A stretch of 64,000 nt of DNA from Desulfuromonadales bacterium. GTDB lineage: Bacteria > Desulfobacterota > Desulfuromonadia > Desulfuromonadales > JAWOCM01. The stretch covers positions 1-64,000 of the forward strand of contig JAWOCM010000091.1 of the NCBI GenBank assembly GCA_046483795.1. Reading direction: 5' to 3'. This document shows positions 1 through 64,000 of this stretch, piece by piece (within the stretch, counting starts at the first letter, position 1; each line of letters begins with the position of its first letter). The notes under the pieces are model-generated. The model was not told the DNA's origin. It saw only the letters and a program-made list of their open reading frames with translations, and did not search any database. The translations under genes and the position numbers were made by a program.

Positions 1-534
1 CCGCCCCCGCTTAAACAGGGCGTAGTGTTCTCCCGGCTGCGTGGCGCCCAGGTCGCTCATCTCGACGAAAACCTTCTCTGAGGTAGCGATCATGATCCGG
101 TTGTCGACCGTATCGATCAGGATACCGGCATCGTCCAATTCGCTGGTAGCGACGAACCCTTCGCCCCCTTCGGGCACCGGGATTATAACTGGCTCCTCGG
201 CAACCTCCGGTTCTTCGAAGACCTCAATTTCCGGCTCCGCCTCCGCCACGGGCTCGTCCTTCTCTTCCACTGCATAAGCCGGCACCATTTCGATGCGGCC
301 ATCGTAGATATGCAGTTTTTGCCCGGGATATATAAAATGCGGATTTTTCACCATCGGGTTGTTGGCCCACAGACTCGGCCAATAATAAGGATCCTGAATA
401 AAGCGTTGTGAAATCCCCCAGAGAGTATCACCCTTTTTGATAACGTAGATTCTGGGTTCCTCCTCGGCGAGCGCCGCATACGGTCCCAGGAGCATCACCA
501 ACAGAGTCATCAACAATAATTTTTTCAATGTCAT
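1..534 (-). CDS. LysM domain peptidoglycan-binding protein (3' part runs off the window start)
   Basis: Absent from the ORF track because it is open at the window edge. Reverse translation from ATG 534 gives MTLKKLLLMTLLVMLLGPYGALAEEEPRIYVIKKGDTLWGISQRFIQDPYYWPSLWANNPMVKNPHFIYPGQKLHIY... This is a signal peptide followed by a canonical LysM motif. The frame stays open to position 1 (178 codons). Confidence 0.75.
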   Translation of the reverse strand, partial: MTLKKLLLMTLLVMLLGPYAALAEEEPRIYVIKKGDTLWGISQRFIQDPYYWPSLWANNPMVKNPHFIYPGQKLHIYDGRIEMVPAYAVEEKDEPVAEAEPEIEVFEEPEVAEEPVIIPVPEGGEGFVATSELDDAGILIDTVDNRIMIATSEKVFVEMSDLGATQPGEHYALFKRGR

Positions 535-602
535 ACTCCCCACGGTCTAATGTCTGCCGGTCATCTGATCAGCATGCCTGAACTGACGACGGCCTGGTTC
601 CC

Positions 603-1271
603 TCAATGATTTCCACTTTCAAGAGGTCTCTGCGCTGCCTGACTTTCCGGGAATCGTTCTCCCAGAAGTTCCATGATCTGCTCTGCCTGTTCGGGCTGAT
701 CCATGCGATTATAGGACTGAGCGACCTTGAACAACGCTTCGGGCACTTTGCTGTTCTTCGGAAAATTCTCGGCCAGCTTCCGAAACGCGGAAATCGCCTC
801 AGAGTAGTCCTCACGGGAAAAGTGACTTTCCCCCAGCCAGTAGTATGCATTGCCGGCATACCGGCTCCCGGGAAAGTTCTCCACGAACAGTTCGAACCCC
901 TCGATGGCATTGGCGTAATCCCCTGCTGCGTAGGCGGCAAAAGATTTGCGATAAACCTCTGTCGGCGAGAGATCGAGGAGTGCCTCAGCTGCAGCCTCCT
1001 TCTCGTCTCCCTCCGGCTCGACTTCCGCCGGTTCCCGGCGCTCGAGCTTCGCAATGGACTCTCCCTGATCCTCCAGGGTGGCATGGATTTCGTCCAGCTC
1101 GTCGCGAACCTGGGTCAGCTCTGCGGACAGTTCCTCCTGACGGTCTGCCAGCCGTTGAGCCTGCACCGGATCAAGAGACCGGGGGGGAGGAGTCTGGGGC
1201 GCCGCGCAGGCGGCCAGCAAAAAGGTCGTCAGCAGGATAAAAAACGCAGCCTTCTCATTTCTCGAAATCAT
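603..1271 (-). CDS. cpoB: Tol-Pal associated cell division coordinator CpoB/YbgF (coiled coil + TPR)
   Basis: Track ORF 603..1301. I prefer ATG 1271 because it gives a lipoprotein-type signal (MISRNEKAAFFILLTTFLLAAC). An acidic coiled coil is followed by TPR repeats (YRKSFAAYAAGDYANAIEGFELFVENFPGSRYAGNAYYWLGESHF). Confidence 0.75.
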   Translation of the reverse strand: MISRNEKAAFFILLTTFLLAACAAPQTPPPRSLDPVQAQRLADRQEELSAELTQVRDELDEIHATLEDQGESIAKLERREPAEVEPEGDEKEAAAEALLDLSPTEVYRKSFAAYAAGDYANAIEGFELFVENFPGSRYAGNAYYWLGESHFSREDYSEAISAFRKLAENFPKNSKVPEALFKVAQSYNRMDQPEQAEQIMELLGERFPESQAAQRPLESGNH

Positions 1272-1507
1272 AACAGCATCAACCTTCCGATATAAACCCA
1301 TGTTTTTTTACTTTGTTGTTTGGTGACCCGTTTTGAATACGCTGCGCGCAACGGCTCGAAAGACAGCCCACCAGCTTGCTAAAAATTATAGGCTTTTTAG
1401 TTGAGTGTCAAGCGATTAGAAGAAGCCGGCGTCTGCACAAATGGCGGTTTCCCTGATCCAGGGAGCTGTGATATGGTTGCCGAATTCAACAGCCGGGATG
1501 ACATATC

Positions 1508-2722
1508 ATGAACAAACCGGAACTGCTGGCACCGGCCGGCGATCTGGAAAAACTCGCCTGCGCCCTCGATTACGGGGCCGATGCCGTCTATCTCGGCTCC
1601 CGGCGATTCGGTCTGCGGGCCGCAGCCGGCAACTTTTCCCATGACGATCTGATCGCGGCGCGGGAAGCCACATCCAGACGCGGGAAGAAACTTTACCTGA
1701 CTCTCAATGCCTATCTGACGCCTGACGATTTCTCCGCCCTGGAAAAAGATCTGCATAAACTGCGCCATCTGGAGATCGACGCCTACATCGTCTCCGATCC
1801 GGGGGTTCTTTCCGTGATCCGCCGCATCGATCCGGAACGGCCGGTGCATCTCTCCACCCAGGCCAACACGACCAACGCGGCGGCCGTCGATTTCTGGCAC
1901 CGCAACGGCATCAGCAGGGTGAATCTCGCCCGTGAACTGACCATCGGCGACATCCGCGCCATCGGCGCCGGGACCGAAGCCGAAGTGGAGGTTTTCGTGC
2001 ATGGCGCCATGTGCATCGCCTACTCGGGCCGCTGCCTGCTCTCGGCAGCACTGACCGGTCGCAGCGCCAACCAGGGCGCCTGCAGTCATCCCTGCCGCTG
2101 GGGCTACGCCCTGGTCGAGGAAACCCGGCCGGGGCAGTATTTTCCCATCGAAGAGGACTCGCACGGCACCTATATCATGAACAGCCGCGACATCTGCCTG
2201 CTCGGCCGTCTTCCCGAGCTCCTGGCAGCGGGCATCGACAGTCTGAAAATCGAAGGCCGGATGAAAAGCCTCTACTACGTCGCCGCTGTAACCCGCGTCT
2301 ATCGCGCAGCCATCGACCGGTTTTGCGCCGATCCGGCCGAATACACGGCCGATCCCCAGTGGAGCCGGGAACTCGAGATGGTCAGCCACCGTCCCTACGA
2401 CGAGGCGTTTCTCGACGGTCACGACTCGGCCCGGGTCCATGCGGACGATTCAAAGTATATCCGCACCCACGATTTCATCGGAATCGTTCGTGAAACACGA
2501 CCTGACGGCACTGCCGTCGTCGAGGGCCGCAACCGCTTCTTTGCCGGCGAGAACCTGGAACTGATCGGTCCCGGGATGAAAACATTGCCGTTCACGGCCG
2601 GGGAGTTGAAAAATATCGAGGGTGAACCGCTCCGGGCTGGACAACCCAACGCCCGCATTGTCGTGGCGCTGCCGGCCGGCGCGGCGCCGGGCGACCTGCT
2701 CAGAAGAGAGAAGGGGGACTAG
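1508..2722 (+). CDS. U32 family peptidase
   Basis: 404-aa ORF. The N-terminus MNKPELLAPAGDLEKLACALDYGADAVYLG and the later KIEGRMKS motif are typical of peptidase U32 (collagenase-like) proteins. Confidence 0.85.
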   Translation: MNKPELLAPAGDLEKLACALDYGADAVYLGSRRFGLRAAAGNFSHDDLIAAREATSRRGKKLYLTLNAYLTPDDFSALEKDLHKLRHLEIDAYIVSDPGVLSVIRRIDPERPVHLSTQANTTNAAAVDFWHRNGISRVNLARELTIGDIRAIGAGTEAEVEVFVHGAMCIAYSGRCLLSAALTGRSANQGACSHPCRWGYALVEETRPGQYFPIEEDSHGTYIMNSRDICLLGRLPELLAAGIDSLKIEGRMKSLYYVAAVTRVYRAAIDRFCADPAEYTADPQWSRELEMVSHRPYDEAFLDGHDSARVHADDSKYIRTHDFIGIVRETRPDGTAVVEGRNRFFAGENLELIGPGMKTLPFTAGELKNIEGEPLRAGQPNARIVVALPAGAAPGDLLRREKGD

Positions 2723-2925
2723 AAACAGGGACCGCATGTGACCCTGTCGGGCAGAAGGCACGGCCAAAAAGCGGACCCCTTTTGCCGCCTCTGAACAAAA
2801 AACGGCGCGGATATCATCTTTACGGGGTGCGAGGCAATTGGCACCATCCTTGATAGAAACCCTGAAGAGACTCTGGTACAGTACCGATGCTGCCATCCAT
2901 TCAATACAACATACGGAGGTTCACC

Positions 2926-3678
2926 ATGAAACGCCTGTTTTTGACAATCCTGATCCTGGCCGCTTTCACCGGCACAGCCGTCGCAGACAACGACATCGAT
3001 TTCGGCGGCAATGTTGATCTTATCAACCAGAACTTCGGCGATATCGTTCGCGAAGCGGGCATCATCACCGCCTACCGCGGGATCGCCCCGGCCGAACCGC
3101 TCGGTATTCTCGGTTTCGATATCGGCGTGGAGTCCAGCTTCGTCGACATCGAAACCTCGACCTGGGAACCGGTCATCGATGCCGGCACGTCCGATCCGCC
3201 GAGCGTCCTGCCGATTCCGCGAATCCACGTGCGCAAGGGCCTGCCATTTAATGTCGATGTCGGTGCCAGCTACGCCTCTGTGCCCGACTCGAACATCGAG
3301 ATCCTGGGTGGCGAAGTGCAATGGGCGCTGCTCGAAGGCACCATGGCCACGCCGGCCCTTTCGATGCGCGGCCATTACAGCACCCTGGAGGGTGTCGACG
3401 ATCTCGATGTCGAGACCTACGGCGTGGATGCGCTGGTCAGCAAGGGGTTTACCATGCTCACCCCCTATGCCGGCGTCGGCATCCTGGAGATCGACGGCAA
3501 ATACACCGGGGATGAGCTAGACTTTCTCTCAGGCTCGTTCAAGCTGGAAGACCAGTCGAAAACGGAAACGCGCTATTTCGGCGGCATGCAGATCTCCCTG
3601 GCTATGCTGGCCCTGACCGTGGAAGCCGAATATTCGGACATCCCTGTTTACTCTGCCAAGCTCAGCTTCAACTGGTAG
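2926..3678 (+). CDS. Outer-membrane beta-barrel protein, function unknown
   Basis: Track ORF 2887..3678. ATG 2926 is preceded by GGAGG. It has a signal peptide (MKRLFLTILILAAFTGTAVA), alternating beta-strand patterns and a C-terminal aromatic residue (LSFNW). Confidence 0.6.
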   Translation: MKRLFLTILILAAFTGTAVADNDIDFGGNVDLINQNFGDIVREAGIITAYRGIAPAEPLGILGFDIGVESSFVDIETSTWEPVIDAGTSDPPSVLPIPRIHVRKGLPFNVDVGASYASVPDSNIEILGGEVQWALLEGTMATPALSMRGHYSTLEGVDDLDVETYGVDALVSKGFTMLTPYAGVGILEIDGKYTGDELDFLSGSFKLEDQSKTETRYFGGMQISLAMLALTVEAEYSDIPVYSAKLSFNW

Positions 3679-3720
3679 GTGCAAACCAATTATTGATGGT
3701 TCTCGTCAAAACTCTGTGAA

Positions 3721-3847
3721 TGGCTAAGCAAAAATTTCGTCCCACAAGGCAGTGGTGGTTTTTCAGGGGCGAAGGCATACATCAGGTATGTCGATGTCCT
3801 GAAAAAACGCCGTAACGCCGTGGGGCGGACTTTTTGCGACGCCATCA
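3721..3847 (+). repeat. Hairpin MITE-like element, family A, copy 1
   Basis: About 93% identical to 9500..9625 by hand alignment. About 47-nt imperfect terminal inverted repeats (TGGCTAAGCAAAAATTTCG... versus the reverse complement of ...GGACTTTTTGCGACGCCA) surround a central CATAC-N5-GTATG stem. Confidence 0.85.
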
Positions 3848-5368
3848 TCTGTCGATCTTTTCAGGTCCCTTCACGATCGCCCGGCCCGATGCCTGGCCGA
3901 TGCCCCGCAGCATGCCGTTGAAAATGAAATAATGAAAGGGGTAGACCGCTCCCCAGTAAAGAAGCCCCGCAAGGCCCCGCGGCCAGAAACGTCCCCGCTG
4001 GCGCAGCTCGACGGTTCGGTCCTCGTTCTCGCGAAGGGTCAGCTCCAGTGTCGCCTGACCGGGCAGCTTCATCTCGGCGACCAGCAGCAGCCGGTAAGGC
4101 TTGTCGACTGCAGCGACGCGCCAGAAATCGAGAGCGTCGCCGGTATGCAGATCCCGGTCGTGACGCCGGCCGCGACCGAGTCCGACGCCGCCGAAAACCC
4201 GGTCCAGAACGCCGCGAAGCTTCCACAGCCAGTTGGCGTAGTACCAGCCGGTGCGTCCTCCGATGGCGAGGATGGCAGGCCAGATCTCTTCAGCGGTACC
4301 GCTCAACACCGCCCGGCGATGGTCATCGAACACCTTGCCGCCGGCCCAGGGCGGATCTTCGGCCGTGTCCCATTCGACCAGGGTACCGGCATCGGTCCAG
4401 CGGCTTTCCACCTGCTGCTGACGGATCCGGTCGAGCGCAAGACGGATCGTCATGCGGCAGTCGAGCAGGTGTTGCGGTACCAGTTCGCGGATCCGCGTAT
4501 CGCGGCAGACGACAGGATTGCGCAGCCCCTCGGCGAGGGGGCGGGCCAGGGCGGCCGGTACCGGCGTCACCAGGTGAATCCAGTAGGAACTCAGCCGAGG
4601 CGTCAGCACCGGCACCGGGATGATCAGGCGACGGCGCAGTCCGGCCTCCTCTGCATATATCTGCATGAGCTTGCGGTAGGTGATAACCTCTTTTTGACCG
4701 ATATCGAACGTCCCGCCTGCGGTTTCGGGTTTATCGAGACAACCGACCAGGTAGCCCAGCACGTTGCGGATGCCGATCGGCTGGCAGGGGGTATCGACCC
4801 ATCGCGGGGTGATCATCACCGGCAGGCGATCCACCAGGTATCGCAGGATCTCAAAAGAAGCGCTTCCCGAACCGATAATCATCGCCGCCCGCAATACGGT
4901 GACCGGGACCTCTCCGCTAGCCAGGAGCCGGGCCACCTCAAGGCGCGATTTCAGGTGATGGCTGAGCTCCTCGCCCTCCTCCCCCAGCCCGCCAAGATAG
5001 ACGATCCGCTCCATCTGGGCCGACTCGGCAGCCGCCGCCATGTTCCGGGCCGCTTCTGCGTCGGTATCGGCAAAATCCTTGACGCCGGGGTGCATTGAAT
5101 GCACCAGGTAATAGACCGCAAAACAGCCACTGCAGGCCTGCTCGAGTGAGGATGGATCGAAGAGATCGCCGGCGACGATCTCGACATGCGGATGATCGGA
5201 CCAGGAACGGGACTGCAGCTTGGCCGGTGTGCGCGCCATCGCGCGAACGCTGTAGCCCGCCTCGAGCAGACGCGGCACCAGTCGTCCGCCGACATAACCG
5301 CTCGCCCCTGTCACCAGAACAGGTGCTTTCTTCTTTCCTTCATTTCCGCCGGTTTTCTCTGTTTCCAT
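3845..5368 (-). CDS. SDR/NmrA-type NAD(P)-binding protein with C-terminal DUF2867-like domain
   Basis: Track ORF 3845..5398. ATG 5368 (METEK...) has an AAGGGAGAG Shine-Dalgarno sequence. It carries a Rossmann motif (VLVTGASGYVGGRLV). The C-terminal half (WYYANWLWKLRGVLDRVFGGVGLGRGRR) resembles DUF2867. Confidence 0.75.
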   Translation of the reverse strand: METEKTGGNEGKKKAPVLVTGASGYVGGRLVPRLLEAGYSVRAMARTPAKLQSRSWSDHPHVEIVAGDLFDPSSLEQACSGCFAVYYLVHSMHPGVKDFADTDAEAARNMAAAAESAQMERIVYLGGLGEEGEELSHHLKSRLEVARLLASGEVPVTVLRAAMIIGSGSASFEILRYLVDRLPVMITPRWVDTPCQPIGIRNVLGYLVGCLDKPETAGGTFDIGQKEVITYRKLMQIYAEEAGLRRRLIIPVPVLTPRLSSYWIHLVTPVPAALARPLAEGLRNPVVCRDTRIRELVPQHLLDCRMTIRLALDRIRQQQVESRWTDAGTLVEWDTAEDPPWAGGKVFDDHRRAVLSGTAEEIWPAILAIGGRTGWYYANWLWKLRGVLDRVFGGVGLGRGRRHDRDLHTGDALDFWRVAAVDKPYRLLLVAEMKLPGQATLELTLRENEDRTVELRQRGRFWPRGLAGLLYWGAVYPFHYFIFNGMLRGIGQASGRAIVKGPEKIDR

Positions 5369-5444
5369 TCCACTCTCCCTTGTTTTCAGCGGTGCCATGC
5401 GCTAACTTTATGGCCGGATCATCATCGAAACAGGATCATCGCAA

Positions 5445-6332
5445 ATGAACCAGTCCAGACATATCAAACTCATCGCCAATCCCGTTTCCGGGGGTAATGC
5501 CCTCAGGAGAATCTATCACATCCGCCAGCTTATGGAAGAGCGCGGCACGTGCGTCGACCTCTTTTTGACGGAAGCCCCCGGCGATGCCGAGAAAGCTGCG
5601 GGCGCCGCCCGTTCGGAAGGGTTCGATCGGATCATAGCCGCCGGCGGCGACGGAACCCTCAACGAGGTCGTCAACGGCATGGCTCCCTGCGAGATTCCCC
5701 TCGCCTTCATCCCGCTGGGCACCACCAACGTCTTCGCGCTGGAAGCCGGCATCCCCTTCGACCTCGAGCGCGCCTTCGACATCGCTCTGCAGGGCGAAGC
5801 ACGACCGGTCTGTCTCGGCCGCGCGGCGGATCGGCTTTTCCTTCTCATGGCCGGCGTCGGCTTCGACGCCGAAGTGGTGCGAAGCGTCAGTCCGGCGCTT
5901 AAAAGGCGCGTCGGCAAGGGCGCCTACCTCTGGAGTGGCCTCAAGGTTTTTGCAGCGTCGACCACCAGTCCCATCCAGATCGAACTTCCCGACGGTGAGA
6001 CGCACACTGGCTACAGTGCCATTGTCGGAAACGGTCGCTATTATGCCGGTCGCTTCTCCCTGACCCCCGGAGCCTCCCTGTTCGACGACGGTTTCGAAGT
6101 CTTCCTGCTTCGCCGCCCCGGTCGCCTCAACCTGCTGCGCATGATCTGGTCCATGCTTCTGCGACGCCGACCGCCCGAGTCGCTTGCTTTGACCTTGAAC
6201 ACCAGGCACCTGAGAATCAGCGGGGACGACCTTCCGGTGCAGCTGGACGGCGACCCCTTCACCACCCTGCCGGTCGATTTTTCCGCCGAATTCGGGAAAA
6301 TCGCCATGGTCTTTCCGAGGAGCGAGCCGTGA
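5445..6332 (+). CDS. YegS/BmrU family lipid (diacylglycerol-type) kinase
   Basis: 295 aa with the DAGK catalytic-domain motif IIAAGGDGTLNEVVNG. The stop overlaps the next start (GTGA). Confidence 0.85.
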   Translation: MNQSRHIKLIANPVSGGNALRRIYHIRQLMEERGTCVDLFLTEAPGDAEKAAGAARSEGFDRIIAAGGDGTLNEVVNGMAPCEIPLAFIPLGTTNVFALEAGIPFDLERAFDIALQGEARPVCLGRAADRLFLLMAGVGFDAEVVRSVSPALKRRVGKGAYLWSGLKVFAASTTSPIQIELPDGETHTGYSAIVGNGRYYAGRFSLTPGASLFDDGFEVFLLRRPGRLNLLRMIWSMLLRRRPPESLALTLNTRHLRISGDDLPVQLDGDPFTTLPVDFSAEFGKIAMVFPRSEP

Positions 6333-6868
6333 CCGAGAATGGGACGATTTACAACGGGCGTATCATCCATCTGAAAATCGAAAATCACCGGCTGCCCGAC
6401 GGGCGCGAGGCCGCTTTCGAGATCGTCCGCCATCCCGGCGGCGCTGCCGTGCTTCCGGTGCTCGATGACGGCCGTCTGGTGCTGATTCGTCAATACCGGG
6501 CGCCGGTGGGGCGGATTGTCCTGGAGATCCCTGCCGGCAAACTCGACGGCGGCGAGCCGCCCTCTCAATGCGCGGAGCGGGAACTGATCGAGGAGACCGG
6601 CTACCGGGCCGGCCGCCTTGAGAAACTGGGCGAGATGCTCACTGCCGTCGGCTTCTGCGACGAGCTGTTGCATCTCTACCTGGCGTCGGAACTCAGTGCC
6701 GTGGATCGAGCCCTGGAACCGGACGAGTTCATCGAAACGGTGATCATTCCGGCCGGGGAGGCCTTCAATCTCGTCGACCGCGGAGAGATCACCGACGGAA
6801 AGACCCAGCTGGTCCTGCTTATGTATCGACAACAGCTGCAGAACAAGGATCAAGGACGCCGGACATGA
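6329..6868 (+). CDS. nudF: NUDIX hydrolase, ADP-ribose pyrophosphatase type
   Basis: 179 aa with a Nudix box (GKLDGGEPPSQCAERELIEETGY). The GTG start overlaps the upstream stop, and its own stop overlaps the nudC ATG. Confidence 0.8.
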   Translation: MTENGTIYNGRIIHLKIENHRLPDGREAAFEIVRHPGGAAVLPVLDDGRLVLIRQYRAPVGRIVLEIPAGKLDGGEPPSQCAERELIEETGYRAGRLEKLGEMLTAVGFCDELLHLYLASELSAVDRALEPDEFIETVIIPAGEAFNLVDRGEITDGKTQLVLLMYRQQLQNKDQGRRT

Positions 6869-7737
6869 ACCCTCTGCCCCAATGCTACCCTTCTCCTCGG
6901 CATCTGCCCTTCAACGCCGAATCGGTCAAAAACGATTTCATCCTGGAAACGCCCGAACACGCCCCGAAGGACGATGTCGGAGCCTGGGTGCTGCTGCAGG
7001 GAACCCGCCTGGTGCTGTATGAAGATTCCGGGGGACCGGCTCTACCGCTGGGGGAACTCCCAGATTTCGCCGCCGCCACCGGTCGGACGCCGGTATTCAT
7101 CGGCACATGGAAAGGTTCAGCCTGCACGGCCATGGCGCTTCCCGGCTCCCTGGAGCTTCCTCCGGGATATGTCTTCGAAAACATTCTGAGCAGCGAACCC
7201 CGCATCGGCATCGAGTTGCTCTCACTGGCTGGAGTCGCCGGCCAGATCCTGCACTGGGAGAAGAACAGCCGTTTCTGCTCGCGCTGCGGCGGCGCTATGG
7301 ACCGTTTGCCGGGTGAGTGGGGAAAGAAGTGCCGCGAATGCGACTATGCCCATTTCCCCCACATCCATCCCTGCGTCATTGTGATCGTGAGACGCGAGGG
7401 AGAGGTCCTGCTGACCCGCAAGGCCGCCTGGCCCGAGGGTCGATACAGCCTGGTGGCGGGTTTTCTCGATTTCGGCGAATGCCTCGAGGAGGCGGTAACG
7501 CGCGAGGTGCGCGAAGAGACAGGCCTCGAAATCGACAATGTGCGCTACATCGGCAGCCAGGCCTGGCCTTTTCCGAGCCAGTTGATGGCCGGTTTCGTCG
7601 CAGACTGGACCGGAGGAGAAATCGTGGTGGAGGAAGCCGAACTGGAGGATGCCCGGTGGTTCGCCGTCGACGATCTGCCCGCCCTGCCGCCGAAGCGAAG
7701 CATTGCACGATATCTTATCGATACCTACGCGACATAG
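6865..7737 (+). CDS. nudC: NAD(+) diphosphatase / NADH pyrophosphatase NudC
   Basis: 290 aa. A zinc ribbon (CSRCGGAMDRLPGEWGKKCRECD) is followed by a Nudix box (GFLDFGECLEEAVTREVREETG). Confidence 0.85.
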   Translation: MNPLPQCYPSPRHLPFNAESVKNDFILETPEHAPKDDVGAWVLLQGTRLVLYEDSGGPALPLGELPDFAAATGRTPVFIGTWKGSACTAMALPGSLELPPGYVFENILSSEPRIGIELLSLAGVAGQILHWEKNSRFCSRCGGAMDRLPGEWGKKCRECDYAHFPHIHPCVIVIVRREGEVLLTRKAAWPEGRYSLVAGFLDFGECLEEAVTREVREETGLEIDNVRYIGSQAWPFPSQLMAGFVADWTGGEIVVEEAELEDARWFAVDDLPALPPKRSIARYLIDTYAT

Positions 7738-7749
7738 CACGTGCAACCT

Positions 7750-7890
7750 CTCTAACGCAAAGTCGCAAAGGGGGCAAAGCCGCAACGAAAACCGTACTAA
7801 CACACAAGCGACTTTCTTTGCGTCATGCTTTCAATCTTTGCGTCTTTGCGTTGAGACGAGCTTCTTTTGGATTATAAGTCCGTTAAAAAT
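7750..7890 (-). repeat. Hairpin element, family C (ACGCAAAG words), one-ended copy
   Basis: The reverse complement of 7805..7890 is about 90% identical to 32418..32505 (TTTTTAA..GACTTATAA.CCAAAAGAAG.TCGTCTCAACGCAAAGACGCAAAGATTGAAA.CATGACGCAAAGAAAG). The opposite arm (CTAACGCAAAGTCGCAAAGGGGGCAAAGCC) pairs with CTTTGCG words. The far terminus is missing next to the nudC stop. Confidence 0.75.
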
Positions 7891-7910
7891 TTTGCGAGCG
7901 ATCATTGAAT

Positions 7911-9017
7911 TCAGGGGTTGTAAGGTTCCCACGGCAGGTCCAGGGCCTCTGCGACCGCTTCGTTGCACAGCGTGCCGTCGAAGGTGTTAATGCCTCGCCT
8001 CAGGGCTTCGTCGCCTCGGGCCGCTTCAGACAGGCCCAGATCGGCGATCCGCCGCAGGTAAGGCAAAGTGCGGTTGGTCAGGGCGAAGGTGCTGGTGCGG
8101 CTGACGGCGCCCGGCATGTTGGCCACGCCGTAATGCAGGACACCGTGAACTGAGAAAACGGGGTTGTCAGGGGTGGTGGCACGACTCGTTTCCACACAGC
8201 CGCCCTGGTCGACGGCCACATCGACCATGACGCTCCCGGCTCTCATCCGCGACACCAGCTCGCGCGACACCAGTATGGGCGCCCTGGCCCCGGCCACCAG
8301 AACTGCGCCGATCACAAGGTCTGCGGCGGCGACCTCGTCCTCGATATTCCGGGGATTGGAGATAAGTGTCCGGATGCGGTTGTGGAAACGATCTTCCAGG
8401 TGGCCCAGTACCGACGGGTCGGTGTCGAGAACCGTCACATCGGCTCCCATGCCGACGGCGATGCGCAGGGCATTGCTGCCCACCGTACCGCCGCCGATTA
8501 TGACAACCTTGCCCCGCCTGACCCCCGGGACCCCCGAGAGCAGCACCCCACGGCCGCCGTTCTCCTTCTGCAGAAAATGGGCTCCGGCCTGGACCGACAG
8601 ACGGCCGGCCACTTCGCTCATCGGCTGGAGAAGAGGCAGAGAACCGTTATCGAGCTGGACCGTTTCGTAGGCGACTCCGGTGACGCCGCTGTCGAGCAGC
8701 GCCCGCGTCAGCTCCGGAGCCGGTGCCAGGTGCAGAAAGGTGAACAGGATCTGCCCCGGGCGAAGCAGGTCGTATTCGGAGGGAAGCGGTTCCTTGACCT
8801 TGACGATCGTCTCGGCTTCGGCATAAACTTTTCCGGCATCGCCGACCAGGCGGGCCCCTGCCTGTCTGAATTCGTCATCGCCGATATCGCTGCCCTCTCC
8901 GGCACCGCTCTGGACGATCACGACATGCCCTGCTTCGACCAGTTCGCGGGCTCCGGCCGGAGCCATGCCGATCCGGTATTCATGTCTTTTTATTTCTTTC
9001 GGAACTCCGATGACCAT
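7911..9017 (-). CDS. ald: Alanine dehydrogenase
   Basis: Track ORF 7911..9032. ATG 9017 gives the canonical N-terminus [22 protein letters not shown]. An NAD-binding motif ([13 protein letters not shown]) is present. Confidence 0.9.
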
Positions 9018-9090
9018 GAGTACGCCGCCCATTGTGAGGGGTCAGAGCGATAAGCCCCTAAAAAAATCTTTTCAGAAATCACCAGAACTT

Positions 9091-9130
9091 CTTCGTGTCT
9101 TTGTGGCTTGGTGGTAGATTCAGGATTATT
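9091..9130 (-). repeat. Degenerate half copy of family B element
   Basis: CTTCGTGTCTTTGTGGCTTGGTGGTAGATTCAGGATTATT aligns with the right half of 20715..20844 (TTTGTGTCTTGGTGTCTTGGTGGTGGATTTTCGGTTTTTT). Confidence 0.5.
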
Positions 9131-9202
9131 TATCAATCCCGTCAATCAAAGTTTAGCAGATCCGCACCATATGTGCAGTAAACCGTGGGAAAGGGGCCAT
9201 CC

Positions 9203-9451
9203 ATGGATCAATCCTTTACCAAACGCCACTTCATGGTCGACCGGCGGCGCATCGCCGATCTGAGATTCATTCTCGAGAGTTACGACGGACTGGCTTTCGT
9301 CCGCTCCCTCGATGGCATGGCCGGCCTGGTCGAGATCGCCTATCCGCCGTCCCGTCGAACCGACGCCGAGGCGCTTCTGCACGCCTTGACCCTCGAGCTC
9401 GACATGGAGCCTGCCGCACCTCCGGCTCCCGGAACCTACCCGCCTATCTGA
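9203..9451 (+). CDS. DUF4911-like small protein
   Basis: Track ORF 9185..9451. ATG 9203 follows GAAAGGGG. The sequence MDQSFTKRHFMVDRRRIADLRFILESYDGLAFVRSLD... matches my recollection of the DUF4911 family pattern (IaflrfILEgYDGLa). Confidence 0.6.
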   Translation: MDQSFTKRHFMVDRRRIADLRFILESYDGLAFVRSLDGMAGLVEIAYPPSRRTDAEALLHALTLELDMEPAAPPAPGTYPPI

Positions 9452-9499
9452 GAAACGCAATGAGCTAATCTGTGATGCTCTTCGCAAAAGCCCGGTGGA

Positions 9500-9625
9500 T
9501 GGCTAAGCAAAAATTTCGCCCTGCAAGGCCTGGTGGTTTTCCAGGGGCGAAGGCATACATCAGGTATGTCGAGGTCCTGAAAAAACGCCGTAACGCCGCA
9601 GGGCGGACTTTTTGCGACGCCATCA
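9500..9625 (+). repeat. Hairpin MITE-like element, family A, copy 2
   Basis: Second copy of the 3721..3847 element in the same orientation. An extra TGCTCTTCGCAAAAG terminus-like word lies just upstream at 9476..9490. Confidence 0.85.
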
Positions 9626-10012
9626 ATCGGTGGTCACTTCGAACTCGGGGGAATCGAGAATCGAGCGCTTGACCGCACACTGGTCTGTGGCCCGGATAAT
9701 CGCCTTCTTGTACTTCTCCGGAAATCCCGTCGGAAGAGTGATCCGCATTGCGACCCTGGAAGGCAGCCGCGTTTCCGGATCCCGCTCCATATCCACCGAC
9801 AGTTTCAGACCCTCGGTCTCGAGCTCGCGCTGATGGCAGAAGCGGAGAGCGAAAAATCCGGCGCAGGTCCCCATAGAGGCCAGGTAGAGATCGAACGGCG
9901 AAGGGGCGCTTCCTTCGCCGCCGTTTTCCTTCGGCTGATCGGTGCGAATGGTAAACCCGTCGACGCGGGCTTCGACAGCAACGCCGCCGGGAAAAGTGAT
10001 GTCCATAGACAT
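9623..10012 (-). CDS. OsmC family peroxiredoxin-like protein
   Basis: Track ORF 9623..10036. ATG 10012 has an AAGGAGA Shine-Dalgarno sequence at 5-nt spacing. OsmC signature: GSAPSPFDLYLASMGTCAG ... ATDQCAVKRSI. Confidence 0.85.
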   Translation of the reverse strand: MSMDITFPGGVAVEARVDGFTIRTDQPKENGGEGSAPSPFDLYLASMGTCAGFFALRFCHQRELETEGLKLSVDMERDPETRLPSRVAMRITLPTGFPEKYKKAIIRATDQCAVKRSILDSPEFEVTTD

Positions 10013-10055
10013 GAGAATCTCCTTTGTGTTTTGCAATAGAGTGAAACCTGAATAC

Positions 10056-10133
10056 GTGAGGGGTGAGGCGTGAGGAGAATAAGCTCAGAGCCTTGGTTTG
10101 CCCCGGGAATTCCCCTCACGCCTCAGCCCTCAC
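10056..10133. repeat. Hairpin built from GTGAGG heptamer words (family D)
   Basis: The left arm GTGAGGGGTGAGGCGTGAGGAG (10056..10077) matches the reverse complement of CCCCTCACGCCTCAGCCCTCAC (10112..10133) at 20 of 22 positions. The loop is about 34 nt. It lies between the pcrA stop and the osmC-family start. Confidence 0.7.
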
Positions 10134-10199
10134 CTGGTAAAATCTGCACTACAGCGATGAAATCAGATTTAGGGGACAGCAGGATCAGGCTCATGCCGG

Positions 10200-12245
<2,046 letters not shown>

Positions 12246-12270
12246 CGTTTCTAACTCTCTTACATCCCGT

Positions 12271-12334
12271 TAAAACAAAAGACAGCCGCGTCCGACCGGC
12301 CTGTCCCGGCCAATCTCATCCGGTATCGGACGCG
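12271..12334 (-). terminator. GC-rich hairpin + U-tract (terminator or attenuator) 26 nt upstream of the pcrA start
   Basis: On the minus strand, CGCGTCCGA(TA)CCGG ... CCGGTCGGACGCG is followed by GCTGTCTTTTGTTTTA. The stem is 13 bp with a 2-nt bulge. Confidence 0.55.
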
Positions 12335-12627
12335 CTGATCATATACCTGTTGCCGGCGGAGAAAAAGGCTTGATTTTATAATCCTGAACTTGCTATTTTA
12401 ACCGCCATGTTCCGATTAACTGTTGTCATAGTAGGTGTGGTGTGGGCGTCGTTGCTGCTTTTTTCCTGGAGCGGAGCTGTTGTTTCACCTCCGGCTCAGG
12501 AAAAAAGCAGCGCCGTTGATCGCCCACTGGCTCGCTAAGCTTTTCTGGAACCATACCGCCATGGTTCTCCCACGGATCCTCCCGAATCCCGACGTATGGG
12601 GCAAAATATCCTTTGATCCGCGTCTCT

Positions 12628-13551
12628 TCAAGGGGTTCCGCAACGACTTCCCTGCCGACTATCCCGCCGACGCAATTCATCATCGATCGCATTGAGCACT
12701 TCCCACTTGTTGCGCGACCATAAAGGCGCAAGCAGAAGGTCCCTGGGTCCGTCGCCGGTCAGACGGTGAATCTGGGTGTCGGGGTGCAGCCGTTCGAGAA
12801 AATCTGCAACCAGATCGACATATTCGGCCTGCTCCAGCATTTTCAGGCCGCCCTGCTCATAAATATCCCCCAGCGGCGTTCCCCGCAGGACGTGCAGCAG
12901 GTGAATTTTGATGCCGTCAACCCGCAGACGCGCCATCTCTTCGGCCGTTTCCAGCATCTGTGCCTTCGTCTCGCCGGGCAGGCCGATAATCACGTGAACG
13001 CAGACACGGATTCCCCTGGAGCGGACTCGGCGGAAAGCATCGGCAAAGGCCTGGTAGTCATGTCCGCGACGCAGAAAATCCAGCGTGCCGTCATGAATCG
13101 TCTGCAATCCCATTTCGAGCCAGAAGTCAGTGCGGCGATGGTATTCAGCGAGCAGATCGACGACGTCTTCGGCCAGGCAGTCGGGTCGGGTGCCGACGAA
13201 GAGGCCGACGACATCGGGAACACCGAGCGCTTCGTCGTAGAGACGACGCAACCGCTCCGGCGGCGCGAAAGTATTGGAGAAGGGCTGGAAATAAGCCATG
13301 AATCGCCGGGCCTTGTACTTGCGGGTCATAACCTCCTTGCCATGCTCGATCTGCGCGGTGATCGAAGCCCCGCGCTCGATCCCCACGGACCCGGATCCGC
13401 CGGGATCGCAGAACAGGCAGCCTCCACTGCCCTGCCGTCCGTTGCGGTTGGGGCAGCCGAAACCGGCATCGACGGAAATCTTGTGAATTCGCTCCCCGTA
13501 AATATTCTTGAGGGTCTGTGAAAAGACCTTGTAGCGTTTTTCGTTCATCAT
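12628..13551 (-). CDS. TIGR01212 family radical SAM protein
   Basis: 307 aa. The N-terminal pattern KISVDAGFGCPNRNGRQGSGGCLFCD is typical of the YhcC/TIGR01212 radical SAM family. Confidence 0.85.
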   Translation of the reverse strand: MMNEKRYKVFSQTLKNIYGERIHKISVDAGFGCPNRNGRQGSGGCLFCDPGGSGSVGIERGASITAQIEHGKEVMTRKYKARRFMAYFQPFSNTFAPPERLRRLYDEALGVPDVVGLFVGTRPDCLAEDVVDLLAEYHRRTDFWLEMGLQTIHDGTLDFLRRGHDYQAFADAFRRVRSRGIRVCVHVIIGLPGETKAQMLETAEEMARLRVDGIKIHLLHVLRGTPLGDIYEQGGLKMLEQAEYVDLVADFLERLHPDTQIHRLTGDGPRDLLLAPLWSRNKWEVLNAIDDELRRRDSRQGSRCGTP

Positions 13552-13612
13552 GTCTCGATCATGGCATTAAAATAAAATTCCGGCAAGATTTGCCGCCCCC
13601 CTCATCGCCAAC

Positions 13613-13641
13613 AAAAAAACCCCGACCTTTGCCGGGGTTTT
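13613..13641 (-). terminator. Rho-independent terminator after the AraC-family gene
   Basis: The minus strand reads CCCCG-GCAAAGGT-CGGGG followed by TTTTTTTG. It lies between the araC-like stop (13685) and the radical SAM start (13551). Confidence 0.55.
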
Positions 13642-13684
13642 GACATTCTCCCACATCTCTGCGTCATTTTTTTGTCCCGCTGTC

Positions 13685-14065
13685 TCAGCTTTCTCCAAAA
13701 ATCTTCTTGCGATATTGCATCGGAGTGTCCCCTTCGAGTTTCTTGAAGGTGCGATGGAATTGCACCGTAGAGGTGAAACCGACTTTTTTGGCGATTTCGT
13801 GGATCGGATCGGGGGACGAATGGAGATGCTCCTTCGCCTTGTCGATTCGCAGCCAGTTGATCAGTTCAACGACCGTTCGCCCCGTTTCCTTTTTAAATTT
13901 GCGACACAGATGATGGTAGGAAAGTGACGAGTGCCTGGCAACTTCCTGCACACTGATCGAGGATTGGTAATTATCCTGCACATATTCAAGGGCCCGCTCG
14001 ATGCCCTCGCTCAACCCCTCCGTCCTGATCCAGGAGGATTCCGCCTTTTCTATATTTTGATTCAT
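13685..14065 (-). CDS. AraC family transcriptional regulator (HTH domain only, about 126 aa)
   Basis: Track ORF 13685..14104. ATG 14065 has an AAGGAG Shine-Dalgarno sequence at 7-nt spacing. Tandem HTH_18 pattern: ISVQEVARHSSLSYHHLCRKFKKETGRTVVELINWLRIDKAKEHL...IHEIAKKVGFTSTVQFHRTFKKLEGDTPMQYR. Confidence 0.75.
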   Translation of the reverse strand: MNQNIEKAESSWIRTEGLSEGIERALEYVQDNYQSSISVQEVARHSSLSYHHLCRKFKKETGRTVVELINWLRIDKAKEHLHSSPDPIHEIAKKVGFTSTVQFHRTFKKLEGDTPMQYRKKIFGES

Positions 14066-14350
14066 GGTCGCACTCCTTGGCTGTCTGAATCCTGAAAACC
14101 GCAACCAGTCTCTATAAACCGCTCAGCACTTTCAAAGACACATTGGGAAGGTGCCCCTGATTGTCACATGCGGCCTATTGATCCGAATATTTAATCAAAT
14201 AGCATACTTTATGCCAAGTTTTATCTGACAACCGGTGTAATTTGGGAAAATATGCTACCCTTTATTATAGTATAACACCTGCTATATATCATTCATGGGG
14301 AAAACAACCGGATTTTATTAATATATCGATAATGTCATCATCTCTTCGAG

Positions 14351-14378
14351 TTGCATAGAAGAACGGCCTTGCTATACT
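14351..14378 (+). promoter_or_regulatory. Sigma70-type promoter candidate for the REC/glucan operon
   Basis: TTGCAT (14351..14356), a 16-nt spacer, then TATACT (14373..14378). It sits at the edge of a 370-bp AT-rich gap, about 93 nt upstream of the REC start. Confidence 0.45.
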
Positions 14379-14470
14379 TGCCCCTACCGCATTCTGGGGG
14401 GAAAACCTCGCTTTTGATCTCCCCCTTCGTTGGCTTCAGAATCGAGAAAACAAAGGAGAAATCCGTTTTT

Positions 14471-14860
14471 ATGGCCGAACTTCTCGTTATTGATGATGAA
14501 CCGGATATCCGGGCGCTCTTTGCCGCCGAACTTGCAGATGAGGGGCATGAAGTGCAAACCGCGGGTGACATTGATGCAGCCTGGGCCTGTCTGGAGAAGC
14601 AGATTCCGGATCTTGTCGTTCTCGACATCCAGGTCGGGAAAGAGAACGGCCTTCTCTTCCTGCAGAAATTGTCCCGCCTCTATCCGCGCCTCCCGGTCGT
14701 TCTGTGCACGGCCTACAGTTGCTACAAGGACGACTTCTCCTCCTGGATCGCCGACGCCTATGTGGTCAAGAGTTCCGACCTCAACGCTTTGAAAAGCGAA
14801 GTCGCCCGTCAATTGCGCCGGCAAGCGGAAATGAAAAACGAAGAGAGGGGGACACGATGA
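14471..14860 (+). CDS. Single-domain response regulator (REC only)
   Basis: Track ORF 14351..14860. ATG 14471 gives MAELLVIDDEPDIRALF. The conserved DD, phospho-acceptor D (VVLDIQ), T (LCTAY) and K (VVKSS) are all present. The stop overlaps the next ATG (ATGA at 14857). Confidence 0.85.
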   Translation: MAELLVIDDEPDIRALFAAELADEGHEVQTAGDIDAAWACLEKQIPDLVVLDIQVGKENGLLFLQKLSRLYPRLPVVLCTAYSCYKDDFSSWIADAYVVKSSDLNALKSEVARQLRRQAEMKNEERGTR

Positions 14861-17373
14861 AAGCTGTTATCATGGCCGGCGGATTCGGCACCCGGATCCA
14901 GCCGCTGACCATCAACCTGCCCAAGCCGATGATTCCCCTGATAAACAAGCCGATCATGCTGCATATCATCGAGCTGCTCAAAAAGCACGGCATCACCGAT
15001 CTGGTGCTGCTTCTCTATCACCAGCCGATGAGCATCAAGAGTTACTTCCGCGACGGCAGCGACTTCGGAGTGAGCATCACCTATATCACACCGCTGGAGG
15101 ATTATGGAACCGCCGGAGCGGTCAAAGCCGCTGCCCAGCATCTCGATGAGCCGTTCCTGATCATCAGCGGCGACCTTCTCACCGATTTCGACCTTGGAAA
15201 GCTGGTGGATTTCCACCAGAGCAACAATGCACGGGCCACCATGACTCTCACCAGAGTTGCAGATCCATTGCAGTTCGGCGTCGTCATCACCGATACCGAC
15301 CACAAGGTCACCAAGTTCCTGGAAAAACCGGGCTGGGGAGAAGTTTTCTCGGACACCATCAACACCGGAATCTATCTTCTGGACCCGGAGGTGCTCGAGC
15401 TGATCCCCGAAGAAGAGAACAAAGACTGGTCGAAAGACATCTTTCCGATGATGCTCGAACAGGGCATGGACCTTTACGGCTGTTTGCTCGACGGCTACTG
15501 GCAGGATATCGGCAACCCCCAGGCCTACCTGGAAGCCTGCCGTGATGTCCTCACGGAAAAGGTCGATCTCGAGCTGGACGAGAAAAGAGAGCCGAGGGAC
15601 GACTGCCGGCTTCATTTGGGACACGACACCTTTCTGGCGCCTCCGGATCGGTTGCAGGGCACGGTCGTGATCGGAGAGAACAGCAACATCCTCGGACCGG
15701 TGCGTCTGTCCGACTGCGTGATCGGTCGCAACTGCGTCATCGAGGAGGGGGTCGAGCTTCAGGGAGCCATCCTCTGGGATAACGTCTACGTGAAAAAGGG
15801 CGCCCGTGTCGGCAATGCGGTCCTGTGCCACAACACAGGGGTGGGTGCCAAGGCCAGAATCGGCGACGGTGCGGTGATCGCCGACGAATCCCGGGTCGGA
15901 GACGATGCCGAAGTCAACAAGGGCATCCTTGTTTGGCCGCGCAAGGAGATCGAAGAAGGTGCGACGGTGACCACAAACGTCATCTGGGGCGAGAAGTGGC
16001 GCAAGAGCATTTTTGAAGGGGCGGTGGTCCGCGGCCTGAGCAACATGGAACTGACTCCCGAGTTTGCAGCCAAGCTGGGCGCCGCATTCGGCTCGACCCT
16101 GCCAAAAGATTCTGTCGTACTGGGCGGGCGCGATTCCTGCCGAGCCTCGCGGATGCTCAAGAGATCCTTCGTCGGCGGCCTGCTCTCCACCGGGATCAGT
16201 GTTCGCGACTGCAAGATGGTGCCTCTTCCGGTGATGACCTACAAGATGCAGACCTTCGGGGAGCTCGGTGGCGTCTACTTCCGTCAGTGTCCTGATGATC
16301 CGGCAACGACCGAAATCATCTTTTTCGACGACGAAGGGATGGAGATCTCCTCTTCGACCTCCAAGGGGATCGAACGGCTCTTCTTCAAGGAGAATTTCCG
16401 GCGGGCACACTACAACGAGCCCGGGACCATCCTTGAACTGCCCCAGTTGCATGACTTTTACCGCGACGGCTTTCTGCGCTCTCTGGAACAGGATCGCCTG
16501 CGGCAGGACAGACCGCGGGTGGTCATCGATCTCAACCACTCGCCCGCAGCCATGATCCTGCCCGCCCTTCTAGGCAGCCTCGGATTCCGTATGACCGAAC
16601 TCAACTCTTTTATCGACTCCAGTCGCTCCGAAGGAACTCCCAACGTCGAGAACCGGACTCTGGAGGAGCTTTCCCGGATCGTGGTGACTCTCGGCGCCCA
16701 GGCCGGTTTCTGGATCAGCCCCTCCGGAGACCGCCTTGTGGCTGTCGACGACACCGGCCGAATTCTGAGCGACCTCGACATGCTCGGCAGTTTGACCGCC
16801 CTGATCTGCCGACAATACGAGAAGGGGTCCCTGGCGTTGCCGGTATCAAGTCCGACAGTGGTCGAAGAGCTGGCGCAACCCGCAGGACTCGAGGTGGTGC
16901 GCACCCGACTCGACAATCGAGCCCTCCTTGAGAAGGCCCGGCGCCACGGCTGCCGCCTGTCCGCTTCCACTGACGGGCGTTTCGCCATTCCGCTCTTTCA
17001 GTACCATTTCGATGCCCTCTTTACCGTCGCCTATCTGCTGCAACTTCTGTCCGCAAGCGACATGTCCCTTTCCGAGGTCGTGGGTATCCTGCCGAAAAAA
17101 TCCTACCGTCACCTTAAGACGCCCTGTCCTCTCGACAGCAAGGGGAGGGTCATGCGCAAGATGACGGAGGCCGCAGCCGATAAGGATGCATCCTTCATCG
17201 ACGGTGTGAGGATTCAGTTCGAAAACAAATGGGTCCTGATTCTTCCCGACCCCTATCGACCCATTGTTCATGTTGTCGCCGAAGCGGGCGATGACGAAAC
17301 GGCATATGAACTGGCCCGGGATTATTGCAGCCGTGTCGACAACTGGAAAATCAGCGCTCTGCCGAACAGCTAG
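14857..17373 (+). CDS. Sugar-1-phosphate nucleotidyltransferase + left-handed beta-helix + phosphohexomutase-like domain fusion (838 aa)
   Basis: Track ORF 14704..17373; ATG 14857 is used. The N-terminus MKAVIMAGGFGTRIQPLTINLPKPMIPL and EKPGWGEVFSDTINTGIYLL are NTP-transferase motifs. Hexapeptide repeats span about residues 300-385. The C-terminal half aligns by eye to the PGM/PMM fold but lacks its catalytic motifs (see findings). Confidence 0.85.
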   Translation: MKAVIMAGGFGTRIQPLTINLPKPMIPLINKPIMLHIIELLKKHGITDLVLLLYHQPMSIKSYFRDGSDFGVSITYITPLEDYGTAGAVKAAAQHLDEPFLIISGDLLTDFDLGKLVDFHQSNNARATMTLTRVADPLQFGVVITDTDHKVTKFLEKPGWGEVFSDTINTGIYLLDPEVLELIPEEENKDWSKDIFPMMLEQGMDLYGCLLDGYWQDIGNPQAYLEACRDVLTEKVDLELDEKREPRDDCRLHLGHDTFLAPPDRLQGTVVIGENSNILGPVRLSDCVIGRNCVIEEGVELQGAILWDNVYVKKGARVGNAVLCHNTGVGAKARIGDGAVIADESRVGDDAEVNKGILVWPRKEIEEGATVTTNVIWGEKWRKSIFEGAVVRGLSNMELTPEFAAKLGAAFGSTLPKDSVVLGGRDSCRASRMLKRSFVGGLLSTGISVRDCKMVPLPVMTYKMQTFGELGGVYFRQCPDDPATTEIIFFDDEGMEISSSTSKGIERLFFKENFRRAHYNEPGTILELPQLHDFYRDGFLRSLEQDRLRQDRPRVVIDLNHSPAAMILPALLGSLGFRMTELNSFIDSSRSEGTPNVENRTLEELSRIVVTLGAQAGFWISPSGDRLVAVDDTGRILSDLDMLGSLTALICRQYEKGSLALPVSSPTVVEELAQPAGLEVVRTRLDNRALLEKARRHGCRLSASTDGRFAIPLFQYHFDALFTVAYLLQLLSASDMSLSEVVGILPKKSYRHLKTPCPLDSKGRVMRKMTEAAADKDASFIDGVRIQFENKWVLILPDPYRPIVHVVAEAGDDETAYELARDYCSRVDNWKISALPNS

Positions 17374-17397
17374 GACCCATCTGAAGGGAAGGAACCG

Positions 17398-20300
17398 ATG
17401 GCTCTTTCACCGCCGAACTCCGGAAGAAACAATGAGACAACATCTATGAGCGAACGTCATGTTTCAACAGAAAGCTATTTCCTGTACGATCTGCAACTTA
17501 ATGCCGCTTTCTGGCGTAACAACGCTGTCGCAGGGAGATTGCGCAGCTCTCCTCCACCGCCGCTGAATTACAGCCTGAACGCCATCGCGGAGGGGCTCTC
17601 CCCGCAGCTCGACACCCCCATAGAGACCGGAAACCTGGCTCTGTTGTCGGCTCTCAACGCGGTATTCAGGCATATCAGCTGGAGCTACCTGGCCGGCAGA
17701 GAGGTGAAGGTCGAGGGTGACCACCTGGTCATCGGCAAGAGAAGGCAACGCATCGATGGGCTTTTCGACTCTTTGAAAGCCTTTGTCGTTCACTTTCCTC
17801 CGGCCGCAGTGGTTACCGGCGAAACCGACGCAGAACACTTTTTTTCCGGAGGCAAGGCGACCGATCGCCAGACCGAGGCCCTGGTCCAGATGTTCGCTCT
17901 GGCGGTCCAGTCGCGCAATCCGGCCCTGGAAGAGGAGCGTCGGTTGATCGACGACGAAGCCTTTCAGAAACAGAGCGGATATCGCCTGATACTGGAGAGG
18001 ATCGACCGCCTGTTCGGGGCGGAAACATCCCCTTCGCCATTCAACCAGTCCCTTTCTGAACTCCTCAGTCAGCCTCTGCGCCATTCGCCGGATGACCTGG
18101 TGGGTCAGGTGGCCTATGTGCGCAGCCACTGGGGGCCCTTGCTTCCCGAGGGAGTGCTGAACCAGGTGCTGACCTCTTTCGACCTCTGGCAGGAAGAGCA
18201 ACAGATACGCGGCGCCGGGCCCGGCGGACCGGCACCGGTTCCGGACTACACAGAAGTCAGGGGAACCGAAATTCGAAGGTACAGCCCCGATGCGGACTGG
18301 ATGCCGAACGTCGTACTGATGGCCAAGTCGATCCAGGTCTGGCTCGATCAACTCTCCCGAAAATACCAGCTCCACCTGCGGCGTCTCGACGACATTCCCG
18401 ATGCGGAACTGGACCTGCTGAACCAGTGGAATATCACCGGCCTGTGGCTCATCGGTATATGGGAACGCTCCCGGGCCTCCCAACGCATCAAGCAGATGCG
18501 CGGCAATCCCGAGGCAGAAGCCTCCGCCTACTCGCTCTACGACTATGTCATCGCCGAGGAGCTGGGCGGCGAGGCGGCGCTTGACAATCTTCGCGAGAGG
18601 TGTTCCCGCCGAGGCATCCGCCTGGCCTGCGACATGGTGCCCAATCACACAGGCATCTGCTCACGCTGGATCGTGGAGCACCCCGACTGGTACATCCAGA
18701 CCGACATCCCCCCCTATCCCGGTTACCATTACACGGGGCCCGACCTGTGCGAAAAGGACGAGGTCAGCGTTTTTATCGAGGACGGCTACTGGGATCACAC
18801 CGAAGCGGCTGTGACATTCAAGCACGTGGATCACCGCACCGCCAAGGAGCGGTTCATCTATCACGGCAACGACGGGACGCACCTGCCCTGGAACGATACC
18901 GCGCAGCTCAACTTTCTGCTGCCGGACGTGCGGCAGGCGGTATTGGAAGAGATTGTCGACATCGCCCGGAGTTTTTCGATCATCCGCTTCGACGCCGCCA
19001 TGACCCTGGCAAAAAAACACTTTCAACGACTGTGGTATCCCCAGCCTGGAGGAGGTGCAGGGGTCCCCTCCCGTGCGGACTTCTGGATGAGCCGTCAGGA
19101 CTTCGAGCGTGCCTTTCCCGTGGAGTTCTGGCGCGAGGTGGTCGATCGCATCGCCGCCGAGGTCCCGGACACCCTTCTGCTCGCCGAGGCCTTCTGGCTG
19201 ATGGAGGGCTTTTTCGTGCGCACCGTGGGCATGCACCGGGTCTACAACAGCGCGTTCATGAACATGCTGAAAACGGAAGACAACGCGCGATATCGCAATC
19301 TCTTGAAAAACACCCTTGAGTTCGATCCGGAAATCCTCAAGCGGTTCGTCAACTTCATGAGCAATCCGGATGAAGAGACAGCGGTCGAGCAGTTCGGCAC
19401 CGGCGACAAGTATTTCGGCGTCGCCATACTCCTCGTCACCCTGCCGGGTTTGCCGATGTTCGCACACGGGCAGGTCGAGGGACTGCGCGAAAAATACGGC
19501 ATGGAATATCCACGGGCCTACTGGGATGAATCGGTCGACGAACCGCTGCTGCTGCACCACGAAAGGATGCTTTTCCCCTTGCTGGGCCGCCGGCCCCTGT
19601 TCAGCGAGGTCGAGAACTTCGCCCTCTTCGATTTTTACACAGCCGAGGGCGTCAACGAGGACGTCATCTCCTTCAGCAACCGCCTGGACGACCAGCGGGC
19701 CCTGGTCGTCTACCACAACCGCTACGGAGAGACCTCAGGCTGGATCCGAACAGCCTGGTCACCCGGGACGGACCAAAAAAGCGGGATGGAGAACGCAACA
19801 CTGGCCTCCGCACTCGCCCTGGGCAGCGACGAGACGATCTGGCGGTTCAAAGATCATTGCTCAGGCAAGAGCTACCTGCGTAAGGGGCGTCAATTCAACG
19901 AGGATGAGTTCTTTCTCCAGCTCGGTCCCTATGAAGCGTGTGTCTTTATCGACTTCGAACCGCTCGAGGATCCCGAAGGAGAGTGGCGGACGCTCTGGCG
20001 GGAACTTGACGGCCAGCCGGCAACCGATCTCGATCGACAACGCCAGAAGCTGCGTTACAGCAACCTGCACGCCGCCCTGGTGGATACCCTCGTGGCGATG
20101 GGGACGCCGGAGAGCCTCACCGTCAGACAGCTTGCACCGCTTGTTGAAGAGCTGGAGATGCAAACGGGGCGGGAAATTGATCTCAAAGCGCTCCTCTCCG
20201 CTCTTCAGCGGGATCTCGAGCGTCTACCTGCCGAGGAGCCGCGTTATCCGATGGCCATCGCCCCGCCGCTCGTTCTGCTGCGGCATCTCGATATCGGTTT

Positions 20301-20709
20301 CGATCTGGTTTCCGATCGATTCGACCGCCTCCTTCTGGAGGCCCCCCTGTTCGAATGGCTGGCAGAGCGCGACCTACCCGTGTCTACAGCCGAGGTTGAG
20401 CGCCTGGTCGGTCTGGTGCGCTCCCTGCTGTTGTGGCAGCAATGGCTCCAGCAGAAGACACCGGACGCAGCACTGCGCTCTCTGCTTGAAGAGCCCCAAA
20501 CAAGAACACTGATCGGCTGCAATCGTTTCAAAGACAATGTCTGGTTCAACCAGGAGAGCATGGAACTCCTGCTCAACGGCATGGAGATGGCAGCGGAAAT
20601 TTTCTACCCGCCAGCCGGGGCTGTTCCCCTCGTGAGCAAGATCGATCAATATCGCACCGCTTGCCACCAGTCGGGTTACAGTCTGGGAAAATTCTTGCGC
20701 CTCTTTTAA
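17398..20709 (+). CDS. Alpha-amylase family (GH13) glycoside hydrolase/transferase, 1103 aa
   Basis: GGAAGGAA Shine-Dalgarno sequence before ATG 17398. GH13 regions: I = ACDMVPNHTG; II = IIRFDAAMTL (nucleophile Asp); III = LLLAEAFW (acid/base Glu); IV = FMSNPDEE (Asp kept, His replaced by Pro). About 330 aa at the N-terminus and about 400 aa at the C-terminus are unassigned. Confidence 0.8.
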   Translation: MALSPPNSGRNNETTSMSERHVSTESYFLYDLQLNAAFWRNNAVAGRLRSSPPPPLNYSLNAIAEGLSPQLDTPIETGNLALLSALNAVFRHISWSYLAGREVKVEGDHLVIGKRRQRIDGLFDSLKAFVVHFPPAAVVTGETDAEHFFSGGKATDRQTEALVQMFALAVQSRNPALEEERRLIDDEAFQKQSGYRLILERIDRLFGAETSPSPFNQSLSELLSQPLRHSPDDLVGQVAYVRSHWGPLLPEGVLNQVLTSFDLWQEEQQIRGAGPGGPAPVPDYTEVRGTEIRRYSPDADWMPNVVLMAKSIQVWLDQLSRKYQLHLRRLDDIPDAELDLLNQWNITGLWLIGIWERSRASQRIKQMRGNPEAEASAYSLYDYVIAEELGGEAALDNLRERCSRRGIRLACDMVPNHTGICSRWIVEHPDWYIQTDIPPYPGYHYTGPDLCEKDEVSVFIEDGYWDHTEAAVTFKHVDHRTAKERFIYHGNDGTHLPWNDTAQLNFLLPDVRQAVLEEIVDIARSFSIIRFDAAMTLAKKHFQRLWYPQPGGGAGVPSRADFWMSRQDFERAFPVEFWREVVDRIAAEVPDTLLLAEAFWLMEGFFVRTVGMHRVYNSAFMNMLKTEDNARYRNLLKNTLEFDPEILKRFVNFMSNPDEETAVEQFGTGDKYFGVAILLVTLPGLPMFAHGQVEGLREKYGMEYPRAYWDESVDEPLLLHHERMLFPLLGRRPLFSEVENFALFDFYTAEGVNEDVISFSNRLDDQRALVVYHNRYGETSGWIRTAWSPGTDQKSGMENATLASALALGSDETIWRFKDHCSGKSYLRKGRQFNEDEFFLQLGPYEACVFIDFEPLEDPEGEWRTLWRELDGQPATDLDRQRQKLRYSNLHAALVDTLVAMGTPESLTVRQLAPLVEELEMQTGREIDLKALLSALQRDLERLPAEEPRYPMAIAPPLVLLRHLDIGFDLVSDRFDRLLLEAPLFEWLAERDLPVSTAEVERLVGLVRSLLLWQQWLQQKTPDAALRSLLEEPQTRTLIGCNRFKDNVWFNQESMELLLNGMEMAAEIFYPPAGAVPLVSKIDQYRTACHQSGYSLGKFLRLF

Positions 20710-20714
20710 AAACG

Positions 20715-20844
20715 ATGCCTTCGCAAAAAGTCATCTTTTACCACCAAGGCACCAAGGGCACCAAGAAAACATCACTAAGATTCAATGGGTTACCTTTGTG
20801 TCTTGGTGTCTTGGTGGTGGATTTTCGGTTTTTTGCGAGACCAT
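20715..20844 (-). repeat. Hairpin MITE-like element, family B (CACCAAGG words), full copy
   Basis: The reverse complement aligns end to end with 63560..63685 (ATGG.CTCGCAAAAAA.CC..AATCCACCACCAAGACACCAAG.CACAAAG ... TTCTTGGTGCCCTTGGTGCCTT.GTGGT ... TTTTT.CGA). It fills the gap between the GH13 stop and the glgA start. Confidence 0.85.
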
Positions 20845-20860
20845 CATGGAGCGGCAGTCG

Positions 20861-22405
20861 ATGAAAATTCTTATCATAGCCCCGGAAGTCACTCCTTTTG
20901 CCAAGAGCGGCGGTCTTGCCGACGTCGCCGGCAGCCTGCCCTGCGCCCTCAAGAAGCGCGGCCATGACGTGCGCATCGTCATGCCATACTATCGCTCCAT
21001 CGCCGAAAGCGAATTTTCCGCACCGAGAAGCGGTCGGCGAATGACCGTTCTGGTCGAAGAGCAACCCTGTGAGGGGCACCTGCGGACTCTCGACCACGGA
21101 GGGATTCCCGTTCATTTCATCGACAATCCCTTCTTTTTCGATCGCCCCGGCCTTTACGGCGATGCTGCCGGCGACTATCCGGACAACGCTGCACGCTTCG
21201 GTTTTTTTTGTCGAGCTGTCCTGCACATGCTTCGAGGCCTTGACTGGAGTCCTGAAATCCTCCACCTCAACGACTGGCAAACCGCCCTGATACCGGTCCT
21301 GCTGAAGAACGAACTGGAGGGGGAGCCGTTCTACAACGCCATGGCGACAGTGATGACTATCCACAACCTCGGTTACCAGGGAAACTTTCCGCCGACAGTG
21401 CTCAAGACTCTCGGCCTTGATCGAGCACTCTACACCACCGACGGGCTGGAATTTTATCACCAGGTTTCTCTTCTCAAAGGCGGCATCCTCTTTGCCGATC
21501 TGCTGACTACTGTCAGCGAAACCTACTGCCGCGAAATCCAGACTCCGGCGATGGGGCACGGCTTCGACGGCATTCTGAGAAGCCGGCGGGAGAAGCTTTT
21601 CGGTGTCATCAACGGCCTCGATACCGAGCTGTGGAATCCCTCCGGCGACCCGGCTTTACCACAACCCTACTCGGTCGACTCTCTGGCGGGAAAAGCAGAG
21701 GACAAGTCGGCCCTCCAGGAAGAACTCGGTCTGGACATTCAGCCCGGGATCCCCATTCTGGCCGTTATCTCCCGGCTCGACCGGCAAAAAGGAATGGATC
21801 TGATCCTGGAGGTCTGGGAAGAACTGATGCTGAGAAAGGTCCAGTTCGTGCTGCTCGGCACAGGAGATCCGAAACTGATGCAAGCTTTCTCCCTTTGCAC
21901 AAAGGACCATGCCCGGCAGGCCTCCATCAATCTGGAGTTCGACGAGGCCCTCTCCCGCAGAATTTATGCCGGCGCAGACATGCTGCTCGTTCCCAGCCGC
22001 TACGAGCCGTGCGGTCTGGCCCAGCTGATTGCACTGCGATATGGAACCGTCCCCCTTGTGCGCAGAACCGGCGGACTCGCCGATACCATCACCGACGTTG
22101 CCGTCGATCCTGAAAAGGGCAACGGCTTTACTTTTGACATGCTGACGGGGGAGAATATGCTTGACGCCATCGACCGTGCTCTGGAACTCTATCGGGACGA
22201 GGTGCGATGGAAGGACGTCATGCGCCGGGGCATGAACGCCGATCACTCGTGGGACCGTTCGGCCCTCGAGTACGAACGACTTTACGGAACAGCTCTGGAG
22301 AATCGACGTGAACAAGACGAACAAGGAACAGCCGCAGGAGGAAGAGGAAGAGGAAGAGGAAGAGGAAGAGGAAGCGGAGACATCCCGTTTCCCGGAACTC
22401 GATGA
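20861..22405 (+). CDS. glgA: Glycogen (starch) synthase GlgA
   Basis: Track ORF 20798..22405. ATG 20861 follows GGAGCGG. The canonical N-terminus is MKILIIAPEVTPFAKSGGLADVAGSLP. The last about 30 aa (EQDEQGTAAGGRGRGRGRGRGSGDIPFPGTR) are a low-complexity tail produced by reading the GAGGAA repeat. Confidence 0.9.
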   Translation: MKILIIAPEVTPFAKSGGLADVAGSLPCALKKRGHDVRIVMPYYRSIAESEFSAPRSGRRMTVLVEEQPCEGHLRTLDHGGIPVHFIDNPFFFDRPGLYGDAAGDYPDNAARFGFFCRAVLHMLRGLDWSPEILHLNDWQTALIPVLLKNELEGEPFYNAMATVMTIHNLGYQGNFPPTVLKTLGLDRALYTTDGLEFYHQVSLLKGGILFADLLTTVSETYCREIQTPAMGHGFDGILRSRREKLFGVINGLDTELWNPSGDPALPQPYSVDSLAGKAEDKSALQEELGLDIQPGIPILAVISRLDRQKGMDLILEVWEELMLRKVQFVLLGTGDPKLMQAFSLCTKDHARQASINLEFDEALSRRIYAGADMLLVPSRYEPCGLAQLIALRYGTVPLVRRTGGLADTITDVAVDPEKGNGFTFDMLTGENMLDAIDRALELYRDEVRWKDVMRRGMNADHSWDRSALEYERLYGTALENRREQDEQGTAAGGRGRGRGRGRGSGDIPFPGTR

Positions 22406-22538
22406 ACTGCAGGCGGAAATCCAGAAACGCATTCACGACAATGAAAGGTTTCTGGAGCGCTTCCTGGATGAAAACCACCAGGATGAAGACGAGATCGATG
22501 ACGGTGCGGAAGACGAGGGGACTTTCGAAGAGTTGTAG
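22308..22538 (+). CDS. Small highly acidic protein with poly-Glu tract (76 aa), hypothetical
   Basis: GTG 22308 is preceded by GGAGAA at 5-nt spacing. Sequence: MNKTNKEQPQ-(E)12-AETSRFPELDELQAEIQKRIHDNERFLERFLDENHQDEDEIDDGAEDEGTFEEL. The non-overlapping 3' two-thirds looks like a genuine amphipathic acidic helix. The first 98 nt overlap glgA. Confidence 0.45.
   Translation: MNKTNKEQPQEEEEEEEEEEEEAETSRFPELDELQAEIQKRIHDNERFLERFLDENHQDEDEIDDGAEDEGTFEEL
22338..22373 (+). repeat. (GAGGAA)x6 hexanucleotide microsatellite
   Basis: Six perfect tandem GAGGAA units. They read as (Glu)12 in the small-ORF frame and as (Arg-Gly)n in the glgA frame. Confidence 0.95.
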
Positions 22539-22588
22539 GCGCGCTTTTACCTATCGGTCCGGATGGTCACAAAGGTCTTCGCCGGGAA

Positions 22589-22882
22589 TCAATCTTTCAG
22601 GGAGTCCAGATATTCGGCCCACTCCGTGGGAAGAAGGTGCTTTTTTTTGGTGTTGCATTCCTTGCAGGCCGGCACACAATTTCCGCGGGTCGATTTTCCG
22701 CCCCGTGTCACGGGAACGACATGGTCGAGGGTCAACTCCCCGGGCGGAACATTAGCTCCACAATAGTGGCAGAGACCTCTGGCGATGCGATTCTTCCACC
22801 AGTTGCTCTTGCGCAGTTCCCTGGCCTTCTCGCGCTGGCGCCTGATCTCCTCTTCATCCGGCTCGATAAAAATGCTGTTCAC
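22589..22882 (-). CDS. HNH endonuclease family protein (97 aa)
   Basis: Track ORF 22589..22966. I prefer the in-frame GTG at 22882 because a perfect GGAGG precedes it at 4-nt spacing. HNH motif: CHYCGANVPPGELTLDHVVPVTRGGKSTRGNCVPACKECNTKK. Confidence 0.8.
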   Translation of the reverse strand: MNSIFIEPDEEEIRRQREKARELRKSNWWKNRIARGLCHYCGANVPPGELTLDHVVPVTRGGKSTRGNCVPACKECNTKKKHLLPTEWAEYLDSLKD

Positions 22883-23037
22883 AATTCCTCCTTTTTTTGC
22901 ATTATAAAACAGGCAGGATCGCCGGACAACCTTCCCGTGCTTGCACTGATTTGGAAAATGTGCCATATATCTGCCGTCGCGTCACTGCAAGGAGGGGATA
23001 ATTTGCCCGCTACAAGAATGAAAGATCGGTTGCCGTC

Positions 23038-24393
23038 ATGAAAATACTGGTTGTCGGAGGCGGACAGGTCGGACACTTCCTGTGCGAGCGGCTCTCTACA
23101 GAAGGGCACGAAGTCGTGCTCATCGACAAGTCGGGCGACCGGCTCAAAGATATCGAGGACCGTCTCAACATCCTGGGAGTTCACGGCAACGGAGCCAGCG
23201 CCGAGGTCCTGGAGCAGGCGGACATCAAGTCGGTCGATATTTTCATCGCCGTGACCGACATGGACGAGATCAACATCATGGCGTGCCTGATCGCACGCGA
23301 GTACAAGATCAAGACTCTGGTCGCCCGCGTCAAGAGCATCGAATACTCCGGCGAAAGCGCTGTACTGTCCAAGGAAAAGCTCGGCATCGACCTGCTCATC
23401 AATCCCGATGACGCTGTAGCCGACGAAATTGTCAAGATCGCCTGCCGCACCGGCTCCTTCGACGTGGCGGAATTCGTCGAGGGCCAGATCCAGTTCATCG
23501 GCTACCGTATCGCTCCCGACAGCCCTCTTTGCGACCTGACTCTCAAGGAACTGGGCGATCTTCACGGCATGTATCGCTTCATCGTGACGGCGATCAGCCG
23601 CAAGGGGCAAACCATCATTCCCCGGGGCGACGATACCATTCAGGCCGGGGACAGCATCTTTATTTTCGCCCACCAGCAGGATCTGCCCGCCATCCAGTAT
23701 CTTCTGCGACAGGAGCAGAGCAAGCAGCGGCGTCATCCAAGAGCGTTCATACTGGGCGGCGGAAGCATCGGTCTGCGCATTGCCGACCAGCTGGAAAAGA
23801 TGGGCTTCGAAGTCCGTCTGGTCGAGCGCGACCTCAAGCGATGCGAATCCCTGGCCGCCAAACTGAAAAAAACGATAGTTCTCCGAACCGAGGGAACCGA
23901 TATCCGCACCCTGATCGACGAAGGGGTCAAAGAGGCGGAAGTCTTTATCGCTGTCACCGACAACGACGAAACCAATATTCTTTCATCGCTTCTCTGCAAG
24001 AAGTATGGCGCCAAACGGACTCTTGCCCTGATCAACCAGCCCGAGTTTCTCCAGCTGGCGCCCGAGCTCGGTATCGACGCCTGCATTTCTCCTCGCCTTG
24101 CGGCAGCCGGCGCCATCCTCAAGTACGTCCGACGCGGCGAGGTCATCTCCATGGCGGCCGTCGAGGGCAGCGACGCGGAGGTCATCGAATTTCAGGTCAA
24201 AAAGGGAAGCCGGGGCGAAGGCATTCAATTAAAGGATCTGAATTTTCCTTCCGGAGCGATTATCGGCGCTATCGTTCGCGAAGGCGGCTACGAGATCCCC
24301 ACCGGCGAAAGCCGCCTGAAAAGCGGTGATCGGGTGGTCGTTTTTGCACAGCCCAAAGCCCTGCCCAAGGTCGAAAGTTTTTTCCCCCGATGA
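23038..24393 (+). CDS. trkA: Trk system potassium uptake protein TrkA
   Basis: 451 aa with two RCK/NAD-binding halves (MKILVVGGGQVGHFL... and AFILGGGSIGLRIA...). The stop overlaps the trkH start. Confidence 0.9.
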   Translation: MKILVVGGGQVGHFLCERLSTEGHEVVLIDKSGDRLKDIEDRLNILGVHGNGASAEVLEQADIKSVDIFIAVTDMDEINIMACLIAREYKIKTLVARVKSIEYSGESAVLSKEKLGIDLLINPDDAVADEIVKIACRTGSFDVAEFVEGQIQFIGYRIAPDSPLCDLTLKELGDLHGMYRFIVTAISRKGQTIIPRGDDTIQAGDSIFIFAHQQDLPAIQYLLRQEQSKQRRHPRAFILGGGSIGLRIADQLEKMGFEVRLVERDLKRCESLAAKLKKTIVLRTEGTDIRTLIDEGVKEAEVFIAVTDNDETNILSSLLCKKYGAKRTLALINQPEFLQLAPELGIDACISPRLAAAGAILKYVRRGEVISMAAVEGSDAEVIEFQVKKGSRGEGIQLKDLNFPSGAIIGAIVREGGYEIPTGESRLKSGDRVVVFAQPKALPKVESFFPR

Positions 24394-25835
24394 ATATTTT
24401 CCAGACCCTGCGCATTCTCGGGGCTCTGCTCGTGCATCTCTCCGGGGCCCTTCTCGTTCCCATCGCCTTTTCCCTCTATTTCGAGGACGGCGCCTGGCTC
24501 TCTTTCGTCTACTCGTCCGCTGTGACTCTGGCTGTAGGGCTTGTTCTGTTCAAGGGATTCAGAAGCAAGAACACCGATCTGGGCATCCGGGAAGGCTTTG
24601 CCGTTGTAACCCTGGGCTGGACTTCTTTCGCTCTCTTCGGTTCGCTCCCTTATATTTTCTCCGGGGCCATCCCCTTCCCGGTCGACGCCCTGTTCGAAAC
24701 GATGAGCGGCTTCACCACGACCGGGGCCACCATTCTCACCTCGATCGAAACCCTTCCTCCAAGTGTGCTCTTCTGGCGCGCCATGACCCATTGGCTGGGC
24801 GGGATGGGAATTATCGTCCTGTCACTGGCCATCTTGCCGATGCTCGGCGTTGGGGGAATGCAGATGTTCAAGGCGGAAGTACCCGGCCCGACAACCGATC
24901 GACTTCGCCCGCGCATCCAGGATACCGCCAAGCTGCTCTGGGGTGTCTACGTCACCCTGACCGCCGCGGAGACGATCCTGCTGATGTTCGGCGGCATGAG
25001 CTTTTTCGATGCTATCTGTCATTCTTTCGCGACTCTCGCCACCGGAGGCTTTTCCACCCGGGATGCATCGATCGGCGCCTACGACAGTGCCTATATAGAC
25101 TGGGTGGTCACCTTTTTCATGTTTGCCGCCGGCGTTAATTTTTCGCTCCACTTTTACGCCCTTCGCGGACGCATCAGGGGGTACTTCCGGAACGAAGAGT
25201 TCCGCTTCTACCTGAGCCTCACTCTGGGGGCGGTCGCGGTGTTGATGTTTCTCAACCACGGCACAGTCTACGCCTCTTTTCTCGATAATCTTCGCTACAG
25301 CGCCTTTCAGGCGGCCTCGATCCTGACGACCACCGGCTTTGGCACCGCCGATTACGAACTGTGGCCGGTATTGGGCCAGTACATCCTCGTGACTCTGATG
25401 TTCGTCGGCGGCTGTGCCGGATCCACAAGCGGCGGCATGAAAGTCGCCCGGATCATGATGCTGTTCAAATACGCCCACGTACAGGTTTTCCGCCTGATCC
25501 ATCCACGCGCCGTCCGGCTGGTCAAGCTCGGCGGCAATCCCGTCGACAGAGATGTTGTTCAGGCCATTCTCGGTTTTTTCGCCCTTTTCATGGGCATCTT
25601 TCTTTTCGCCTCGTTCCTGATGGCCGCCGTCGGAATGGACCTGATCTCCGCAGGAGCCTCGGTCATCGCCACCCTCAGCAACATCGGTCCGGGGCTGGGC
25701 TCGGTCGGCCCGGTGGACAACTACCAGCACGTACCGGCACTGGGCAAGTGCGTACTGACCTTCTGCATGCTCATGGGTCGACTCGAGCTGTTTACGGTGC
25801 TGGTTCTGTTTTTCCCCTCCTTCTGGCGCAAGTAA
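24390..25835 (+). CDS. trkH: TrkH family potassium transporter
   Basis: 481-aa polytopic membrane protein with TrkH selectivity-type motifs (SGFTTTGAT, ATGGFS, TTTGFGT, STSGGMKV). Confidence 0.9.
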   Translation: MNIFQTLRILGALLVHLSGALLVPIAFSLYFEDGAWLSFVYSSAVTLAVGLVLFKGFRSKNTDLGIREGFAVVTLGWTSFALFGSLPYIFSGAIPFPVDALFETMSGFTTTGATILTSIETLPPSVLFWRAMTHWLGGMGIIVLSLAILPMLGVGGMQMFKAEVPGPTTDRLRPRIQDTAKLLWGVYVTLTAAETILLMFGGMSFFDAICHSFATLATGGFSTRDASIGAYDSAYIDWVVTFFMFAAGVNFSLHFYALRGRIRGYFRNEEFRFYLSLTLGAVAVLMFLNHGTVYASFLDNLRYSAFQAASILTTTGFGTADYELWPVLGQYILVTLMFVGGCAGSTSGGMKVARIMMLFKYAHVQVFRLIHPRAVRLVKLGGNPVDRDVVQAILGFFALFMGIFLFASFLMAAVGMDLISAGASVIATLSNIGPGLGSVGPVDNYQHVPALGKCVLTFCMLMGRLELFTVLVLFFPSFWRK

Positions 25836-25855
25836 AGACCATCTTTTGATGTATA

Positions 25856-26716
25856 ATGACCTCCATGAAAACGTTTCTCGGCGGTTTTCTTTTCGCTTTG
25901 CTTTTCTTCTCCGGCGTCGGACGAGCATACTGCGCTATGGAATACCAGTTCGTCTATTTTCCCGCACGCACCATTGATGCAACCCCGGAAGATTACGGTC
26001 TCGACTTCGAGGACATCCGGTTCGAGGCGGACGACGGAACGTCACTGCATGGCTGGTTCCTGCCCGGCGAACCGCATCAGCCCCTGGTGCTCTTCTGCCA
26101 CGGCAATGCCGGGAACATCTCCCACCGCATCGACAATCTCCGGAAGCTTCATCACCTCGGGGTCGGCGTCTTTATTTTCGATTATCGCGGCTACGGCCGC
26201 AGCGAAGGGCGCGCTTCAGAAGAAGGGACTTACGACGACGCCCGCGGAGCCCTTTCCTGGCTGCGCTCCAGGGGATGGTCTACCGAGAAACTGGTCTATT
26301 TCGGCCGCTCGCTCGGAGCCTCGGTCGCCTTGCAACTGGCAGTCGAGGAACCGCCGGCCGCAGTCGTCCTCGAATCCGCCTTTACCTCGATCCGGGCCCT
26401 CGGATGGCGCCACAACCCGATTCTGACCTTCCTGCTCGGCTGGCTGCTGGATGCCCGGTACGACAACGCGGATAAAATAAAGAAACTCCGCTCCCCCCTC
26501 CTGTTTATTCATGGCGGCGAAGACACCATCGTGCCTCCGGATATGGGACGCCGGCTGTTCGATATGGCACCCGAGCCGAAACATTTTTTCCTGCGGCCCG
26601 AGGCGGACCACAACACCCCTCTGCCCCCGACCGGAGCACCCTACTGGCAGGCCTGGCGGAATTTTCTCGACGGAGCAGTCACCACGACAAAAAGCCCGCT
26701 CCCTGAGAAAGGTTGA
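25856..26716 (+). CDS. Alpha/beta hydrolase
   Basis: 286 aa with an N-terminal membrane/signal segment, the motif HGNAGNISHR, a nucleophile elbow (GRSLGA), and late IHGGEDTIVP and His (EADHN). Confidence 0.8.
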   Translation: MTSMKTFLGGFLFALLFFSGVGRAYCAMEYQFVYFPARTIDATPEDYGLDFEDIRFEADDGTSLHGWFLPGEPHQPLVLFCHGNAGNISHRIDNLRKLHHLGVGVFIFDYRGYGRSEGRASEEGTYDDARGALSWLRSRGWSTEKLVYFGRSLGASVALQLAVEEPPAAVVLESAFTSIRALGWRHNPILTFLLGWLLDARYDNADKIKKLRSPLLFIHGGEDTIVPPDMGRRLFDMAPEPKHFFLRPEADHNTPLPPTGAPYWQAWRNFLDGAVTTTKSPLPEKG

Positions 26717-26771
26717 AATCGACACCATTTTCGGTTTAAAAAGGAGAAACCAACTTCAGGAGAGCGAACAT

Positions 26772-27161
26772 ATGGCCAGGATACTTATCGTCGAGGACGA
26801 TCCGATCAGTCTGGATGTCTGTAGCAACATCATCAAGAAGCTCGGGCACAAGTCGATAGCCGCCAAGAACGGCCGGGAAGCGGTCGAATGCATCCGGACC
26901 GAATTGCCCGATGCCATTCTCCTCGATGTTGTCCTGCCCGACATCGAAGGGTTTCAACTCGGCAAAAATCTGAAAGAGCACCCCCGCACCAGCGACATTC
27001 CCATCGCCTATGTGACCGGCCGTTCGAACACCGCCGATTTCAAAAAGGGATTCGAAAGCGGCGGCATGATCTATCTGACCAAACCCTACACCTCCGATGC
27101 GCTCGAAACCGCCCTGTCCAGCCTCCTGCTGACACGCCGCAGTAAATCTGAAGACCTTTAA
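26772..27161 (+). CDS. Single-domain response regulator (REC only)
   Basis: Track ORF 26511..27161. ATG 26772 follows GGAGAG. Sequence starts MARILIVEDDPISLDV..., has the phospho-acceptor in ILLDVVLPD and the conserved Lys in YLTKPY. Confidence 0.85.
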   Translation: MARILIVEDDPISLDVCSNIIKKLGHKSIAAKNGREAVECIRTELPDAILLDVVLPDIEGFQLGKNLKEHPRTSDIPIAYVTGRSNTADFKKGFESGGMIYLTKPYTSDALETALSSLLLTRRSKSEDL

Positions 27162-27195
27162 AAAAAAGGGAGGCGGCACCTGCCGTCTCCCTTTC
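27160..27195. terminator. Bidirectional rho-independent terminator (convergent REC and pgeF)
   Basis: A7-GGGAGGCGG-CACCTG-CCGTCTCCC-TTT. The stem is 9 bp with one G-T pair. The A-run gives a U-tract for the minus-strand transcript. Confidence 0.6.
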
Positions 27196-27223
27196 TCCTC
27201 ATCACTGCTGTTGATGCGCTGCA

Positions 27224-28018
27224 TCAGGCGGTCACGACGAATCCCATCTGCCGGCCGGTCGAACCGCCATCGCGTCGATAGGAGAAAAAAAGCTCCTTGT
27301 GGCAGCAGGTGCACTCCTCCACCGCCTCGGTGCGGGCCGGGTCAAGGCCGGAATCGCGCAACTGAAGCTGGCAGCTCAACCGCAAATCGAGAAACCACTT
27401 TCCCAGGCTTCGCTCCTTCGCGATACGCTGCCAGTGATCGGTCCCGCTTCGGAAAGCTTCGCGAACCGGACGGTCGACTTCGTATTTGTGCGCACCGATG
27501 CCGGGACCGATGGCCGCATACAGATTTTCGATCTTCACCCCGAAGTTTTTCTCCATGGTCCGGACCGTTTTGGCGAGAATCCCTTCGGCCGCACCACGCC
27601 AGCCCACATGCACCACCGCGTAAACCTTTTTTTCGGGATCGAAGAGGATCACCGGATAACAGTCAGCCACCAGGATTCCGATCATGATGCCCGGCTGATC
27701 TGTCACCACGGCGTCGCATTCCACGCCCAGGAAATGCGTCAGATCGGGATTGGACTCGTCAATGACGAGAACGTTTGTATCGTGAACCTGTTTGACGGTG
27801 AGAAGCAGATGGACGGGCAAACCGAAGGCCCGGGTAAGAGTCGACCGGTTCCCCTCGACATTGGAGCTCGCATCATCGGTATTGAACGCCAGATTGAGCG
27901 AATTGTAGGGCGGTCGGCTCACTCCCCCGTTCCGGGTGGTAAAGCCTGCAGAGAGTTCGAAACGGTCCGCCCAGCTCGGCTGCTTGTAACTTATTTTGCC
28001 TTGTCTGACGAGTTTCAT
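27224..28018 (-). CDS. pgeF: Peptidoglycan editing factor PgeF (YfiH/DUF152 laccase-domain protein)
   Basis: Track ORF 27224..28054. ATG 28018 overlaps the rluD stop (ATGA). Motifs: DAVVTDQPG, LVADCYPV, HVGWRG, CTCC...FFSYRRDG. Confidence 0.85.
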   Translation of the reverse strand: MKLVRQGKISYKQPSWADRFELSAGFTTRNGGVSRPPYNSLNLAFNTDDASSNVEGNRSTLTRAFGLPVHLLLTVKQVHDTNVLVIDESNPDLTHFLGVECDAVVTDQPGIMIGILVADCYPVILFDPEKKVYAVVHVGWRGAAEGILAKTVRTMEKNFGVKIENLYAAIGPGIGAHKYEVDRPVREAFRSGTDHWQRIAKERSLGKWFLDLRLSCQLQLRDSGLDPARTEAVEECTCCHKELFFSYRRDGGSTGRQMGFVVTA

Positions 28019-29016
28019 CGCGTGTTGTTCTCCAGTTCTGGATCGTTGCTGCATTGATATTTCCCTTCGAGATAATCGACAATCCTCTGCATGTCCTCAG
28101 GAAGGGGAGCCTCGAAGTTCAGGTCCTCCCCGGTGGCAGGATGAGTGAATCCGAGCAGCCTGGCATGCAGGGCCTGGCGCCCGAGCTGACCTGCCAGACG
28201 ACGCAAGCCGGTATCGGCCAGAGCATTGATCCGGGCTGGACGGCTGTAGACCGGATCACCGAGAATCGGCCGGTTCATCTCCGCGAGATGAACCCGGATC
28301 TGGTGGGTACGCCCTGTTTCAAGCGCCAGTTCAACCAGAGTGATCCGGTCCCGGTCATAGCGCTTCCGAACCTGCCAGTGCGTCACCGCCCGCCGACCGG
28401 TCCGCCCGGTTCCGCTCATTTTCTTGCGGTGCACCGGATGACGGCCCAGTGGACTGTCGATGGTCCCCATTTCGTTCTGAAAGAGTCCGCAAACCAGGGC
28501 GACATAGCGCCTGGCAATGCTGTGTAATTTGAATTGGCGGCTGAGGTCCTGATGGGCGGCATCGTTTTTCGCCGCCACCATGACGCCGGAGGTGTCCTTG
28601 TCCAGACGATGGACGATCCCCGGCCGCAATTCGCCGCTGATTCCGGAAAGGTCCCTGCAATGATATAGAAGGGCGTTGACCAGGGTTCCGGAATGGTGTC
28701 CAGCGGCCGGATGAACAACCATCCCGGCCGGCTTGTTGATGACAATGAGATCGCTGTCCTGATAAAGAATTTCGAGGGGGATATTTTCCGGAAGTGTTTC
28801 GACAGGCATCGCTTCAGGGATGTCGACCCGAAGCTCCTCGCCTCCGCGAAGTTTGAGGGCGGCCCGCACGGCCGTTCCGTCAATCGTCACCCGCCCTTCT
28901 TCGATCAGCTTCTTGATCTGGGAACGGGATTTTTCCGGCAACTTTTCGGCCAGGTAGAGGTCGAGACGTTGCGGGATTCTTCCCCGGCCGAAGACAAAGC
29001 GGGATATGGGCGCCAT
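28015..29016 (-). CDS. rluD: RluA family pseudouridine synthase (RluD-like)
   Basis: 333 aa with an S4 domain (RLDLYLAEKL) and the catalytic motif GIVHRLDKDTSGVMV. Confidence 0.85.
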   Translation of the reverse strand: MAPISRFVFGRGRIPQRLDLYLAEKLPEKSRSQIKKLIEEGRVTIDGTAVRAALKLRGGEELRVDIPEAMPVETLPENIPLEILYQDSDLIVINKPAGMVVHPAAGHHSGTLVNALLYHCRDLSGISGELRPGIVHRLDKDTSGVMVAAKNDAAHQDLSRQFKLHSIARRYVALVCGLFQNEMGTIDSPLGRHPVHRKKMSGTGRTGRRAVTHWQVRKRYDRDRITLVELALETGRTHQIRVHLAEMNRPILGDPVYSRPARINALADTGLRRLAGQLGRQALHARLLGFTHPATGEDLNFEAPLPEDMQRIVDYLEGKYQCSNDPELENNTR

Positions 29017-29286
29017 TTACCAGATGGAACTTTCGATCTTGCCGGCCTGCTTGATCATGACATCGACCACGGCGCGATCAAAGAGATGGTCGCGCTCCTG
29101 CATCTCGGGCGTTACACGGCTATGAAAATGCTCTCGACCTTCCTGGAGTTCCTCGTCCAGAACCTCGAAGATGTTATCGTTCTTGATTCCTTCCTTCACC
29201 TTGTCCTGATTATACAGGGCGATATCGGAGATGATCGCCCTGGCCAGACGAAAAGCCAGGTCAGGATTATCCACCATCTTGGCCAT
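29017..29286 (-). CDS. Hypothetical small protein (89 aa), abutting rluD
   Basis: Clean 89-aa ORF (MAKMVDNPDLAFRLARAIISDIALYNQDKVKEGIKN...). Its TAA stop is immediately adjacent to the rluD ATG. I recognise no family. Confidence 0.55.
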   Translation of the reverse strand: MAKMVDNPDLAFRLARAIISDIALYNQDKVKEGIKNDNIFEVLDEELQEGREHFHSRVTPEMQERDHLFDRAVVDVMIKQAGKIESSIW

Positions 29287-29331
29287 TGTTCTTTCCCTTC
29301 AGTTAATCGCAAAAAAAATAACCGACCGTTC

Positions 29332-30765
29332 CTAACGCGGAGTGAAGGCCAGATACATCAGGCTGTCGCCGCGCCGGATAAACATGCGGAGCGGTCTGTT
29401 CTTTTTAACACGTTTTATCGCAGCAGCAAAGTCTTCAACGCTGTTGACCTCCTGACCGCCCAGAGAAAGTATGATATCGCCGGGCCGGATGCCGACCTCG
29501 TCGGCAACGCTGCGTGAATCGACCGATTCGACAAGAACACCCTCTCCATCGGCGGTGGAAACCGACAGTCCCTGCCAGCCCTGAACGACTTCAGGCTCGA
29601 GCTTTTCTTCGCCAGAGACTTTTTCCCTCTCGCGAGCGGTAATTTCCACGGTCAGGGTCTCCCTCTCCCCGCCGCGCAAAATCTCGAGTTCGGCTTCGCT
29701 CCCTGCCGGCGCGCTCGCCACCAGAAGTTGCAGCTCCCGAACGCCGCGCACCTCTCGTCCATTGAAGGTCAACAGGATATCGCCTCGCATCAGGCCGGCC
29801 TTTTCTGCGGGAGTGCCGGAAATCACGTCGGTCACCAGGGCTCCGGTCGCACGCTCCAGACCGAATGATTTCGCCAGATCCCGGGTCAGGGGCTGGATTT
29901 TCACCCCGAGCCAGCCACGAGTCACTTCCCCGTCCTCGATGAGCTGGTCGGAAATCAGCTTGGCGAGGTTGATCGGAATGGCGAAGCCGATGCCCCGACC
30001 TGCAGCAACGATCGCGGTATTGACGCCGACCACTTCGCCATAGATATTAAGCAGTGGTCCGCCCGAATTGCCCGGATTGATCGAGGCATCGGTCTGGATG
30101 AAATCTTCGTATTCCTCAATACCCACATTAGCCCGGCTTTTGGCCGAGATAACACCGACCGTCAACGTCCGGTCGAGGCCGAAGGGATTGCCGATGGCCA
30201 GTGCCCACTGGCCGACCTGCAGATCGTCCGAATCCCCCAACACAACCGTCGGCAGTTTTTTCTCGGTCTCCACCTTGATGACCGCCACGTCGGTGCGCGG
30301 ATCTGTACCAACGAGCTTCGCGGGGTATTCGCTCTGGTCGGAAAGCCTGACCCTGATTTCCTCCGCTCCGGCAACGACATGTTCATTGGTGAGGATGTAA
30401 CCGTCTTCGGTCAGAAGAAACCCTGAGCCGAGACTCTGTTCGAGACGTTCGGGGCGTTGCTGCTCACCGAACAGATCTCCGAAAAACTCCTCGAAAAGCG
30501 GATGAATCCGGCTGGAAGTTGTCCGTGCGGCACGAATATTGACCACCGACGGCGTCACCTTGTCCGAGACGTCGATGAAGGCGTTCTGAGTCGCCAGAAG
30601 TTCCTCGGCCGGTTTCTCCACCGGTGGCCTTGCCTCCCGGTCACTGACGAAAATCGGAATGGAGGCCTCTTCTTCCTTGCTGCAACCGGTCAGGGTTGCG
30701 AGTCCGAAAACTCCGAGAGCAAAAAGCAGAAGGCCAGGGAAGGAAGTCCTTTTCTGAAAGTTCAC
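29332..30765 (-). CDS. Do/DegP/HtrA family serine endopeptidase with two PDZ domains
   Basis: Track ORF 29332..30813. The in-frame GTG at 30765 is preferred: it has GGGGAG at 6-nt spacing and gives a lipoprotein-like signal (VNFQKRTSFPGLLLFALGVFGLATLTGC). Catalytic motifs TNEHV, DVAV and GNSGGPL are present. Confidence 0.85.
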   Translation of the reverse strand: MNFQKRTSFPGLLLFALGVFGLATLTGCSKEEEASIPIFVSDREARPPVEKPAEELLATQNAFIDVSDKVTPSVVNIRAARTTSSRIHPLFEEFFGDLFGEQQRPERLEQSLGSGFLLTEDGYILTNEHVVAGAEEIRVRLSDQSEYPAKLVGTDPRTDVAVIKVETEKKLPTVVLGDSDDLQVGQWALAIGNPFGLDRTLTVGVISAKSRANVGIEEYEDFIQTDASINPGNSGGPLLNIYGEVVGVNTAIVAAGRGIGFAIPINLAKLISDQLIEDGEVTRGWLGVKIQPLTRDLAKSFGLERATGALVTDVISGTPAEKAGLMRGDILLTFNGREVRGVRELQLLVASAPAGSEAELEILRGGERETLTVEITAREREKVSGEEKLEPEVVQGWQGLSVSTADGEGVLVESVDSRSVADEVGIRPGDIILSLGGQEVNSVEDFAAAIKRVKKNRPLRMFIRRGDSLMYLAFTPR

Positions 30766-30897
30766 GATGTTCTCCCCGTCGACATGGTCAGCAATAAAGC
30801 TGGAAGGACGCACCCCCGCAACAACTGAGAAAGATTAACGAAAAACAACCCTTCTGTCAACGAGAAGCGACGGCATCGACCCGCTTCCTCGCCGGCT

Positions 30898-31626
30898 TCA
30901 TTTGCGGATCTGCCGGAGGAACTGCAAAAGCTCCTCGTGGCTACCGCGGTAGTCTGGAGTGAACGACTCCTCGCGATCGACAGCCCACGTCTCGACCAGG
31001 AAGGTCGGCATGCCGACACGGCTGGCGGCCAGATCATGGCCGGTATCATTTCCGACCATCAGGCACTGGGAAGGCGCAACACCGAGACTGTCAGCAAGAT
31101 CGAGGAAATAGCGGGGCGAAGGCTTGCAGAAGCGGCTGTTTTCCAGAGTGGTCACACCGGTGAATTCGTAATCGTTGAGGCCACCCCAGTCCAGGCGGGC
31201 ATTGATCACGGATCGGGAAAAAACCGGGTTGGTGGCGATGACAACCGGAAGATCCCGTTCGAAGCATATATCGACAAGGGAGCGGGCTTCGGGAACAGTA
31301 CTGACCAGCGGAGCAAGTTCCCCCAAGCCGTCCTTGCAGAAATCGGCGAGACGCTCCCGATACAGATCAGCAGGGATGTCCAGATCCCGCTCGAGAGCAT
31401 CCAAAAAACGCTCCTCATTGCTGCAGCCTCCGTCTTCGACGTGAACCAGAGAATAGACGGCCTGCAGAGCGACCTGCGCGAACTTCGGAAGGGCAGCGCG
31501 GTCGAGAAAGTGCCGTCCGAGCCCCGTCACATAGGCTGGGATGAAATGGCTCATCTCAACCTGGACAAGGGTTCCATCGAGATCAAAGAGTACAGCCCGG
31601 ATAGCGCTGGTGTCTGATTTATTCAT
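30898..31626 (-). CDS. HAD family hydrolase
   Basis: Track ORF 30898..31683. ATG 31626 gives MNKSDTSAIRAVLFDLDGTLV (HAD motif I). Motif IV is MVGNDTGHD. Confidence 0.8.
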   Translation of the reverse strand: MNKSDTSAIRAVLFDLDGTLVQVEMSHFIPAYVTGLGRHFLDRAALPKFAQVALQAVYSLVHVEDGGCSNEERFLDALERDLDIPADLYRERLADFCKDGLGELAPLVSTVPEARSLVDICFERDLPVVIATNPVFSRSVINARLDWGGLNDYEFTGVTTLENSRFCKPSPRYFLDLADSLGVAPSQCLMVGNDTGHDLAASRVGMPTFLVETWAVDREESFTPDYRGSHEELLQFLRQIRK

Positions 31627-31781
31627 CAAGTCACTCCATTTCGACTCAAGATAGCACAATCTCTCTTTCCGGGCAATCGTCACCGGGAGGAAGGCCCGGC
31701 CGGAGAAAGGTCTTGACTGGACTGATTTTGCAGGTTAAAACGCTAAACATAGAAACTGCCCACAGAGGACTCGGAAGACAC

Positions 31782-32375
31782 ATGGAAAACATCCGCGAAG
31801 AGGTCACGGAACTGCAGATCGGCGTCAAGGTCCGGCGGCTGCGCCAGGAGAAAAGGCTGACTCTCCAGGCCCTCTCCGACCGCAGCGGCCTGTCGAAGCC
31901 GTTGTTATCGCAGATAGAAAACGACCAGGTCATCCCCCCCATCGCCACCTTGTTGCGCATCTCCCACGCCCTCAAAGTAGAGATCAGCACTTTTTTCCAA
32001 GAGGAGGAAGGTGAAGAGAACTGCATCGTTGTGCGTGCCGATGAGCGCAAAAAGCTCCAGCGGCGAATCAGCACCGGCGAGAACAAACCGCCCTATGTCT
32101 ACCATTCGCTGGCTTACGGACAAAAACAGAAAAACATCGAGCCCCTTCTGGTCGAATTCGATGTCCAGCAATGGCGCGACGACATGCAGGTCAGTCACGA
32201 AGGCGAGGAATTCCTCTTCATTCTCGAGGGACAGCTCGAACTGCACTACGGCGATACCGTCGTCACCCTCGGACCTGGAGATTCGGTCTATTACGAATCG
32301 ACCGAACCCCACGGCTTCGTGGCAAGCGGCGAGGGACGTTCCCGGGCGGTTGCCGTCGTCTATTCCAAAGACTGA
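31782..32375 (+). CDS. XRE family HTH regulator with C-terminal cupin domain
   Basis: Track ORF 31713..32375; ATG 31782 is used. HTH: IGVKVRRLRQEKRLTLQALSDRSGLSKPLLSQIEND. Cupin: HEGEEFLFILEGQLELHYGD...YYESTEPHG. Confidence 0.8.
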   Translation: MENIREEVTELQIGVKVRRLRQEKRLTLQALSDRSGLSKPLLSQIENDQVIPPIATLLRISHALKVEISTFFQEEEGEENCIVVRADERKKLQRRISTGENKPPYVYHSLAYGQKQKNIEPLLVEFDVQQWRDDMQVSHEGEEFLFILEGQLELHYGDTVVTLGPGDSVYYESTEPHGFVASGEGRSRAVAVVYSKD

Positions 32376-32425
32376 AGGGTCCTGCGCTTGACATCCGCCA
32401 CGACTCACCTATCTTTTTAATTCAG

Positions 32426-32579
32426 ACTTATAACCCAAAAGAAGGTCGTCTCAACGCAAAGACGCAAAGATTGAAAACATGACGCAAAGAAAGGCACGAA
32501 GGGCATCCTCTTTCCCCTTTGCGTCTTTCAGTTTTCTTGGCGTCTTAGCGCTAAAGCCTTTGTTTTGGTTATAGGCCCG
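32426..32579 (+). mobile_element. Hairpin MITE-like element, family C (ACGCAAAG words), full copy
   Basis: Terminal inverted repeats are ACTTATAACCCAAAAGAAGG and the reverse complement of CCTTTGTTTTGGTTATAGGCCCG. The arms of about 70 nt are made of ACGCAAAG/CTTTGCGT words. It is flanked by the imperfect direct repeat TTTTAATTCAG (32415..32425) / TTTTAATTTCAG (32580..32591). Confidence 0.75.
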
Positions 32580-32600
32580 TTTTAATTTCAGTCAATCAAA

Positions 32601-32647
32601 TTGGCATCGAAAAAAGTCATTTTCGACACCAAGACACCAAGAAGAAC
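32601..32647 (-). repeat. Half copy of family B element directly upstream of elbB
   Basis: TTGGCATCGAAAAAAGTCATTTTCGACACCAAGACACCAAGAAGAAC aligns with the left half of 20715..20844. It ends at the elbB ribosome binding site (AGGAAGGAGG). Confidence 0.7.
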
Positions 32648-32667
32648 TTATTAGGAAGGAGGAAATC

Positions 32668-33333
32668 ATGGCAGCAAAAGTCGGCGTCATCCTTTCCGGT
32701 TGCGGCGTCTATGACGGTAGCGAAATCCACGAAGCGGTCATCACCCTTCTCGCCCTCGAGCGGGCAGGAGCTCAGCCCGTATGCATGGCTCCCGACATGG
32801 AGCAGATGCACGTCGTCAATCACCTGACCGGCGAGGAGATGCCCGGTGAAAAACGCAACGTGCTGGTCGAGGCGGCCCGCATCGCCAGAGGAGATATTCA
32901 CGATATCAAGAAAGTCCAGGCCGGCGACCTCGACGCCCTGATCATGCCCGGCGGTTTCGGCGCAGCCAAGAACCTCTGCGATTATGCCGTCAAAGGGGCG
33001 GACTGTGATGTCAACGAGGATGTGGCCCGGCTGGTCCGCGACATGCACGGCGCAAAAAAACCGATTGCCGCGGTGTGCATCGCCCCGGTCATGGTTGCCA
33101 GCATACTCGGCGACGACAAGATCTCCCACAAGCTGACCATAGGCAGCGACGAGGATACAGCCAAGGCTCTTGAGGCGATGGGCAGCAACCACGTCGCGTG
33201 CCCGGTCCGGGAATTCGTCCTGGACGAAGAGAACCGGCTGATCTCCACTCCCGCCTACATGCTGGCCGGAAACGTCTCTGAAGCGGCCGACGGGATCGAG
33301 CGAACGGTGGAGGCCCTGCTGGACATGGTCTAG
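32668..33333 (+). CDS. elbB: Isoprenoid biosynthesis glyoxalase ElbB (DJ-1/PfpI superfamily)
   Basis: 221 aa. The N-terminus VGVILSGCGVYDGSEIHEAVITLLALERAGAQ and PGGFGAAKNL closely parallel E. coli ElbB as I recall it. Confidence 0.85.
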   Translation: MAAKVGVILSGCGVYDGSEIHEAVITLLALERAGAQPVCMAPDMEQMHVVNHLTGEEMPGEKRNVLVEAARIARGDIHDIKKVQAGDLDALIMPGGFGAAKNLCDYAVKGADCDVNEDVARLVRDMHGAKKPIAAVCIAPVMVASILGDDKISHKLTIGSDEDTAKALEAMGSNHVACPVREFVLDEENRLISTPAYMLAGNVSEAADGIERTVEALLDMV

Positions 33334-33384
33334 CCCCCTGTCGGCAAGCTCCCGGTTTTCCCATGATCGAGGAAATAACTGTAA

Positions 33385-33414
33385 GGGCGGGCGGAAACGT
33401 CCGCCCTTTTTTTT
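33385..33414 (+). terminator. Rho-independent terminator after elbB
   Basis: GGGCGGGCG-GAAA-CGTCCGCCC followed by T8. The stem is 9 bp with a GAAA tetraloop. Confidence 0.75.
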
Positions 33415-33455
33415 GCCTGACGAGCGAATTTTCTATCGGAAAAACCTCAGTCCGC

Positions 33456-33483
33456 TTGCCCTGAGCGGGAAATGATCTAGAAT
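33456..33483 (+). promoter_or_regulatory. Sigma70-type promoter candidate for the rubredoxin-ferredoxin-lipBA operon
   Basis: TTGCCC (33456..33461), a 16-nt spacer, then TAGAAT (33478..33483). It lies 49 nt upstream of the rubredoxin ATG. Confidence 0.45.
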
Positions 33484-33531
33484 TGTCTTTCAGACGTTCA
33501 AATCATTCCCGTTATGAAAAGAGGAGGCCCC

Positions 33532-33690
33532 ATGGAAAAGTATCGCTGTGTCATCTGTGATTATATCTACGATCCCGCCGAAGGCGACCCCGGAAGCGGC
33601 GTCAACCCCGGCACCGCATTCGAAGATCTCCCCGAAGATTGGGTATGCCCTCTGTGCGGCGCCGACAAAAGCAATTTCGAGAAGATCTGA
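33532..33690 (+). CDS. rub: Rubredoxin (52 aa)
   Basis: Missing from the ORF track because it is under 60 aa. GAGGAGG lies 5 nt before the ATG. Translation: [52 protein letters not shown], with the canonical CxxC...CPxCG rubredoxin signature. Confidence 0.9.
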
Positions 33691-33790
33691 CATCAGATCA
33701 GCATCGCCTGGACAGTGGCAGCGGGTGCGGCATCTCGAAAAAGGAATGCCGTGGCCCGAATTGCCTCCTTTAGAGACAAAGGACAGAGTC

Positions 33791-33982
33791 ATGGACGAGA
33801 CCCCTTATGTCGACCAGGATGTCTGTATCAGCTGCAATCTGTGCGTTGACACGGTCCCGGAGGTTTTTCGAATGAACGACGACAGCGTGGCCGAAGTCTA
33901 CGACCCGGCGGGTGCTCCTGAAGAGAAGATCCAGGAGGCGATCGATATTTGTCCAGTCGCCTGCATTCACTGGCAGGAGTAA
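33791..33982 (+). CDS. Small single-cluster ferredoxin (63 aa)
   Basis: Within track ORF 33548..33982, starting at ATG 33791. Sequence MDETPYVDQDVCISCNLCVDTVPEVF...ICPVACIHWQE has the CxxCxxC...CP cluster motif. Confidence 0.8.
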   Translation: MDETPYVDQDVCISCNLCVDTVPEVFRMNDDSVAEVYDPAGAPEEKIQEAIDICPVACIHWQE

Positions 33983-33992
33983 TCACCCGGCC

Positions 33993-34676
33993 ATGACCGA
34001 TTTTCGAACTCTGCGCCCCGGTGTGATCCCCTACGCCGGGGCGCTCGCCCTTCAGCAGGAGTTGGTCGAGAGACGGCGAAGGGGCGGAGAGAACGCTCTG
34101 CTCCTTCTGCAGCACCCGCCCGTGGTGACCCTGGGGCGCGGGGCGCAGCAGGCCGGCATCCTGTGTTCACAGGAAACCCTGGCAAAGCGGGGGATCGACT
34201 TCCTTCGCGTCGGACGCGGCGGCGAGGCGACCTTCCACGGACCGGGGCAGGCCGTGGGCTATCCGATTCTCCACCTCGATCACGTCGGACGCGATGTACA
34301 CCGTTTCCTGCGACTGCTGGAAGAGACTCTGATTCTAGCTCTGCGCCGCCTGAAGATCGAAGGCGGACGAGTCGAGGGCAAGACAGGGGTATGGGTGGAC
34401 GGTAGAAAAGTTGCCTCCATAGGCATCGGTGTGCGACACTGGATCAGCTGGCACGGCTGGGCGCTCAACGTCAGCGACGATCTGTCCGGCTTCGATACGA
34501 TCGTCCCCTGCGGCATGCCCGATGTGCGGATGACATCCGTCTCGCGCCTCCTGGACCGAGCCATACCCGTCCAGGAGGTCGAAGATATCCTCATCGATGC
34601 ATTCGCCGAAACATTCACCCTGAACCACGCAGGATCTTATGAGTTCGAATCCGATACGCAAACCGGACTGGCTTAA
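33993..34676 (+). CDS. lipB: Lipoyl(octanoyl) transferase LipB
   Basis: Track ORF 33912..34676; ATG 33993 is used. Motifs: LLLLQHPPVVTLGRG, RGGEATFHGPGQ, KVASIGI, and the catalytic C in VPCGM. Confidence 0.9.
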   Translation: MTDFRTLRPGVIPYAGALALQQELVERRRRGGENALLLLQHPPVVTLGRGAQQAGILCSQETLAKRGIDFLRVGRGGEATFHGPGQAVGYPILHLDHVGRDVHRFLRLLEETLILALRRLKIEGGRVEGKTGVWVDGRKVASIGIGVRHWISWHGWALNVSDDLSGFDTIVPCGMPDVRMTSVSRLLDRAIPVQEVEDILIDAFAETFTLNHAGSYEFESDTQTGLA

Positions 34677-35526
34677 AGTCCGTTTTCCCGGCGGGCCGGC
34701 CTATGCCCGCATTGATCGCTACCACGAGCAGCAGGGTCTTCATTCGGTCTGCCGCAGCGCAGCCTGCCCCAATCAGGGAGAGTGCTGGAACCGGGGCACG
34801 GCCACATTCATGATCCTCGGCAACGTCTGCACCCGTTCCTGCCGCTTCTGCAATGTCTCTGATGGTACCCCGACCCCGCCCGACGCCGGAGAACCGGCCC
34901 GGATCGCCGAAGCCGTCTCTGAACTCGGCCTCAAGTACGCCGTCATCACCTCGGTCACGCGGGATGACCTCCCCGACGGCGGCGCAGCACACTTCGCCGC
35001 CCAGGTCGAAGCCATCCGCTCAGTCGCTCCCGACTGTCGCATAGAGCTTCTCATCCCCGACCTTCAGGGCGACCGCAGCGCCCTCAGGACGATTCTGGCC
35101 ACCTCGCCGGATGTGGTCGGACACAACCTCGAAACGGTACCACGGTTGTACTCGCAGGCTCGCCAGGGCGCAAACTACCATCGTTCGCTGAAGCTGCTCG
35201 ACGACGCTCGGGCTATTGCGCCGCACATTCCGACCAAAAGCGGCCTGATGCTCGGACTCGAAGAGAACAAGCACGAGGTGCTTGAGACTATGACAGACCT
35301 GCTGGAAGTCGGATGCCGGATTCTCACCCTCGGACAGTACCTGCAGCCGAGCCGCAAGCATCTGCCGGTTGCCCGTTACGTCCCTCCCGAAGAGTTCGAT
35401 CAGCTCGCGGCCGAGGGCAAAACTCTCGGTTTTGATCATGTGGAGGCCGGCCCGCTTGTGCGCTCCAGCTATCAGGCCGACCGTCAGTTCGCAGAGGCCG
35501 GCAAATCCCCGACCGCCACAAAATAA
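34639..35526 (+). CDS. lipA: Lipoyl synthase LipA
   Basis: 295 aa. It has the auxiliary cluster motif (CRSAACPNQGEC) and the radical SAM motif (CTRSCRFCNV). It overlaps lipB by 38 nt. Confidence 0.92.
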   Translation: MSSNPIRKPDWLKVRFPGGPAYARIDRYHEQQGLHSVCRSAACPNQGECWNRGTATFMILGNVCTRSCRFCNVSDGTPTPPDAGEPARIAEAVSELGLKYAVITSVTRDDLPDGGAAHFAAQVEAIRSVAPDCRIELLIPDLQGDRSALRTILATSPDVVGHNLETVPRLYSQARQGANYHRSLKLLDDARAIAPHIPTKSGLMLGLEENKHEVLETMTDLLEVGCRILTLGQYLQPSRKHLPVARYVPPEEFDQLAAEGKTLGFDHVEAGPLVRSSYQADRQFAEAGKSPTATK

Positions 35527-35632
35527 TAGCGCCGAAGCCTGTTGTCGCGACTCCCTCGGACTCTGTTACAATAATATAAAGACAACTCATCAGAGATACG
35601 GATCGAAACGATGGTCCAGGACGGAGACTTGA

Positions 35633-35836
35633 ATGAACAAGGTGAAGACTGTTGGGATCGTTTTGCTTGTCCTGGGGGCCGTTCTTCTCTTTTTCGGCTA
35701 TAATGCGGCGACCGCACCGATGGAGGAAATTGGCGAGGCTCTCACCGGCCGCTATTCCGACGAGACGATGATGTATCTGATTGCCGGAGGCGTATCGGCG
35801 ATCCTCGGGCTTCTCATGTTGATTCGCGGCCGTTGA
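35633..35836 (+). CDS. DUF3185-like small membrane protein (67 aa)
   Basis: Two transmembrane helices (VGIVLLVLGAVLLFFGY and LIAGGVSAILGLLMLI). Size and pattern fit my recollection of DUF3185. Confidence 0.6.
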   Translation: MNKVKTVGIVLLVLGAVLLFFGYNAATAPMEEIGEALTGRYSDETMMYLIAGGVSAILGLLMLIRGR

Positions 35837-35856
35837 CCTCGACCAGGAGAAACGAC

Positions 35857-36186
35857 TTGCGCAAGTACAAAGTTACAGTCCTCGGGCAGAATTTTTTATT
35901 GCCCTGCGATGGTGAACCCCAAAAACTCGGTTTCTCTCAAACCTTTTACCTCAGAGCGACCACGCCTGACAAAGCCTGCGAAGAGGCGACCTCTCGACTC
36001 ACTCGCGATGCCTACCTGATACAGAACGCCCTGAACGGTCCCGGGGATCCTTACCGGCTCGTCGTGGAGTCGGTCAAATGGGCGGGCCCATTCAAGACTT
36101 TCACCAACGGACCCGGAAGACGGACGTTCAATCTGGAAAAAGAGAAAGACCAGATGGATCTGATAGCATCAGGAGGGCAATACTGA
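35857..36186 (+). CDS. Hypothetical protein (about 109 aa)
   Basis: Track ORF 35833..36186. The in-frame TTG at 35857 is preferred because AGGAGA precedes it at 6-nt spacing. I recognise no family. Confidence 0.5.
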   Translation: MRKYKVTVLGQNFLLPCDGEPQKLGFSQTFYLRATTPDKACEEATSRLTRDAYLIQNALNGPGDPYRLVVESVKWAGPFKTFTNGPGRRTFNLEKEKDQMDLIASGGQY

Positions 36187-36187
36187 C

Positions 36188-36736
36188 ATGGGCGGTCTTT
36201 TCAGAACTATTGTGACCGACTTGATGGACAAAAAAATATACATCTTTGTTGCTGTTGTGGTGTTTATCGGAGGCGCCGCAAGCAGTTTGGTCACCAGGGA
36301 TCTCGCAGAAACCCTTCTGCATTTTTTTGGCGAATCGGTCCGGCCGCATATTGTGGGGAAGTCGTTTTTTTCACTTGTCCTGTTCATTGTCAGCCACAAC
36401 GCCGTTGCCTTGCTTCTGATAATCTTCGTCGGAATGATCCTGGCCATTTTTCCGCTGTTGGCTCTTTATGTCAACGGCCTGATCGTCGGAGCAGCTCTGC
36501 TTCACTCTCCCATGTCATGGTGGCAGCTTCTTCCACACGGAATCTTTGAGATCCCGGCCATTCTTTTTGCAGCAGCCTACGGCATCTGGCTCGGCCTGTG
36601 GCCCTTTTCAAAGGGGAAGGCCGATGGACTGCGCAGCCGCCTCAGGACTTGCTCAATCACTTACATCAGGCTTATCCTGCCGCTTCTGATCCTTGCCGGC
36701 GTTATCGAGTCCGCACTTATCAGCCAGATCGGCTGA
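36188..36736 (+). CDS. SpoIIM/DUF95-like integral membrane protein
   Basis: 182 aa, polytopic. The motif LLPHGIFEIPAILFAAAYGIWLG resembles the conserved SpoIIM family core. Confidence 0.6.
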   Translation: MGGLFRTIVTDLMDKKIYIFVAVVVFIGGAASSLVTRDLAETLLHFFGESVRPHIVGKSFFSLVLFIVSHNAVALLLIIFVGMILAIFPLLALYVNGLIVGAALLHSPMSWWQLLPHGIFEIPAILFAAAYGIWLGLWPFSKGKADGLRSRLRTCSITYIRLILPLLILAGVIESALISQIG

Positions 36737-36838
36737 TCCGGAATTTCCCTGCTCTGGCTGACCTGAAGGATATCCGCTCTTTTCGCCAGAGCCGCTCAGC
36801 TGATTCTGTGATTTTCATCTCGAAAAGGGACAAATCCT

Positions 36839-37789
36839 ATGATCCCTGGAATTCCGGCCATCAAAACTTTGGGCCATTACGCCGGTACAATTTTCTCGGT
36901 GCTGCTCTTGACGCTCGGAACCTCCCAAGCCGAACCGCAGCAGGAGACAACGGCAGGTCCGGGAGATACCCTGGGCACAAAGCTCGCCCTTTCATCAACA
37001 TTTCAGGGGAATTCCGGCCTGGACCGCGGCGGCGAAGTCAGCATCCTTCGAAACCTTGTGACGTTCGGCCTTGAAAAACGTCTGGGCCCTTCCTTGAAAA
37101 GCGACTTCTCTTTCACATACCGCCACAGCCGCTTTCATTTCGATCAGCCGGCCGCCTTTGACGGGAATGCACCGTGGGAGACAATCCATGAAGCAGGGTT
37201 CGGCGCGCTATTCGACTGGCAAATTGAAAAAACATGGTCGCTGATGACCCTGACGTCTGTCGAATTCTCCGGCGAAGAGGGCGCCGTTTTAAAAGATACC
37301 GCTTCGGTCAGTCTCGGGGTCGCTCTTTCAAAGCAGTTCAACCGCACGCTCTCCATTGGAGTCGGATTTGCTGCGTCCAGCGGACTGGAGGAAGAGAAAG
37401 TGATCCCGATGCTGGTCCTTTTCTGGCAGGTTTCGGAGAACTGGCGCCTCTCGAACCCGTTCCGTCCCGGTCCCACAAGCCCGGCGGGTCTGGAACTGTC
37501 GCGTAATTTCGACAAAAGGATCGAGTTGGCCCTCGGTACGAGCTACCGATCGCAACGTTTCCGTCTCGGTGAAAGAGGAGCAGCGGCTAACGGCATCGGC
37601 GAGTCGAGCGATTTTTTATCCTACTTGAGATTCTCTGGAAACATTTCTGGGGTGACCTCTATCGACCTCTATACAGGCCTTCTCTGGGACGGAGAATTGA
37701 CACTTGAGAATGAGGACGGACAGGAATTATACGAAGTCGGCTACGACCCGGCTCCTATGCTCGCCTTGACGCTGAAACACCGCTTTTGA
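36839..37789 (+). CDS. Outer-membrane beta-barrel protein, function unknown
   Basis: 316 aa with a signal peptide ending in SQA-EP, alternating strand pattern and a C-terminal Phe (LKHRF). Confidence 0.6.
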   Translation: MIPGIPAIKTLGHYAGTIFSVLLLTLGTSQAEPQQETTAGPGDTLGTKLALSSTFQGNSGLDRGGEVSILRNLVTFGLEKRLGPSLKSDFSFTYRHSRFHFDQPAAFDGNAPWETIHEAGFGALFDWQIEKTWSLMTLTSVEFSGEEGAVLKDTASVSLGVALSKQFNRTLSIGVGFAASSGLEEEKVIPMLVLFWQVSENWRLSNPFRPGPTSPAGLELSRNFDKRIELALGTSYRSQRFRLGERGAAANGIGESSDFLSYLRFSGNISGVTSIDLYTGLLWDGELTLENEDGQELYEVGYDPAPMLALTLKHRF

Positions 37790-37831
37790 CTGCCCTTTGA
37801 TTTTCTCTGTATGTGAAGGGAACACTGTCAT

Positions 37832-38653
37832 ATGAGCTATGCAGGTCTGCTTGAACCGGTCATCGCCCTGACCCGACGTGTGGGTGAATTTCAGATGTCG
37901 CACTTCCGCAGCCTGCCGCCGGGCGGTGGCGAGGAAAAGCAGAAACGGGACCTGGTGTCAGAGGTCGATTTTACCTCTGAACAGATGCTTCACGATTCCC
38001 TGGAGAGTCTACTTCCCGAGGCCGGTTTTTTCGGGGAAGAAACCGGCCGCAGCGGCCCCCAGGACATGGTATGGATCGTCGACCCTCTCGACGGCACAAC
38101 CAACTACCTGTCCGGCCTCGATCAGTTCTGCATCTCCGTTGCGCTGGCGGAAAAAGACGGGACCGAACTCGGCGTCGTTTATCGGCCGGCATCGAATGAA
38201 GTTTTCAGCGCCCTTCGCGGCGAAGGATTGCGGCACAACGGCGCAAAAGCCCAACCCCTTCCGAAAAACATGTCTTTGGCCGAATCGGTGATCGGAACCG
38301 GTTTTCCCTATCGCAGCCAGGATCTGGTCAAGCCTTTTTTCGCCTGTGCCGAGGAGGTTCTCGGCGAAAGCCGGGCGCTGCGTCGTTTCGGATCCGCCGC
38401 TCTGGATCTGAGCTACGTTGCGTGCGGGTTCCTCCAGGCCTTCTGGGAAAGCGACCTGCAGCCCTACGATGTGGCGGCCGCCCTCCTTTTTCTCGAAGAA
38501 CAGGGCTGCACGATTACCAATTCCAAAGGCAAACCCTACGACATGTTCAGCGACCGGCTGATCATCTGCGGCCTTCCGTCCGTTCATGAGGAACTATTCG
38601 CTCTTGTCAGTCGTCTCTATGCAGGCCTTGGCCCGTGCCGAAAGAAGAGCTGA
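37832..38653 (+). CDS. suhB: Inositol monophosphatase family protein (SuhB-like)
   Basis: 273 aa with motifs FFGEETG, WIVDPLDGTTNY and RRFGSAALDL. Confidence 0.85.
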   Translation: MSYAGLLEPVIALTRRVGEFQMSHFRSLPPGGGEEKQKRDLVSEVDFTSEQMLHDSLESLLPEAGFFGEETGRSGPQDMVWIVDPLDGTTNYLSGLDQFCISVALAEKDGTELGVVYRPASNEVFSALRGEGLRHNGAKAQPLPKNMSLAESVIGTGFPYRSQDLVKPFFACAEEVLGESRALRRFGSAALDLSYVACGFLQAFWESDLQPYDVAAALLFLEEQGCTITNSKGKPYDMFSDRLIICGLPSVHEELFALVSRLYAGLGPCRKKS

Positions 38654-38690
38654 AACAATTCACGCGCCGACAGCATAGAAATAAAAGGTT

Positions 38691-39056
38691 TTACCCGCCG
38701 GCCTTTTTTGCATCCCAGCCCTCTTTTTTCAACTCCGCCATCAGTGTATCCCGGTGGTCACCCTGGATCTCGATCACACCATCTTTCACCGTTCCGCCGC
38801 TACCGCACTTCTGCTTGAGTTTTTTTGCAAGATCCTTGAGTTGTTCTCCGGCCAGAGGTACACCTGTGATCAGCGTCACCCCCTTGCCCTTGCGCCCCTT
38901 GGTCTGCCGGCTGAGGCGTATCACTCCGTCACCGGCCGGCACAGCAGCCTGTTCTCGACATGTGCATCGGCTGAGCGGTTTGCTGCACTCAGGGCACATG
39001 CGCCCCTGGTCACTGGAGTAGACCAGCCCGGTATTCTCATCCTTGCGTTTGGCCAT
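38691..39056 (-). CDS. yciH: Translation initiation factor SUI1/YciH
   Basis: 121 aa with an N-terminal Cys motif (CPECSKPLSRCTC) and the SUI1 core RKGKGVTLITG...LKQKCGSGGTVKDGVIEIQGDHRD. Confidence 0.85.
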   Translation of the reverse strand: MAKRKDENTGLVYSSDQGRMCPECSKPLSRCTCREQAAVPAGDGVIRLSRQTKGRKGKGVTLITGVPLAGEQLKDLAKKLKQKCGSGGTVKDGVIEIQGDHRDTLMAELKKEGWDAKKAGG

Positions 39057-39175
39057 TTGATTTCTCCCATCAGGTCGGAAGCGTCACACAAAAGAGATCT
39101 TTTGTGGTAACCTTAATGAAGTATCTGGAAAAAACACGATTTGCTCTGCAATTTCTGACAATACAGGAGGATCGC

Positions 39176-39673
39176 ATGCAAGACAACAACGACAATCAGG
39201 AAGAACACGAGGTCGGATTGTACGAACGGCTTGCCTCGAGAACAGCCGAACTCGTCGAGAACGGCAAGCAGACCATGGATGAAGCCTTGAAAAAATCCCG
39301 GGACGAATTAACCGCGGCAGGGGACTATTCAAGGGAGAAGATCGAAAAGATCGGTGGATTCGTGCGTCGAGATATCGCTTCGATGGGTCAAAATGCCGGG
39401 AAAACAACGGATTCGTTCCGAAAAGCCGTTGATCCGAAACGAGTCGCCTACGGCGCGCAAAGCGCCTTTTCCCGCATCCTGGGCAGCGCCTCGGGTTTCC
39501 TTGGCGAGTGGGCGGAAAAAACCGAAAAGAACCTGGAACTCAAGACCGGGGAAGTCACAAGTTTTGGTACGCTGACATGCAAATCCTGCAGTGCTGAAAT
39601 CCGAATCAAGACAACAGGCCGCATACCGCCCTGCCCGAAATGCCATAAAACGGTCTTTCGCAGATCCTACTGA
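39176..39673 (+). CDS. Zinc-ribbon-containing protein (DUF1451-like)
   Basis: Track ORF 39104..39673. ATG 39176 follows CAGGAGG. The N-terminus is helical and the C-terminus carries a CxxC...CPKC ribbon (LTCKSCSAEIRIKTTGRIPPCPKCHKTVF). Confidence 0.65.
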   Translation: MQDNNDNQEEHEVGLYERLASRTAELVENGKQTMDEALKKSRDELTAAGDYSREKIEKIGGFVRRDIASMGQNAGKTTDSFRKAVDPKRVAYGAQSAFSRILGSASGFLGEWAEKTEKNLELKTGEVTSFGTLTCKSCSAEIRIKTTGRIPPCPKCHKTVFRRSY

Positions 39674-39742
39674 ACGAGCCGGGCCTGGCGGAGATAATTT
39701 CTTGACTGTTAGTCACATTTGTCGGACGAATAGGCCACTGTT

Positions 39743-39772
39743 AAAAAGGCCAGCTAAAACGCTGGCCTTTTT
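39743..39772. terminator. Bidirectional rho-independent terminator (convergent DUF1451-like and glcF-like genes)
   Basis: AAAAA-GGCCAGC-TAAAAC-GCTGGCC-TTTTT. Confidence 0.7.
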
Positions 39773-39799
39773 AATGTCTGCTCATCCTGAAGAGGTCCC

Positions 39800-41110
39800 T
39801 CAATCCGGGGTGGCCCGTCCCAACAGCTCCATGATATGCAGCACCTGCTGATTCATGTCATCTTCCCGCACCCCCCAGTCGAGCTGCAGGTGGCAGCCGG
39901 GGTTGCCGGTGACCAGGAAATCAGCGCCAGTCCGCCTGACATTTCCCAACTTGCGATCGAGAACCTTCTGGCTATCCTCGGAGAACTTCAGGCCCCACAG
40001 GGCCGCTGAGCCGCAACACCAGCTCGACTCCTCCATCTCCCTCAATTCGATCCCGGGTATTTTCCGGATCAGCTCCCGGGGCTGCTTCGAAATGCCCTGG
40101 GCGTGGCAGAGGTGGCAGGGCTCATGATAGGTGACCGACGCCTCCACCGGTTTAAGTCCTTCGGTGCGAAACCCGACCTCGCTCAGGAATTCAGAGACGT
40201 CCCGAATTTTGCTTCGAAAACGGGCCAGTTTTTCGTGCTCGGCCCGACCATCCAGCAGTTCCTCATATTCCTTGAGGGCGGCGCCGCATCCGGCGCAATC
40301 GGTCACGATGAAATCGACATCCTGATCCAGGAAAAGATCAAGATTGAACAGGGCGAGCTGCCGTGCAGTCTCCCGGTCCCCTTCGGAGAGATGCGGGGCC
40401 CCACAGCACTTTGTCTGTTTGGGGGTCACGACCTCGAATCCCTGGTGAGAGAGCACCTTGACCGTCTGACGGGAGACCCCGGGATACATGAGGGTCATGA
40501 CGCAGCCCAGAAAAAATCCGACCCGTCCGCGCTGCTCCCCCCTCGCCGGAATCGTTTCCGGCAATTGCATCCTCAGTGGACTCTCCAGCCGGGGCAGCAT
40601 TCCCTCGGCCTTTTCCATCCACTCGGGGCCGATCTTCAATATTTTCAGATGGCGCACCAGCCATTGAATTCCCAATCGCTGATAAAGCCGGGTCGGGAGC
40701 ATGGATGTCTCCATAAGTTCTGGAGAAGGCAGCATCTTTTCGAGAATAAAAGAGCGGAACGCTTTCCCCGCTTTTCCCAGAGGATAGAAGGCATGGCCCT
40801 GGCTGCGGCAGATCTCCATCACCTCGCCGGCACGCACGCCTGAGGGACAAGCCGTGGTGCAGGCACGACAGTCAAGGCAGAAGTTGGCCTCCTCCCGGAC
40901 GGCAGGGGTGAACTCCAGCTGTTCCTCGGACACCGCCCGCGCCAGAGCGACACGACCGCGAGGGCTCGAGCGTTCGCGGCCGGTCAGAGCGTAAGTCGGG
41001 CAGGTCGGCAGGCAGAAGCCGCACCGCATACACTGCAGCACATCGGCATAGGGTGGCGCGTCCTGCTGCTTGAAATTTCCTGTCGGTGCTTTTTTCTCAA
41101 TGGGAGACAC
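39800..41110 (-). CDS. (Fe-S)-binding oxidoreductase subunit, GlcF-like (probable D-lactate/glycolate dehydrogenase Fe-S subunit)
   Basis: 436 aa with two ferredoxin-type motifs (CMRCGFCLPTCP, CLDCRACTTACP) and C-terminal CCG domains. It overlaps the upstream glcD-like gene by 14 nt. Confidence 0.85.
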   Translation of the reverse strand: MSPIEKKAPTGNFKQQDAPPYADVLQCMRCGFCLPTCPTYALTGRERSSPRGRVALARAVSEEQLEFTPAVREEANFCLDCRACTTACPSGVRAGEVMEICRSQGHAFYPLGKAGKAFRSFILEKMLPSPELMETSMLPTRLYQRLGIQWLVRHLKILKIGPEWMEKAEGMLPRLESPLRMQLPETIPARGEQRGRVGFFLGCVMTLMYPGVSRQTVKVLSHQGFEVVTPKQTKCCGAPHLSEGDRETARQLALFNLDLFLDQDVDFIVTDCAGCGAALKEYEELLDGRAEHEKLARFRSKIRDVSEFLSEVGFRTEGLKPVEASVTYHEPCHLCHAQGISKQPRELIRKIPGIELREMEESSWCCGSAALWGLKFSEDSQKVLDRKLGNVRRTGADFLVTGNPGCHLQLDWGVREDDMNQQVLHIMELLGRATPD

Positions 41111-42530
41111 GGAAACCCTCCTCGACCGAAGGTTTGGTGCATGGATCTCCGTCGTCGAATATCTTCCCCGGATTGAGGATTCCCTCCGGATCGAACGCCT
41201 GCTTGATACGTTTCATCACCGCCACTCCACCGGGCCCGATCTGGCGGACAAGATATTCTTTCTTGGCAAGGCCGATACCGTGTTCGCCCGAAACAGTGCC
41301 GCCGCGCGCCAGGACGAATTCGTAAAGTTCGTCGAAAAAGGCATGGACCCGCCCCATCTCCTCTTCGTCACGTTCGTCTGCCAATGCGGTCGGGTGCAGG
41401 TTCCCGTCGCCGGCGTGGCCGAAGGTTCCGACCTTCAGCTGATACTTTTCGGTCAGCCTTTCGATCTCGGCGAAGGTCTCGGCCAGGTCGGAACGGGCGA
41501 CAGTAGCATCTTCTAGAATGGTGGTCGGCGACACCCGGGCCAGGGCCGACAAAGCGGTACGACGCGCCGCGGCCAATTCCGCTGCCTCGGCCTCGTTGCG
41601 GGCCACATGCACTTCGGCAGCCTTTACCTCCCTTAAAACCTGCTCCACCGCTTCAGCCTCTTCGGAAACGACCGTCGGATGACCGTCCACCTCGATCAGG
41701 AGCAGCGCTGCCATCTCGCGCGGCAGACCGATGCCGGCATAGTCCTCCACACAGTTGATGGTCATACGATCCATGATCTCCAGAGTGGCCGGGATGATTT
41801 TAGCGGCTATGATCCTGGAAACAGCTTCACCCGCGGTACGGATGTCCTCGAAATAGGCCAGGAATGTGCGCTTCGCCTGTGGCGGCGGGATCAGCTTGAC
41901 CGTCACCTCGGTCATCAGACCGAGCGTGCCTTCGCTGCCCACCATCAATTCGCGAAAAGAATAACCGGCAACGTCCTTGACCGCCTTTCCACCGGTGGAA
42001 ATCAGGCTTCCATCGGCCAGCACTCCCTTGAGAGCCATGACGTAATCCCGCGTCACGCCGTACTTGAGGCCCCGCAGGCCGCCGGCATTCTCGGCGATGT
42101 TCCCACCGAGGGTCGATATCTTCTGGGAGCCGGGATCCGGTGGATAAAACAGTCCCTTTTCGGCCGCTGCATTGAACAGATCGAGGGTGATGACGCCTGC
42201 TTCGCACGTGGCGGTGAGGTTCTCTTCATCGATTTCCAGAATGCGGTTCATCCGCGTCAGGCAGACGACCATCCCCCCTTCAACCGGCACACTGCCTCCG
42301 GAGAGGCCGGTCCCGGAACCACGGGGAACGATCGGCAGCCCTTCGCGGCGAGCGATCTCCAAAGCGGCTCGCACCTGTTCCGTGTCGCCAGGGTAGACCA
42401 CAACCTCAGGCAGATGGTGCACGCCGGGAGTGGAATCGTAGCCGAGAACGAGAAGATCCTCCTTTTCGTGGAGAACGTTCTTTTCCCCCAACTGCTCCTT
42501 GAGATGCTTAATTGCTGTTTGCGATATCAT
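41097..42530 (-). CDS. FAD-linked oxidase, GlcD family (probable D-lactate dehydrogenase)
   Basis: 477 aa with an FAD_binding_4 pattern (PRGSGTGLSGGSVP) and a C-terminal FAD-oxidase domain (GEHGIGLAKKEYL). It lies adjacent to a lactate permease gene. Confidence 0.85.
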   Translation of the reverse strand: MISQTAIKHLKEQLGEKNVLHEKEDLLVLGYDSTPGVHHLPEVVVYPGDTEQVRAALEIARREGLPIVPRGSGTGLSGGSVPVEGGMVVCLTRMNRILEIDEENLTATCEAGVITLDLFNAAAEKGLFYPPDPGSQKISTLGGNIAENAGGLRGLKYGVTRDYVMALKGVLADGSLISTGGKAVKDVAGYSFRELMVGSEGTLGLMTEVTVKLIPPPQAKRTFLAYFEDIRTAGEAVSRIIAAKIIPATLEIMDRMTINCVEDYAGIGLPREMAALLLIEVDGHPTVVSEEAEAVEQVLREVKAAEVHVARNEAEAAELAAARRTALSALARVSPTTILEDATVARSDLAETFAEIERLTEKYQLKVGTFGHAGDGNLHPTALADERDEEEMGRVHAFFDELYEFVLARGGTVSGEHGIGLAKKEYLVRQIGPGGVAVMKRIKQAFDPEGILNPGKIFDDGDPCTKPSVEEGFRVSH

Positions 42531-42618
42531 GGCAACCCCTTTTCATTTGTGAGAAGACAGGCTAGTTTTCGGCTGACGCATTCTCGCCTGTGATCAGCAT
42601 CCCCCTGCCGATCTGTTG

Positions 42619-44217
42619 TTACAGAAAAGCTATCAAGACGTAGCCGGTGATGCCCACGATAACCCCGTAGATGAGCATCGGAACAACGGTGCGCTTGAGG
42701 ATAAACCCTTCCTCGGCGGTGATCCCCAGGACCGAGCAGACAGCCACGATGTTGTGGATGCACACCATGTTGCCCATGCCCCCCCCGACCGACTGCATGC
42801 TGAGGATGGTTAGGGGATCCAATCCCAACTCCTTGGCGATGGAGAGCTGGATTCCGCCGAAGGTGAGATTGGAGACGGTGTTGGAACCTGAAAAGAAGGA
42901 GCCCAGAGCCCCCAGGTAGGAGGCGAAGAACTGCCACTGGGTGCCGATAGTGTCGGCCAGAGCCTTGCCGATAATGATGGTGTTGGCCGGTACCTCCGGT
43001 GTTCCGAGCATCAGCAGCTTCACAAAGACCAGCGCCCCGAGCAGGGCCAGTACTGGTTTCTGCATCTGGGCCAGAGACTCACCGAATGTTCGCTCCACTA
43101 CGGCCTTTCCGGGCTTAAAGATCAGGAAGGTCAAGCTGGAGATGAGCACGAAGGGGATCAGGCTGGGGATGTAAAGAAGGGCATACTTCCACGCGATATC
43201 CGTGCCGAAGATGTTGCTGAAGGAAACGACGAGGGATTTGCTGATCGCGACATCCCCCAGCGTCCCCAGGGAAGACTGGACAAGGGTTTCCATGCCTGTG
43301 AGCAGCGGCTTGATCCCCAACTGCTTGATGCGAGTGACCAGGAGGACCACCACGGTTCCCCACAGGGGGAAGGAGGCTTTGACCAGCGCCGGAAGGCCGA
43401 TATTTCCGGCGATACCGTTCCGCTTTCCGTCGCTGGCCAGCCCGATCCCCTTCTTGGCGAAGAAGACCGACAGGATTAATCCGACGGCCCCGGCAAGAAC
43501 CGAGGGGAACTCGTAGTCGAAGCGGGCGGCGAGCAAATAGGGGAGGATGGTGGAGAAAATGCTCAGGTAGACGAAGACGATGTTCCTCTTCACCTCCTTG
43601 AAGGGCAGGGCGAAAGTCAGAGCGATCACCGGGATCACCAGGGCGGCAACGCTGTGCATGATGGCGGCCTGGAAGCCGATGGTCAGCAGCTGCTCGTGAC
43701 CGATGCCCGGCAGCTGGCCAAGGCCGAACCATCCGGGGGTGCCGACGGCGCCGAAATGCACCGGGACGCTGTTCATGATCAGGCACAGGATCGCGACACG
43801 CACCGGCTTGAAACCCAGGCCGACCAGAATGGGGGCTGCGATCGCCGCCGGAGTGCCGAAACCGCTGGCCCCCTCGATGAGAAAGGCGAAGGCCCAACCG
43901 ACAATCATCGCTTCGGCGACCTTGTTGGTGGTCACCCCATTGAGCCAGGTGCGGATGGTATCCATCGCTCCGGTATATTCCATGGTCTTGAAAAGCAGAA
44001 TCGCGCCCCAGACGATGGAGATGGGGACGAGGGCAGTGAGCAGACCGTTGACCACGCTGGCGTTGACCATGTTGGCCTCCGCCCCGAAATACCCCAACTT
44101 GAGCAAGTAGAGGATGAGGGCCACCAGCGGCAGAGCCTTGTAGGAGGGCATGCTTTCCTTCCTGGTCATCAGGAAGATGAGCAGGACGATGGGGAACAAA
44201 GACAGCAGCGTCGACAT
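42619..44217 (-). CDS. lctP: L-lactate permease (LctP family)
   Basis: Track ORF 42619..44259. ATG 44217 follows AAAGGA. About 532 aa, polytopic, with the LctP-type motif EGASGFGTPAAIAAPILVGLGF. Confidence 0.88.
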   Translation of the reverse strand: MSTLLSLFPIVLLIFLMTRKESMPSYKALPLVALILYLLKLGYFGAEANMVNASVVNGLLTALVPISIVWGAILLFKTMEYTGAMDTIRTWLNGVTTNKVAEAMIVGWAFAFLIEGASGFGTPAAIAAPILVGLGFKPVRVAILCLIMNSVPVHFGAVGTPGWFGLGQLPGIGHEQLLTIGFQAAIMHSVAALVIPVIALTFALPFKEVKRNIVFVYLSIFSTILPYLLAARFDYEFPSVLAGAVGLILSVFFAKKGIGLASDGKRNGIAGNIGLPALVKASFPLWGTVVVLLVTRIKQLGIKPLLTGMETLVQSSLGTLGDVAISKSLVVSFSNIFGTDIAWKYALLYIPSLIPFVLISSLTFLIFKPGKAVVERTFGESLAQMQKPVLALLGALVFVKLLMLGTPEVPANTIIIGKALADTIGTQWQFFASYLGALGSFFSGSNTVSNLTFGGIQLSIAKELGLDPLTILSMQSVGGGMGNMVCIHNIVAVCSVLGITAEEGFILKRTVVPMLIYGVIVGITGYVLIAFL

Positions 44218-44267
44218 GATCTCGATCCTTTCATGCACTGAATTGAATACAGCCCTCATCGGAACTA

Positions 44268-44278
44268 TGGTCAGACCA
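44268..44278. promoter_or_regulatory. TGGT-N3-ACCA palindrome (GntR/FadR-LldR type operator candidate), site 1
   Basis: TGGTCAGACCA is a perfect 11-bp palindrome in the lctP / lutC divergent promoter region, about 50 nt upstream of the lctP ATG. Confidence 0.45.
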
Positions 44279-44290
44279 ATTTCCGGGTTT

Positions 44291-44301
44291 TGGTATGACC
44301 T
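44291..44301. promoter_or_regulatory. Degenerate TGGT-N3-ACC operator-like site 2
   Basis: TGGTATGACCT lies 12 nt from site 1. Confidence 0.3.
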
Positions 44302-44472
44302 TTTTGCAACCCTAAAAGAAGCCGAAAGACCATGTCAAGAAAAAATCAAAAAAGCGTTTTAGGAAAATTCGCCCCCTTGACACCCACGGAAGTTTTTAAA
44401 TTTCATCCATCAAGGATTCCGAGAGGTTAGACACAAGATTCCGTATATACCCAAAACGATGTTTTTCCCTTG

Positions 44473-44501
44473 TTGACAATTACACCCCCCCCTCTTAAAA
44501 T
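44473..44501 (+). promoter_or_regulatory. Sigma70-type promoter candidate for lutC-lutBA
   Basis: TTGACA (44473..44478), a 17-nt spacer, then TAAAAT (44496..44501). It lies about 40 nt upstream of the lutC ATG. Confidence 0.55.
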
Positions 44502-44510
44502 AATATAAAC

Positions 44511-44521
44511 TGGTAAGACCA
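44511..44521. promoter_or_regulatory. TGGT-N3-ACCA operator candidate, site 3, overlapping the predicted lutC transcription start
   Basis: TGGTAAGACCA starts 10 nt after the -10 box, a position typical of a repressor roadblock. Confidence 0.45.
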
Positions 44522-44540
44522 CCATACGAGGAGTCTAAAG

Positions 44541-45104
44541 ATGGCTGACCCGAACCTGTTGGATGCTTTCAGCGTCGCTGCCCAAACGGCCGGAGCAGAG
44601 GTAATCCCCTGTTCCGGAACCGACGAGGCGATCAACCACATCGTCGCGACCGCAAGCGGCCCGCTTCTGCTTCCTCCGACGGCCAGTCTTAATCGACTCG
44701 GCCTGCCCGCGGCCTTGAGCAAGGCCGGCTGCGAGGTCCTACAAAAGGAGCTGCGAGACTCTGCCCCCCTGGCGGCGGCCGGGCTGACGGGTGTTAACTT
44801 CGCAATTGCCGAAACGGGGACCGTAGTCCTGGAGAGCACCGCCGAGGATGTTCGCCTGGCGAGCACCCTGCCGCAAGTCCACATTGTCCTGCTTGACCCG
44901 CGCAAAGTCATATCTGACAGCCTGGCATCGACGCCCATCCTGCGCCGATTCCACCAGGGACAAACCCCGAACTACCTGGCCTACATCACCGGACCCAGTC
45001 GCACGGCGGATATCGAGCGGGTGCTGACCATCGGGGCTCACGGCCCGAAAGAGCTTCACATCCTTCTGCTTGAGGGTCTGTCCGAAGATCCGATGGAACA
45101 GTAA
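44541..45104 (+). CDS. lutC: Lactate utilization protein C (LutC/YkgG, LUD domain)
   Basis: 187 aa. The LUD domain pattern is GVNFAIAETGTVVLESTAEDVRLASTLPQVHIVLL. Confidence 0.8.
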   Translation: MADPNLLDAFSVAAQTAGAEVIPCSGTDEAINHIVATASGPLLLPPTASLNRLGLPAALSKAGCEVLQKELRDSAPLAAAGLTGVNFAIAETGTVVLESTAEDVRLASTLPQVHIVLLDPRKVISDSLASTPILRRFHQGQTPNYLAYITGPSRTADIERVLTIGAHGPKELHILLLEGLSEDPMEQ

Positions 45105-45115
45105 GAGGAGACCTT

Positions 45116-47272
45116 ATGAACAAAGAGCGAACACGCCAGTACAAGCAACGCATCAGCAAGGCCCTGGCCACTCCGCGATTGCAGCAGGCTCTGCACCAGT
45201 TCGGAGATGCCTACGTCCTCTCCCGCCAGAAAGCATTTGACGACTATGATTTCGAGGAGATGCGTACCGGGATAGCTGCCATGAAAAACGGCGTCCTGGA
45301 AAACCGCCGGGAGCTGCTCGAGGAGTTCACCCGCAACGCAGAGGCTGCAGGCGCCACGGTGTTCCTCGCCAGCACCGCCGAGGAGGCGAACGCCTACATT
45401 GCGGATCTGGCAAAAAAACGCGACGTCAGGAAGATCGTCAAGAGCAAGAGCATGGCCAGCGAGGAGATCCACCTCAACAAGGCCCTGGAAAAGGTGGGCG
45501 CCGATGTGGTGGAAACTGATCTTGGCGAGTGGATTATACAACTTGCAGGGCAGAGGCCCAGCCACATGGTCATGCCGGCTATCCATATGTTTCGCGACGA
45601 GGTTGCCGAGCTTTTCGGACAGGTGACGGGGAAGCAGGAACCTGATGAAATCGGGCACCTGGTCGAAGTCGCCAGACAGCAGCTGCGCAACGAATACCTG
45701 ACGGCCGACATGGGCATAACCGGCGCCAATGCCGCGGTGGCAGAGACCGGCGGCCTGGCCCTGGTGACCAACGAGGGCAATGCGCGCCTGGTCAGCACCC
45801 TGCCGAAGATTCACGTGGCCCTGGTGGGCATCGAAAAGCTGGTGCCGACCATCGAGGACGCCGTCAACGTCATCCGGATTCTGCCCAAGAACGCCACCGG
45901 CCAGGCGATCACCTCCTACATCTCCTGGATACGGGGCGCGGTACCCTGCGGTGACGAAGAAAAGGAGCTACACATCGTGCTGCTCGATGCCGGACGCAGC
46001 GCCCTGGCGAAATCGCCACACTGCAGGGACGCCCTGCGCTGCATCCGCTGCGGCGCCTGCGCCAATGTCTGCCCCGTGTACCAGACGGTCGGCGGCCACG
46101 TATTCGGCCACGTCTACATCGGCGCCATCGGCATAATCCTCACCGCTTTCTTCCACGGCCTCGACAAAGCCGCCGAGATCGTTCGCGCCTGCATCGGCTG
46201 CCGCGCCTGCGTCGCGGTGTGTCCAAGCAACATCGATCTGGAATCGATCATCCTGCATCTGCGTGAATCTATAGGCGACGAGGAGGGCATCGGCGCAGGC
46301 AAGTCGCTGGTGTTCCGCAGGATCATGCGCAACCGCAGACTGTTCCACTCCATGATCCGCGCCGCCAGCATGCTGCAGAGACCGGTCACCCGGGGCGAGC
46401 GCACCATCCGCCACCTGCCGATGTTCTTCTCCGGGCTTACCGACTGGCGCACCCTTCCGGCTATCGCAGAAAAACCGCTGCGCGACACCTTTGGAGCGAT
46501 CCCTCAAAAAACGGACAAGCCCACACTCCGGATCGCCTTTTTCGCCGGCTGCGCCAACGACTTTCTCTATCCTGAACTGGGCAGGGATCTGGTCGAAGTG
46601 CTGAATCACTTCGGCGCCGAGGTCATCTTTCCCGAAAAGCAGAACTGCTGCGGCATTCCAGCCCTCTACTCAGGCGACAAGGAGACGGCGGTGGAACTGG
46701 CCGAGCAGAATGTTGAAGCGATGCTCGAAGATGAGCCCGACTATATCCTGACCACCTGCCCCACCTGCACCATGGCCCTTCAGCGTGATTTCGTGGACCA
46801 CCTCAGAGATAATCCGGTGTGGGCTCAAAAAGCCGAAAAGCTGGCCTCGAAAACCATAGACGCGAGCCAGTTCATCGCCGACGTGCTTGGCGGAACAGAG
46901 GCTTTGAAAGGAATGGCGGAGGCGCGGAAAGTGACATACCACGACTCCTGCCACCTCAAGCGCGGCGCCGGCGTCTGGCAGCAGCCGCGTGCCCTTCTGG
47001 CCTCGGCCGGACACGAGGTCGTTGAAATGGCTCATGCCGATCGCTGCTGCGGCTTCGGAGGCTCCTACTCCTTTACCAGCCACCCGAATATCGCCAGAAG
47101 CATTCTCGACGACAAGATCAACGATATCGGGGAAAGCGGCGCTGAGTGGGTCGCCATGGACTGCCCCGGCTGCATGCTGCAGATTCGCGGCGGATTGGAA
47201 AAGCAGGAGAAAGACATCCGCACCGCCCATACCATCGAGCTTCTTGCTGAAAGCCTGCGTCGCAAGAGTTGA
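45116..47272 (+). CDS. LutB-LutA fusion: LUD/4Fe-4S lactate utilization protein fused to a CCG-domain Fe-S oxidoreductase
   Basis: 718 aa. The N-terminal two-thirds is LutB-like (GITGANAAVAETGGLALVTNEGNARL; CIRCGACANVCP; CIGCRACVAVCP). The C-terminal third is LutA-like, with two CCG motifs (QNCCGIP, ADRCCGFGG). Confidence 0.85.
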   Translation: MNKERTRQYKQRISKALATPRLQQALHQFGDAYVLSRQKAFDDYDFEEMRTGIAAMKNGVLENRRELLEEFTRNAEAAGATVFLASTAEEANAYIADLAKKRDVRKIVKSKSMASEEIHLNKALEKVGADVVETDLGEWIIQLAGQRPSHMVMPAIHMFRDEVAELFGQVTGKQEPDEIGHLVEVARQQLRNEYLTADMGITGANAAVAETGGLALVTNEGNARLVSTLPKIHVALVGIEKLVPTIEDAVNVIRILPKNATGQAITSYISWIRGAVPCGDEEKELHIVLLDAGRSALAKSPHCRDALRCIRCGACANVCPVYQTVGGHVFGHVYIGAIGIILTAFFHGLDKAAEIVRACIGCRACVAVCPSNIDLESIILHLRESIGDEEGIGAGKSLVFRRIMRNRRLFHSMIRAASMLQRPVTRGERTIRHLPMFFSGLTDWRTLPAIAEKPLRDTFGAIPQKTDKPTLRIAFFAGCANDFLYPELGRDLVEVLNHFGAEVIFPEKQNCCGIPALYSGDKETAVELAEQNVEAMLEDEPDYILTTCPTCTMALQRDFVDHLRDNPVWAQKAEKLASKTIDASQFIADVLGGTEALKGMAEARKVTYHDSCHLKRGAGVWQQPRALLASAGHEVVEMAHADRCCGFGGSYSFTSHPNIARSILDDKINDIGESGAEWVAMDCPGCMLQIRGGLEKQEKDIRTAHTIELLAESLRRKS

Positions 47273-47296
47273 CCCTCCCCCTCTTCTCCCACATAT

Positions 47297-47331
47297 GGCC
47301 CCGGCTTCTCCTCCAGCCGGGGCATTTTTTT
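47297..47331 (+). terminator. Rho-independent terminator after lutBA
   Basis: GCCCCGGCT-TCTCCTCC-AGCCGGGGC followed by ATTTTTTT. Confidence 0.75.
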
Positions 47332-47390
47332 CGGCTTTTCCAGCCCTGGGAGGCTGCCCCGGACTATTCATGAGCCGGCTGCCGATCCGG

Positions 47391-49091
47391 CTACCCGCCA
47401 CGGCCGCTCCTGGCCAGGGCGAGAAATTCGGTGTGTCCTGAAATATGGAGCATCTTTTCGCGCTCAGCACCGATATCCTTGAAGGTTGAGGCGATGTCGG
47501 CAAGAATCTCCAGCTGGGCACCGTCGTCATGCAGAGGGGTCAGAATAAGGAAGACGATCTGTGCCGGCATACCGTCCGGCGCATCGAAATCGACCCCCTT
47601 CTCCGACAGACCGACGCCGAGCACCGGCGCCTCGAGGCCTTCGAGGCGTGCATGCGGCACGGCCACCCCCTGCCCGATTCCTGTAGCCATGATGCGTTCC
47701 CGGGAAAATGCCGCTGCCTTGATCGTGGCCGCGTCGATATTCGCCAGCGGCGCCAGCGCTGATGCCAGCTCGCCGATCACCTCGACAGGACTCTCGCCCC
47801 TAAGGCGAGCGACAAAACCCGGCGCATCCAGGTAATCGGTAAAACGCCGTGGTTTCTTCAGTCGAAGGATGCGCTGCAGCATGGGGCCGCTGACCAGGGA
47901 CGTCACCAGGGCCATGACCACCAGGGAGACAAAGACCTCCTGGCCGATAAAGCCGAACTGCAGGGCAAGAACGCCGAGGATGATCCCCATTGTCCCCTGT
48001 GCGCCCATACCGAATCCCGCCCCCCATGACTCGCGCCAGGACAGCCCGCCGACCCGTCCGCCCAGCGCGCTGCCGGCCACCTTGCCTGTCATGGCCAGGA
48101 CCAGGACGATCAGGGTCAGGGACAGATCGAAGTGCGCTGCGAAATCGACCTTCAGCCCGATGCTGGCGAAAAAGAGAGGGGCGAAGAAAAAGGAGACGAA
48201 CTGTTCGAGGGTGGTGCGCGTCTGTTCACGCAGATGGGAAGACTGGCCGAGGGCGACGCCAGCCAGAAAGGAGCCGAAGATAGCGTGAATGCCGAGCCAT
48301 TCCGTGAATGAGGCGGCAAACAGGGCGAGAGTGAAGGCGAAACCGAGAACCCCGCCGGGCCAGCTGGTATAGGCCTGGATCCAGGGGAGCACCCGGTGGA
48401 TGAGCCAGGGCACGACGGTGAGCATAGCCAGGGTAAAGACGATGGTCAAACCGACCGTGTGCCCCAGGGCAAGGCCGCTACCGTGATCGGCTCCGGCCAG
48501 GCTGAGGATCATGGCGAAGACCAGCCAGCCGAGCAGATCGTTGAAAACCGCCGCGGCAATCACGGTGACGCCCAGGTCGCTGCGATAGAGGTTGAGGTCC
48601 ATGAGGATCTTGACGATGATCGGCAGCGCGGAGATGGAGAGGGCCGTCGCCATGAAAAGGGCAAAGACCAGCGGGTCGGCACCAGGCTGATAGCCCATGA
48701 TCCCCGGAAGGAACCAGGCTGCGGCAAAACCCAGGACGAAGGGGAAAAACATGCCCGCCAGGGCAACGCAAATTGCTGCTCGTCCCTGCCGCCAGACAGT
48801 GCGCAGGTCGATCTCGATTCCGGCGACCAGCAGGAAGAGTGCGATAGCGAGAGTGGTCAGCCCGTCCAGAACCAGGGCCCCTGCGCCTTGCGTAGGGAAA
48901 AGCGCTTCGCTCAGCCGGGGGGCCATTCCCCCGAGAACCGTCGGGCCGAGAAGGATGCCGGCCATGATTTCGCCAAGCACCGGCGGTAGATTGCATCCTT
49001 TGGCCAGCTCGCCAAGCGCGCGGGCCGAAAAGAGAAGCGCGCCCAGGGCGAGGAACATCATGGTGATATCGTGTGGCGAGAGACTGTCCAT
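47391..49091 (-). CDS. CPA2 cation:proton antiporter fused to a C-terminal PTS EIIA (type 2, EIIA-Ntr-like) domain
   Basis: 566 aa. The Na_H_Exchanger membrane domain covers about 400 aa. The C-terminus has the EIIA-2 pattern with the phosphorylatable His (ATGIGQGVAVPHARLEG). Confidence 0.85.
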   Translation of the reverse strand: MDSLSPHDITMMFLALGALLFSARALGELAKGCNLPPVLGEIMAGILLGPTVLGGMAPRLSEALFPTQGAGALVLDGLTTLAIALFLLVAGIEIDLRTVWRQGRAAICVALAGMFFPFVLGFAAAWFLPGIMGYQPGADPLVFALFMATALSISALPIIVKILMDLNLYRSDLGVTVIAAAVFNDLLGWLVFAMILSLAGADHGSGLALGHTVGLTIVFTLAMLTVVPWLIHRVLPWIQAYTSWPGGVLGFAFTLALFAASFTEWLGIHAIFGSFLAGVALGQSSHLREQTRTTLEQFVSFFFAPLFFASIGLKVDFAAHFDLSLTLIVLVLAMTGKVAGSALGGRVGGLSWRESWGAGFGMGAQGTMGIILGVLALQFGFIGQEVFVSLVVMALVTSLVSGPMLQRILRLKKPRRFTDYLDAPGFVARLRGESPVEVIGELASALAPLANIDAATIKAAAFSRERIMATGIGQGVAVPHARLEGLEAPVLGVGLSEKGVDFDAPDGMPAQIVFLILTPLHDDGAQLEILADIASTFKDIGAEREKMLHISGHTEFLALARSGRGG

Positions 49092-49120
49092 TGCTGCTTC
49101 CCGGAAGGTTTTTAATTGGG

Positions 49121-49149
49121 ATTATGGCAAAAGCCAAACGCCCGGTCAA
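49121..49149 (-). promoter_or_regulatory. Sigma70-type promoter candidate for the antiporter gene
   Basis: The minus strand reads TTGACC (49149..49144), a 17-nt spacer, then CATAAT (49126..49121). It lies about 30 nt upstream of ATG 49091. Confidence 0.5.
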
Positions 49150-49250
49150 TTTATACCACATGCACAATAAAATCTCATGCGCCTGACCACCGCACCAAGG
49201 ATCGTGCGAAACCATCGAGCCGGTGCCGCCTCCGCATGGTGAGACCCTCC

Positions 49251-50000
49251 TCAGCCCCTGCCTCCGCGCGGCGCCCGGCCATGGAAAATGACGGCAATGA
49301 GCAGTCCGCCCAGGAACCCGCCGATATGCGCCCCGTGCGCCACTCCGGAGCCCCCTCCTGCATTGACGAGAAAGGGCAGCAGGTTGTCGACCAGCAGGTA
49401 GAGACCGAGGACCAGGGGGGCCGGAATGAGGACAACGTCCATGATGATGGGAAAGAGAAAAATAAAAACCTTCACCTGGTTGCGAGGAAACCAGACAAAA
49501 TAGCACCCGAGAACACCGGAAATCGCACCTGAGGCGCCGAGCATGGGGACTTGCGAACCAGGGACGAAGAAAGAGAAGAAGAGTGTGGCGACAACTCCCG
49601 AAGCGAGATAAGCCCCGAGAAATCCGATATGTCCGAGGCGGGCTTCGACATTGTTCCCGAAAATCCAGAGATAAATCATGTTGCCGATCAGATGGAACCA
49701 GCTGGCATGGAGAAAAAGAGAGCTGAAAAGGGTCACCAGGGAAGCATCCGCCGGCCGGAAGCCGTAGCGAAAAACAAAAAGGTCGTAAGCGGAAACCTGC
49801 TGGCGGAGTTGCTGCATATCGACCCCCCGCCTGCTCATGACCTCGATAAATGTCGTATAAAGCGGGTCGGTGGTATCTGGTGCGGCAGTCATAAGGGGCA
49901 GGGAAACCAGAAGAAACACCCCGATATTCAAGGCCATCAACGCCCAGGTGATCCAGGCGGCCTTACTCGGATTCGGAGTATCTCCGACGGGCAGAAACAT
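49251..50000 (-). CDS. Rhomboid family intramembrane serine protease
   Basis: Track ORF 49251..50111. ATG 50000 follows AGGAGGAG at 7-nt spacing. Motifs: HASWFHLIGNM, the catalytic GASGAISGVLG, and the His in AHGAHIGGFLGG. Confidence 0.85.
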   Translation of the reverse strand: MFLPVGDTPNPSKAAWITWALMALNIGVFLLVSLPLMTAAPDTTDPLYTTFIEVMSRRGVDMQQLRQQVSAYDLFVFRYGFRPADASLVTLFSSLFLHASWFHLIGNMIYLWIFGNNVEARLGHIGFLGAYLASGVVATLFFSFFVPGSQVPMLGASGAISGVLGCYFVWFPRNQVKVFIFLFPIIMDVVLIPAPLVLGLYLLVDNLLPFLVNAGGGSGVAHGAHIGGFLGGLLIAVIFHGRAPRGGRG

Positions 50001-50120
50001 TGCGGAACTCCTCCTGACTTGAGACGATGAAATCTGTCGGTCAAGAATAGCAGAATCGGAGGAAACACCAAACTCTGAGATGCAGTCACCGGTACTCTGC
50101 GAGTTCCGCACCGAGACGAT

Positions 50121-50249
50121 CTACTCTTCGGGGTTTACGGATTCCTCCTCTTTTTTCTCCTGTTTTTTCTGGTTCTTTTCCTCCTTTTTCGCTTTTTTCG
50201 CCAGCTCCTTCTGTCGTTTCTCGAATCCGTAATTGGGTTTTCGGGCCAT
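50121..50249 (-). CDS. Small Lys/Glu-rich protein (42 aa), hypothetical
   Basis: Not in the ORF track because it is under 60 aa. The minus strand has ATG 50249 preceded by GGAAAGGA. Translation: MARKPNYGFEKRQKELAKKAKKEEKNQKKQEKKEEESVNPEE, stop TAG. It lies between the cspA terminator and the rhomboid gene. Confidence 0.4.
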   Translation of the reverse strand: MARKPNYGFEKRQKELAKKAKKEEKNQKKQEKKEEESVNPEE

Positions 50250-50300
50250 CAGGTCATCCTTTCCGCTGGAAGCATCCAGCAGATGAAAAAAATCGCAGCA

Positions 50301-50339
50301 AAAACAAAAAGGCCCCGCGAAAATTCGCGGGGCCTTTTT
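50301..50339 (-). terminator. Rho-independent terminator after cspA (bidirectional shape)
   Basis: AAAAA-GGCCCCGCGA-AAAT-TCGCGGGGCC-TTTTT. On the minus strand the hairpin is followed by TTTTTGTTTTT. Confidence 0.8.
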
Positions 50340-50362
50340 GCAGGTTTAAAGCAAAAGTTTGC

Positions 50363-50563
50363 TTAAATCTTGCGAACGTTGGACGATTGAGGGCCTTTTT
50401 GACCTTGGGTGACCTCAAAGCTTACACGCTCACCTTCGGCGAGAGATTTGAAACCTTCGCCCTGGACTTCGGAGAAATGCACAAACACGTCAGGCCCGTT
50501 ATCCTGCTCGATAAAACCAAAACCCTTAGCGTCGTTGAACCACTTCACTGTACCTTCTACCAT
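50363..50563 (-). CDS. cspA: Cold shock protein (CspA family)
   Basis: 66 aa: [33 protein letters not shown]..., with canonical RNP1 and RNP2 motifs. Confidence 0.92.
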
Positions 50564-50927
50564 TTTGTTCTCTCCATGTTCCCCTGTTGGGAACTTTTTT
50601 GTTGTGCAAATCCCGATCGCCCTGAAATTAAAAAAACACCCAGCCCAAAGTGGTCTGCGTGTTTTGATTCATCTTGACACCTTGTCAATCTGGTGAGCGA
50701 CGAAAGCACCTACACAAACTTGCTTAAGTAAAGTAAAGGTAGCACGGTTGCCTTTCAAAAGGCAAGGGCTAAATATGAATAAAAAAAGAAAAATAATCCA
50801 GGGGTGCAGCATCCAACACAAGCCAAGTCCCATCAGCTGTTTCAGGCCTCTCTTCCTTTTGAAATTTCCCATCCGACCCCAACTGTGGCAGAATGAGATG
50901 GCAGTCTCACCACAATGGAGCCTTTTC

Positions 50928-52043
50928 ATGCCCGATTTTCATGAAGCCGTCAGTTCCCTGACCGCCGAACTGCCCCGCACCGAACTGGCACATATGATCC
51001 GCACCGTACGCGCCCTGGACCGTCTGAGCCGCAGCCAGGCCTACCGACGACTCATCGACCTCGCTCTGCCAGAAACGGCCCGGTTTAATCCGGGCCACGA
51101 TTCTGTGATGATGGGTTACGACTTCCACCTGAGCTCTGAAGGCATCAAGCTGATCGAGGTCAATACAAACGCAGGTGGGGGCCTGCTCTCCTTCCTGGCT
51201 CATGTCCCCCATTCCGTCCTCGCCCATCTCGATCTGCCCCACCGGCTTGAGAGCCAGCTGCTTCGCTCTTTTGCTGAGGAAAAAGGTAGCTTCCAGGGCA
51301 TCGGCTCCTCGCAGCCCAGACACATAGCCATCATCGACGAGTTCCCTGAAGAGCAGTTCCTGTATCCGGAGATGAAAGCCTTTGCCGAGCTTTTCCGCAA
51401 TTGGGGCAGTGAGGTAGTGATCGCCGACCCTTCGGAACTCGAAGCCGGCCACCAGGGCGTCAACCACAATGGCCGGCCAATCGATCTGATCTACAACCGC
51501 CACTGCGATTTCTACCTGGAAAGCGAAGCGATGAGCGGCATTCGAGCTGCTTATCTGGCAGGCGCCGTATGCCTCACTCCCAACCCCTTTACCTACGGCC
51601 TTCTGGCAGACAAACGTCGGATGGTTTTGTGGAGCGACGCCGATCTTCTCAGCCGCCTTGGCCCTGCTGAAAAAGCGTGCGAACTGCTGACGAAGATCGT
51701 GCCCGAAAGTCACCTTCTCTGCGATATGGAAAGGGACAGTCTCTGGAAGGATCGTAAACGGTGGGTTTTCAAGCCGGTCTCGCGCTTCGGCAGCCGCGGA
51801 GTGCTGTTGGGGAAAAAAATATCCCGCCGGCGCTTCGATGAACTCGACCCCGAAGATACCCTCGTTCAGCGCCTGGCCGAGCCGTCCGTCACCGGAGCAA
51901 ACACCGATATGCCGATGAAGACCGACTTCAGGCTCTATGCCTACCGCCACAATATCCTCGGAGTCGCGGCGCGACTTTATCAGGGGCAGGTCACCAACAT
52001 GCGCACGGCAGGTGGGGGGTTCGCCCCGGTGCGGCTCGTCTGA
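50928..52043 (+). CDS. ATP-grasp-like protein of unknown function (pre-ATP-grasp / circularly permuted type)
   Basis: Track ORF 50748..52043. ATG 50928 follows GGAG at 7-nt spacing; in-frame alternatives are 50775 and 50898. YDFHLSSEGIKLIEVNTNAGGG resembles the D-x-x-...-K-L-x-E-x-N segment of glutathionylspermidine-synthase-type ATP-grasp enzymes. The C-terminus is FRLYAY...GVAARLYQGQVTNMRTAGGGFAPV. Confidence 0.55.
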   Translation: MPDFHEAVSSLTAELPRTELAHMIRTVRALDRLSRSQAYRRLIDLALPETARFNPGHDSVMMGYDFHLSSEGIKLIEVNTNAGGGLLSFLAHVPHSVLAHLDLPHRLESQLLRSFAEEKGSFQGIGSSQPRHIAIIDEFPEEQFLYPEMKAFAELFRNWGSEVVIADPSELEAGHQGVNHNGRPIDLIYNRHCDFYLESEAMSGIRAAYLAGAVCLTPNPFTYGLLADKRRMVLWSDADLLSRLGPAEKACELLTKIVPESHLLCDMERDSLWKDRKRWVFKPVSRFGSRGVLLGKKISRRRFDELDPEDTLVQRLAEPSVTGANTDMPMKTDFRLYAYRHNILGVAARLYQGQVTNMRTAGGGFAPVRLV

Positions 52044-52067
52044 GGCTCAGGGAGCAGAAGGGCCCCT

Positions 52068-52769
52068 CTACCAGGGCAGGTCTTCGCCCTCGAAAGTGAG
52101 AAATCGTCCGTTGTCGGAGGGGGACAAACCACACAGGACCCGATAGATGCCCACGGCACTTTCCGATGGCAAAGTCGGCGCCTTATCGCCCCCCATATCT
52201 GTGCGCACCCAGCCGGGATGAAAAACGGTCGAGATAATCCCCTGCCCGGCCAGATCGATCGATAGGTTTTTCATCACCATGTTCACCGCCGCTTTTGAAG
52301 TCCGGTAGCAATAAAGGCCGCCGGAACCGTTATCGGCAATCGAGCCGAGAAGACTGCCCATGGTGGCTATGATGCGCCGATCGCTGCGTGCGACCTGTTC
52401 GACGAATGCCTCCGCCATTTTCAGCGGGGCGATTGTATTGACATGAAACACCTCCAGCCATATATCGACAGGAACATCACCAAAGCCTTGAACGCCTTTC
52501 GGACCGGAAATCCCCGCGTTGTTGAAGAGGATATCGATCGATTCTTCGGCCAACTCCTGACTCAAGACCTGCACCTGCTCCAGGTCAGTCACATCGAGGG
52601 CGAACACCTGAATCCTCTCCTCGAATTCCCTGACCAGTTCTCCGAGATCCTCTGCCTTGTCCGGCTCCCGGCAACAGGCAAACACTTTCCAGCCATCGGT
52701 CGCAAAGCACCGGGTCAGCTCCAACCCGATGCCGCGGTTGGCCCCGGTTACCAAAATTGTTTCAGCCAT
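52068..52769 (-). CDS. Short-chain dehydrogenase/reductase (SDR), C-factor-like
   Basis: 233 aa with motifs ILVTGANRGIGLEL, NNAG, and the catalytic YRTSK. Confidence 0.85.
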   Translation of the reverse strand: MAETILVTGANRGIGLELTRCFATDGWKVFACCREPDKAEDLGELVREFEERIQVFALDVTDLEQVQVLSQELAEESIDILFNNAGISGPKGVQGFGDVPVDIWLEVFHVNTIAPLKMAEAFVEQVARSDRRIIATMGSLLGSIADNGSGGLYCYRTSKAAVNMVMKNLSIDLAGQGIISTVFHPGWVRTDMGGDKAPTLPSESAVGIYRVLCGLSPSDNGRFLTFEGEDLPW

Positions 52770-52779
52770 GAGTCTTCTC

Positions 52780-53187
52780 CTATTCCCAGCGGTCTCCCCG
52801 CTTTTCGAGAACGATATATTCGATCCGGCCGCGGTCGCTGATGAACGAACTGAGCAGGGAACTGACCACGCTGATGATCAGCGATCCGAACAGGGCCGAC
52901 CAGAACCCGTGCACGTGAAACCCACCGATAACCCCCGAGGCCATCATGAGTAGCAGGGCATTGATGACGAAAGTAAAAAAACCCAGCGTCAGGACGTTGA
53001 TCGGCAGGGTGAGTATCAGAAGGATCGGCCGGAAGACTGCATTGAGAAATCCGAGCAGTGCAGCGGCGAGCAAGGCCGAGAAAAAACCGCTTACTTCGAT
53101 GCCGCCCAGCAGATAGGCTGCGGCAAGAATCGCGATGGTCAAAAAAAGCCACCTCAGGAGTATACCTCTCACTCGAACCTCTCTCAT
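52780..53187 (-). CDS. Phage holin family 4 / DUF360 (YvlD-like) membrane protein
   Basis: Track ORF 52780..53220; the start is uncertain (53187 or 53217). There are four transmembrane segments with the motif ALLGFLNAVFRPILLILTLPINVLTLGFFTFVINALLL. Confidence 0.65.
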   Translation of the reverse strand: MREVRVRGILLRWLFLTIAILAAAYLLGGIEVSGFFSALLAAALLGFLNAVFRPILLILTLPINVLTLGFFTFVINALLLMMASGVIGGFHVHGFWSALFGSLIISVVSSLLSSFISDRGRIEYIVLEKRGDRWE

Positions 53188-53292
53188 ATCAGAATAAAAA
53201 TCGTTTCCGGATCCCATCACTGTTTTTGCTTTGTTACAATCCTAACAGACGATCGCTCCTATTGAACGGCTCATTGCAGGGAAAATTAAACC

Positions 53293-53589
53293 ATGACCGA
53301 TAATACCCATGAAGATTCTGTCCCCTTGCCCATTGACGGCACTCTCGATCTGCATACGTTCCGACCATCGGAGATCAAGGACCTGATCCCGGACTATATC
53401 GAGGCCTGCCGGCAGAAAGGGATCCTTCAGTTGCGCATCATCCACGGCAAGGGGACAGGTACCCTGCAGCGCACCGTCCATGCCATCCTCTCCCGCCACC
53501 CCGATGTGATCAACTTTCGACTCGCCGACGAGTCCGGTGGGGGCTGGGGAGCGACTCTGGCGAGTCTGCGCCCATCGAAAAAACCTTAA
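53293..53589 (+). CDS. Smr domain protein
   Basis: 98 aa: LDLHTFRPSEIKDLIPDYIEACRQKGILQLRIIHGKGTGTLQRTV (Smr core LDLHG...HGKG pattern). Confidence 0.8.
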   Translation: MTDNTHEDSVPLPIDGTLDLHTFRPSEIKDLIPDYIEACRQKGILQLRIIHGKGTGTLQRTVHAILSRHPDVINFRLADESGGGWGATLASLRPSKKP

Positions 53590-53609
53590 GAATCTCCCAG
53601 CCTCCTCGC

Positions 53610-53633
53610 AAAAAAGCCGGATTAAAGATCCGG
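53610..53633 (-). terminator. Weak terminator candidate after the 384-aa kinase gene
   Basis: CCGGAT-TAAAG-ATCCGG preceded by A6 on the plus strand, which gives a U-tract on the minus strand. The A-run is part of a CCTCGCAAAAAAGCCGG word that resembles the repeat-family terminal motif. Confidence 0.3.
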
Positions 53634-53664
53634 TAGCCTCAAACGATCTTCCCTCGACTGCTTG

Positions 53665-54807
53665 TCAGCAGAACACGAAGGGGTAGCTGGCGACGAAGGT
53701 CGTCCCCTGCTCTTCGCAACTGGTGAAAGTGACGTCGCCTTCCAGGTACTCGCTCAACAGCCTGATCGAGTACGTCCCCAGACCTCGGTCCCGCCCCTTG
53801 GTCGAGAAGGAGCGCCTAAATATCTGGATCTGTTCGTCATAGGGAATATAGGCCGGGTTGTGCACACGGAACTCCACGACGTCGCCGCGGGAGCGGCAGT
53901 CGAGGGTCACCCGGTCGCCGGGTCGACTCGCCTCCAGTGCATTCTTGACCAGGTTGCCGAGCACCCGGCCGAGCAACCTCGGATCGGAAAGAAAATTAAG
54001 TGTTTCAGCCTCTGCCGCCACGCCGAGGCAGCACTGGCCGGCGACTTCGTGACCGCGATAGCTTCTCAGCACATGCTCCAGGAACAGTCGGCTGTTGATC
54101 GGTTCGCGCGCGACCTCGATCTCCCCTGTCTCGGCGGCAACCAGAAGGCGCTGGGCCTGGATCTCCTCCACAACCTGCTGCATGGCGTCATAGAGCCGGC
54201 CGGCAACTTCTCGCCGGTCGGTCAAGTCATAGTCGCGGAGCAGTTCCGCATACCCTTTGACGCTGCCGGCAATGTTGAGCACATCGTGAAAGAAGACATG
54301 CTCCAGGGCCCTTCGGCGTTTCTCGTGGCTGATATCGAGGATGGTGAACAGGGTGAACTGTTCACCGGCGTGCTCCCAGGGCGAGGCGCAGACCTTGAGA
54401 TCAAGGGATTCGATTCGGCCGTCGACCTCGCGGCAGATGTTGCACTCTCGCACTTCCTCACGGCCGTTCAGGCTGGCGAAAATAGCCATAGCGGCACCGC
54501 AGCTCCGGCAGGCGTCGCCGGTAGAGCACCCACCGGCCGCGCCTTTGGCATATACGCAATCGAGCGCATCACCAGGGCGCAGTCCTTGCTGCAGATCCTG
54601 CTGCCGTTCTCCGATAAGGTCGCACAATGCCTGGTTGGTATAAACAATCTGACGCTGACGGTTCAGAACCAGCAGGAGGGCTGGAATCGAATCGAGCAGC
54701 TTTCGACTGACGGTGCCCTGAGCGAATAGAGTCATCTGCTCTCGCAACAGATGAGGGGGGACGAACTCTTCAGTGGATATCGATCGATTTGTTGCGGCAT
54801 CGGACAT
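53665..54807 (-). CDS. Cytoplasmic sensor histidine kinase with a Cys-rich PAS-like sensor domain
   Basis: Track ORF 53665..54819; ATG 54807 is preferred. H-box HVFFHDVLNIAGSV, N-box LGNLVKNALEA, G-box KGRDRGLGTYS. The sensor region holds six Cys in 45 aa (LDCVYAKGAAGGCSTGDACRSCGAAM...RECNICRE). No transmembrane segment is seen. Confidence 0.8.
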   Translation of the reverse strand: MSDAATNRSISTEEFVPPHLLREQMTLFAQGTVSRKLLDSIPALLLVLNRQRQIVYTNQALCDLIGERQQDLQQGLRPGDALDCVYAKGAAGGCSTGDACRSCGAAMAIFASLNGREEVRECNICREVDGRIESLDLKVCASPWEHAGEQFTLFTILDISHEKRRRALEHVFFHDVLNIAGSVKGYAELLRDYDLTDRREVAGRLYDAMQQVVEEIQAQRLLVAAETGEIEVAREPINSRLFLEHVLRSYRGHEVAGQCCLGVAAEAETLNFLSDPRLLGRVLGNLVKNALEASRPGDRVTLDCRSRGDVVEFRVHNPAYIPYDEQIQIFRRSFSTKGRDRGLGTYSIRLLSEYLEGDVTFTSCEEQGTTFVASYPFVFC

Positions 54808-54935
54808 AGTACAATACACCGTTCTCAGAATGGTCTGTTACCACGGGAACCGGTTTTCGCCAGTTTTTTCCCGTCGCTCGGTTCAGAGGCTGACGACAAT
54901 CACTTTTTTCTCAGACGGACCTGCCTGTGAGTCTT

Positions 54936-56468
54936 TTATCGTTCATTCCAGCCAGCAGCTGTTGGCCCATACCCATGATCTTTCGACTCCTGTTCCCCGT
55001 CGGGGAGGTCCACCCAGAAAGTGGCTCCTCCGCCTGGCGTCTGTTCGACCCAGGCCCGGCCGCCGAAAGACTCGGCGATCTTCCGGACAATCCCCAGGCC
55101 GAGGCCGGTACCGGCGCTGTCCTTGCTGGATGTTCCCCGGTAGAAAAGCTCGAATATTTTTTCGCTCTGTTCGGGGTCGACTCCGGGGCCGTGATCGCGA
55201 ACATAGATTCTGGCACTTCCAGCGCTTCGTTCACCTCCGATTTCGATCGGTTTGCCGCAATCGCCGGCATAGCGCAAGGCATTGCTCGCCAGGTTCGCCA
55301 GCACCTGAAAGAGAAGGGTTTCAGGGATACGTATCGAGGGCAGGGCCGCAATCTTGATTTGCGATTGCCCGGATTTGATCAATGGATCCAACTCCTGGAG
55401 AACCTGGCGAACGACCCGGTTTGTCGACACCGGCTGCGCCGGGATCTCCAGGTTGCCGATTCTCGAGAGGGCAAGCAGATCCTCCATCAGAGTCACCATT
55501 CTCCGCCCCTGGCATTGAATTTTAGCGAGCAATCCCAGGGCTCGGTCGTCAAGGCGATCACGATATGCCTCTGCAAGAAATTCGGCATATCCGATGATCG
55601 GAGTCAGCGGCGTTCGAAGATCATGAGACACCGTATAAACGAAAGCGTCAAGATCGCGATTTGCCGACTCCAGAAGTTCTTCGTGGTGTTTCCGCTCGGT
55701 GATGTCCCGGTAGACAGAGAGTTTCTGCATCGCCCCGTCGGGTAAAAGCAAGGGGGTATGAACAACTTCATAGATTTTCTGCGGCCGTATGAAAACCCGC
55801 TCCTGACGAACAACGTCTCCTTCCAGCACAGAAGGCATGGGGCAGTCTTCGCAGACGTCATTCCGCTGGTAGAAAGCGCGAAAACATTTCTCCCCGACTT
55901 GATCTCCCATGACCTCGATCATGGCCAGGTTCATATAGCGGATAGTGAAATCGTCGGAGCTGATATAGGCAAAGTCGACCATTGTATCGAGGACCGTCCG
56001 CAGCCACTCCCGTTCCGTCTTCAGCTCTGCAGTCCGTTCTCGAACAGTCGCTTCCGTGTCTCCCAAGGTCTTTTCGAGTTGCAACTGGGTCTGGCGAAGT
56101 TCGGTGATATCGTTAAACGATTCGATTCCACCAACCACTTTTCCTTTCTCATCGCGCAGCAGATCGACATTCTTGAGAAGAAAAAGGCGCCGCCCGTCTC
56201 TGGCTTTGACGCGGCAGACGGATCCGACAACAGGTTTGGGAACTTTCGGGTCATAAAGGCTGCAACCCGACCCGCACTCGATTCCTTCCAGAAACGAGCA
56301 GTGCCGGCCGACAACCTCCTCAGCCGAATACCCGGTAATCCGTGCGGCCTCTTCGTTCCAGTGAACGATGTTCTGACGGAGGTCAACCAGGAAGAGTCCA
56401 CTGGGAACAGTTGCCATCAATTGACGAAGATCGAGCGTCTCAAGAAGCTTGTCTGATCGTTTCTCCAA
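54936..56468 (-). CDS. PAS-domain sensor histidine kinase
   Basis: Track ORF 54936..56621. The longest form would overlap comF. The in-frame TTG at 56468 (GGGAG at 6-nt spacing) or ATG 56417 is more plausible. It has two PAS domains, HisKA (VSHDLRTPLTPIIGYAEFL) and HATPase_c (GTGLGLGIVRKI). Confidence 0.8.
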   Translation of the reverse strand: MEKRSDKLLETLDLRQLMATVPSGLFLVDLRQNIVHWNEEAARITGYSAEEVVGRHCSFLEGIECGSGCSLYDPKVPKPVVGSVCRVKARDGRRLFLLKNVDLLRDEKGKVVGGIESFNDITELRQTQLQLEKTLGDTEATVRERTAELKTEREWLRTVLDTMVDFAYISSDDFTIRYMNLAMIEVMGDQVGEKCFRAFYQRNDVCEDCPMPSVLEGDVVRQERVFIRPQKIYEVVHTPLLLPDGAMQKLSVYRDITERKHHEELLESANRDLDAFVYTVSHDLRTPLTPIIGYAEFLAEAYRDRLDDRALGLLAKIQCQGRRMVTLMEDLLALSRIGNLEIPAQPVSTNRVVRQVLQELDPLIKSGQSQIKIAALPSIRIPETLLFQVLANLASNALRYAGDCGKPIEIGGERSAGSARIYVRDHGPGVDPEQSEKIFELFYRGTSSKDSAGTGLGLGIVRKIAESFGGRAWVEQTPGGGATFWVDLPDGEQESKDHGYGPTAAGWNER

Positions 56469-56556
56469 GATGCACTCCCGATCAAGATAAGAATCAGTGT
56501 ATATCTGGTGAACTATACTAAGGAAACTCCAAGAATATTTCCAGCTTTTTCGTTTC

Positions 56557-57312
56557 TCAGGAGACTGTCGTCTGACCGGCCGATCGAGCCAGGACGGCAA
56601 CGAGCACACTTTCTGCCCCACACCGCATCATCTCCCGGCTGCACTCCTCGACAGTGGCCCCCGTTGTCATGACATCGTCGATGAGCAGAATCCGTCGCTG
56701 CGCCAGTTCATCTGCGCCCTCGAAAGCACCACGCAGATTGGCTCGGCGTGCCCTGCCTGACAACCGCTGCTGCGAATCAGTTGCTCGGGTTCGCTGCAGC
56801 AATCGACTGTCAACCGGGATGGTCAGCATTTTCCCCAGGCGAAGAGCCAGCAGCTGGGCCTGGTTATAGGTGCGCTCGCGCAGGCGACCGACATGCAGGG
56901 GAACCGGAATCATCAGATCAGGGGAAAAATCGAGGATATCACGGGCAAAGCTCTCCCCGACGGTCCTGGCGAGAGCGCTCTCCAGTCCGATATCGCCGCG
57001 GTATTTGAACCGGTGAATCGCCTCCCGAAGGGAGCCGTCGTAGTGAGCTCCTGCAAGAACCCGCTCATAAGAAGGCTTTTTGCGCAGGCACTCTTCACAC
57101 AGGTGGTCATGGATAATCTCTCCGGGGTACGGAAGGGCACAACAGGGACAGCAGGGAGATGTGATCGGCCGGATACCGGCGGCACAGGTTGGACAAAAGG
57201 CTGCGGGAATATCCCCCGTCTCTTCCTTGCAAAGAGGGCAGCACGGGGGCAATAGCACATTGAAAAGATCCCTGACAGTCCCGTTTATGGCGCTCCACAT
57301 CTGTGGATCCAT
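56557..57312 (-). CDS. comF: ComF family protein (double zinc ribbon + phosphoribosyltransferase domain)
   Basis: Track ORF 56557..57372. ATG 57312 is preferred because the upstream alternatives fall inside the gpmI terminator hairpin. Motifs: CPLC...CPTC...CPCC...CEEC and ILLIDDVMTTGATV. Confidence 0.8.
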   Translation of the reverse strand: MDPQMWSAINGTVRDLFNVLLPPCCPLCKEETGDIPAAFCPTCAAGIRPITSPCCPCCALPYPGEIIHDHLCEECLRKKPSYERVLAGAHYDGSLREAIHRFKYRGDIGLESALARTVGESFARDILDFSPDLMIPVPLHVGRLRERTYNQAQLLALRLGKMLTIPVDSRLLQRTRATDSQQRLSGRARRANLRGAFEGADELAQRRILLIDDVMTTGATVEECSREMMRCGAESVLVAVLARSAGQTTVS

Positions 57313-57318
57313 TCCCTG

Positions 57319-57351
57319 AAAAAAAGGGAGGCACATCGGCCTCCCTTTTTT
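57319..57351 (-). terminator. Rho-independent terminator after gpmI (bidirectional shape)
   Basis: A7-GGGAGGC-ACATCG-GCCTCCC-T6. It lies 5 nt downstream of the gpmI stop (57356), and its U-tract ends about 7 nt before the comF ATG. Confidence 0.7.
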
Positions 57352-57355
57352 GATT

Positions 57356-58906
57356 CTATTTTTCCCGCACAAGCGTGCTGCCGGTCATCTCTTTCGGCAC
57401 CGGCAGATCAAGCAACCTCAGAAGCGTCGGCGCAATATCCGCGAGGATTCCGTTTTCCAGGAGTTCCCCCTTGCGGTCGGGATCGACAAGTATGAGAGGA
57501 ACCGGATTGCCCGTATGTGCGGTCTGCGGCTCACCGTCCTCATCGATCATCGTCTCGCAATTGCCGTGATCAGCAGTCACCAGAAGAGAGCCGCCGGCAC
57601 GAAGAACCGAATCCACAACCCGGCCCACACACTCATCAACGGTCTCCATTGCGGAAACAGCGGCGTCCATGAAGCCTGTGTGCCCCACCATGTCGCCGTT
57701 GGCATAGTTGAGGATGATCACATCATATTGTCCCGAATCGACGCATTTGACAACCTCATCCGTCACCTCGGGAGCGCTCATCTGGGGCTTTTCGTCATAT
57801 GTGGCCACTTCCTGAGGGGAAGGAACCATGACACGTTCCTCTCCGGGAAAGGGCTCCTCGTTGCCGCCATTGAAAAAGAAAGTGACATGGGCATATTTTT
57901 CGGTTTCGGCAATGCGCAACTGGCGCAGCCCGGCTTCGGAGAGCACTTCACCGAGAATTTCCCGGTAGTCCTCGGGCGGAAAGGCGGTCGGAAGGTCGAA
58001 GGTGGCATCGAACTGGGTCATGCAGACATATGTCGACAGGTCGGGACGGCCGGGGCGGTCGAAGCGGTTGAAATCCTCATGAGTGAAGGCGCGAGTGATC
58101 TCCCGGGCCCGGTCGGAGCGGAAGTTGAAGAAAATAATGCCGTCATCGTCTTCGACCCGTCCGACAGGGGTGCCGTCGCTGAGGATAACCCGCGGCTGGA
58201 CGAACTCATCGTTCTGTCCTGCCGCGTAAGATCCCTGGATCGCCTCTTCGCTGTCGGTGGCGGGCTCTCCTTCACCAAGGACCATGGCGCGCCATGCCCG
58301 CTCGACGCGATCCCACCGATTGTCGCGGTCCATGGCGTAGTACCGGCCGATGACCGTTGCTATACGACCCGTTCCAAGGCGAGACAACTCCTCCTCAAGC
58401 TCCTTGAGGTAGCGGGCACCGCTCTTCGGGGGCGTATCGCGGCCGTCCATGAAACAATGGACGCAGATATCGTCGAGGCCGAACTTGCATGCCATTTCCA
58501 ACAAAGCATAAAGATGGGTATTGTGCGAATGGACTCCTCCATCGGAAAGCAATCCCATAAGATGGAGGGTCCCGCCCCTCTTTTTGATCGTCTCCAATGC
58601 CTCGACAAGGACCGTATTTGTTTCGAGAGTACCATCCTCGATGCTCTTGAAAATACGGGTCAGATCCTGATAAACGACCCGTCCGGCACCAAGATTCATA
58701 TGACCGACTTCGGAATTCCCCATCTGCCCCTCCGGCAGGCCGACGGCCGGGCCGGAAGCGCCGAGTTGCGTCGTGGGGTAATCCCGTTGCAGGGCATCGA
58801 GACGGGGAGTTTTCGCCTGACAGACAGCGTTATTGTCGCAGGAAGGGTTGATCCCCCAGCCGTCGAGGATGACCAGGGCCAATGGCCGTCTTACGTCTGG
58901 TCCCAT
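57356..58906 (-). CDS. gpmI: 2,3-bisphosphoglycerate-independent phosphoglycerate mutase
   Basis: 516 aa with motifs [29 protein letters not shown] and TADHGN. Confidence 0.92.
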
Positions 58907-60267
58907 TCTTCACGCTCTCCATGATGGATAGGGCGCAACTCCGAGGGCCGGGCGCTGCGCAATTCGTCGCTGCCGCTGAGGCTGTAAGTGCCCCAACCGC
59001 CGCAGGATCGGCAACGGCTCTGCCATTCGGATACCTGTTCGCCGCACTCCTCGCAATCGTAAGGCAGACGCAGGCGCTGCTCCAGCCCGAGAGCCTTCTG
59101 GTATTCGCGGATCGCTTCATCGCTGTCCTTGTACCGCCGGTAGCCCTCGGCAAGCAGTTGATGAAGCATGGGAATCTCGACACCGCTTCCTTCGATAATC
59201 TGCAGCTGCTCCATCGCCTCGTCAACCATCTCCAGACGCAGGCAGAGTTTGCCGAAAAAGAGGCGCAGTATGAGATCGTCGCTTTTCTCGACAACCTGGT
59301 TGCGATAAAAAGAGAGCAGAGACGAGGGATCTTCCTCGCTCATGTAGAGATCTTCGAGTCGTGAGAGGAACACTCCCTTTCCGAGCTCTCTGTAGCCTTC
59401 TTTCCAGGATTTGGCCGCTTCTTCCGTGCGCTGAAGTTTCCGCAGCGCATCGCCGAGGGAAACCCGGGCCGGTGCGAAGGAGGGATCTTCACGAACGATC
59501 TGTTCGAGCTCCCCGACCGCTTTTTTGGTTTCACCGGCAGCCAGCGTCTCCTGTGCGACCTCGTACCGCAGGTAGAGCTGCTTGCGCTTTTCTTCATCGA
59601 CCCGCTTGCCTCCCTGGCAGGCCTTGAGAACCCGCTTCTGCAGATCCAGCGCCTCCTGCCAGTGCCCCTGCGACATTTTCAGGTCGCGCAAACTGCGCAG
59701 CGCCTTGCGATTGGCGCTTTCAATGGCGAGGATCTCTTCATAGATCTTGGCCGCCTCGCCTTCCCTGTCCATCCCTTCGTAGGTCGATGCCAGCTTGAAC
59801 AGGACTTCCGTGCTCGAAGGCTCGATCTCCTTCGCCTTGTGCAACAAGGCAATCGCTTCCTGCGGTTCACCTTCCTGTTCGGCGACACTGGCCAGCGCCA
59901 GGAACGTTTCGATACGCGACGGATCGCGATCGAGGGCACGCTGAAGAAGAGTGCGGGCTCGTTTGATATCGCCGGAGAGCAGGCGGGCGACACCCTCCCG
60001 ATAAATGGAGATAACCTCCCGTGATTTTTTCTCCTGCCGGTTCCCCCTCCAGTGCTTCACCTGATGACTGAAGCTGTGGTAAATCTGAAGAAGGAATCCG
60101 CCGGAGAACCCGATCAGGATGCTCCCCACCACCACGATGGCCGCTGACGTCGTCACCGCCTTGTCACCGGTCAGATAGAGAGTGATTTCCTGGGGATTGA
60201 TCATCATGAAGTAGATGAAAACGACCAGGAAGAAAATAAGCAGGAGTGGAAAGGTCAAAAAGGTCAT
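58891..60267 (-). CDS. lapB: LapB/YciM-like lipopolysaccharide assembly protein (LapA-like transmembrane N-terminus + TPR + rubredoxin-type zinc finger)
   Basis: 458 aa with an N-terminal membrane segment, multiple TPR repeats and a C-terminal [22 protein letters not shown] motif. It overlaps gpmI by 16 nt. Confidence 0.75.
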
Positions 60268-60288
60268 GAGTGCCTCCTCGGGCAGCGG

Positions 60289-60642
60289 CTATTCGCCGAA
60301 TTTCTCCACTTCGGATTTGCAGTCCACGCAGTACCGGGAGAAAGGCCGGACGTCCATTCGGCGAGGCGGGATCTCCTCCTCACAGCGGGCGCAAAGGCCG
60401 TATTCATCGTTGTCGATACGCTCCAGGGCGGCATCGATATCCTGTATCGTCCGCCTTTGCGTTTCACCGAGATTAAACAGAACATCCTTGCTGTACGTGG
60501 TCGAAGACATGTCACCGATGTCGGGAACGCCGTCCTGCCCCAGTTTACGTCCTGCTTCATAGGATTGTTGAACACCATCCAGAATCTCGTCACGCATCCT
60601 GAGAAGCTTCTTGCGTGTCTCCTCAAACTCTTTCGACTGCAT
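60289..60642 (-). CDS. dksA: DksA/TraR family C4-type zinc finger transcription factor
   Basis: 117 aa with a coiled coil and the motif CARCEEEIPPRRMDVRPFSRYCVDC. Confidence 0.85.
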   Translation of the reverse strand: MQSKEFEETRKKLLRMRDEILDGVQQSYEAGRKLGQDGVPDIGDMSSTTYSKDVLFNLGETQRRTIQDIDAALERIDNDEYGLCARCEEEIPPRRMDVRPFSRYCVDCKSEVEKFGE

Positions 60643-60673
60643 TCGCTGGCTCCTGGGGGCAGGCTGAGCGCCC

Positions 60674-61147
60674 TTATCGGTTATGGTATGGCTCGTTGCG
60701 GATGATGGTAAAGGCCCGGTACAACTGTTCCAGAAGGAAAAGACGCGCCATCTGGTGAGTAAAGGTCATCGCCGAGAGGGAAAGAACCATGTGGCTCCTC
60801 TGTCTGACCGACGGACTCAACCCGTAGGCTCCGCCGATGATGAAAACAAGTTCGGAGGCTCCCCGCACCATATGGTTTTCCAGCTCGCCCGCCAGCTCTT
60901 CGCTGCTCAGCGCCCTGCCATTCTCGTCAAGTGAGATCACAACGGCCTGGCGCGGGATCCTGGCCAGGATCCGTTCCGCCTCACGCTCGCGGATGTAATC
61001 CGGATCGGCCTTTTTGCCGCCCTTCTCCTCCTTGAGTTCAACCTCCGTCAACGGAAGATACCGGTTGACCCGACCCGAGAATTCTTCGACTCCCTGCCGA
61101 AGAAACGCTCCGGTGAGCTTGCCGACGCAGAGAAGACGCAATTTCAC
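60674..61147 (-). CDS. rlmH: 23S rRNA (pseudouridine1915-N3)-methyltransferase RlmH
   Basis: 157 aa SPOUT fold, with FIIGGAYGLS and the conserved C-terminus NEPYHN. Confidence 0.9.
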   Translation of the reverse strand: MKLRLLCVGKLTGAFLRQGVEEFSGRVNRYLPLTEVELKEEKGGKKADPDYIREREAERILARIPRQAVVISLDENGRALSSEELAGELENHMVRGASELVFIIGGAYGLSPSVRQRSHMVLSLSAMTFTHQMARLFLLEQLYRAFTIIRNEPYHNR

Positions 61148-61560
61148 CGAGCGGGCGCCTTTCTTTTCCAGTCATATTCCTCGGGAACCTCAATCTCTGG
61201 CGCTTCACTCCAGAGACCGTCCAGATCGTAAAATTCGCGGACCGGCTCCTGAAAGATATGCACCATGACGTCTCCGTAATCGATGAGCGCCCAGCGTCCT
61301 TCCTTGACCCCTTCGAGGGCGATCGGACTGATCTGATGACTTTTTTTCAGGCCGAGACGCACCGACTCGACGATGGCCTGAACCTGCCTGTCGGAGGTTC
61401 CGGAGGCGATCAACAGAAAATCTGTGATACTGGAAAGTTCCCGCACCTGCAGAATACGAACGTTCAGCGCTTTCTTTTCCAGTGCATAAGCCGCACAGAG
61501 AACAGCTTTTTCTTTAGAATTCAAACTATATCGACCTTTCTGCGGCCCTGTATAGACCAT
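61144..61560 (-). CDS. rsfS: Ribosome silencing factor RsfS (iojap)
   Basis: Within track ORF 61144..61749. The start is ATG 61560, or TTG 61524 one nt after the nadD stop. Core: ITDFLLIASGTSDRQVQAIVESV...WALIDYGDVMVHIFQEPVREFYDLDGLW. Confidence 0.85.
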   Translation of the reverse strand: MVYTGPQKGRYSLNSKEKAVLCAAYALEKKALNVRILQVRELSSITDFLLIASGTSDRQVQAIVESVRLGLKKSHQISPIALEGVKEGRWALIDYGDVMVHIFQEPVREFYDLDGLWSEAPEIEVPEEYDWKRKAPAR

Positions 61561-62185
61561 TTTCAATAATATAATCTTCCACCTGCGGCGGCACCAGGTA
61601 TCGGATGGACAGTCCCTCATCCACCTTGTGCCGGATGTCGGTAGAGGAGATGTCGAGCAGGGTTTCAGTGAAGAAGATGACTGTTTTCCCGCTCTGATGA
61701 CGCAGACTTTTCGCCGCGCTATCATAGCAGAACTGGTCTGCCATGGCAACCGGTACCAGGCTCATCGGATCGCCGGACGGGACATCCGGGCGGGAGGTGA
61801 CGACAATGTGTGCAAGATCGAAAAGTCGTTGATATTGGTACCAGGAATCGATCTCGCGAAAGGAATCCATGCCCATCAGGAAATAGAAATCAGCACCCGG
61901 GTTCTTTTCCCGGAGAATTTCCAGGGTATGAACTGAAAAGCTCTTGCCCGACCGCCGGCCTTCCAGATCGGAGGCGACAAAGGCGGGATTGTCTGCAACC
62001 GCGGCCTCCACCATGGCGAGGCGGTGCCGGAAGGGTACTTTTTCCGCCACCGCCTTGTGAGGCGGAACGGCAGCCGGCATGAAAAGGATCTGGTCGAGAC
62101 CGCATCCTTCACGCACCTCTTCCGCGATGCGCAGATGCGCCAGATGGACAGGATTGAATGTGCCGCCGAGAATGCCTATGCGCAT
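61526..62185 (-). CDS. nadD: Nicotinate-nucleotide adenylyltransferase NadD
   Basis: 219 aa: MRIGILGGTFNPVHLAHLRIAEEV (HxGH-type motif) and ISSTDIR. Confidence 0.9.
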   Translation of the reverse strand: MRIGILGGTFNPVHLAHLRIAEEVREGCGLDQILFMPAAVPPHKAVAEKVPFRHRLAMVEAAVADNPAFVASDLEGRRSGKSFSVHTLEILREKNPGADFYFLMGMDSFREIDSWYQYQRLFDLAHIVVTSRPDVPSGDPMSLVPVAMADQFCYDSAAKSLRHQSGKTVIFFTETLLDISSTDIRHKVDEGLSIRYLVPPQVEDYIIENGLYRAAERSI

Positions 62186-62230
62186 GGTAGACCTGTGACA
62201 GGTGACGAAAAATCGTGACGAGTGACGCCT

Positions 62231-63487
62231 TTATCCCCTGACCTGACCGTCCCCGAGGACGATGAACTTGCGGGTGGTCAGATCCTCCAGGCCCATCGGA
62301 CCGAAGGAATGCAACTTGGTCGTGGAGATGCCGATCTCGGCACCGAGCCCGAACTGGTTGCCGTCGGAGAAGCGACTCGAGGCATTGACCATGACGACGC
62401 TGGAGTTGACTTCCCTGATAAATCGCTGGGAACGGGCATAATCCCGGGTGACGATCACCTCTGTGTGGAGTGAGCCGTAGGTGTTGATATGGTCGATGGC
62501 CTGGTCCATGTCGTCGACGACACGAACGGACAGGATCAGATCGAGATATTCCTCCGACCAGTCTTCCTCTGTGGCGGCAATGACTGCAGGAGCAAACTCC
62601 CGGGTCGTCTCACAGCCGCGCACCTCGACGCCCTTGGCCCGCAGGCTCTCGACCGCGCGCGGCACGAAGGTCTCGGCAATGTCCTTGTGTATCAGCAGGG
62701 TCTCCATGGAGTTGCACACTCCCGGACGCTGCACCTTGGCATTGACACAGATATCTTCGGCCATGTCGAAATCGGCAGTGGCGTCGACATAGGTATGACA
62801 GACACCCTTGTAATGCTTGATGACGGGAATGCGCGAGTTCTCGCTGACGAAACGGATCAGCCCTTCACCGCCCCGGGGAATGATCAGATCGATCTCGTTC
62901 TCTAATTTCAACAGTTCGGTGACAGCCGAGCGATCCGTGGTCGTGACCACCTGGATCGCCGACTCCGGGAGCCCCATTTTTTTCATTTCATTCCTGAGAA
63001 TCACGCCGATGGCGGTGTTGGAATGAATCGCTTCGCTACCGCCTCGCAGCACGACGGCATTTCCGCTTTTCAGACACAAACCCGCGGCATCGGCGGTCAC
63101 GTTGGGACGCGACTCGTAAATGATGCCGATCACTCCGAGCGCAATGCGCATTCGCCCGACCTGCAACCCGTTGGGCCGGCGCCACATGCCTGTAATTTCG
63201 CCCACCGGGTCGGAGAGAGCGGCCACCTCTCGCAGACCTTCGACCATCGCCTTGATCCGCTCTTCATCGAGCACCAGACGATCGATCATCGCCGGGGACA
63301 AGCCCTTTTGGCGACAGGCTACGAGGTCCTTCTCATTCTCCGTCATCAACGTTTCGGCGGCGGATTCCAGTCCATTCGCCATGCAATGCAGCAGTTCATT
63401 CTTGACGCCGGAGGACAGGTTTGCCATGACCCGCGACGCCTTTCTGGCGTCTCGCGCCACCTGAAGCATCTCGTCATAAACGCTCAT
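62231..63487 (-). CDS. proA: Glutamate-5-semialdehyde dehydrogenase ProA
   Basis: 418 aa with [14 protein letters not shown] and the catalytic Cys in VCNSMETLL. Confidence 0.92.
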
Positions 63488-63559
63488 TTCGAATACTCCC
63501 TCTCTTTGCAGACAGCCGACCGGCGTCCCCAGTAGACCATTTCGCTCGAATCAAATCTT

Positions 63560-63685
63560 ATGGCCTCGCAAAAAAAACCACAATCCACCACCAAGACACC
63601 AAGGCACAAAGAAAACCCATTGATTTTTTTAATACTTTCTTGGTGCCCTTGGTGCCTTAGTGGTGACAAATGATTTTTCGAGAAT
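63560..63685 (+). mobile_element. Hairpin MITE-like element, family B, full copy with 12-bp flanking direct repeat
   Basis: 126 bp, ATGGCCTCGCAAAAAAAACC...GATTTTTCGAGAAT. The arms are made of CACCAAG / CTTGGTG words. A perfect direct repeat GAATCAAATCTT flanks it at 63548..63559 and 63686..63697; the second copy contains the proB stop codon. Confidence 0.85.
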
Positions 63686-63688
63686 GAA

Positions 63689-64000
63689 TCAAATCTTGTT
63701 CTTCAGCACCATATTGTCGCGATGCACCACCTCATCGCCGTACTTGTATCCGAGCAGCCCTTCGATCTCGGTCGAGTTGCGCCCCATGATTTTCATCATT
63801 TCAGTCAAATCGTAACCGATGACCCCTTTGGCGATCTCGACGCCGGCCAGCGAACACAACCGCACGGCATCACCGCGCTGAAAAACGCCCTCGATTTTTT
63901 TCACCCCTGAGGGCAAAAGGCTTTTTCCGCCGTCGAGCAGGGCCTGACAGGCGCCGTCATCGAGAAACAGAACCCCCTTGGGCCTGGTGAATGAAATCCA
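63689..64000 (-). CDS. proB: Glutamate 5-kinase ProB (C-terminal PUA part only; 5' end beyond the window)
   Basis: The frame is open to the window end. The C-terminal PUA-domain sequence is ...GVKKIEGVFQRGDAVRLCSLAGVEIAKGVIGYDLTEMMKIMGRNSTEIEGLLGYKYGDEVVHRDNMVLKNKI. Confidence 0.85.
   Translation of the reverse strand, partial: WISFTRPKGVLFLDDGACQALLDGGKSLLPSGVKKIEGVFQRGDAVRLCSLAGVEIAKGVIGYDLTEMMKIMGRNSTEIEGLLGYKYGDEVVHRDNMVLKNKI

Follow-up and report, generated by a model that had tools for sequence, protein, structure and literature searches.

A palindromic intergenic repeat between proB and proA of a Desulfuromonadales bacterium and the reading of its flanking 12-mer

The 64-kb stretch of DNA analysed here (referred to below as the window), essentially the full length of a 64,004-bp contig with which its ProA agrees at 100% identity, carries a palindromic insert, B1, in the proB-proA junction. 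We consider B1 to be, probably, a relic of a small, dispersed, non-autonomous and mosaic palindromic repeat, of a MITE-like or BIME-like kind. It is an ordinary, old and slowly decaying intergenic repeat, not a fresh transposition footprint.

The proB-proA junction and the repeat family

The coordinates of the features are collected in Table 1. The proB gene is located on the minus strand and is truncated by the end of the contig; its 3' part is present, with AAC AAG ATT TGA as the last codons. The coding capacity of B1 is limited to short ORFs that read through the arms of its hairpin (63585-63611 and 63635-63665). In a relative that has no such element, L001 (GCA_011775005.1, proA 84.0% identical at the nucleotide level), proB ends with AAC AAG GCC TGA and the start of proA is found 37 nt further on. 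The length of ProB is unchanged between the two genomes (...VLKNKI* in the window vs ...VLRNKA* in L001), and the proA-proximal half of the spacer that remains outside B1 is homologous to the spacer of L001. The original prediction took proB and proA to be tightly joined; this premise is weak, since 37-96 nt between proB and proA, in some cases occupied by another hairpin, is the usual spacing within the order. For example, a genome with 80% identical ProA (L003) has a GGGGCTG-type hairpin between the two genes, and the spacers of D. versatilis (69 nt) and Desulfuromonas sp. AOP6 (76 nt) are without such an element.

Table 1. Positions of the features of the proB-proA junction and of the repeat copies in the window
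Feature	Position	Strand	Basis or comment
proA (glutamate-5-semialdehyde dehydrogenase)	62231..63487	-	ORF and protein comparison
Rest of the proB-proA spacer, with the proA ribosome-binding site GAGGGAG	63488..63547	-	60 nt
proA-side copy of the 12-mer	63548..63559		sense strand AAGATTTGATTC, which starts with AA where relatives have the terminal CA of the element
Element B1, limits set by the family-conserved ends	63558..63691	-	alignment with B2, end-motif search, orthologous CCATCA ends in L245 and L002
Insert between the two 12-mers, as delimited in the original prediction	63560..63685		126 bp
Inner hairpin of B1	63585..63665		CACCAAG-type heptamer arm and CTTGGTG-type arm; 23-nt loop containing AACCCATTGA
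proB-side copy of the 12-mer	63686..63697		last two proB codons, stop codon and 3 nt; its TGATTC aligns with the terminal hexamer of the family
proB stop codon TGA	63689..63691	-	inside the right copy of the 12-mer; ORF 63689..63916(-) ending ...VLKNKI*
Element B2, second copy of family B	20713..20846	+	between an alpha-amylase-like gene (stop 20707-20709) and glgA (start 20861)
Copy A1 of family A	3694..3847	+	outer ends as in family B; terminal TCA 3845-3847 is the stop of gene 3845..5398(-)
Copy A2 of family A	9473..9625	+	terminal TCA 9623-9625 is the stop of OsmC-like gene 9623..10036(-)

The window holds two copies of family B and two of family A, and two more family-A copies were found on IMG/VR contigs (L252 and L297). 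That family B is multicopy, as originally proposed, was confirmed by B2, which has the opposite orientation to B1 and an unrelated location, and which is identical to B1 in 83% of the alignment columns, loop included. Between copies A1 and A2, 96% of positions agree along a stretch of 95 nt. The two families have common outer ends, TGATGG-NN-TCGCAAAAA ... CCATCA, and otherwise different interiors. We observed 5 matches to the end motif TGATGGCGTCGCAAAAAG or its complement in the window compared to 0.13 expected. In B2, whose ends are CGATGCCTTCGCAAAAAG ... TTTTTTGCGAGACCATCA, as well as in A1 and A2, the sequence TGATGG-NN-TCGCAAAAA and its complement form terminal inverted repeats at both ends. 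Such repeats had been described for B1 itself; they do exist in the family, while in B1 they are imperfect and degraded (TGATTCATTCTCGAAAAA / TTTTTTTTGCGAGGCCATAA). On the proBA-sense strand B1 reads TGATTC...GGCCATAA, where the family consensus is TGATGG...CCATCA. The tetranucleotide TGAT is present at all outer boundaries. In L297, two ends directly abut as GCCATGGC, an arrangement from which we conclude that the units combine as a mosaic.

The ends of the copies also coincide with ends of genes. The terminal TGA is the stop codon of proB, of the gene at 3845..5398(-) next to A1 and of the OsmC-like gene next to A2, where the OsmC Pfam domain ends 3 residues ahead of the stop. The terminal TGA of L252 ends a putative ORF as well.

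The absence of a transposase gene from the window, noted in the original prediction, was borne out: none of the 55 window ORFs of at least 100 aa had a transposase or integrase Pfam domain. Neither an autonomous partner nor a mobilising enzyme was found within the one contig read, and no RAYT/TnpA gene was seen in the window or among the ORFs adjoining 127 hairpin loci. The designation of B1 as a non-autonomous MITE-like element holds in that the element is dispersed, non-coding, palindromic and multicopy; it does not hold in that the copies do not each have a target duplication of constant length. The pattern TCGCAAAAA-N70-100-TTTTTGCGA had 42 matches in IMG/VR, which is about the chance level, with none of them related; the matches listed for the 18-mer CTTGGTGCCCTTGGTGCC in a scan of a genome collection were uninformative Actinobacteria coding sequence (GTKGTK); and a plasmid BLAST search gave no match. 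Analogous hairpins made of other heptamers are located in the window at 10056-10133 (GTGAGGG) and at 7754-7852 and 32453-32533 (both CGCAAAG).

The flanking repeat, the boundaries of B1 and its age

The 12-mer GAATCAAATCTT has exactly two sites in the 64-kb window, even with one mismatch allowed, and both directly adjoin the 126-bp insert. The likelihood that an exact repeat of at least 10 nt would abut both ends by chance is about 1e-5 (4^-10 times about 16 end offsets); therefore, the duplication at B1 is real. In these respects, as well as in placing the proB stop codon inside the right copy, the original prediction was accurate.

Comparison with relatives changed the boundaries of the element. 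The closest relative, L245 (Logan SRR34348026), has a proA that is 94.6% identical to that of the window in nucleotides and 96.4% in amino acids. Its contig begins inside the element and matches the site, with ...GTGAGACCATCA followed directly by GATTTGATTTGAGCGAAATGG..., and the element terminates there as ...CCATCA before GATTTGATTT. In L002 (SRR30010511, proA 85.0% identical in nucleotides) the contig starts with ...GCAAAACCATCA followed directly by GGTTTGATTGG..., and the element terminates as ...CCATCA before GGTTTGATTG. The comparison covers the proA-side junction. Where these two genomes have the family end CCATCA, the window has CCATAA; hence, the downstream 12-mer AAGATTTGATTC opens with the CA of the element, in which C has changed to A. 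The ancestral flanking repeat therefore had at most 10-11 nt (GATTTGATTC). The match of all 12 nucleotides appears to be the sum of this ancestral repeat, the terminal A of the element and the later C-to-A change, which makes it partly an accident.

The other copies point in the same direction. With respect to them, the conserved ends of B1 fall at 63558 (TTATGG, consensus TGATGG) and at 63691 (GAATCA, consensus CCATCA), so that within the size range of 126-134 bp the element is more likely 134 bp long than 126. The proB-side sequence TGATTCATTCTCGAAAAATCATTTGTCACC was aligned with CGATGCCTTCGCAAAAAGTCATCTTTTACC of B2 without gaps and with 21 identities in 30 positions, the terminal hexamer being 27 nt from the hairpin in both. 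This alignment suggests that the proB-side TGATTC, including the stop codon, may be an end of the element and not a flank. Thus, of the 12-mer originally read as a variable flank, two bases belong to the element and the proB-side TGATTC may belong to it too, while up to 10-11 nt of ancestral repeat remain.

When the flanks of the four other copies, B2, A1, A2 and L252, were tabulated, as the original prediction had advised, no abutting direct repeat was found at any of them; B2 was also checked against its relatives L247 and L248. A target-site duplication is not a property of the family as judged from the five copies with these ends, one of which has a flanking repeat. The classical footprint originally read from the 12-mer is, as stated, not supported by these observations, together with the two bases that belong to the element and the age of the insertion. 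Still, it is difficult to see how 10 nt could come to be repeated in direct contact with an element other than by insertion at a staggered cut, which counts against our main reading.

Several other candidate footprints were rejected. A perfect 10-mer, GAAAATTCTT (GAATTCTT-type), is situated 16 nt beyond each end of B2; L247 and L248 show that both of its copies belong to the native coding sequence. The TCTG...TCTG of A1, considered as a 4-bp duplication made by an inner unit, was not reproduced in A2 or L252 and was treated as chance. The palindrome TGATGGCCATCA, considered as a pre-existing target, was not enriched in the window (5 matches vs 3.0 expected). The spacer that follows the element had no significant similarity to the proB 3' end or to the element, of which it could have been a decayed duplicate (p = 0.95; p = 0.2-0.97).

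We weighed these observations against three models of insertion. A classical MITE would have been moved by a DDE transposase with a 10-12-bp target-site duplication; the element would then span 63560-63685 and the 12-mer would be pure flank. In favour of this model, the repeat has no mismatch and directly adjoins the element at either end, the element is multicopy and non-coding and has inverted-repeat ends, and at the empty site of L001 the proB-side 12-mer has its orthologue in the end of proB, AAGGCCTGAGCC; 9-bp direct repeats are, moreover, described for the Geobacter MITE Chunjie. Conversely, the sister genomes assign 2 of the 12 nucleotides to the element as its terminal CA, and the proB-side end would have to lack TGATGG while the neighbouring "flank" TGATTC mimics TGATGG in register. 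No duplication of this kind accompanies the four further copies that have these ends, even though A1 and A2 have stayed nearly identical, and the comparable 10-mer near B2 proved native. We therefore regard a classical MITE as unlikely.

A TG...CA element could instead have made a 4-bp duplication, GATT, by inserting just upstream of the end-like native TGATTC (the proB stop codon and 3 nt); the TGA of the element would now end proB, with the native TGATTC left downstream of the element. This would account for the fact that TGATTCATTCTCGAAAAATCATTTGTCACC and the end of B2 can be aligned without gaps at an equal distance from the hairpin, for the terminal TGA serving as a stop codon at A1, A2 and L252 too, and for the TGG found in L247 on either side of the collapsed B2 remnant. 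In the IS3 family, elements end in TG...CA and make duplications of 3-5 bp, and for IS911 and IS30 insertion takes place beside sequences that resemble their ends; we treat this only as a lead. The model requires, however, that the first six nucleotides of the element equal the native six; the TGA is forced by the stop codon, and the TTC would be a coincidence of about 1/64 or the product of gene conversion. No 3-4-bp duplication was seen at A1, A2 or B2 in the window. In our judgment the probability of this model is low.

The third model is a REPIN/REP-like or IS200/IS605-like element, which a Y1 (HUH) transposase or RAYT would have mobilised in single-stranded form and inserted beside TGAT with no duplication. 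The lack of a flanking duplication at four of the five copies would follow directly, and the conservation of TGAT at every outer boundary, the folding of the whole element into one long hairpin, the mosaic or nested modules (such as the abutting ends of L297) and the extragenic positions just behind genes agree with it. On the other hand, it leaves the 10-nt duplication of B1 without explanation, no GTAG-type REP signature was found, and the window and the surroundings of the 127 hairpin loci were without RAYT/TnpA. We find such an element very improbable.

The age of B1 follows from its distribution. The empty proB-proA site that the original prediction proposed to look for in relatives was found in L001, while the filled site is common to lineages that differ at 13-33% of proA third positions; therefore, the insertion is old. 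The contigs of the sister genomes (L245, L002 and, at B2, L246) break within the element, an indication that it is repeated in these genomes as well. A protein search with the 103-aa C-terminus of ProB detected no close relative. Between B1 and its counterpart in L245, about 17% of positions differ, compared to 13% in the adjacent spacer and 13% at proA third positions, and one CTTGGTG heptamer is broken in L245 with no compensating change. From this we conclude that the element is drifting rather than conserved, and the drift is estimated to proceed at about the neutral rate.

A sister genome, L246, shares the filled B2 site with the window. In L247 and L248 (GlgA 84% and 83% identical) the hairpin is absent, and only TGGCGATGACCATCA and GGCGCTGCAAGACCATCA are found between the upstream stop and the glgA ribosome-binding site. 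These hairpin-less relatives read CGATG followed directly by ACCATCA, and ..TGCAAGACCATCA. The short sequences resemble the outermost bases of both ends and may be collapsed remnants rather than true empty sites, which makes the insertion boundaries of B2 provisional; if they are remnants, B2 is ancient too.

The hairpin in RNA and the CACCAAG module

The proBA-sense RNA of the insert was predicted to fold at -56.6 kcal/mol (z = -6.2). The sense strand is the more stable one by 15.7 kcal/mol. This advantage is not evidence of function, since, among 71 metagenomic hairpins with the same heptamers, the strand of greater stability was not preferentially the transcribed one (30 vs 41, p = 0.24). 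A terminator scan called no canonical terminator at the element, where a run of eight U sits within the outer stem. The best Rfam match of B1, with 29.7 bits where the gathering score is 87, was to a microRNA model, which is not meaningful here. An effect of the hairpin on proA expression, as originally suggested, is possible; the neutral drift of B1 argues against a selected role.

The heptamer hairpin is by no means confined to the window. The two-arm pattern CACCAAG-N-CACCAAG ... CTTGGTG-NN-CTTGGTG was found at no fewer than 120 loci in JGI metagenomes, on contigs from soil, sediment and wetland. Among the matches listed, there were 119 distinct hairpins with common arms and with unrelated loops and flanks; the loop length in these varied from 1 to 68 nt with a median of 29. 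The arms have the form CACCAAG-R-CACCAAG-RR-CACCAAG paired with CTTGGTG-YY-CTTGGTG-Y-CTTGGTG, and their consensus is (tta)AC-CACCAAG-a-CACCAAG-g-n-CACCAAG / CTTGGTG-nt-CTTGGTG-t-CTTGGTG-GT. We also observed the hairpin in genomes labelled Holophagales, Holophagaceae, Nitrospirota, Phycisphaeraceae and Ca. Propionivibrio. Most of the hairpins follow a long ORF, with 4-40 nt between its stop codon and the hairpin, and several are nested in outer hairpins of other heptamers.

The flanks of 117 metagenomic hairpins had no excess of target-site duplications over a permuted control. Clustering of 2,067 neighbouring ORFs in search of a linked gene gave only ABC transporters, at 6 loci. There was no Rfam match for 20 related hairpin loci and no match to the hairpin pattern in IMG/VR, and the sole match in a literature text search for strings of two adjacent CACCAAG/CTTGGTG units was unrelated. 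Tentatively, the CACCAAG hairpin could be an undescribed module common to several phyla and recognised by a widely conserved protein; it would spread without duplication by targeting palindromes, and B1 and B2 would each be such a hairpin inside a lineage-specific outer palindrome.

One may also ask whether B1 is a structural or regulatory palindrome of the host, i.e. an array of protein-binding heptamers, a terminator or an mRNA-stabilising hairpin, and not a transposon. Aklujkar et al. read paired heptanucleotide arrays, one of them between proB and proA, as sites of IHF/HU-like regulators (PMC2700814). A role of this type is known for REP/BIME elements. The conservation of the CACCAAG heptamers across phyla, with loops and flanks not conserved, the short distance of the hairpins from stop codons, the intercistronic location and the strong RNA fold are in line with it. 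Against this stand the approximately neutral drift of B1 with its uncompensated heptamer break in L245, the empty site in L001, the loss of the B2 hairpin in L247 and L248, the lack of a transcribed-strand bias and the lack of a canonical terminator call at the element. Besides, near-identical copies at unrelated loci still require a means of spread. A host palindrome of this kind appears quite improbable, and a relic of a dispersed repeat is still the reading that we prefer.

Known systems and implications

The REP/BIME repeats and REPINs of gamma-proteobacteria, as well as ERIC and Correia-type repeats, are extragenic palindromes located after stop codons or within operons, with mosaic or nested units. 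REP and REPIN make no target duplication; Correia elements have a TA duplication. Repeats of the REP/BIME type are transcribed into stable hairpins able to alter relative expression. The B1 family differs from REP, BIME and REPIN in that a GTAG-type head is absent, the ends begin with TGATGG, the arms are arrays of tandem heptamers with A/T runs, and the search of the window turned up no RAYT gene.

Tandem heptanucleotide repeats are known from cyanobacteria as STRR, which are abundant between genes and found across distant taxa, with function not known. The TAACTGA repeats of Beggiatoaceae are likewise tandem 7-nt units, abundant in intergenic DNA, shared across distant taxa and of unknown function (PMC4679880). 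Both are mainly direct tandem arrays of different heptamers, while the repeats described here are obligate inverted pairs with a loop.

The closest description comes from the same bacterial group. In G. metallireducens, the "predicted global regulator binding sites" of classes 1-3 were described as tandem arrays of hepta- and octanucleotides, each with a partner array on the other strand (Aklujkar et al. 2009, PMC2700814). One class-3 pair is located exactly between proB and proA, where G. sulfurreducens has a different multicopy sequence (PMC2700814). These paired repeats resemble B1 in having 3-5 tandem units of 7-8 nt on opposite strands at a variable distance and in being multicopy and intergenic; the CACCAAG arms of B1 fit the description of Geobacter-type paired heptanucleotides, a class that is descriptive rather than mechanistic. 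The two have different heptamers (MTYCTGA, TCTCCGTS and GTTGCTYN in Geobacter vs CACCAAG in B1), outer TGATGG..TCGCAAAAA arms were not described and a flanking duplication was not reported for the Geobacter repeats, and their authors proposed protein-binding sites, not mobile DNA. Heptamer-repeat palindromes that occupy the proB-proA spacer are, in any case, already known for this group.

Chunjie, a MITE of Geobacter uraniireducens Rf4, is summarised as a 178-235 bp, A+T-rich element with 21-bp terminal inverted repeats and consistent 9-bp direct repeats (Chen et al. 2008, via PMC3184786). According to this summary, it is similar to B1 in being small and non-coding, in its inverted-repeat ends, very stable hairpin, non-destructive insertion in an operon and flanking direct repeats. 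Compared by description only, the B1 family differs from it in size (126-134 bp), in its ends and in having a flanking repeat at just one copy out of five.

Taken as a relic of a dispersed repeat, B1 would have had the following history. The unit would have consisted of outer arms TGATGG-NN-TCGCAAAAA(G) ... (C)TTTTTGCGA-NN-CCATCA, with TG...CA ends, around a hairpin of three CACCAAG heptamers and their complement. An enzyme coded elsewhere in the genome may have recognised these ends and spread the copies, and insertions would survive where the terminal TGA serves as, or replaces, the stop codon of the neighbouring gene. One copy would have entered the position of the proB stop codon before at least three of the sampled Desulfuromonadales lineages separated, and would have drifted about neutrally since then. 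Its long hairpin would be tolerated in the proBA transcript, where it might at most modulate the ratio of proB to proA expression.

The finding itself is minor and adds a further small palindromic repeat to those known from intercistronic spacers. It does show that a perfect flanking repeat is insufficient as evidence of a target-site duplication, as sister genomes shifted the boundaries of the element into the "duplication", and the native 10-mer repeat near B2 is a warning against reading such repeats as footprints. There are two leads. One is the CACCAAG hairpin, for which we found no annotation, Rfam match or literature record; its presence across phyla makes the old question of heptamer-repeat palindromes more approachable. 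The other is that the ends of the element repeatedly provide the stop codon of the adjacent gene, a lead worth following.

Flanks of copy B2 and the glgA neighbourhood

Copy B2 of the family-B palindromic element, upstream of glgA, is bracketed by a perfect 10-nt direct repeat, GAAAATTCTT, at a distance of 16 nt from the element on either side (window 20687-20696 and 20863-20872). Because relatives that lack the B2 hairpin have each copy of this repeat as part of their native sequence, we ruled it out as a target-site duplication (TSD). The left copy carries three substitutions specific to the window lineage, all of them towards identity with the right copy. Hairpin-less relatives retain 15-18 nt, TGGCGATGACCATCA and GGCGCTGCAAGACCATCA (L247 1474-1492; L248 1437-1457). 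They resemble the terminal nucleotides of the element at its two ends, and may be either what deletion left of collapsed palindromes or an end-like site that was already there.

The C-terminus of the predicted GlgA is a (Gly-Arg) repeat tail, ...GGRGRGRGRGRGSGDIPFPGTR (window 22300-22405), which may be a low-complexity extension; the protein has 514 aa in the window vs 483-518 aa in homologues. In relatives, glgA is directly followed by a small HNH-endonuclease gene encoded on the other strand (1781-2104 in L246, a sister-genome locus with the B2 site filled; L247 3176-3478). In the window counterpart of this region (about 22.4-23.0 kb), the one plus-strand ORF searched had no Pfam match.

Element ends and adjacent stop codons

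In four cases, the neighbouring gene stops exactly at the terminal TGA of a TGATGG-type element end. Copy B2 begins 3 nt beyond a TAA stop codon.

On one side of family A the end is doubled, as TGATGGTTCTCGTCAAAAC, 4 nt and TGAATGGCTAAGCAAAAA (window 3694-3750 vs 9473-9529). Conservation between the family-A copies is about 74% in the outer 24 nt, much below that of the remainder (88-96%). In L297, an IMG/VR contig with a family-A copy, two ends are fused as GCCATGGC.

Coordinates of stop codons coinciding with element ends and of heptamer hairpins
Feature	Sequence	Positions or loci
TGA, DUF2867/NAD-binding gene	window	3845-3847
TGA, OsmC-like gene	window	9623-9625
TGA, proB	window	63689-63691
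TGA, putative ORF	L252 (IMG/VR contig)	272-274
CACCAAG hairpins	window	63585-63665; 20740-20818
CACCAAG hairpins	metagenome	L125-L244
CACCAAG hairpins	genomes	L027, L058, L060, L062, L068, L075, L077
Other-heptamer hairpins	window	10056-10133; 7754-7852; 32453-32533

Heptamer hairpins within and beyond the window

More than 120 environmental contigs, as well as genomes of several phyla, contain a hairpin made up of three CACCAAG heptamers and their complement. Among the matches listed, loops and flanks were unrelated between loci, and neither a TSD nor a linked gene was observed. No matching Rfam family was found, and a literature search gave no record of these hairpins.

Two other heptamer pairs, GTGAGGG/CCCTCAC and CGCAAAG/CTTTGCG, make up further hairpins of this architecture in the window. 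The two CGCAAAG copies have in common a 69-nt arm, 96% identical (7812-7880 vs 32425-32493, in inverted orientation). The proB-proA spacer of the relative L003 (ProA 80% identical) holds a different hairpin, with GGGGCTG/ACTGGGG-type heptamers (L003 2905-2978), which resembles the cyanobacterial STRR1 repeat, whose unit is CCCCAGT.
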